From the NCBI RefSeq assembly GCF_001194135.2, contig NC_068992.1, positions 61,957,405 through 62,021,404 of the forward strand: a stretch of 64,000 bases of DNA. Direction: 5' to 3'. The position numbers and the translations under genes were made by a program. This DNA is from Octopus bimaculoides (Eukaryota). How positions within the stretch are numbered: position 1 is the stretch's first letter; every line of letters begins with the position of its first letter. The notes beneath the pieces are model-generated. The model made no database searches. It was not told the origin of the DNA and worked only from the letters and a program-made list of their open reading frames with translations. Positions 1-64,000 of this stretch are shown piece by piece.

Positions 1-147
1 GATAGTGACAGACAGATAGACAATGAGACAGAGGTAGATAGTATGTTAGAGAGAGAGAGAGAGAGAGAGAGTGAGAGTGAGAGAAGGGGAGAGAGAGAGA
101 GTGAGAGTGAGAGAAGGGGAGAGAGAGAGAGAGAGTGAGAGAGAGGG
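1..147. repeat. (GA)n-derived purine tract with a duplicated ~30-bp unit
   Basis: GAGAGAGTGAGAGTGAGAGAAGGGGA occurs twice within (GA)n. Confidence 0.9.
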
Positions 148-224
148 AACGGTAACGGGGTGAACAATTAAAATGGGTCTATTTTTACATTTATGATTCA
201 TGAATGAGATGGAAGATAGAGTTA

Positions 225-370
225 TGGCGATGGTGACGGAGATACCGGTGATGATGGTTGTGGTGGCAGTGGTGGTAGTGGTGGTGTAGGTTCAGGTGCT
301 GGTGGTAGTGATGGTTGTGGTAATACTGAAGATGGTGGTAGTGGTTGATGGTTCTAGTGGNNNNNNNNNN

Positions 371-419
<49 letters not shown>

Positions 420-450
420 GTGGTGATAGTGGTGCTGGAGGATGAGGTAA
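225..450. repeat. (GGT)n/(GAT)n trinucleotide low-complexity tract
   Basis: Degenerate GGT repeats, a 10-N gap, then pure (GAT)n. Confidence 0.9.
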
Positions 451-543
451 TGGAAGAGGTTGTGGGAGGATGGAGGTGGTGAGAAGTATTGAATATTCGT
501 TCTGGGTTTCGATATTTAGTTCCGTCTTCTCGCCAGAAATGTT

Positions 544-780
544 AAGGCCCGAACTGGCAGAATCGTTAGCACGCCGGGCGAAATGCTTAGCGGTATTTCG
601 TCTGCCGTTACGTTCTGAGTTCAAATTCCGCCATGGTCGACTTTGCCTTTCATCCTTTCGGAGTCGATAAAGTAAGTACCAGTTACGCAATGGGGTCGAT
701 GTATTCGACTTAATCCCTTTGTATGTCCTTGCTTGTCCCCTCTATGTTTAGCCCCTTGTGGGCAATAAAGAAATAAGAAA
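544..780 (+). mobile_element. SINE family A, tail type A1, full length
   Basis: tRNA-like head AAGGC..CTGGCAGAATCGTTAGC..GTTCTGAGTTCAAATTCC, core GCCTTTCATCCTTTCGGAGTCGATAAA, tail GCCCCTTGTGGGCAATAAAGAAATAAGAAA; near-identical copies at 9108 and 54181. Confidence 0.9.
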
Positions 781-877
781 TATGTATATATGTATTAATA
801 TAAATAATATATAAATATATGCATTAATCCATACATATATGTACATACCGACATCTATATGTATATATACATGCATA

Positions 878-1065
878 AATGGGTGCAAAACATCAAAAAA
901 AAAAAAAAAACGTTAAACACAATGAGAAACGAAAACATAAAAATGAAAACATAGACAACGAACTTTTTTCGAACAACGAAAAAAACAGAGAAACGAGACA
1001 TACAACATAAAGAATATACCCCTTCGTCAGTTGTCCCTGTTTCATCCACTCCGCGTTTCAGAAAT
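878..1065. mobile_element. Unclassified interspersed repeat family F
   Basis: Shares the GGGT(A/G)CA start, A-rich body and CTTC(G/A)(T/C)CAG(T/C)TG motif with 42994-43185 and 47757-47880. Confidence 0.6.
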
Positions 1066-1183
1066 ATGTTACAAAAACAAAATAGAAACTACACATGGAA
1101 ATGTAAGGGGAAAGTAAGAAGAAAAATAAGTGAAAAATGCACATTGGAAATCAAAAACAGGAAAGGCTTTTTATGAAAAGTAA

Positions 1184-1186
<3 letters not shown>

Positions 1187-1255
<69 letters not shown>

Positions 1256-1446
1256 ACACTTATACATGCACATATACACATACATATCCATACATAACCA
1301 CATACACACGCACATATATATATATATATACATATAGAGACACATATATGTATACATGTATACTTACATACATGTATACTTACATACATGCATACACACA
1401 CACACGCACGCATACATACATACATACACACATATATTTTTAATGC

Positions 1447-1477
<31 letters not shown>

Positions 1478-1500
1478 TGGACGCACACACATATATGCCC
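1187..1500. repeat. (TA)n/(CATA)n/(CA)n microsatellite mosaic
   Basis: Direct inspection. Confidence 0.95.
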
Positions 1501-1599
1501 ATACATATACATAAGTGTGAGTGTGTGTGCTCGGGCGTGGTGTACGTTCGGCGTTCCATGATGCGGATTCAGCTATCCGAGATGGACTGAATTATCTTC

Positions 1600-1885
1600 T
1601 CTTTGATTAATCTGTAAGTGGCAGAGTATCTCACAAACACGTGTACCCTTAGAGCGTTTCTCAGGCAGAATCAATGTGCTGCAATAATTTGCATTTTCAG
1701 TTCAAATCGGATATAATCTACCCGACAGGCTTCTGTACAGTTTTCGTGCAATCGCCTTCACTCAAAAAGGAATGGGTCGACTCAAAGCTATAGAAGATTA
1801 TATTTGCCCAAGATACCACGCAATGGGCTCGAAGCCAAGATCTCAAGGTTGCAAAGCGAACTTCTAAACTATCCGCTCACACTGC
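1600..1885 (-). mobile_element. Degenerate SINE B fragment followed by the 5' half of SINE C
   Basis: AAGTGGCAGAGTATCTCACAAACACGTGTACCCTT matches family B; CGACAGGCTTCTGTACAGTT...TTGCCCAAGATACCACGCA matches family C. Confidence 0.65.
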
Positions 1886-1937
1886 ACCAGATGTGAGTTT
1901 GTGTGTGTATGTGTGCATGTGTATGTATGTATGTATG

Positions 1938-2048
1938 TCATTGTTCAGTTTTATTTCAAGAATTCTTGCCAATAGAGAAAGAGCCAGTTTTTAACCGAGA
2001 TCCAAAGCTCCTTCATTACAATTTCAACATCAACAACAGGATAATTTT
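1938..2048 (-). mobile_element. Short 3' end of the (CATA)n-associated RLE LINE family
   Basis: Reverse complement matches 37735-37850 and 60945-61048; (TATG)n on both sides. Confidence 0.8.
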
Positions 2049-2095
2049 GTATGTATGTATGTATGTATGTATGCATGTATATATGTATGTATGTT

Positions 2096-2168
<73 letters not shown>

Positions 2169-2393
2169 CTTTGTGAGTTGTGTGTGTACACACACACACA
2201 TAGATTGTCTATAATTTATCTTTACAACTTCCACAATTTATTGTATCTATTAAAGTTGAGATCCACCAATCAACTTCTTTGCCTGTTAAATAATTATTAT
2301 TATAGTTTTAGTTTAATTACTTTGTTTTAATAGTTAAGTCACTTTCGTTTGGCTTAAAAACCATTTTTTTATCGTCCCTGAATTTTAATGAAA

Positions 2394-2785
2394 ATGATAT
2401 CACTACAAAAGAAAGCGCAATGTGTACCCTGGTTCATAGAGACCAAATCAGAGACTTGAATCCAGCAGAATTACTGTGCAAAGCATGGAGAAGAATCACC
2501 AACTCGTGTAAACATCCGTTTCTGTTTATGGAAACAGGAAACAGGGGCTGGATGACAAAACATCTGTAGAAGACGTTGAGGGAATTCGAATAGCATTTCA
2601 TCTTAGGGCTACTAAGTCCTTTCGTACCGCATGTAGACAATTAAGTTTACCAAGGTCAACAATTTATAAAACTTAGCACACGAAACTGGAGATTTATGCT
2701 TACAAAGAGCAGCTTTTGCAAGAACGTCAGCCAGGTGACAAATCCCAAAGGAAACATTTTCAGTGGACATATTTTAAATGATTGA
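2394..2785 (+). pseudogene. Degenerate Tc1/mariner-superfamily transposase N-terminus (HTH region)
   Basis: Manual translation across stops and frameshifts: MISLQKKAQCVPWFIETKSET*IQQNY...FMETG...KSFRTACRQLSLPRSTIYK...YAYKEQLLQE, resembling mariner-like transposase N-termini. Confidence 0.7.
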
Positions 2786-4400
2786 TCTTCCTTCTAGCTA
2801 CCTCATTGCGAAGCGCAATGATTTCTTGTGTAATATTTTAAAATTAATTTTTAAATGAATTTCAATCATATTTTAATCTATTCGCAACTTGTAAAATTAA
2901 AAAAAAAAACGTTTAAGCTTCTTCCCCCTTATGTTTGTCTGTCCTTGTTTGTCCCCTCTCTGTAACGCCTCCAATGGCGAATTTTAATGAAATATAGAAG
3001 CTTTATTAGCACAACAATCGTTTCGGCTTCGTTCTGCACTGCTCCCTAGTGGGTGTGGGATGATGTAATGTCATCAGATGCAACATACAGTGCAGGATTC
3101 AATCACAGTCCTCCGTGTCTTAACATGGGTCTCCTGACGACAAAGTAAACTTCATTTAACCAAGATACCCTTGGCCTCAAGAGTAGCCTGCGTTATACAC
3201 TTCGCTTGGATATTTACCCCTTCCGAGGTTCCGCTCTCAGTGAAACAGATGTAGCCCGGATTTTGTCTACTCTATTCCTTAACGCTTGAATTTTTATTCG
3301 CATGCCTGGCAATCCTGGCGTCCTCCCGTGAAATATAAAATAATTTTTTTCAGCTTATCGTGCTTCGATACGGAAGANNNNNNNNNNNNNNNNNNNNNNN
3401 NNNNNNNNNNNNNNNNNNNNNNNNNNNNNNNNNNNNNNNNNNNNNNNNNNNNNNNNNNNNNNNNNNNNNNNNNNNNNNNNNNNNNNNNNNNNNNNNNNNN
3501 NNNNNNNNNNNNNNNNNNNNNNNNNNNNNNNNNNNNNNNNNNNNNNNNNNNNNNNNNNNNNNNNNNNNNNNNNNNNNNNNNNNNNNNNNNNNNNNNNNNN
3601 NNNNNNNNNNNNNNNNNNNNNNNNNNNNNNNNNNNNNNNNNNNNNNNNNNNNNNNNNNNNNNNNNNNNNNNNNNNNNNNNNNNNNNNNNNNNNNNNNNNN
3701 NNNNNNNNNNNNNNNNNNNNTATTTAGATATATTTCTTGTGTACACACTGATTATTATTGGTGATACATTTTTTTATATTAATCACGTTTCTAAATCTAC
3801 TACCTAAAATTGCAATTTTTAATTCGCAATTATTATAGTTCATCCAGAAAGTATTATCCAATTAATTAGCGTATTATATTTACCCGTGAATTTTCTCTCA
3901 ATCACGTGTTCCTAAGGAAGATATATTCAGGTTGATTAATATAACAAGCTACATTAGTTATATAGTTTGTAATCTTCTGACATGCGTTAAACTTAAAGTG
4001 GGCTTTTTAAGATGCTTTATTTTATATACGGTTACGTTGTTTATATAAACTATTGTAGGTTACCCACACACCCTTTAGAGAATAAATACTTTCCAGTCAC
4101 ATTAATATGCGTATATTCATATCTATTGATATATACAGAAGGTTACAATCTCCGACACATAAAGTACGTATTTCACAAATTCGTTTGTTTATACTCCAGT
4201 ATTTGTCCAAAATATACCAAACTTTAATTACTTTACATATACCAGTGTCCGTGAAAATTACAATCTAAAATGTCCGTATAGCATTATTCCATGTCGTAGA
4301 TCTCCATTGTTTGCAATGACATTATTCCATATTATAGATCTCTAGCTCGTCTTTGTAATTGGTTTTGATACTATCCAGGATTTTTTGGTGTTTTTTCTTT

Positions 4401-4760
4401 TTAGATTTTTTTTTCAAATTCCATGAAAGAATTTTTGATTTTATGGTTACATGTTGATACGATTTCCAAGTGCCTATTAACTATTTGTTGTTTGCCAAAA
4501 ATAATTTCTAGTGTCTCTTCTAAGCATAAGTTGCAGTATCGGGAGATTCCATTGTAGGGTTTGGTATATTTCAGTATAGACCATTTCGATGTATACACCT
4601 TTCCACTTCAATTTAAATTCCAGATGAGACTCGTTAATGGAGTGCAGAAAAATATGCGATGTGGTTTCTTTAGCAGTGTTTCACCATGTCAGCATTTGCA
4701 TCAATGTACACATATTTTTGTGCATCTGTCTGTACTTCACATTTATAAATAGCACCCCTT
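4401..4760 (-). pseudogene. Penelope-like element GIY-YIG endonuclease fragment
   Basis: AIYKCEV..KYVYI upstream; then WSILKYTKPY..CNLCLEE..N..EIVSTCNHK, the typical PLE C-terminus. Confidence 0.8.
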
Positions 4761-5658
4761 TAAGAAAATCATAGATAGCAACCCAGCAGACACTAGCTAA
4801 TGTATACAAATATTGCTTATAACGATAACAAAATAATATATTTATGGAAAACATTTAAGCTAACAAGATGATGTTAACATATTCTGGTTACCAAACTAAT
4901 GATAAATGATCTAAGGCGAGACGGAAAGGTGTGATTAGGGCAGACGTTAAATCGCCATTATCTTAAATTTGATCTAATATGCAGTGTAGTCCAAAGGAAG
5001 AAAAATATCATAACCAAAACACTACAATACACTGCTCTTAATGTGAATTTTATCCTCTCTATAATCTTCGTACTTTGTTCAGAACTGATAATGGTAAAAT
5101 GAACTTTTGTTTTATTATTTCCATATTTGTTCTAGCATAACCGAAACCCATGGGGTGAGGAGGACGTCTGGCGTCTTCAGTGAAATCTAATGAGTGCTTT
5201 TCTTTTTTCTTTGGCTTGCTGTGACGACAGGCAAGTAACGCCCGGTACTTTTTTCTGTTTTTTGCTTTTTCTTTTTGTCTCCCCCTTTGATGTGCTGCGA
5301 CGATTCACAAGTAACGTCTAAAATTTAGTGGAGCATTTTGATTTGTGTAATGGTAAATGTCTTCAAGCAAAAACATAGGACCAGCTAAAAAGCATTAATG
5401 TAACTGCCTAACGAAACATATGCATGATAATGGGTTCAAACTCGAGATTCATAGATATTATGAATAATCTCTAATAATGTTATGAATGTGAAAATGTCCC
5501 CACAAATGATCATGTGGGATGCAGAAACATATGTCATGATACATTAATAAGGCCTGTACATTTCCACCCGCAAGGCATTTTCGATATTATTATATTTATC
5601 CTAAGATGTATAACCATCCCATGGGATTACACTGGAAGATACGAATAACAGGTGCTAA

Positions 5659-5660
<2 letters not shown>

Positions 5661-5728
<68 letters not shown>

Positions 5729-5810
5729 TTCATTATTATTATTAATAATAATGATAATAATAATAATAATAATGATAATAATAATAATAATAACAACAGC
5801 AACAACAGGA

Positions 5811-5856
<46 letters not shown>

Positions 5857-5858
5857 CG

Positions 5859-5899
<41 letters not shown>
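5661..5899. repeat. (TAT)n-(TAA)n-(GAC)n-(AAC)n compound microsatellite
   Basis: Direct inspection. Confidence 0.95.
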
Positions 5900-6212
5900 T
5901 GTAATAATACTCCCCGCAAACGAATCAGAAGCAACGGGAAGAGCTATATCACAAGAATACGATGCTGATCAACAAGATATAGTGAGAACGATGTGCCGAT
6001 ATATTCGAGAACACCAGAATCGAGAACCCTCCAATCTGATGTACATTGATCGACGCAAGCTTAAAGTTGAAACCGAAAGGATAGATTCTGTCCTTGAACT
6101 TTTCCAGACGGGAAATATAACTGAAATCAACCAGATTATTTGGGCTGCAGCTATGGTTGCTGCAGACAGAGTTGGATACAGAAGAAGAGAACAAATAGAA
6201 CGTAAAGAACCA
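5900..6212 (+). pseudogene. Dong/R4-type non-LTR retrotransposon ORF fragment upstream of the RT
   Basis: IDRRKLKVETERIDSVL...NITEINQIIWAAAMVAADRVG...KEP resembles the R4/Dong segment preceding KEPWWKRR (recognised from memory). Confidence 0.65.
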
Positions 6213-6505
6213 TTTATAGATTTATGTTAGATTAAATGTGGCCTGTCTATTCCTTTTAAGGTAATATTCTTTAATAAATTCTTGGTTCCTGGTACATACG
6301 TATCTAATACTACTATAAATTCTATTATAACTACATTTAACTAACCTCCTCATAATTGTTTAAGAGATGACATACTGGTGGAGGGTATGATTTTATATAT
6401 TTTTCATTTTATTATACATAAATTTATTTTTATGTTGGCATTTTTTCCTCTCTCTTCAATACTGTTCAGTAATACCTCTCTCGACTGGAGTATTTTAATA
6501 AACTC
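6213..6505 (-). mobile_element. Inverted copy of the 3' end of the adjacent Penelope-like element
   Basis: 6401-6505 is the reverse complement of 7447-7551 at roughly 85-90% identity by manual alignment. Confidence 0.85.
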
Positions 6506-7555
6506 TTACTATGATAGTGCATTAAAAGAAGCATAATATAATACGAAAATTAGATTCTTTAATAATTACGGACCCAATAATAATACTAGTAAACATCCTC
6601 ACGCTCAAACCAACTATAGCAGTAATAGCAAAGATAATAATAAACAATATAAGGAAATAAAGATAATTATAATATACGTATAAATAAAAATAATAATAAA
6701 AATGATCATAGTAAAGATAATAAGAAAATAATTCGAATGGAAATAATCATAATTATTATATACCCACGAAGAATACACTGACAATGAACAAAAATAATAA
6801 TAAGAATTATAATAATAGTAATATTAATAATAAAAATAAACATAAGGAAATTATATGGTTAATTATCCCTTATGGGGTCTAGATCAAAACTAACTTAATT
6901 TAAGAAATTCTGAGCATAATAAAAACATTCTTTAAAAAGAACAAAACGTACTCGAAAATATTCTCAAACAAAACTATCAGAGTGGGCTATTCTACAACAA
7001 GAAATGTAAGTAATATTATATCCTCAATAAACAATGTCAAATTAAACAAATTCTATAACAATATTAACAATAGCTACGGAAGAAATATCACAAACAATAA
7101 ACATAACCGTATTTTAAATAAATGCACATGTAAAGACAAATTCAAATGTAGGCTTTGTAATAATTGCAACCTAGATAACGTAATTTATAGATGTACAGTA
7201 ACCTCTAATAATAATAATAAGAAGAAGAAGAAACAATATATTGGATCCACAGCGAACGAAATTAAAAGAAGAATTTCCCAGCATTATCAGTCCTTCAAAA
7301 ATCCCAAATTAATAAATTCGACAGGTCTAAGTAAATACATATGGGAGTCGAAATCTAATAAAATAGAATACACCCTTAATTGGAATATCATTTGTAGAGC
7401 GAAGTCATATAGAATAGGTAATAAAATGTGCTTATTATGCACAACGGAGTTTATGAAAATATTCCAGTCGAGAGAGGTATTACTGAACAGTATTGAAGAG
7501 AGAAAAAGAAAATGCCGACATAAGATTAACTTTACGTACAATAAAATGAAAGATT
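6506..7555 (+). pseudogene. 5'-truncated Penelope-like element: linker plus GIY-YIG endonuclease
   Basis: YYDSALKEA, EIIWLIIPY, KTIRVGYSTTRN, CTC..C..C..C..VIYRC, QYIGST, RISQHYQSF, LSKYIW, CLLC, LLN..E...CRH; stops and frameshifts upstream of 6982. Confidence 0.92.
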
Positions 7556-7559
7556 ATTA

Positions 7560-7624
<65 letters not shown>
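7556..7624. repeat. (TAT)n array
   Basis: Direct inspection. Confidence 0.95.
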
Positions 7625-7626
<2 letters not shown>

Positions 7627-7713
7627 GGCGGTGTGCTTGCAGAATCGTTAGCATGCCGGGCGAAATGTTTTGCAGCCTTTCGTCTGTCTTTACGTTCTGA
7701 ATTCAAATTCCAC
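7625..7713 (+). mobile_element. SINE family A head only, 3'-truncated
   Basis: AAGGCGGTGTGCTTGCAGAATCGTTAGC...GTTCTGAATTCAAATTCCAC, then an abrupt switch to transposase sequence. Confidence 0.85.
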
Positions 7714-8763
7714 AGTCCTTTCTTGATGGGACAGACTTTTCTAAAAACCATCTCTCCAACATGATTGCTGTGGATGACACTGCAGCGTTCATGGGCCAAG
7801 GATCTCAATCAACAATCGATCAAAAGGGTGCGTCGTCAATCTACAATCCCTCCACTGGTTACGAAAGTGCACGAGTCACGTGTATTTTGGCAATTCGTTT
7901 CGATGGAAGTAAAGCCACACCTTTAATCATCACTAAAGGCAGGAAGGAAACAATTGAACGCATTTCAGGCATCTGTATTCAGAAAAATGAAAAGACATGG
8001 TGCATACAGGCAGTTTTAAGGAAATGGATCGATTTTATGCTGCCATTTATTTTGCGAGGAGATTAAAGAGGTCTGGTAGTCTGGGATTCAGCCAGCACGC
8101 AACGTGCAAAAGACATGAAGAACTTCCTTCATGTCTTCATGAAAGAAGAATAGATCAAATCATGATTCTCGCAGGAATGACTGCCTATCTCCAGACTCTT
8201 GACATTGCAATAAATAAACCATTCAAGGACCATTTACGCATGGAAATCAATGACTTCATTGAAGACAGAATCGTGAGAAATCAGCGTGGAAATTTTGTGA
8301 AACCCAGCCTGCGAGAGATCATAACTTGGGTGACGAATTCATGGAACAAAATCACAGACAGCTGTGCTGCCAATGCACCACGAGCAGGGTACCTGGACAA
8401 GACCTTCTCATTCAACAAGACCTCAATTGCTCAGCATGAGAGATTGGGGACAACAGTTCTGAAGGAAATGGAGTTACACGAAAACTCCGCAGGAATTTTG
8501 GAATCCGGTGATTTGCAGAACATTGACATTTCAGAGGACGACGACATTACTGTTTTTGAATAAATGGTTGTTAATTAGTTTCTAAGTAAAAGAACATGTA
8601 AATCGTCAAGTAAACGTAGATCATTTTTCGTAATTTCTGTTTCTTTAGTAATTTCGCAATTTTCTATTTCGTAATGTCGTTTTTCGGTACGTGAAAAAAT
8701 AGGAACTTCCCTGAATATAAGCCCTAGTGCGTCATTTCGGAGTGAAAATTCGGGTAAATACGG
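7714..8763 (+). mobile_element. pogo/Tigger-type DNA transposon, 5'-deleted: DDE catalytic region and putative right end
   Basis: IAVDDTA, VTCILAI..DGSK..PLII, LVVWDSASTQ, YLQTLDIAINKPFKDHLR, acidic tail; stop at 8064-8066 and an 8-bp duplication near 8127-8141 causing a frameshift; terminal GAATATAAGCCCTAG...TTCGGGTAAATACGG. Confidence 0.9.
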
Positions 8764-8832
8764 AATTAAGGGATTATATACCTATTTTTGCCCAACCCTG
8801 TTTACACACAGACACATACACGCGCACACGAG

Positions 8833-8888
<56 letters not shown>

Positions 8889-9107
8889 NNNNNNNNNNNN
8901 NNNNNNNNNNNNNNNNNNNNNNNNNNNNNNNNNNNNNNNNNNNNNNNNNNNNNNNNNNNNNNNNNNNNNNNNNNNNNNNNNNNNNNNNNNNNNNNNNNNN
9001 NNNNNNNNNNNNNNNNNNNNNNNNNNNNNNNNNNNNNNNNNNNNNNNNNNNNNNNNNNNNNNNNNNNNNNNNNNNNNNNNGTGTTTATTTAATAATTAGG
9101 TGCTATT

Positions 9108-9711
9108 AAGGTGGCGAGTTGGCAGAAACGTTAGCACGCCGGGCGAAATGCTTAGCGGTATTTCGTCTGCCGTTACGTTCTGAGTTCAAGTTCCGCCGAG
9201 GTCGACTTTGCCTTTCAACCTTTCGGGGTCGATAAACTAAGTACCAGTTACGCACTGGGGTCAATCTAATCGACTTAATCCCTTTGTATGTCCTTGTTTG
9301 TCCCCTCTATGTTTAGCCCCTTGTGGGCAATAAAGAAATAAGAAACGTTAGCATGCCGGGCAAAATACTTAGTGGTATTTCGTCTGTCTTTACGTTCTGA
9401 GTTCAAATTCCACCGAGGTTGACTTTGGTTTTCATCCTTTCGGGGTCGATAAATTAAGTACCAGATGCGTACTGGGGTCGAGCTAATCGACTGACTTCCT
9501 TCCCCCAAATTTCGGGCCTTGTGCCTAGAGTAAAAAAGAATCGTTACCGCGCCGGGCAAAATGCTTAGCGGCGGTTCATATGTGTTTACGTTCTAGGTTC
9601 AAATGTCACCAGCGTCGTCTTTACCTTTCATCCTTTTGGGGCCGATAAAATCGATTTAATCGACTTAGCCCCACCCAGGAAATTGCTGGCTTTGATCCAA
9701 AATTTTAAACA
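9108..9711 (+). mobile_element. Head-to-tail trimer of SINE family A with tails A1, A2, A3
   Basis: Units 9108-9344, 9345-9540, 9541-9711; flanking direct repeat AATAATTAGGT(G/A)CTAT at 9091-9106 and 9712-9727. Confidence 0.9.
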
Positions 9712-9982
9712 AATAATTAGGTACTATAGTGTCACCAAACTGGAGAGGGGGTGGATAGCATGGCTTGATTCAGATGCCGATAGCCTTCTCTTTACACAGA
9801 GGAACAACATGGCGGAGCGAAAATATGTCCAAGAAACGTCGTCACATTAAATACAAATACTGTAGGTTCCTTTATATGCAAAATGGCGAATTGAAAAGCG
9901 TCGGTTAACAGTGATTATGCTAAGATTAGGCAGAACTTCCCTATAGGTGTACTTAAAAATATCAATTCAACAATAAAAGGAG

Positions 9983-10057
<75 letters not shown>

Positions 10058-10149
10058 TCTTGATGGTGTACAAAGGTGGAAAAGAGAAAGTTCGCAAATC
10101 GTACTTGCATCTCTGAGTTTCACGCTTGATATCTGCGAACGATTCTCAT

Positions 10150-10455
10150 TTTAGCGTTCAAGGCTCCCGATCGTAACGTTGTTAGTTCGATCCCTGGCGG
10201 CATGTTGTGTTCTTCAGCAAGACACTTTGCTTCGTGTTGCTCCAGTTCACTCAAACAGCAAAAATGAGGTGTACACCTGCAATTTAAAGGGCTAACTTTG
10301 TCATATTCTGTGTCATGCTGAATCCCTATGAGAACTACGTTAAGGGTGCTTGTGTCTGTAGAACGCTCAGCCACTTGTATGTTAATTCCAGGAGCAGGCT
10401 ATTCCGTTTATCGGATAATCTGGAGTTCTCGTCGTCATATCCGACGGAACTCCAG
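10150..10455 (+). mobile_element. SINE family B (tRNA head, CORE-like centre)
   Basis: B-box GTTCGATCCC; TGTGTTCTTCAGCAAGACACTTTG..CTCCAGTTCACTCA resembles the CORE domain; tail CTCGTCGTCATATCCGACGGAACTCC. Confidence 0.85.
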
Positions 10456-10504
10456 CTAGTGAAGAATGTTGGGTGGATGTAGGACGTAATCTGAATATGT
10501 GGCA

Positions 10505-10650
10505 TAAATGTCAGAATAGGAAAATGAATGTCAAACGTGAAATAAATGTGAACGTGATATAAATGTCAAAAGCGTGAAATAACCGTCAAATGTGACAGAA
10601 ATGTCAAGCGTAATTTAAATGTCAAAAGTAGAAATAAATGTCCAGCATAA
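10505..10650. repeat. Degenerate ~18-20-bp minisatellite, AAATGTCAAACGTGAAAT-like
   Basis: About 7 recurrences of AAATGTC/AAATGTG. Confidence 0.75.
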
Positions 10651-10688
10651 TTACACGCACACACATACATACACACATGCATATATGA

Positions 10689-10722
<34 letters not shown>

Positions 10723-38968: not shown

Positions 38969-40167
38969 AAGGTAATACACGTGCACAGAAATACAGATAC
39001 GCCAATGAACAGACATAGAGATAAGCATACTAGCTACATGTGCGCATGTGCATAAATATGTATATGCATAAACATATACGTACATATATATATATACACA
39101 CACACTTATGTAAACACATATGCATTGATATACGCATATATTATGGACACACATGTATATATTCAAGTCATTAGTTAACTTTTGAGACACCCTGCTTATA
39201 CTTTTACGTTCTGGCATCTGTAAGCACACACGTTTATATATATTTATAAATAGAGGAGGCCTACACACAGTCTAATATATATATNNNNNNNNNNNNNNNN
39301 NNNNNNNNNNNNNNNNNNNNNNNNNNNNNNNNNNNNNNNNNNNNNNNNNNNNNNNNNNNNNNNNNNNNNNNNNNNNNNNNNNNNNNNNNNNNNNNNNNNN
39401 NNATATTTATATTTATAAATACATACATGCGTACATATATATGTATTATGCGTGTGTGTGTGTGTATCTCTCTATCTATCTACACACACACAGACTCTCT
39501 CCCTCTCACACACACACATATATAGAGTGAGAGGGAGCACAGGGTGATATCTGTTCTGACGTCAGAAGTAGGTAAAATCTGCTTAGTTGCAGGCAAGCAT
39601 GAAAGTTGAAAGAAAGACAAGTCTAAAACAAATGTATTTGAAGAGAAACACAGGACATGGATGCAATAACATCTGCAAGTGCACTGTGATATGCTACCGT
39701 CTATATCTGTACAATGATCAACACCAAGGCTGCAAAAGTGATCCAACTGCATCATATGTCGTTGTCATGTTGCATATCACTGGAAAAACAACAGTGCAAC
39801 ATATAAAAAGCTACACTTTTTATATGGTGGTATGAGTTTATATACGTATGTATGCGTGTGTATGTATGTATTTATATTTATATATGTATATGTACATCTG
39901 TCTGTCTGTCTCTTTCTGCTTGTCTCTCTGAGTATACACACACGCGCGCGTGCACGCACACACACATACACACGCACGCACACACACACACACGCACGCA
40001 CACACACACACACGCACGCACACACACACACACGCACGCACACATGTTCTTTTGATACAAACAGCAAAATTAGTATAACTCAAAACATAAGTTTATGTAA
40101 TAATAATAATAATAATGATAATAATAATGATAATAATAATAATAATAAATTATTATTATTATTATCA

Positions 40168-40340
40168 ATTGGCAGCGGGATCATTATCATGCCGGAGAAA
40201 ATGCTTAGCACCACGTTCCAAGTTCAAATGCTGCCGATGCCGAATTTGCCTTTCATCCATTCGAGGGTCAATAAAATAAATAGCATTTGATGTCGAGTGA
40301 TGTACTCGACTAGACCACTCGTTAAAAATGTCATGCCTTG
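40168..40340 (+). mobile_element. Degenerate SINE family A after (AAT)n/(TTA)n
   Basis: AAAATGCTTAGC..GTTCCAAGTTCAAAT..TTGCCTTTCATCC..CCTTGTGTCTCTAGTAGAAAGAA. Confidence 0.75.
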
Positions 40341-40550
40341 TGTCTCTAGTAGAAAGAATCATCAACTGGCAGAGATTAGTTCGATATCATTCACAAAATG
40401 CCGTCTCTATTATGATCTTTTTCATTCACTTACTCTATACTTTTTTTTATTTTATCATGCTACCTCTCCAATTCACCCCTTTCATTTTGGACCGTTATCA
40501 TCCTATTATCCTTCCCCCTTGTATGAATATACTTGTATGAAGAATCTGAG

Positions 40551-40591
<41 letters not shown>

Positions 40592-40856
40592 GTACATACA
40601 TATATACATACATACATACACACACATACATATATACATGCATATGTGCGTGTGTGTATAAGTGTATTTGTATATGCATATATATATCTATATATAAATA
40701 TATAATGATGTATATGTACATTCTTAACATGTTGACTTCGTTGAGACTTGATCTCACAACATAAAAAACCCGGAAAGAGTAAACCGCCATCTCATTGTAT
40801 CTCCTACTACATTATAGAAAATGTCGCTTCATTTTCGAGACTGTAGGAGTGTTTCT

Positions 40857-41112
40857 GAAGATTTGACTGCTATTTCTTGCCTGTGGAGATATGACAGAAA
40901 GGTTTCATTATCAGTTTTGACCTTCCATTTTTAGGCGGTGGGTGTAATTTGAAGAAAATTTACCTGCTGTTTCTATCCTGCAGAGATACGATATAACAGT
41001 TCTCTCATTAGCTTCATCCATCCAATTGATGTGATTTGAAGATATGACTGCTATTTCCAGCCTGTGGAGGCACCACATAGAAGTTCTGTCATCAGCTTCG
41101 ATGCATCGATAT
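40857..41112. repeat. Three-unit degenerate tandem repeat (94- and 87-bp periods)
   Basis: Units start GAAG at 40857, 40951 and 41038; shared CTGCT(A/G)TTTC..CCTG..GAG. Confidence 0.75.
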
Positions 41113-41208
41113 TAATGAGATGATCGATTATCGAAAGGCCAAGAATCTGGAAAGAGAATTGGTTAATTTTCGAGATTGTGTCATGGCGAAAATAAACCGG
41201 CTTATATT

Positions 41209-41295
41209 AAAATGGCGTCAGATGAGAACTTGGCAAACCGTCTCCCTGGCAACAACAAAACTACAAACTCTAAATTACACCGTTGTTATGGCAAC
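41209..41295. promoter_or_regulatory. Candidate regulatory cluster: YY1-like motif and two RFX X-box-like motifs
   Basis: AAAATGGCG 41209-41217; GTCTCCCTGGCAAC 41240-41253; GTTGTTATGGCAAC 41282-41295. Confidence 0.4.
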
Positions 41296-41668
41296 AGATA
41301 GAAGAAACCTAACACTGAACTGACCTAATTTGTGTTTTGATTGGAAGAACTTGCTTTCTTTTTGTTATTTTACATGACAGAAACAAGAGTCTTGAGTCCT
41401 TTTTAGCAACAACAAAAGCAACAATGCCGTATACGTCGGTGGTGATGACGACAACAACAAAAACAAGAGTAACAGCAGCAAATACAGTAAATATAACAGC
41501 AACAAAAACAACAGCCAGAAGAACACACACGCCATCTGTAGCAAAAGAAGAACAAGATGAACAGCGGCTGTATGAAAAGAGCATACAGTTGCAATTGTTG
41601 CGTCGATGTCGTCGTCGTCATCGTCCTCCTCATCATCATCATCGTCCTCGACATCGTCCTCGGCATCG

Positions 41669-41721
<53 letters not shown>

Positions 41722-41834
41722 GTTATTATCAATTGCAACGGCAACAGATGTACCAATTTGGAAAAACAGTAACAGCTACTACAAATCTACAAAAGCAACA
41801 ACTATGATAAACTATCTTTACTATAGGCACTAGG

Positions 41835-42000
41835 CTCGCGATGGTAAGGTCGTGAGTTCGATTCCCGGTGACGTGTTCTGTCCTTGAGCAAGACACTTTA
41901 TTTTACGATACTCCAGTGCACATAGCTGGAAACAATGAGTTGTACTTGTAAATCAAGTCAAAGGGGCCAGCCTTGTGGCATCTTGTTTCACATCCTATGT
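41835..42000 (+). mobile_element. SINE family B, partial
   Basis: GTGAGTTCGATTCCCGG..TGTCCTTGAGCAAGACACTTTATTT. Confidence 0.8.
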
Positions 42001-42128
42001 GATGCTGAATGTGTGTGTGTATATANNNNNNNNNNATATATATATATATATATATATATATATCTGTGTGTATGTATGTGTGTATATATATGTATATATG
42101 TATATATTTGTATGTATGTATATATATG

Positions 42129-42163
<35 letters not shown>

Positions 42164-42327
42164 GTATATGCATGTATATATATGTATATGTGTATGTATG
42201 TATATATGTATGTATATGTATATATGTGTATGCATGTATACATATGTCTGTTTATATATGTATATGTGTATGCATGTATATATATGTATATGTGTATATA
42301 TATATGTGTGTATGTATGTATGTATAT

Positions 42328-42405
<78 letters not shown>

Positions 42406-42993
42406 NNNNNNNNNNNNNNNNNNNNNNNNNNNNNNNNNNNNNNNNNNNNNNNNNNNNNNNNNNNNNNNNNNNNNNNNNNNNNNNNNNNNNNNNNNNNNNN
42501 NNNNNNNNNNNNNNNNNNNNNNNNNNNNNNNNNNNNNNNNNNNNNNNNNNNNNNNNNNNNNNNNNNNNNNNNNNNNNNNNNNNNNNNNNNNNNNNNNNNN
42601 NNNNNNNNNNNNNNNNNNNNNNNNNNNNNNNNNNNNNNNNNNNNNNNNNNNNNNNNNNNNNNNNNNNNNNNNNNNNNNNNNNNNNNNNNNNNNNNNNNNN
42701 NNNNNNNNNNNNNNNNNNNNNNNNNNNNNNNNNNNNNNNNNNNNNNNNNNNNNNNNNNNNNNNNNNNNNNNNNNNNNNNNNNNNNNNNNNNNNNNNNNNN
42801 NNNNNNNNNNNNNNNNNNNNNNNNNNNNNNNNNNNNNNNNNNNNNNNNNNNNNNNNNNNNNNNNNNNNNNNNNNNNNNNNNNNNNNNNNNNNNNNNNNNN
42901 NNNNNNNNNNNNNNNNNNNNNNNNNNNNNNNNNNNNNNNNNNNNNNNNNNNNNNNNNNNNNNNNNNNNNNNNNNNNNNNNNNNNNNNNNNTAT

Positions 42994-43185
42994 ATGGGTG
43001 CAGGACTTCACAAAACGTAAACAACATGAAATTCGAAAACACGAAATTCGAAATACGAAAAGCAATATGAAATATGGAGACAAACTTTTTTTGTGAACAA
43101 AGAGAGAAACAAATGGAAAACAAGACAAGTAACATAAAGAATGACTCTTCACCAGTTGTCGGCTGTTTATATACTCCACAAATCG
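42994..43185. mobile_element. Family F copy
   Basis: Homologous to 878-1065. Confidence 0.6.
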
Positions 43186-43434
43186 AGCAATTCACGACAA
43201 AGAGTCAAAGTTGGTAACAAAAACAGGACAATGAAACGAATATTGAGTGCTGCTAAGCCAGACGGGGTAAGGTGGCGAACGCTGAGGAACATTCTTTGAC
43301 AGAAGAAAAGATAGGAGAGAGACAAGAATACGTCTGGTCTGTGCAACATACCGGAAGAAAAGAAAGATGAACACGTGTGGAAAAAGAAAGGTGGACGATG
43401 GTCACGTGTGAGCAACGAGAGGGTAAAGGAGGGA

Positions 43435-43475
<41 letters not shown>

Positions 43476-43733
43476 ACAAATAGAAAATGGTGAAGGGGAG
43501 AAAAAAAGAATTAGAGAAAGGATGAAAGGGAAAGAAAAGAAACAAAGCGGAGAGAAGGGGAGGGTACAAAAATAGGTATACAGTAAGAATCACATCAATG
43601 TTATAATATTTCATTAGAATTATTAACACATTAAATTAGCCTCATCTTTGATATTTTTCAGTGTCGTTTTCGTTATAATATGAGTATTTTACGTGTTTTC
43701 TTTTATCATAACTGCATACCTACTTTTGCACTA

Positions 43734-43769
<36 letters not shown>

Positions 43770-43819
43770 NNNNNNNNNNTATATATATATATATACGCAC
43801 ACACACACAGAGGTATATC

Positions 43820-43882
<63 letters not shown>

Positions 43883-44741
43883 CCCATCCGTTTATCAGCG
43901 TTTATATATTTATCGCCCTAATAAACTCGCGCATGCGCACAGGCGCCTACATTCAAAACGGTGCCCCAGTCTAATGACTGAAACAAGAATTGAAGAATTG
44001 AATAAAGGAATACAGAATATATACGCTTTTCCATTTATGGGTAGATTGAACACCATGTAAAGAGAAACACACTTTGAGAGAAGGGGATAGAGGAACAGAG
44101 AAGGAGAAAGCGAGAAAGAGAAAAACAGAAGGAATGAAAAAGTGAGAGAAAGAGAAAGAAATAGTGAAAGAGATAGATTAATTGATAGATAGATAGATAA
44201 AGAGAGAGAGAGAGAGAGTGTGGATGAGAGTGAAAGAGAGTGAGTGGGTGAGAGAGCGAGCGAGCGAGAGAGAGAGAGAGAGAGAGAGATTAGCCAAAAG
44301 CAATGACTTTTTATTCTGAACTTATCCAAAAAGACATCTCTGTTCTTTTTTATATTCGCCATTTTTTTTTATCACTTTCACTTCTCAACCGATAAAATTA
44401 CAGCATTTCCGACATTTCGGATGGCGTGGTCCGATTGTGTATCAATATAGATAATGATCAGAGTTTAATAGCATGTTGAATAGTCTGGTGGCCCATTCTG
44501 GAGCTTGTTAACATTGAATGACTGATTAATGACTGTTTTATTTAGAAATATCAGATAGGCTATCATTCATGCATGCATTGACACATACGAGAGTTGAGGA
44601 AATGTAGCCTAGTTCTCAGTAAACAAGAGGGGTATTGGTTCGATCTACAGATTAGCTTAGATGGTATAATAATTCTGAGTCAAACAGACTCGGTAGGACA
44701 CAGTACAGTTCATATACAAAGTACAGGTCACACATACACAC

Positions 44742-44853
<112 letters not shown>

Positions 44854-44904
44854 TATCAGCTGTTGTTGGTCACATCGTTGGTCACAATGCGTTTTGCATC
44901 GTTT

Positions 44905-45070
44905 TATCTTTCGAATGATGCCACGCTCTTGACTAGGCGAGCAGGCCAACAGTCCCTCTGATCTATTCCGTCGCAGGGTTATCTATCAATAGCTGAGTGA
45001 AGTGAATGTGCTTTGCTCAAGAGCACAACGCACCGCACGGTCCAGAATCTAATCGTGGGAGCAACACGAC
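44905..45070 (-). mobile_element. Degenerate SINE B head and core
   Basis: ATAGCTGAGTGAA..GTGCTTTGCTCAAGAGCACAAC on plus. Confidence 0.6.
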
Positions 45071-45124
45071 TACACTCACAAGCGCCTTTACACAAACTGT
45101 ATGTATACATGCATCCTTTACTTG

Positions 45125-45319
45125 AATTAGCCCTTGGACTGCAGCCATGTTGGGGTGCCACCTTGAAGGGCCTAGTCATACAAATCGACACCAGTACTTG
45201 ACTTTTTAAGACTAATTCTATTGGTCTATATTAATGAGCCGCTAAGTGATGAGGACATCAACAGCCCGACACCGATTGAGAAGCGGTACCGGGGATAAAC
45301 ACAATCGCACACACACACA

Positions 45320-45373
<54 letters not shown>

Positions 45374-45510
45374 GGTGGGTGCCATAAGTGTCTGTCTACC
45401 AAATTCACGCACACAGCATTGGGACTGTAGAAGAAACTTACCAATAGTGGAACGCAGTGAGACTGAACTCAAAACCACGCTGTTGTGAACTTCTTAACCA
45501 CATCACTCAT
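45125..45510 (-). mobile_element. SINE family C with internal (CA)n(TA)n
   Basis: GACTGCAGCCATGTTGGGG..AAATCGAC..CCGCTAAGT..CTACCAAATTCAC..GAGACTGAACTC. Confidence 0.75.
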
Positions 45511-46371
45511 CTCTGTAACCCCACTCAAATATATATATATATATATATACATACATATATACATTTATATATACGTCTTCATCTCTCTATAATATATATG
45601 ATATAAATATATAGATGTATATGATATATATTAATATAAATATTGTATGTCTATGTACATAGATATGTACATACGTAATACATACATACGTACATGCACA
45701 CATTCACTTATACACACACATACAGATACACTCACACACTCTGGAGAATATTCCATTCAAAATCATTACAAAATGAAGTGCTATATGAAAAAGTTGAGCT
45801 GATGAACCGAAAGAGGAAACTCTGTCCATAGTGCTTCCAAACAGCGTCCATCACACAACTTTCTTCACCAGTTTTACTATTTATTTCCTGCTTTTGTTTC
45901 CTTATTCAATGAACAGTGGGAAGATCAACATATTTTCCATGCGCATTGTCCAACTATGTATAGAACAGCTGATGCGTGTATACTTACTTAAACAGATGCA
46001 TTTGTTATTATCTGAGATGTATGTAAATACATTCACATGTACACACACATACACACATCTGATCTTTTATGCATTGTGTAGATTCTTTCTTTTTGCATTC
46101 AGCACTTCCTTTCTTCTCTTCTTCCTTCTTTTTTTTTTCTTTCTCTGTTCGTTTGTTTCTTCCCTGTTCGTTTTTTCTCCCTAATTCAAAAACTGCTTTT
46201 TAAGGCTACACACAGATTCACAATCTCTGTAGATTTTACAGTGAATGAGTATTGGATATTTTGTTTGATGTTATTATATAGGGTTTTGGTTGTGTGGTCG
46301 TGGTGAGAGTACTAGAATATTTTGAAGAGTATAGGTCATTGTCAGGAAAACTGCTTTGTAATGCCAACTTC

Positions 46372-46670
46372 CTACCTACCTACCTACCGACCGACCGACC
46401 GACCGACCGACCGAACGACCGACCGACCGACCGACCGACCTGCCTACCTAACTTTCCACCCCCACAAGCAAATAGAGACCTATCTAACTACCAACCTACA
46501 TGTTTATATATACCTATCAATTCGTTTACCTACCAAGCTTTCTATCTACCTATCCGACAAACAACCCACCTATTAACACATTTCCTACCTACCTACCTAC
46601 CTACTTAGCGTTCAATCAATCAATCAATCAATCAATCAGTCAATCAATCAATCTATCTATCTATCTATTT
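46372..46670. repeat. Tetranucleotide series (CCTA)/(CCGA)/(CCTA)/(CAAT)/(CTAT)
   Basis: Direct inspection. Confidence 0.9.
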
Positions 46671-47249
46671 ATCTGTGCATTTATTTGAATGCCTATTTAA
46701 AGTTTTTACACATATACACACGTATATGCATATATNNNNNNNNNNNNNNNNNNNNNNNNNNNNNNNNNNNNNNNNNNNNNNNNNNNNNNNNNNNNNNNNN
46801 NNNNNNNNNNNNNNNNNNNNNNNNNNNNNNNNNNNNNNNNNNNNNNNNNNNNNNNNNNNNNNNNNNNNNNNNNNNNNNNNNNNNNNNNNNNNNNNNNNNN
46901 NNNNNNNNNNNNNNNNNNNNNNNNNNNNNNNNNNNNNNNNNNNNNNNNNNNNNNNNNNNNNNNNNNNNNNNNNNNNNNNNNNNNNNNNNNNNNNNNNNNN
47001 NNNNNNNNNNNNNNNNNNNNNNNNNNNNNNNNNNNNNNNNNNNNNNNNNNNNNNNNNNNNNNNNNNNNNNNNNNNNNNNNNNNNNNNNNNNNNNNNNNNN
47101 NNNNNNNNNNNNNNNNNNNNNNNNNNNNNNNNNNNNNNNNNNNNNNNNNNNNNNNNNNNNNNNNNNNNNNNNNNNNNNNNNNNNNNNNNNNNNNNNNNNN
47201 NNNNNNNNNNNNNNNNNNNNNNNNNNNNNNNNNNNNNNNNNNNNNNNNN

Positions 47250-47287
<38 letters not shown>

Positions 47288-47756
47288 CATATACACCCCC
47301 ACCATTTTAATAATATATAAAAAAAACACACTGTAACCAAAATGAATTAAAGAGGAAATTGTAAAGTTGCAATATCAACGGTTGGGTGCAGCGAATCAAT
47401 TGAACACATGGATTCCCGATAAAAGATGATTGTCAGAGAGGAAAATTTGATTCCAACACAACTCTTGTATGAAGTCAGAATTACATGGATGCATGCCAAT
47501 ACACACACACACATATATACATATATACGTACACACACACACGCACACACAAGCACACACATGAATATTCAACACCATGTTAGTGATTAAGGATATTTCC
47601 TTTTGGTCGTAGCCTGTAGCTACTCTGAGTTTCACTGTAGGTATACACGGCCTTCAAGATGAATAGAAGTGAGCAATATATATATATACAAATAGTATGT
47701 GAGTATATGCATATATACGTACATGTATGTACATACCTACATCTACATGTATATCT

Positions 47757-47880
47757 GGGTACAGGACGTCACAACAAAAACGTGGACAAAATGAAAAACA
47801 GAACATAAACAAAGCACGGAAAACAAACAGGCCCCATAGAGAACATTTCCTTCATCAGCTGCCCCTATTCTAAACTAAGC
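47757..47880. mobile_element. Family F copy
   Basis: GGGTACAGGACGTCACAAC...CTTCATCAGCTGCCC. Confidence 0.6.
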
Positions 47881-47896
47881 GTATATATATATATAT

Positions 47897-48215
47897 GGCA
47901 CTCCGTCGGTTACGACGACGACGAGGGTTCCCGTTAATCTGATCAACAGAACAGCCTGCTCGTGAAATTAACGTGCAACTGGCTGAGCATTCCGCAGACA
48001 CGTGTGCCCTTAACGTTGTTCTCGGGAAGATTCAGTGTGAAACAGGGTGTGACAAGACTGGACCTTTGGAATACAGGTACAACAGAAACAGGAAGAAAAA
48101 ATGAGAGAAAGTTGTAGTGAAAGAATACAGTAAGATTCAACCCCAAAGCCGGAGCCTCGTGGAGATTTAGATGCTTTTGCTCAATAAACACTCACAATAA
48201 AACCGCGATAATATA
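47897..48215 (-). mobile_element. SINE family B tail joined to a variant 5' part
   Basis: 47897-48080 matches 61785-61970; sequence diverges after AGGTACAAC. Confidence 0.75.
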
Positions 48216-49769
48216 AGAGCGTATAAAACATTTTTATACACAGAGAGGAGACCCTTGACAGGTCTCCTTACATGTTAGAAAGGGCAGTTNNNNNNNNNNN
48301 NNNNNNNNNNNNNNNNNNNNNNNNNNNNNNNNNNNNNNNNNNNNNNNNNNNNNNNNNNNNNNNNNNNNNNNNNNNNNNNNNNNNNNNNNNNNNNNNNNNN
48401 NNNNNNNNNNNNNNNNNNNNNNNNNNNNNNNNNNNNNNNNNNNNNNNNNNNNNNNNNNNNNNNNNNNNNNNNNNNNNNNNNNNNNNNNNNNNNNNNNNNN
48501 NNNNNNNNNNNNNNNNNNNNNNNNNNNNNNNNNNNNNNNNNNNNNNNNNNNNNNNNNNNNNNNNNNNNNNNNNNNNNNNNNNNNNNNNNNNNNNNNNNNN
48601 NNNNNNNNNNNNNNNNNNNNNNNNNNNNNNNNNNNNNNNNNNNNNNNNNNNNNNNNNNNATATATATGTATATATATGTATATATATATGTATACATGTG
48701 TGTATGTATGAATGTATATCCATATATGTATGTATTTTTGTGGTGCCAAAACATGAAAATGATCAATAGAGATCTGTTGAGAGTGCATCGAGTTTGGTAT
48801 TTGTTAATTTATGTGCATATCGTGGGCATTGTTTCTCAAAGCATATAAGTTTTAAAACGGATCAAAGTGCTACAAATTATGTCTAACAGAAAAACTCCAC
48901 AGTATCCGATACCCTAACCCAATCTTTAATAAAAAATAGCGAACTAACTTCGGCTTTCTTACACGTCCATAAATTTCTCCTCAAGAATTTCAAAGATCGT
49001 CTTGGAGCATGACAACAATCTGCCATCTACTGACAAATTCCGTTTACAATCATTCCAAATCTTTCAATCACCTTGATCACTCGGATGCTTATACGCACAC
49101 GTACACACACACATACATACGTGTGTGTGTGTGTATACATATATATGTGTATATATATGTATGTGTATGTATATGTATGTATGTGTTTATGTACGTATGT
49201 ACATATATATATGTATTTACATACATACATGCATTTATATATCTATCCATTTATATACATATACATACACACACACACACATATATATATGTATATACGT
49301 ATACATTTATACGTACATATGTGTGTATATGTCTGTGCGTGTGTGTGTCTCTTCGTGATCAAAATCAGAATACATGAATACATGTCGATGCAAATATCAC
49401 ATTAAAAATGGTGCCAATTTATAAAAGACATTCAAGAGAAAGGCAGCTACATATAAAAATGTAGATTGAATACTGAAGACAATAATATATACATAGCTAC
49501 ATATGTATATAAATATACACACATGCATGCATATAAATATATATGTATACACACACATACATAAATATATATAAATACACACACATGCATACATATATAC
49601 ACATTTACGTACACATAAATACATACATTGAGCAAGGAATCTAAGACAGTACGTATATAGCAAACAAATTAGATTCCATCAACTAATTGAAATACATAAC
49701 ACTATACTGTTGTTGTTGGTGGTTCTCCGTCACTTGACTATGAAGATTCAATTGTTCATTCAACAAATT

Positions 49770-50045
49770 AATCTGGACCTGAATTAATGTGTAAACGGTT
49801 GAGTATTCCATAGACGCATGCATCTTTAATTCTCAGGTAAAAGCAACCTGACACAGTATATGACAAGGCTGTAGCTTTTGAATTACAAGTACAATTCATT
49901 CGACGGGCTTCTTTACCGTTTCTTTCGACTCAGTTTCAGTCGTGAGACTATGATAAAAGAAATTTGCCCAAGATATCACTCTGTGTGGTTAAACATATAA
50001 TCTCGATGTTGCGATGCGAACAACTTCTTAACCATTGGCCACAAC
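49770..50045 (-). mobile_element. Degenerate SINE B segment fused to a SINE C head
   Basis: TTGAATTACAAGTACAATTCA then CGACGGGCTTCTTT..TTGCCCAAGAT. Confidence 0.6.
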
Positions 50046-50532
50046 ACATATACAATTATACATGCAATTATGCATGCATAAATACATACATGCAGACATA
50101 CATACATACTATATAAATCATACAGAGATACATTCATACTTGAATACGTATTGTGGATTCAAGCAATCCGATAGCACTTATTAAAAAAAAGCAAAAGCTC
50201 CTTAATGTATCATTGTACAAACCGTATAGAATTTTTATTAATATACAAGAGAACAGGCTAATAAAAGTAAAAAGTCACAAATGACAGAGAAATATTTTGA
50301 TGAACTTTTATTTAACAATAAGAAAACTCCTAATATCACGACAAATTGTTTCGTAACTCAAAAACATGTAAATAATTTACATTACCATATTTAATGATAA
50401 ATAAATTACTTGCATGTCAGCATTAATGCAAAATGCAAATAAAATCGTTCAAGGCGGTGCCCCAAAATGGCCGCAGTAAAATGACTGAAACAAGGCATCA
50501 GCCTTAGGGCTGAAACATATAAAAGAATATAA

Positions 50533-50569
<37 letters not shown>

Positions 50570-50930
50570 NNNNNNNNNNNNNNNNNNNNNNNNNNNNNNN
50601 NNNNNNNNNNNNNNNNNNNNNNNNNNNNNNNNNNNNNNNNNNNNNNNNNNNNNNNNNNNNNNNNNNNNNNNNNNNNNNNNNNNNNNNNNNNNNNNNNNNN
50701 NNNNNNNNNNNNNNNNNNNNNNNNNNNNNNNNNNNNNNNNNNNNNNNNNNNNNNNNNNNNNNNNNNNNNNNNNNNNNNNNNNNNNNNNNNNNNNNNNNNN
50801 NNNNNNNNNNNNNNNNNNNNNNNNNNNNNNNNNNNNNNNNNNNNNNNNNNNNNNNNNNNNNNNNNNNNNNNNNNNNNNNNNNNNNNNNNNNNNNNNNNNN
50901 NNNNNNNNNNNNNNNNNNNNNNNNNNNNNN

Positions 50931-50993
<63 letters not shown>

Positions 50994-51716
50994 TACACAT
51001 ATTTGCCACCAAGCATGTGGCCGGTCAAGATTAACTCTTAACTAAAAAACGAAAGAGAACATATACATACATTTGTGCATACATAAATGTATGTACTTTT
51101 TGAATTACAAGTACTATCCACGCTACCTGTACATTAGGATAAAAGATACAACTTTATAATACTGTACAGTACAAGATACTGCCAAACAGTGCCGCGCAGT
51201 AAACGTCTCTGAATTTGATGTTCCTGCTCGTAACTTAGTGTGGATTTATAAGAGGTTCCAGAACATCAGTGTCCTGAAAGTCGAGGTTGTATCCGTATAT
51301 TGATTTCTTCAAACAATATCTTAAATTCTATAGCTAAAAAGGATCTGTATAGATATATCAATATGTTTTCGTTAGATGAGTTGCTGACCTACTTTGACAG
51401 TGCATGTCAGAGTTTTCCATGTTTGCTGGTTAGAGTGTAGGTGTTTTGTGTCATTACTTCATTAGTTTCACGAAGGCATGTACAGAAATTGTCATTTGTA
51501 CCTTTATCATAATATTCATCAACTATTTTCGTTAATTATAAGCCTGTTTTTAGCTTTAGTTTTTGTCTAATATTTGTTGAGTTGGAAACCTGTGGTCATT
51601 TATCCCCCTTTGCAAGTGACACATCCATATCCTACTTGGTCGTTTTAAATGCGATCTGTGTAAAACAAAATAAACTTGTTTTTGCTTGTTTGATTGTGAT
51701 TTATTGGGGGGAAGTA

Positions 51717-51924
51717 ACATATTTTCTGGCATACAAGTCGAATTTTTCAGACTGAAATTTACAGTCAAAAATAGGTAGGTCGACTCATACACCAAGATGG
51801 CTTTGGAGGACCCAAAATTCCATATGAGATGCAGCAGGATTTAGAAAGATAGTGATGATGTTTGAATGCTTACACTACATGTTTACACTTTATACTACGT
51901 CGACTTGTATGCCGGAAAATATTG
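51717..51924. mobile_element. pogo/Tigger-type MITE, 208 bp
   Basis: 25-bp TIRs (22/25 match) ACATATTTTCTGGCATACAAGTCGA and TCGACTTGTATGCCGGAAAATATTG; TA on both flanks. Confidence 0.85.
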
Positions 51925-53136
51925 TAATAATTTCTGTTTTCCGCAACTTGTTGCTTTTTTACCATTTTAATAGAAAAGGAATTAGTATCCTTGGCTGTTT
52001 AAAGGGATTTCTAGACTGGTGAGAGAAAGGGAGAGAGGATGGTACCTTCAAATTGGTGACCTGGTCCGAATGCTTGCAACAGGATGAACCCCGCTAAAGT
52101 CACCCAGAGTGCAAAGCGGTGGTGTTAAAACGGGTGAAAGATTAAGTAGAACATGGTAGAATTTGGACTCTGAATCCAGAGCCGTAAGAATTATCACAAG
52201 TGAAGCGGCCTGAAGTTTTTATGGTTTCAACAATCTATCGCACCGGAATGGTACTTGTTTGGCGTTGACACCCACCCGTACCAAAAATTAAAAGAAAATA
52301 AAGTGAAATTCACTTCAATGGAATTAGAACAGAGAAGGATGCAAAGAGCTGGAACAAATACAACAGGGAATTAAGTCTGAAGGTACACCGGCTCGGTACT
52401 ACATTCTATTATCAAACTGGGAAAATAAGTGGTCTACCTTAGTGGGATTAGATATCAAAGTCCAGAGAGTCAGAATAAATATCGCGGTTCTTTGTTTTTC
52501 TTATCTTTTTTAGATTTTCTAACAACTTTGCCTGTTGCCGAAAATCTAAGGCTTTATACAATCTATTCCCCTAAATTTCTTAGCATTCAAAAGGTTTTCT
52601 AATAATTTTTCTCTGAATTTTCTAAAATACCGTCTTAATGTGGTTAAAATAATTTATTTTTTCAATAAGTTCTTTTCTTAAAATCAACAGCCGTTTTTCA
52701 TCAAAATTTTCATCTTTTCACCACTTTCAACCATTATCATTTTTCAAAATTATTTTTGAATGTTTTTTTCAGCATTCACACAAATTTTTTCAAAGAATAT
52801 TTTTTTATCAATCTTTCTAAAGTTTGCTTCCATATAAGGCATTCCTGGAATTTTCGTCCGTCCTTAAACGCCAATGCATACATTAAACAGTCGTTCTGTA
52901 ACCCTAAACTAACATAAAATGGCCATGAGTTAAATTCAAGCCACTCCTCACAAATAAATTTATATTCACCATTCGACCCTCTTTTTTTCTCATCAATTTC
53001 TTTTATTCTTTCCTTTAATCTTTCGCTTTTTCCCTTCTTTTCTCTTTTCCTTATTCTAAACCATTTCTTCAGCTTGAAAAATTTCAATCGTTCGTTCTGA
53101 AAAGATGAGAATGATCGAAATATGTATGTATGTGTG

Positions 53137-53173
<37 letters not shown>

Positions 53174-53386
53174 TTGTGTGTGTGTGTGTGTGTGTGTGAT
53201 TGTGTGTGTGTGTATTCATATATGTAGACATATATACATACGTACATACATATAAACGTACATATACATATCCATGTATGCAGGTATATATGTGTGCATG
53301 TGAGTGTGTGTCTGCCTCTCTGTATATCTATACATATGTGTGTATGCATGTATGCATGTATGCATGTATGTGTGTGTACGTGTGCA

Positions 53387-53422
<36 letters not shown>

Positions 53423-53773
53423 TATGTATGTATGTATTCATAAGCACTAGTGTGTGTTTGCTCACACGTGTATTGGCGGAAATACATATTTGATAGCTTC
53501 AACGTGTACAGTTTTTTTTTCTAAATATTTGTGCGCAAATATTTCCTGTAAATATATGTATCTGCCTTTATTTCTCAGTCTGTAGAGACTCTGTCTGAAC
53601 ATTAATTCATCACCAATTCCTCCTCTACGCAAGAATAAGTATACAAGCGGAACTTTGCCGTCCTATGCAGCTACATACAATAAAATCTATAGTAAACCAT
53701 GTTTACTTGCTTGTATGAAACTTGCATGTCCTACAAAAGCAATTTTATGTAAATGTTGTAATATAGTTTCATT

Positions 53774-53930
53774 GGCGCAGGTGTAGTTGTGTGGTAAGAT
53801 GTTTGCATTCCAATTCGTTGTTTTAAGGTTCAGTCCCGCTGCGTGGTAGCACGAGAATATATCTTCTATTTTAGCTACGAACCCGACCAAGAACGTTCTA
53901 GTGGATTTGGTAGAGTGAAAGAAGGCCGTC
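53774..53930 (+). mobile_element. SINE family C head half
   Basis: GGCGCAGGTGTAGTTGTGTGGTAAG..GGTTCAGTCCC..GTGGATTTGGTAGA. Confidence 0.75.
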
Positions 53931-54180
53931 ATTTCGGCTTTAATTATATAAAAATATATAAATTCATTTTTAGTTGTCTCAACTTACTTCCAGTTGTATA
54001 GCACATCTGCTGAAGTTTAAATATGATAATTCCAGCCGGAAACCGGAATCGGTTTATAAATTTTGACGAAAATAGCTAACTAACAAAATAAATGAAAAAG
54101 AACCGAGTTGACAGGATCTTACCGTGTTAATTTCGTCTTCCACTTTAGGTACCCGGCTACAATATATAATGCTGATTTTA

Positions 54181-54411
54181 GGCGGTGAGCAGGCAGAATC
54201 GTTAGCACGCCGGGCGAAATGCTTAGTGGTATTTCGTCTGTCTTTACGTTCTGAGTTCAAATTCCCCAGAGGTTGACTTTGCCTTTCATTCTTTCGGAGT
54301 CGATTAAATAAGTAGCAGTTACGCACTGGGGTCGATGTAATCGACTTAATCCCTTTGTATGTCCTTGTTTGTCCCCTCTATATTTAGCTCTTTGTGGGCA
54401 ATAAATAAATA
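54181..54411 (+). mobile_element. SINE family A1 with a perfect 20-bp TSD
   Basis: AATATATAATGCTGATTTTA at 54161-54180 and 54412-54431. Confidence 0.93.
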
Positions 54412-54431
54412 AATATATAATGCTGATTTTA

Positions 54432-54605
54432 AATTTTGGCAATTTGAAGGAGAGGGGATAATCGGTTACCTCGATCCCAATGCTCACATTGTGCTTATTT
54501 TATCGACCTCGAAAAGATGCATGGCAAAGTCTACCTCGGCGGAATTTGACCTCAGAACGCAAAGAGCCGCCAGAAATGCCTCTAAAACGTTTGGCCGTCG
54601 TGCTG
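54432..54605 (-). mobile_element. Older SINE family A (A3-type tail)
   Basis: TTATTTTATCGACCTCGAAAAGATG..CCTCGGCGGAATTTGACCTCAGAACG on plus. Confidence 0.8.
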
Positions 54606-55408
54606 CGAATATATTTGATAATACTATAGTATTACGAGGCAGCTTCATATGACATTAATATGACAAGTTGTTTTGTATTAAGAGAGCAAAATTTCAGCAT
54701 TATGACACTATGATGTATCTTAGAAGTATATTAGGTCATAAATATGATGTTACTATGATAATGCGCTATTATCATAGCATCGTCACCACTTCTATTACAA
54801 GAAGTAAATTACTGCCATTATCATCGACGCAGCAGCGCCGCCCGCCATTTCCACCACGACCACCACCACCACGACCACGACCACGACCACGACCACCACC
54901 ACGACCACGACCACCACGACGACGACCACCACCACCATCGTCATCATCATCATCATCATCATGTTCAAAGTTACAACATCAATAACAGCTTCAACAAGAC
55001 ACAAAACAAAATTATGCAAAGATCAATATATATTACACACACACACACAACTATCGACACTATATACATACATATGTATAAATATGTCTATGCACATAAG
55101 TATGTATGTGTACAGACACACACTTATACACACGCACACACACACACAAGCGCACACTCACACATACACACAAGCAATCGATTTCTTCAACACGGGAAAA
55201 GGTATGGAAATTTGAGGAAAAAAAGTGATCGAACATTAATTTTATCGATTCCAAATCATAATTGATTAAATTATTTCCGGGTATAACTTTTGATTATTAA
55301 CATATTTGGGGCGGGTGGGGTATTGTATGCAGGGAATTAAGGGGCTATTTTTGAAATGATGTTTATGAGTGTGTATATAGATGCAGGTGGTTTTACGTAT
55401 TTGCATAG

Positions 55409-55471
<63 letters not shown>

Positions 55472-55699
55472 TATGTGCATATACGTGTGTGTGTGCGCGC
55501 GCGCGCGGATATAAGTATCAAAATCTAAATGCATTTTTCAACAAGGGACACATCTGGTATTTTGTGCTTAGACACGTATGCACACACACACACATATATA
55601 GATCAAGCAAATAAGTAATATGAGATATAGGTTCGAGGAATCATGCGGCTACCACAGTATGCTCTTCTTACGGACTTAGTTACCAGCCTACATAGTAAT

Positions 55700-56058
55700 C
55701 ATATGTACATTTAAAGATCACCTCCCACCACTTCGGTCACGAATGACCAAAGGATTGCATCTAAAAAGTTCCTCTCTGAGGTACAAATCCGGGTAAGATT
55801 ATTTAATGGATAACCAGCAGTCTCTCATGCATACTTGTCTCCCCTCTCCACGCCACCGATGATGTTCAACGGAAAGGCAAAGGGGCCGATACAGCTTGGC
55901 ACCAGTGACGTCGCTACGCATTTCTATAGCTGAGTGAAATAAGCAACGTGAAATAAAGTGCCTTGCTCAAGAACACAACACAGCACAGTCAGGAAATCGG
56001 ATTCATATTCTCCCGATTGTATACCCGATGCTCTAACCATTGAGCTCTATACCTTCAC
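55700..56058 (-). mobile_element. SINE with B-type head/CORE and a different tail
   Basis: Head and core match family B (GTGCCTTGCTCAAGAACACAAC on plus); 55700-55900 unrelated to the standard B tail. Confidence 0.75.
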
Positions 56059-57549
56059 ACGCACATACACGCACATACACACATACACACTGACACGCAC
56101 ACACATGAAGGTATGCATATATGTATGTATATGCATACATTAATCTATTCATATATATCTGTAGTATGCTCATGTATGTCTAAGTATGTGCATGTGGTAT
56201 GTGCATGTGGTATGTGCATGTATGTCTAAGTATGAATTTGCACATGCACAAGGACATACAGACACATACATGCAAACTCATACACGCATGAGTAGTTTTT
56301 CAAACAGGAGGCAAAGAACTCAGTACGTACAGTAGAGGATGTAGGTTCGAGGAATCGTGCGGCTATCACAGTATGCTCCTCTGTGAAGGGGCGTAATTGG
56401 ATCAGGGGCCGAGACTTTTGTAACAAACTACATTTCTAAAACAGGCTTGAACCACTTATACCGCTTCACATCTTATAAATAGTATACATAAATAGATACA
56501 CACACACATACACACACATCGATCTGTCTATAAATATTTATGTATGTATATATGGATGTATAAATCTATGTCTATATATATATTTGAATCTATCTGTGTT
56601 CATAAATCTCCAAGCACAAACATTCGAAGATTACTTAGAGACACAGAGCATTTTATAAGAACCAGCTTAGACCCGCGTCTCCGATGCAAGAAACTATTAG
56701 AAGCTTCTATGTATATGTGTGTGTTTGTGTGTGTGTTTGTGTGTATTTGTGTGTGTGTGTGTGTGTGTGGGAGTGTGTGTGTGTGTGTGTGTCTGTCTGT
56801 CTGTGTGTGTGTGTATGTCTGTATATATNNNNNNNNNNNNNNNNNNNNNNNNNNNNNNNNNNNNNNNNNNNNNNNNNNNNNNNNNNNNNNNNNNNNNNNN
56901 NNNNNNNNNNNNNNNNNNNNNNNNNNNNNNNNNNNNNNNNNNNNNNNNNNNNNNNNNNNNNNNNNNNNNNNNNNNNNNNNNNNNNNNNNNNNNNNNNNNN
57001 NNNNNNNNNNNNNNNNNNNNNNNNNNNNNNNNNNNNNNNNNNNNNNNNNNNNNNNNNNNNNNNNNNNNNNNNNNNNNNNNNNNNNNNNNNNNNNNNNNNN
57101 NNNNNNNNNNNNNNNNNNNNNNNNNNNNNNNNNNNNNNNNNNNNNNNNNNNNNNNNNNNNNNNNNNNNNNNNNNNNNNNNNNNNNNNNNNNNNNNNNNNN
57201 NNNNNNNNNNNNNNNNNNNNNNNNNNNNNNNNNNNNNNNNNNNNNNNNNNNNNNNNNNNNNNNNNNNNNNNNNNNNNNNNNNNNNNNNNNNNNNNNNNNN
57301 NNNNNNNNNNNNNNNNNNNNNNNNNNNNNNNNNNNNNNNNNNNNNNNNNNNNNNNNNNNNNNNNNNNNNNNNNNNNNNNNNNNNNNNNNNNNNNNNNNNN
57401 NNNNNNNNNNNNNNNNNNNNNNNNNNNNNNNNNNNNNNNNNNNNNNNNNNNNNNNNNNNNNNNNNNNNNNNNNNNNNNNNNNNNNNNNNNNNNNNNNNNN
57501 NNNNNNNNNNNNNNNNNNNNNNNNNNNNNNNNNNNNNNNNNNNNNNNNN

Positions 57550-57587
<38 letters not shown>

Positions 57588-57854
57588 ATAAATTATTTAT
57601 GTATGTGTGTGTGTGTGTATAATATTGAGTATATTATAGAAAGTATGGGCTATTTACGGAGTGCTCGTAGAGAGCCAAGGCGAAATAATACATAGTAGAG
57701 GAAAATATTGATGTGAATGAATATATATGATTCAATTACATTAATTGAATACCTTCATTTATGCGTTCGGGAATTTGGTTGACTGCTTAGGATTTGCGTT
57801 TTCATTTTCCTCTACTTTGTATTATATATGTGTATATATTTATGTGTGTATCTG

Positions 57855-58030
57855 TGCTTGCCTCCCTGCCATTACTTGACAACTGATGTTGGTGTGTTCA
57901 TGTCCCCATAACTTTCCTGTTCGGCAAAAGAGACCGAAAGAATGTCCTGGGGTCGATTTCCTCGACTAAAACCCGGTGCTCCAGCATCGCCGCGGTCAAA
58001 CGACTGAAACAAGTGAAAGAATAAAAGAAT
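57855..58030 (+). mobile_element. SINE family C 3' half
   Basis: CTTGACAACTGATGTTGGTGTG..GGGGTCGATTT..GACTGAAACAAGTGAAAGAATAAAAGAAT. Confidence 0.85.
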
Positions 58031-58883
58031 ATGCACACAAGTTTGTTCATATATTCAAATATAGATGCACACCAAAAGAAATACACACATGCACACAATG
58101 CCCATACATACACAGTTATATATGGAATATCATATGCGTGCACGTATATATTAAAGGGAAATAAGTATTCACTTCGTAATGTTGTATCGATGAAGTTTGA
58201 ACAGAAATTTGGAAGCCATTATGATGTAAAATGAGTATAGTTTTAACGAAGCATTTTCTTTTCATTAAATTTTGCCCGCAAACTCTTTTTTAAGAATTCC
58301 TATGGAACACAGAAAAGAAATGGGAAAGAAAAAAACATACAGTGATGGCACAAAAATATCAAGTATTGTTAATCGAGACTTTAGGCTAAAATGGAAAACG
58401 TCAGATTTGTACTATTATGTAAATGTTTCACGCCGATCAGCCATTGCTGCGTTTACTCGCTTACACTTCATAGTTGTGTTTGTGAATCGTAGCAGATGCA
58501 TCCATGTTGTTTTTTGTCTTCACTTTTCATTTTACCACCCTGCAACAAAAGGACAATGCAAACAGCATATCGACTAAAATCCATTTTTTTTTCCGAAATA
58601 ATATTCCTCACAGATGTCCAGAGTAATCAGTCGTTCGGATATCTAATCACATATACACATTAGCTTATTATCATCCGGCTATATAAAAATCATACTGAAA
58701 AAATGCCGAAAATAAAGAAAAGAAGAAAAGAAAAATAGCTATGTGATGTTATTGTGAAGAAATTTGTGAATGAAGTTTCATAGAAATTAGGTTATAACAA
58801 TGCAGTTTGGATAAAGCAGACATTTAAAAAAAATATATTTTAATTAAATTTTAATTTCATATTGGGGAGCTTTTTAAAAGATT

Positions 58884-58939
<56 letters not shown>

Positions 58940-59430
58940 NNNNNNNNNNNNNNNNNNNNNNNNNNNNNNNNNNNNNNNNNNNNNNNNNNNNNNNNNNNNN
59001 NNNNNNNNNNNNNNNNNNNNNNNNNNNNNNNNNNNNNNNNNNNNNNNNNNNNNNNNNNNNNNNNNNNNNNNNNNNNNNNNNNNNNNNNNNNNNNNNNNNN
59101 NNNNNNNNNNNNNNNNNNNNNNNNNNNNNNNNNNNNNNNNNNNNNNNNNNNNNNNNNNNNNNNNNNNNNNNNNNNNNNNNNNNNNNNNNNNNNNNNNNNN
59201 NNNNNNNNNNNNNNNNNNNNNNNNNNNNNNNNNNNNNNNNNNNNNNNNNNNNNNNNNNNNNNNNNNNNNNNNNNNNNNNNNNNNNNNNNNNNNNNNNNNN
59301 NNNNNNNNNNNNNNNNNNNNNNNNNNNNNNNNNNNNNNNNNNNNNNNNNNNNNNNNNNNNNNNNNNNNNNNNNNNNNNNNNNNNNNNNNNNNNNNNNNNN
59401 NNNNNNNNNNNNNNNNNNNNNNNNNNNNNN

Positions 59431-59504
<74 letters not shown>

Positions 59505-60012
59505 TGTATGTGTAGGTGTGTGTATGCGTGCGCGCACACACACGCATACACAAACAAACGCATCGAAATTGTGATGGCTTTTGATCGATAGCTGATGAGG
59601 AACGAGCGTGTCTACTTCCTTTGTATGTTTTTCCCTTCTTCGCATGTTTCGTCGTCGACCTCATATGTCACATATACTCTCTCTCACACACACAAACACA
59701 TACACACACATGCACACACATGCACTATCATATATATAAATATATACTGTGTCCATATATCAATATTGAAATATATTCATGGTTAAATTTTAAAAAGTAC
59801 TTTTTCCCTTTTTTTAAAAAAAACTTTTGTTTATTTAGAAAAATATTAGCATTTATTGATAGGAAATGTTGATATTAAATATCATACACTATACAACAGT
59901 TCGAATATACACTTTCACACATGCATTCATACCAATCCACGCTTATATTACCACAAAAACACCCAATGTATATAAAAATACACCTGCGATTTCATTAAAA
60001 TGAACACAGACA

Positions 60013-60047
<35 letters not shown>

Positions 60048-60516
60048 CATACACACTCACATACAAACAACTCGAAATCGCACAGAAAAGCACGTACACA
60101 TATACGCATACACATCTCTTATAATATAACATATAAATATGCAATAACGAGGAAGCTTCTATAGAGTTACAGAAGATGCTAGAAAAAGCAACCAAACTTT
60201 ACCAAATTTCATGCTACGAATTCAATAATCTTAGATATACAACGTCTAAAAATAAGATGTGATGATGACGCCTGGAACATTTTTGATCTTAAGATTACTT
60301 GGTGACTGTTGACCTAAGGCTATAGAACAGCGGCAATGATAACGAAATCCTATATAGACACGTGCACATCTCCTTATGCATTACATAAGTATATACAGAT
60401 ATACACATTATGTATATACATATATACTGGTTGCGATTAGATTTCGAATAATGTCATCGCTTGACTTTTCGCTTAAACATAAGCAGTGCTGACGTAGCAC
60501 ATATACATACATACAT

Positions 60517-60899
60517 TGCCCTGCAGATATAAATATCTCTTTGAAAATCAAAGATAAATAGGATATCTATGTACAACTGCTTCGAAATCTCCAGCTTCTA
60601 TACTCAGATTATGAATTCATATTCATACCAATAATTATTGGGGCACTAGGTTTTGTTAGTAATTGCTTAAAGGAGAAGCTGGATAAACTGGGAATTTCAG
60701 AAAGAGAAATGGACCGGCTGATTCGTACATTACAAGTCCAGTCTGTGAGTGGAACAGTAAAAATATGCAAGACTTTTATTAAGTTCCAAATGTGAACTTG
60801 TCTGTGTTAACTACATCCCAAAGATGGAGCCTTGTATCTTTGTTGGAAACCGGCTCCCTCTTCTGTGGAAGATTTATAATGATTAAAAAATAGAAGACA
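60517..60899 (+). mobile_element. RLE-type LINE 3' fragment flanked by (CATA)n
   Basis: CPADINISLKIKDK*DIYVQLLRNLQLLYSDYEFIFIPIIIGALG...SGTVKICKTFIKFQM* (stop 60793-60795), then ~100-bp UTR. Confidence 0.88.
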
Positions 60900-60944
60900 C
60901 ATACATACATACATACATACATACATACATACATACATACATAC

Positions 60945-61048
60945 TTTGTTGATGTTGAAATTCCAATGAAGGAGCCTTGGATCTCGGTTAGAAACCGACT
61001 CTTCTATCTTTAGCAAGAAATCTTGAAATAAAACTGAATAATGACGAA
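60945..61048 (+). mobile_element. UTR-only 3' end of the same LINE family
   Basis: ATTCCAATGAAGGAGCCTTGGATCTCGGTTAGAAACCGACTC is homologous to 60815-60860. Confidence 0.8.
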
Positions 61049-61321
61049 CATATATACATGTATGCATGCATACATGCATACATACCTACATACATACATG
61101 CATACATACATACATACATACATTCATACATACCTACATACATACATACATACCTACATACATGCATGCATACATACATACATGCATGCATGCATACATA
61201 CATATATACATACATTCATACATACCTACATACATACACACATACCTACATACATACATACATGCATACATACATACATGCATACATACATACGTATACA
61301 TACATGCATGCATACATACAT

Positions 61322-61496
61322 AACTCGCACATTACAAATCCAATCTGTAAGTGGAAGTGTGAAAATATGCAAGACCTTTCTCAAGTTTAAAATATGACAC
61401 TGTTTTTCTTATCTACATTCCAATGATGGGACTTTCTTTGTTAGAAATCTGCTTCTTACTCGTATGAAGAATTTAAATGATTGAAACAGAAGGGAA
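61322..61496 (+). mobile_element. Third 3' end of the same LINE family
   Basis: TRTLQIQSVSGSVKICKTFLKFKI* plus homologous UTR, followed by CATACATAG. Confidence 0.85.
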
Positions 61497-61784
61497 CATA
61501 CATAGTACATACATAAGTACACAGGCGTATGTATGTATATCTACTTCACATAATGTCAACTTACAGGGGTACATACAAATACATTTCTCATAGCAAAAAA
61601 AAAAAAAAAAATAGACAGAAAAATAGACAGAACAGAGGAATATATACGCGTATGTTCCACTTGCTAGAAATAACAATTAGATATTCACTAAAATCACAAC
61701 ATAATGTCTTAAAATATAAACGAAACACAGAAGACCGTATTGAGGGATGTAGTCCAAGATACACTACGGCTTTATGATAGAGAT

Positions 61785-62109
61785 GGCACTCCATCAGTTA
61801 CGACGACGAGTGTTCTAGTTGATTCGGTAAATGGAACTGTCTGCTCGTGAAATTAACGTGCAAGTGGCTGAGCACTCCATAGACACGTGTACCCTTAACG
61901 TAGTTTCATTGGCGGTTCAGCGTGACACAGAATATGACATGGCTGGCTCTTTGAATTACAGGTACAACTCGTTTTTGCCAGTTGAGTGAAATAGAGCTAC
62001 GTGAAATAAAGTACCTTGCTCAAACACACAATGCATCGCTAAGAATTGAACCCTCCGATTTTACGATCGTGAACCGAATACCCTAACCACTAATCCACGT
62101 GCCTTCACC
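61785..62109 (-). mobile_element. SINE family B, full length
   Basis: Minus head GGTGAAGGCACGTGGATTAGTGG (A box)..GGTTCAATTC (B box); CORE-like centre; tail GTCGTAACTGATGGAGTGCC. Confidence 0.9.
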
Positions 62110-62444
62110 ATCTACATAATAACAGCTGATAAAAATGTTGGTTGGCTGCTTGATTTCTCGATCATATAGAGAGGGAGGAGCGAGTGTAAAAGAGAAACTG
62201 AGAGAGATAACTCAAGAGGTGCTGAATGAGTGAAGAAAAAAAGAATTATAGCGGCAGAGGAAGAGGTGGAGGAGATGGCAGAGGAGAGAGTAAATGACAG
62301 AGTACTTATGGGAGGATTTATATAAAAGAGAAAATTGTTTTATTTCATTATATTTTAAGGTAATTAATATTTTTCTCTTGAAAATTAATATTCATTTCAT
62401 CTTTTCGTATAAGCACCAAGAAATTCAATAATAGTTAAATTATG

Positions 62445-62595
62445 ATTAATATTGTATGTGTTAATATTAATTGATTATTTATTAATTATAATTAATATTG
62501 CATGTATTAATATTAATTAATTATTTATTAATTATAATTAACATTGTATGTATTAATAATAATGATTAATTATAATTAATATTGCATGCATTGCA
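62445..62595. repeat. AT-rich ~46-bp minisatellite, about 3 units
   Basis: ATTAATATTG(T/C)ATGT.TTAATATTAATT.ATTATTTATTAATTATA repeated. Confidence 0.85.
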
Positions 62596-62597
62596 TT

Positions 62598-62760
62598 AAC
62601 ATTGGTTTCAAATTTTGGCACAAGGCAGCAATTAGGGCGGGGGGCTAACTCGATTACATTAACGGGTGCTTATTTTATCGATCCCGAAAGAATGATAGAC
62701 GAAGACGACGCCGGTGGTATTTGAATTCAGAATGTTAAGACGGACGAAATGCCGCTAAGC
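62598..62760 (-). mobile_element. SINE family A (A3 tail), head truncated
   Basis: TTGGTTTCAAATTTTGGCACAAGG..TTTTATCGATCCCGAAAG..GACGAAATGCCGCTAAGC. Confidence 0.8.
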
Positions 62761-63164
62761 TGGCTGGGCTCGTTCTTTATTCTTTTTCCTAGACCATTTT
62801 TCTGTACATTCGACGAAGGACGATATCCGAAACGTTATACTTTTACTCCTTAACTTGTACTTTAAAACATTTTCCTTCTTTGAGCGTCAACCGAGTGATA
62901 ACAGATGTGAACAATACTTTTGGAGATGTTTTTTGTATTTAATTTTCTCTTTGTTACTGATTTGTTTTAAATATATTCCGTCCACAACAAGACACGACAG
63001 TGGATGCACTGTATCTGTCTTCTCGAGGTAGTTTTAACATTATTTGATTCTTGGCTATATCTAACACTCGGTCAAGAGCTCTGATCGGGGAATATTTTGT
63101 CCCACCAATGTCGAATAGCTTGCAAAAATGGCCAAGAAAAGACATTAAAATAATTATAACTTAT

Positions 63165-63365
63165 TTGTTTCAAGTTTTGACATAAGGCCAGCAGTTTTAA
63201 GGTTAATGGATAGTCAATTACAACGACCCCGGTACTTATTTTATCAACACAGAAAGAAAAAAGAACAAAATCGACCCTTGAACGAATTGATCTCAGAACG
63301 TAAAAAGCCGAAAGAATTACTGCTAACCACTCTGCCCGATGTGCTAAGGATCGGCGCCTTCCGCT
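63165..63365 (-). mobile_element. Degenerate SINE family A (A3 tail)
   Basis: GTTTCAAGTTTTGACATAAGGCCAGCA..GGTACTTATTTTATC..CTCAGAACGTAAA. Confidence 0.7.
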
Positions 63366-63495
63366 TATACATATGTATACAGATAGGGACACAGACACAC
63401 ACACGCATACGCGCACACACATATGTGGCATCTTTATATATTAATAGATTAATAAATAAATATATGTGCATATATGTTTATACATATCTACATAC

Positions 63496-63538
<43 letters not shown>

Positions 63539-63928
63539 GTACAACATGGCGCTCTCTTTCACACATAAAATGTATGTATGCATATGTGTATACATATATA
63601 TGTATATATAAACGTACATGTATACATATATATATATGTACACAAATTTACATCAATAACTCCTATTACCATGGCTATTTCACAAGAATCTATTAACAAC
63701 CAGAAATGACTTACTTTACCAAATATAGATAAATTAATATTAGAGCTACACATGCATGCACGGACACAAACCCACATACATGTACACATGCATACACACA
63801 TAAACACACAGACACACAATCACTCACACACACCACATCATTCATATACATACAAACATAAGCACACGCGGATAAAGCGCATACATGAACCCACTATACA
63901 TACATATATATATGTGTGTGTGTGTGTG

Positions 63929-63966
<38 letters not shown>

Positions 63967-64000
63967 GATACATACGTACATATATATATATATATATATA

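What the first reader, a model, noticed from the sequence alone, without database searches (positions are those of the whole stretch)
60501..61510. Stack of three RLE-LINE 3' ends separated by (CATA)n: candidate (CATA)n-targeting retrotransposon family
Seen: three co-oriented, differently 5'-truncated homologous 3' ends (60517-60899, 60945-61048, 61322-61496), each starting right after and ending right before CATA repeats. The longest encodes an RLE-type C-terminus (CPAD..K, IPIIIGALG) that the Met-based ORF track missed. Known: RLE-type non-LTR clades are often sequence-specific, and Dong targets (TAA)n. Inference: this family targets (CATA)n and its copies pile up in the same arrays, which could help generate the abundant (CATA)n. 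I do not recall a described (CATA)n-specific RLE LINE, but cannot confirm novelty.
Basis: partly seen in the sequence, partly recalled or inferred. Interest (0 to 1): 0.8.

Follow-up and report, generated by a model that had tools for sequence, protein, structure and literature searches.

The report
Retrotransposon lineage that targets ACAT repeats
Three dead, front-truncated copies of an R2-like jumping gene sit head-to-tail inside one (ACAT)n simple repeat of an octopus genome, and intact relatives elsewhere are bounded by ACAT repeats on both sides, so this lineage habitually inserts into that repeat: a new example of a known habit, not a new kind of system.

Summary
Window 60517-61496 holds three co-oriented 3' ends of a non-LTR retrotransposon. 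Each is bounded by sense-strand (ACAT)n.

- **Copies.** A has 92 codons plus a 104-nt 3'UTR. B is a 3'UTR only. C has 24 codons plus a 3'UTR. B belongs to a different subfamily from A and C, so the stack is made of independent insertions, not a local duplication.
- **Protein.** The coding tail is a true restriction-like endonuclease (RLE). A model of the homologous C-terminus superposes on R2 proteins (TM 0.76).
- **Target.** Full-length relatives (about 1150 aa: reverse transcriptase (RT), CCHC knuckle, RLE) from four mutually divergent lineages have (ACAT)n at the 5' boundary, and at the 3' boundary in the three whose contig reaches it. A fifth has it at the 3' end. A nested sister lineage shows the same stacking in (ACTT)n.
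- **Junction phase.** Junctions mostly fall between repeat units (ACAT|ACAT).
- **Arrays.** Most other ACAT arrays in the window carry no copy, so the arrays are targets rather than just tails.

The interpretation (an ACAT-targeting RLE LINE) is therefore supported. It is a new member of a known kind. Microsatellite-specific RLE LINEs (Dong, some HERO, Togen) and an ACAY-specific APE LINE (Waldo) are already described. I found no open paper on an ACAT-specific RLE LINE. Clade assignment (R4/Dong or HERO) stays unresolved. Interest is moderate.

The parts
60499..60516 (+). Short (ACAT)-like run forming the 5' flank of copy A, preceded by unique sequence
   Evidence: Read directly; junction table
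60517..60795 (+). Copy A coding tail: the last 92 codons of the ORF (second half of the RLE domain). It begins at CPAD, has an in-frame TAG at 60559-60561 and ends at the stop TGA 60793-60795. Dead fragment: no RT, no PD motif.
   Evidence: Translation. 46-60% identity to 18 database proteins. tblastn with the full-length relative, E 4e-22.
60796..60899 (+). Copy A 3'UTR unit (type 1, about 104 nt) with the conserved core GGAGCCTTG.ATCT..GTTGGAAACCGG
   Evidence: nhmmer E 1e-22; alignments
60899..60944 (+). Pure (ACAT)11.5 between copies A and B
   Evidence: TRF, 100% matches
60945..61048 (+). Copy B: a 3'UTR-only unit of a second subfamily (type 2). It is about 10 nt shorter at its 5' end than units D, E and L007.
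   Evidence: nhmmer E 1.5e-26. 84-87% identical to D and E, 83% to the O. vulgaris unit, 54-55% to A and C.
61048..61322 (+). Impure (ACAT)68 array between copies B and C
   Evidence: TRF, 84% matches
61322..61397 (+). Copy C coding tail: the last 24 codons plus the stop (TRTLQIQSVSGSVKICKTFLKFKI*)
   Evidence: Translation; 82% identical to A over the ORF tail
61398..61496 (+). Copy C 3'UTR unit (type 1)
   Evidence: nhmmer E 3e-18; 67% identical to A's unit
61496..61521 (+). Residual ACAT-like 3' flank of copy C
   Evidence: TRF; read directly
1937..2046 (-). Copy D: an isolated type-2 3'UTR unit on the minus strand, with sense-strand ACAT repeats on both sides (1920-1936 and 2047-2093)
   Evidence: blastn 88% to B, E 1e-30; sequence; nhmmer E 6.5e-28
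37246..37500 (+). Copy G: a type-2 coding tail (..VPVIIGAFGYVTNCLSTNLEKLGFS..), degenerate. Its 5' flank has no clean sense ACAT.
   Evidence: tblastn E 7e-9; sequence; 78% identical to the O. vulgaris copy
37584..37665 (+). Copy F: a partial type-2 3'UTR unit followed by ACAT
   Evidence: nhmmer E 1.4e-16
37733..37846 (+). Copy E: a complete type-2 3'UTR unit within ACAT-like repeats
   Evidence: blastn 85% to B; nhmmer E 3.7e-28

Best explanation
The segment is a pile-up of three dead, 5'-truncated copies of a single-ORF non-LTR retrotransposon of the R2-like group, which encodes a restriction-like endonuclease (RLE). This lineage integrates specifically into (ACAT)n microsatellites, in one orientation and mostly between repeat units (ACAT|ACAT).

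**Proposed mechanism.**
1. The element protein has an N-terminal three-helix domain, a reverse transcriptase (RT), a CRxC..H..C knuckle and a PD-D-K nuclease. It recognises the repeat and nicks one strand.
2. The RT binds the conserved 3'UTR unit of about 105 nt on its own RNA.
3. It primes cDNA synthesis from the nick (target-primed reverse transcription).
4. Synthesis usually aborts early, which leaves 3' fragments.
5. Each insertion leaves ACAT repeats on both sides. The array therefore stays a target, and later insertions stack up, including insertions of other subfamilies (copy B).

**Shown here.**
- The anatomy and homology of the copies.
- The RLE fold and conserved catalytic residues in relatives.
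- ACAT flanks on both sides of full-length relatives, and ACAT at the 5' junctions of truncated copies.
- Fixed orientation.
- The independent origin of copy B.

**Inferred.**
- The nick position.
- The use of the 3'UTR as the RT binding site.
- Any pairing of an (ACAU)n read-through tail with the nicked target.

The window copies themselves are inactive relics.
For: 1. **Anatomy.**
2. **RLE identity.** The PD..D.N..K pattern is conserved. The AF2 model has pLDDT 87 and Foldseek puts R2Tg, R2Pm and R2Bm on top at E 2e-9 to 8e-5, TM 0.69-0.76. The RT of relatives matches R2 proteins at E 4.5e-27 and Pfam RVT_1 at 2e-21.
3. **Full-length relatives on separate contigs and samples.** L004, L011 and L012 have (ACAT)n at both boundaries. 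At L004's 5' boundary the adjacent run is only two units, with (ACAT)47 lying 30 nt further out. L010 has (ACAT)41 at the 5' boundary and its 3' end is off the contig. L014 has (ACAT)n at the 3' end. The sequences upstream of these 5' arrays do not look like the 3' end of another copy.
4. **Octopus copies.** Sense ACAT lies at 6 of 8 5' junctions and 5 of 7 3' junctions, against a background of about 2%.
5. **Phase.** 5' flanks mostly end ..ACAT|. 3' flanks begin |(A)CATACAT.
6. **Sister lineage.** It has identical stacking in (ACTT)n, with ACTT|ACTT junctions.
7. **Independent insertions.** B is 83-89% identical to units 59 kb away on the other strand and in O. vulgaris, but only 54-55% identical to its neighbours.
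8. **Arrays without copies.** Large ACAT arrays lacking any copy exist in the window, so arrays are not merely element tails.
9. **Precedent.** Most RLE LINE clades are target-specific, some for microsatellites (PMC4640811).
Against: - The sample is small: 8 octopus copies in 4 clusters and 5 outside lineages of unknown host. Stacked copies share arrays, so junction counts are not independent.
- Two octopus junctions lack ACAT. The O. vulgaris copy L007 ends in ..AATGA|ctgacatatatattt. Copy G's 5' flank reads atgtatgta.
- L004's 5' junction has a 30-nt inverted duplicate between the long array and the element.
- No empty orthologous site could be examined.
- No biochemical evidence exists for cleavage specificity.
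- The N-terminal domain has no significant structural match.
- A conserved RNA structure in the 3' unit is not supported by covariation.
Confidence: 0.8

Rival explanations
1. Tail only. The element is not target-specific. It simply ends in an (ACAT)n tail, as many LINEs end in short tandem repeats. The apparent 5' repeats are the tails of upstream copies, or chance in a microsatellite-rich genome.
For: Every copy has the repeat on its 3' side in the sense orientation. Within stacks, the 5' repeat of B and C could be the tail of A and B. LINE 3' ends are known to seed microsatellite families, as with RTE in Lepidoptera (PMC2887409, listed). The pure (ACAT)11.5 after A contrasts with the impure array after B.
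Against: Full-length relatives L010, L011 and L012 have long (ACAT)n directly at the 5' boundary, and L004 has a short run there with a long array 30 nt upstream. None has a recognisable upstream copy. The outermost 5' junctions of clusters A, D and L007 also carry ACAT next to unique or other-repeat sequence. The background for this is about 2%. The O. vulgaris copy has ACAT at 5' but essentially none at 3', which is the opposite of this model.
Confidence: 0.1
2. Local tandem duplication. The stack arose by unequal crossing-over or replication slippage between ACAT arrays, which multiplied one inserted copy in place.
For: Microsatellite arrays favour unequal exchange. In the 37.5-kb cluster, F and E may be a local duplication, because the 19-mer aaatctgcacatgcactga occurs upstream of both. 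A and C belong to the same subfamily.
Against: B is only 54-55% identical to A and C, but 83-89% identical to copies elsewhere in the window, on the other strand and in another species. A and C are truncated at different points and are only 67-82% identical.
Confidence: 0.05
3. Passive accumulation. Insertions are random, but survive preferentially in or near simple repeats (gene-poor, low-recombination DNA). This was proposed for Waldo-A and Waldo-B near CA repeats in Drosophila.
For: The window is extremely repeat-rich. PMC3812793 cites this explanation for Waldo-A and Waldo-B.
Against: Junctions abut the repeat directly, in one orientation and mostly in one phase. The window holds many other microsatellite types ((AC)n, (AT)n, (GA)n, (AGAT)n), yet copies sit only in ACAT. 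A related lineage sits only in ACTT.
Confidence: 0.03
4. A variant of the main model. The type-2 110-nt unit (B, D, E) is a separate, very abundant non-autonomous mini-element, mobilised in trans by the LINE through the shared 3'UTR. It is not a set of extreme 5' truncations.
For: D, E, F and the O. vulgaris unit start at the same point (..AAATA(C/T)CCTGTTG..), exactly where the 3'UTR begins after the stop codon in A and C. There are about 4 units in 75 kb of octopus DNA. All three longer ORF-tail copies (A, G, L007) are followed by ACAT and then such a unit.
Against: In G and L007 the unit follows an ORF tail of the matching subfamily, separated only by an ACAT-like stretch. It may therefore be that subfamily's own 3'UTR behind an internal microsatellite. 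The fixed 5' boundary could then come from microhomology joining within that internal ACAT. The unit has no promoter-like module, and ARAGORN finds no tRNA-like part. B starts about 10 nt later than the others.
Confidence: 0.3

Closest known systems
Dong (R4 clade; Bombyx mori, Anopheles gambiae, and DongBg in the snail Biomphalaria glabrata)
   Same: An RLE-encoding, single-ORF non-LTR retrotransposon that inserts sequence-specifically into a microsatellite (PMC3812793; PMC4640811). No N-terminal C2H2 fingers were found here; from memory, R4-clade elements also lack them. Octopus genomes are reported to hold many 'Dong-R4' LINEs (PMC13282606).
   Different: Dong's target is (TAA)n, not (ACAT)n. 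Phylogenetic relatedness was not tested, because no reference sequences were available. The window holds a separate RLE-LINE fragment with an (AAT)n tail (about 29900-30665). That fragment is a better Dong candidate and is clearly a different family.
HERO clade families with microsatellite specificity (Kapitonov & Jurka 2014, Repbase Reports 14:311, leech)
   Same: RLE LINEs from a lophotrochozoan that are said to target microsatellites (cited in PMC4640811).
   Different: The report could not be read, so the repeat motif and sequence relatedness are unknown. These could even be the same lineage.
Togen (fish; near the NeSL and HERO clades)
   Same: RLE LINE families specific for a microsatellite (PMC4640811).
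   Different: The target is (TG)n and the hosts are vertebrates. Relatedness was not tested.
Waldo (WaldoAg1/2, WaldoFs1; R1 clade)
   Same: It inserts into ACAY microsatellites, which is essentially the same target repeat (PMC3812793).
   Different: Waldo carries an APE-type endonuclease and has the two-ORF R1 architecture. The present family has a C-terminal RLE. The shared target would therefore be convergent.
R2 (28S rDNA-specific; solved structures 9dou, 9nl3, 9nl2, 8gh6, 8ibw)
   Same: It is the closest solved structure for both the RT (E 4.5e-27) and the knuckle plus RLE (TM 0.76). It has the same order RT, CRxC..H..C, PD-D-K and presumably the same TPRT mechanism.
   Different: R2 targets 28S rDNA and has N-terminal zinc fingers plus Myb. 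Here there are no C2H2 fingers, the N-terminal domain is an unmatched three-helix bundle, and no HDV-like ribozyme was found at the 5' end.

Membership tests
RLE-encoding (R2-like group) non-LTR retrotransposons | C-terminal PD-(D/E)xK restriction-like endonuclease preceded by a CCHC knuckle | tested here: met
   Window copy A holds the D..N..K half. Relatives add the HN(K/R)PD motif and CRxC..H..C. The AF2 model matches the R2 knuckle plus RLE at E 2e-9, TM 0.76.
RLE-encoding (R2-like group) non-LTR retrotransposons | Reverse transcriptase domain in the same single ORF, upstream of the endonuclease | tested here: met
   Met in relatives only: an ORF of 1133-1184 aa, Pfam RVT_1 at 2e-21, and R2 RT at E 4.5e-27. 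The window copies are truncated and hold no RT.
RLE-encoding (R2-like group) non-LTR retrotransposons | No LTRs; variable 5' truncation with a common 3' end | tested here: met
   A, C, G and L007 are truncated at different points and share the 3' unit.
Microsatellite-specific LINE (as Dong, Togen, Waldo) | The same repeat, in the same orientation, directly at both junctions of full-length and truncated copies | tested here: met
   L004, L011 and L012 on both sides; L010 at 5'; L014 at 3'. Octopus copies: 6/8 at 5' and 5/7 at 3'. The sample is small.
Microsatellite-specific LINE (as Dong, Togen, Waldo) | Uninterrupted repeat at orthologous empty sites | not testable with these tools
   No searchable octopus genome collection was available.
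R2 clade proper | Insertion in the conserved 28S rDNA site | tested here: not met
   Flanks are (ACAT)n or (ACTT)n, not rDNA.
R2 clade proper | N-terminal C2H2 zinc finger(s) plus Myb | tested here: not met
   There is no C2H2-like motif in the N-terminal region of 18 relatives. The N-terminal three-helix model has no significant match.
R4/Dong clade | RT-domain phylogeny grouping with R4, Dong and Rex6 | not tested
Dong | (TAA)n target | tested here: not met
   The target is ACAT. A distinct (AAT)n-tailed fragment lies at about 29900-30665.
HERO clade | RT-domain phylogeny grouping with HERO-1_SP, HERO-1_BF and HERO-1_HR | not tested
   No reference sequences were available, and the Repbase Report was not readable.
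Waldo / R1 clade | APE-type endonuclease N-terminal to the RT | tested here: not met
   Pfam finds only RVT_1 and a weak zf-RVT hit. The endonuclease is a C-terminal RLE.

The most novel reading that the evidence does not exclude
This would be an old, widely distributed and so far undescribed RLE-LINE lineage in marine invertebrates, including cephalopods. Its members are tuned to tetranucleotide repeats. Within it, target specificity switched by a single base of the repeat unit (ACAT to ACTT). The repeat would be read by a previously unclassified N-terminal three-helix domain. That would give a natural pair of closely related proteins for learning how R2-like enzymes read very short DNA targets.
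Probability: 0.3. Interest if true: 0.55.

Novelty: new member of a known kind. Interest (0 to 1): 0.4.

Why it matters
- **Genome annotation.** It explains why short blocks of about 100-400 bp of shared sequence recur next to ACAT repeats in octopus DNA. This matters for repeat annotation, microsatellite marker design and assembly gaps. Many relatives sit on contigs of about 4 kb that break exactly at the flanking repeats.
- **Transposon biology.** It adds a tetranucleotide target to the RLE LINE repertoire. It is convergent with the unrelated APE-type Waldo, and it offers an apparent one-base target switch (ACAT to ACTT) inside one lineage.
- **Retrotransposon engineering.** Groups engineering R2-like proteins could use pairs of intact relatives with different simple targets as material for mapping specificity determinants.

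None of this changes current understanding of how such elements work.

Tried and rejected
1. **5' ribozyme or other known RNA.** An Rfam scan of four full-length relatives gave only mir-297-type pseudo-hits on the ACAT arrays themselves.
2. **Conserved RNA fold in the 3' unit.** RNAalifold on six octopus units gave -7.8 kcal/mol with an unfavourable covariation term. This is not convincing.
3. **N-terminal domain as Myb or homeodomain.** The three-helix model is confident, but the best Foldseek E is 0.77. Pfam finds nothing there.
4. **Clade assignment.** No named R4, Dong or HERO reference could be obtained. The only named distant hit is a moth protein at 28% identity (L013). It has (AAT)6 upstream and a CTTG-like array about 930 nt downstream of the gene call, which is uninterpretable.
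5. **Prior description.** Nine searches of open papers found Dong, HERO, Togen and Waldo, and octopus 'Dong-R4' counts. None linked an RLE LINE to ACAT repeats. Repbase Reports, Kapitonov 2009 and Fell 2025 are not held.
6. **Further copies in the window.** An nhmmer profile and tblastn found none beyond A-G. The other large ACAT arrays have no adjacent copy.
7. **Octopus full-length copies.** None appeared in the protein database, so all full-length evidence comes from unidentified ENA and TARA contigs.
Full report
**Observation.**

The window is AT-rich, microsatellite-rich draft eukaryotic DNA with 8819 N. Its interspersed repeats match Octopus vulgaris chromosome OX597824.1 at about 90%, so it comes from an octopus.

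At 60.5-61.5 kb the sequence reads as follows:
- unique DNA;
- an 18-nt ACAT run (60499-60516);
- copy A (60517-60899);
- a pure (ACAT)11.5 (60899-60944);
- copy B (60945-61048);
- an impure (ACAT)68 (61048-61322);
- copy C (61322-61496);
- a short ACAT remnant.

Copy A encodes 92 codons in frame 3, CPADINISLKIKDK*DIYVQLL..IPIIIGALG..KFQM*. It has one in-frame TAG at 60559 and the ORF stop at 60793, followed by a 104-nt 3'UTR. Copy C holds the last 24 codons plus a 100-nt 3'UTR. A and C are 74.7% identical over 166 nt, E 3e-25. B is a 3'UTR only. Plain blastn links it to A over just 42 nt. A profile of the unit recovers A, B and C over about 100 nt each, at E 1e-18 to 1e-26.

**More copies, and two subfamilies.**

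The same profile finds exactly four further units in the window and one in the O. vulgaris locus L007:
- D (1937-2046, minus strand);
- E (37733-37846);
- F (37584-37665, partial);
- a coding tail G (about 37246-37500);
- L007:10472-10577.

B, D, E and L007 are 83-89% identical to each other. B is only 54-55% identical to its neighbours A and C. The stack is therefore not a local tandem duplication. It combines independent insertions of two subfamilies.

In subfamily 1 (A, C) the unit begins at the stop codon. In subfamily 2 (G, L007) an ACAT-like stretch lies between the ORF end and the unit. D, E, F and L007 share one 5' boundary. I could not decide whether these 110-nt units are extreme truncations joined within that internal repeat or a trans-mobilised mini-element.

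**What the protein is.**

The tail finds 18 short proteins at 46-60% identity, one of them from O. vulgaris. They extend it upstream with HN(K/R)PD..W...C.IIEFSCPAD.N...K.

Genomic context of one hit gave a near-intact element, L004. It has a 1157-codon frame with a single in-frame TGA, Pfam RVT_1 at 2e-21 and an RT match to solved R2 proteins at E 4.5e-27. A search with that protein returned many intact relatives of 1133-1184 aa, most of them on contigs of about 4 kb.

All relatives have one CRxC..H..C knuckle and no N-terminal C2H2 finger. Those at 39% identity or more to L004 carry an FVDD-type RT motif (FIDD or YVDD in two); the 26-31% lineages carry YMDD, YVDD or FMDD. In a 14-sequence alignment of the C-terminus, D147, N149 and K157 are invariant, and P125 and D126 nearly so.

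An AlphaFold model of that region has pLDDT 87.4 and pTM 0.83. It superposes on the knuckle plus RLE part of R2Tg, R2Pm and R2Bm (E 2e-9 to 8e-5, TM 0.69-0.76, rmsd about 3 A). Other PD-(D/E)xK nucleases follow far behind.

The conserved N-terminal 80 residues fold as a confident three-helix bundle but match nothing significantly.

**Target or tail?**

- **Full-length relatives.** Relatives from separate samples, only about 50% identical to each other in protein, carry (ACAT)n at the 5' boundary.
  - L004 has a two-unit ACAT directly at the boundary and (ACAT)47 thirty nucleotides further out. Its 3' side has more than 90 units.
  - L010 has (ACAT)41 at 5'. Its 3' end is off the contig.
  - L011 has (ACAT)13 on each side.
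  - L012 has (ACAT)17 at 5' and (ACAT)n at 3'.
  - L014, at 39% identity, ends in (ACAT)n.
  - A 31% relative ends in poly(A).
  - The DNA left of the 5' arrays does not resemble another copy's 3' end.
- **Octopus copies.** In octopus DNA, 6 of 8 5' junctions and 5 of 7 3' junctions have two or more sense ACAT units within a few nucleotides. The background is about 1.6-2%. Counting only the outer junctions of the four clusters gives 6 of 8.
- **Orientation and phase.** Orientation is always the same. 5' flanks mostly end ..ACAT| and 3' flanks start |(A)CATACAT, so insertion falls between units.
- **Arrays without copies.** Large ACAT arrays at 18.7, 24.5, 36.0 and 59.5 kb have no copy beside them. 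Only about a third of the perfect ACAT bases in the window lie in the three clusters. Arrays are thus pre-existing targets. The suggestion that the family generates the abundant ACAT is not supported.
- **Exceptions.** L007 has almost no ACAT at its 3' end. Copy G's 5' flank is ambiguous.

**A sister lineage with another repeat.**

Relatives whose RLE tails are as close to copy A as the ACAT-type relatives are (P0003, P0005, P0004, P0010) sit in (ACTT)n. L002 shows a stack of three 3' ends separated by (ACTT)n, with ACTT|ACTT junctions. L001, L008 and L009 end in (ACTT)n after a long 3'UTR. In a low-resolution NJ tree of 123 C-terminal columns, this lineage is nested among ACAT lineages, with the ACAT-tailed P0034 outside. 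That suggests a derived one-base switch of target. This is inference from few data.

**Mechanism.**

By homology with R2, the element most likely works in these steps:
1. It nicks the repeat with its RLE.
2. It primes reverse transcription of its own RNA from the nick.
3. It often stops early, which gives 3' fragments.
4. Each insertion leaves the repeat on both sides, so arrays are hit again and copies stack.

A short CCGG-containing core lies 50-65 nt from the 3' end and recurs in all lineages. It is a candidate RT binding site, but covariation does not support a fold. No 5' ribozyme was found. The nick site, the role of an (ACAU)n read-through tail and the role of the N-terminal domain are all inferred.

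**Comparison with known families.**

- Most RLE clades are target-specific, and microsatellite specificity is on record: Dong for (TAA)n, including a snail copy; some leech HERO families; and Togen for (TG)n (PMC4640811; PMC3812793).
- ACAY repeats are the target of Waldo, but Waldo is an APE-type R1-clade element. The shared target would be convergent.
- Octopus genomes are reported to carry abundant 'Dong-R4' and a few 'Hero' LINEs, with no comment on targets (PMC13282606 and PMC8967140).
- I found no open paper that describes an ACAT-specific RLE LINE. Repbase Reports and Dfam could not be consulted, and I could not place the family in the R4/Dong or HERO clade.
- It is not R2 proper, since it has no rDNA target and no zinc fingers. 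It is not Dong proper, since the target is different.

**Verdict.**

The finding is a new member, or possibly an unremarked existing library entry, of a known kind of element. Interest is moderate.

Noticed in passing
window about 29900-30665 (+): A separate, degenerate 5'-truncated RLE-LINE fragment of a different family. It has a CCHC region (..GETVWHILNKCSKLAQSEYKRRHDNV..), then H.EPD..., ..IIEFDCPGNI.. and ..PIIIGALD... About 170 nt after the coding tail it ends in (AAT)n at 30630-30665. It is a candidate Dong-type (TAA)n element in the same window.
   Followed up: partly
window 1937-2046(-), 37733-37846, 60945-61048; L007:10472-10577: The type-2 110-nt unit recurs about once per 15-20 kb. 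D, E, F and L007 share a 5' boundary (AAATA(C/T)CCTGTTG). The unit follows all three longer ORF-tail copies after an ACAT stretch. It may be a non-autonomous mini-element, or a product of joining within an internal ACAT stretch.
   Followed up: partly
L002:9601-10880; L001:11150-11380; L008:11180-11379; L009:1440-1600: A sister lineage of the same LINE family is embedded in (ACTT)n instead of (ACAT)n, with the same stacking of 3' ends. In L008 the array changes from ACTT to ACTG.
   Followed up: partly
L004:6330-6600 (same in L003, L005, L006): The 30 nt between the long 5' (ACAT)47 and the element (tcttttataatttcaaataaatatttttct) are the reverse complement of the sequence just left of the array. 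The array therefore sits in the loop of an inverted repeat. This could be a target-site rearrangement or an assembly artefact.
   Followed up: no
window 60846-60853, 60992-61000; L002:10496-10502; L004:10485-10492; L011 about 4230; L012 about 4405; L001 about 11217: A short (A/G)NCCGG-type core (gaaaccgg, tagccgg, gaaccgg, gatcgg) lies about 50-65 nt upstream of the 3' junction in every lineage, despite otherwise unalignable 3'UTRs.
   Followed up: partly
window 37548-37566 and 37680-37698: The 19-mer aaatctgcacatgcactga occurs twice, once upstream of unit F and once upstream of unit E. This suggests a local duplication of about 130 bp inside that cluster.
   Followed up: no
window 61730-62110: A SINE-like interspersed repeat lies directly downstream of the stack. 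It has at least five other copies in the window (34538-34788, 10205-10448, 47889-48083 and others, 76-88% identity) and one in O. vulgaris L007. ARAGORN finds no tRNA-like gene in the window.
   Followed up: partly
P0044 (contig not fetched); L015: More distant relatives differ. P0044 (30% identity, 1446 aa) carries an extra OTU-like domain (PF02338). P0043 in L015 (31%) ends in poly(A) rather than a tetranucleotide repeat.
   Followed up: no
L004, L010, L011, L012 ACAT arrays: Rfam's mir-297, mir-1277 and mir-3149 models give sub-threshold hits on the minus strand of plain (ACAT)n arrays. This is a source of false miRNA calls in such genomes.
   Followed up: yes
window-wide (for example 18560-18716, 42050-42124, 59690-59700): Many assembly gaps (8819 N in total) abut AT/ACAT-type simple repeats. 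Relatives of the LINE often sit on contigs of about 4 kb that end in the flanking repeat. These elements and their targets seem to be frequent assembly breakpoints.
   Followed up: no
L013 (Loxostege sticticalis CM081032.1): The only named distant relative (28% identity) has (AAT)6 about 570 nt upstream of the gene call and an impure CTTG/GCAT-type array about 930 nt downstream. Its target could not be read.
   Followed up: partly
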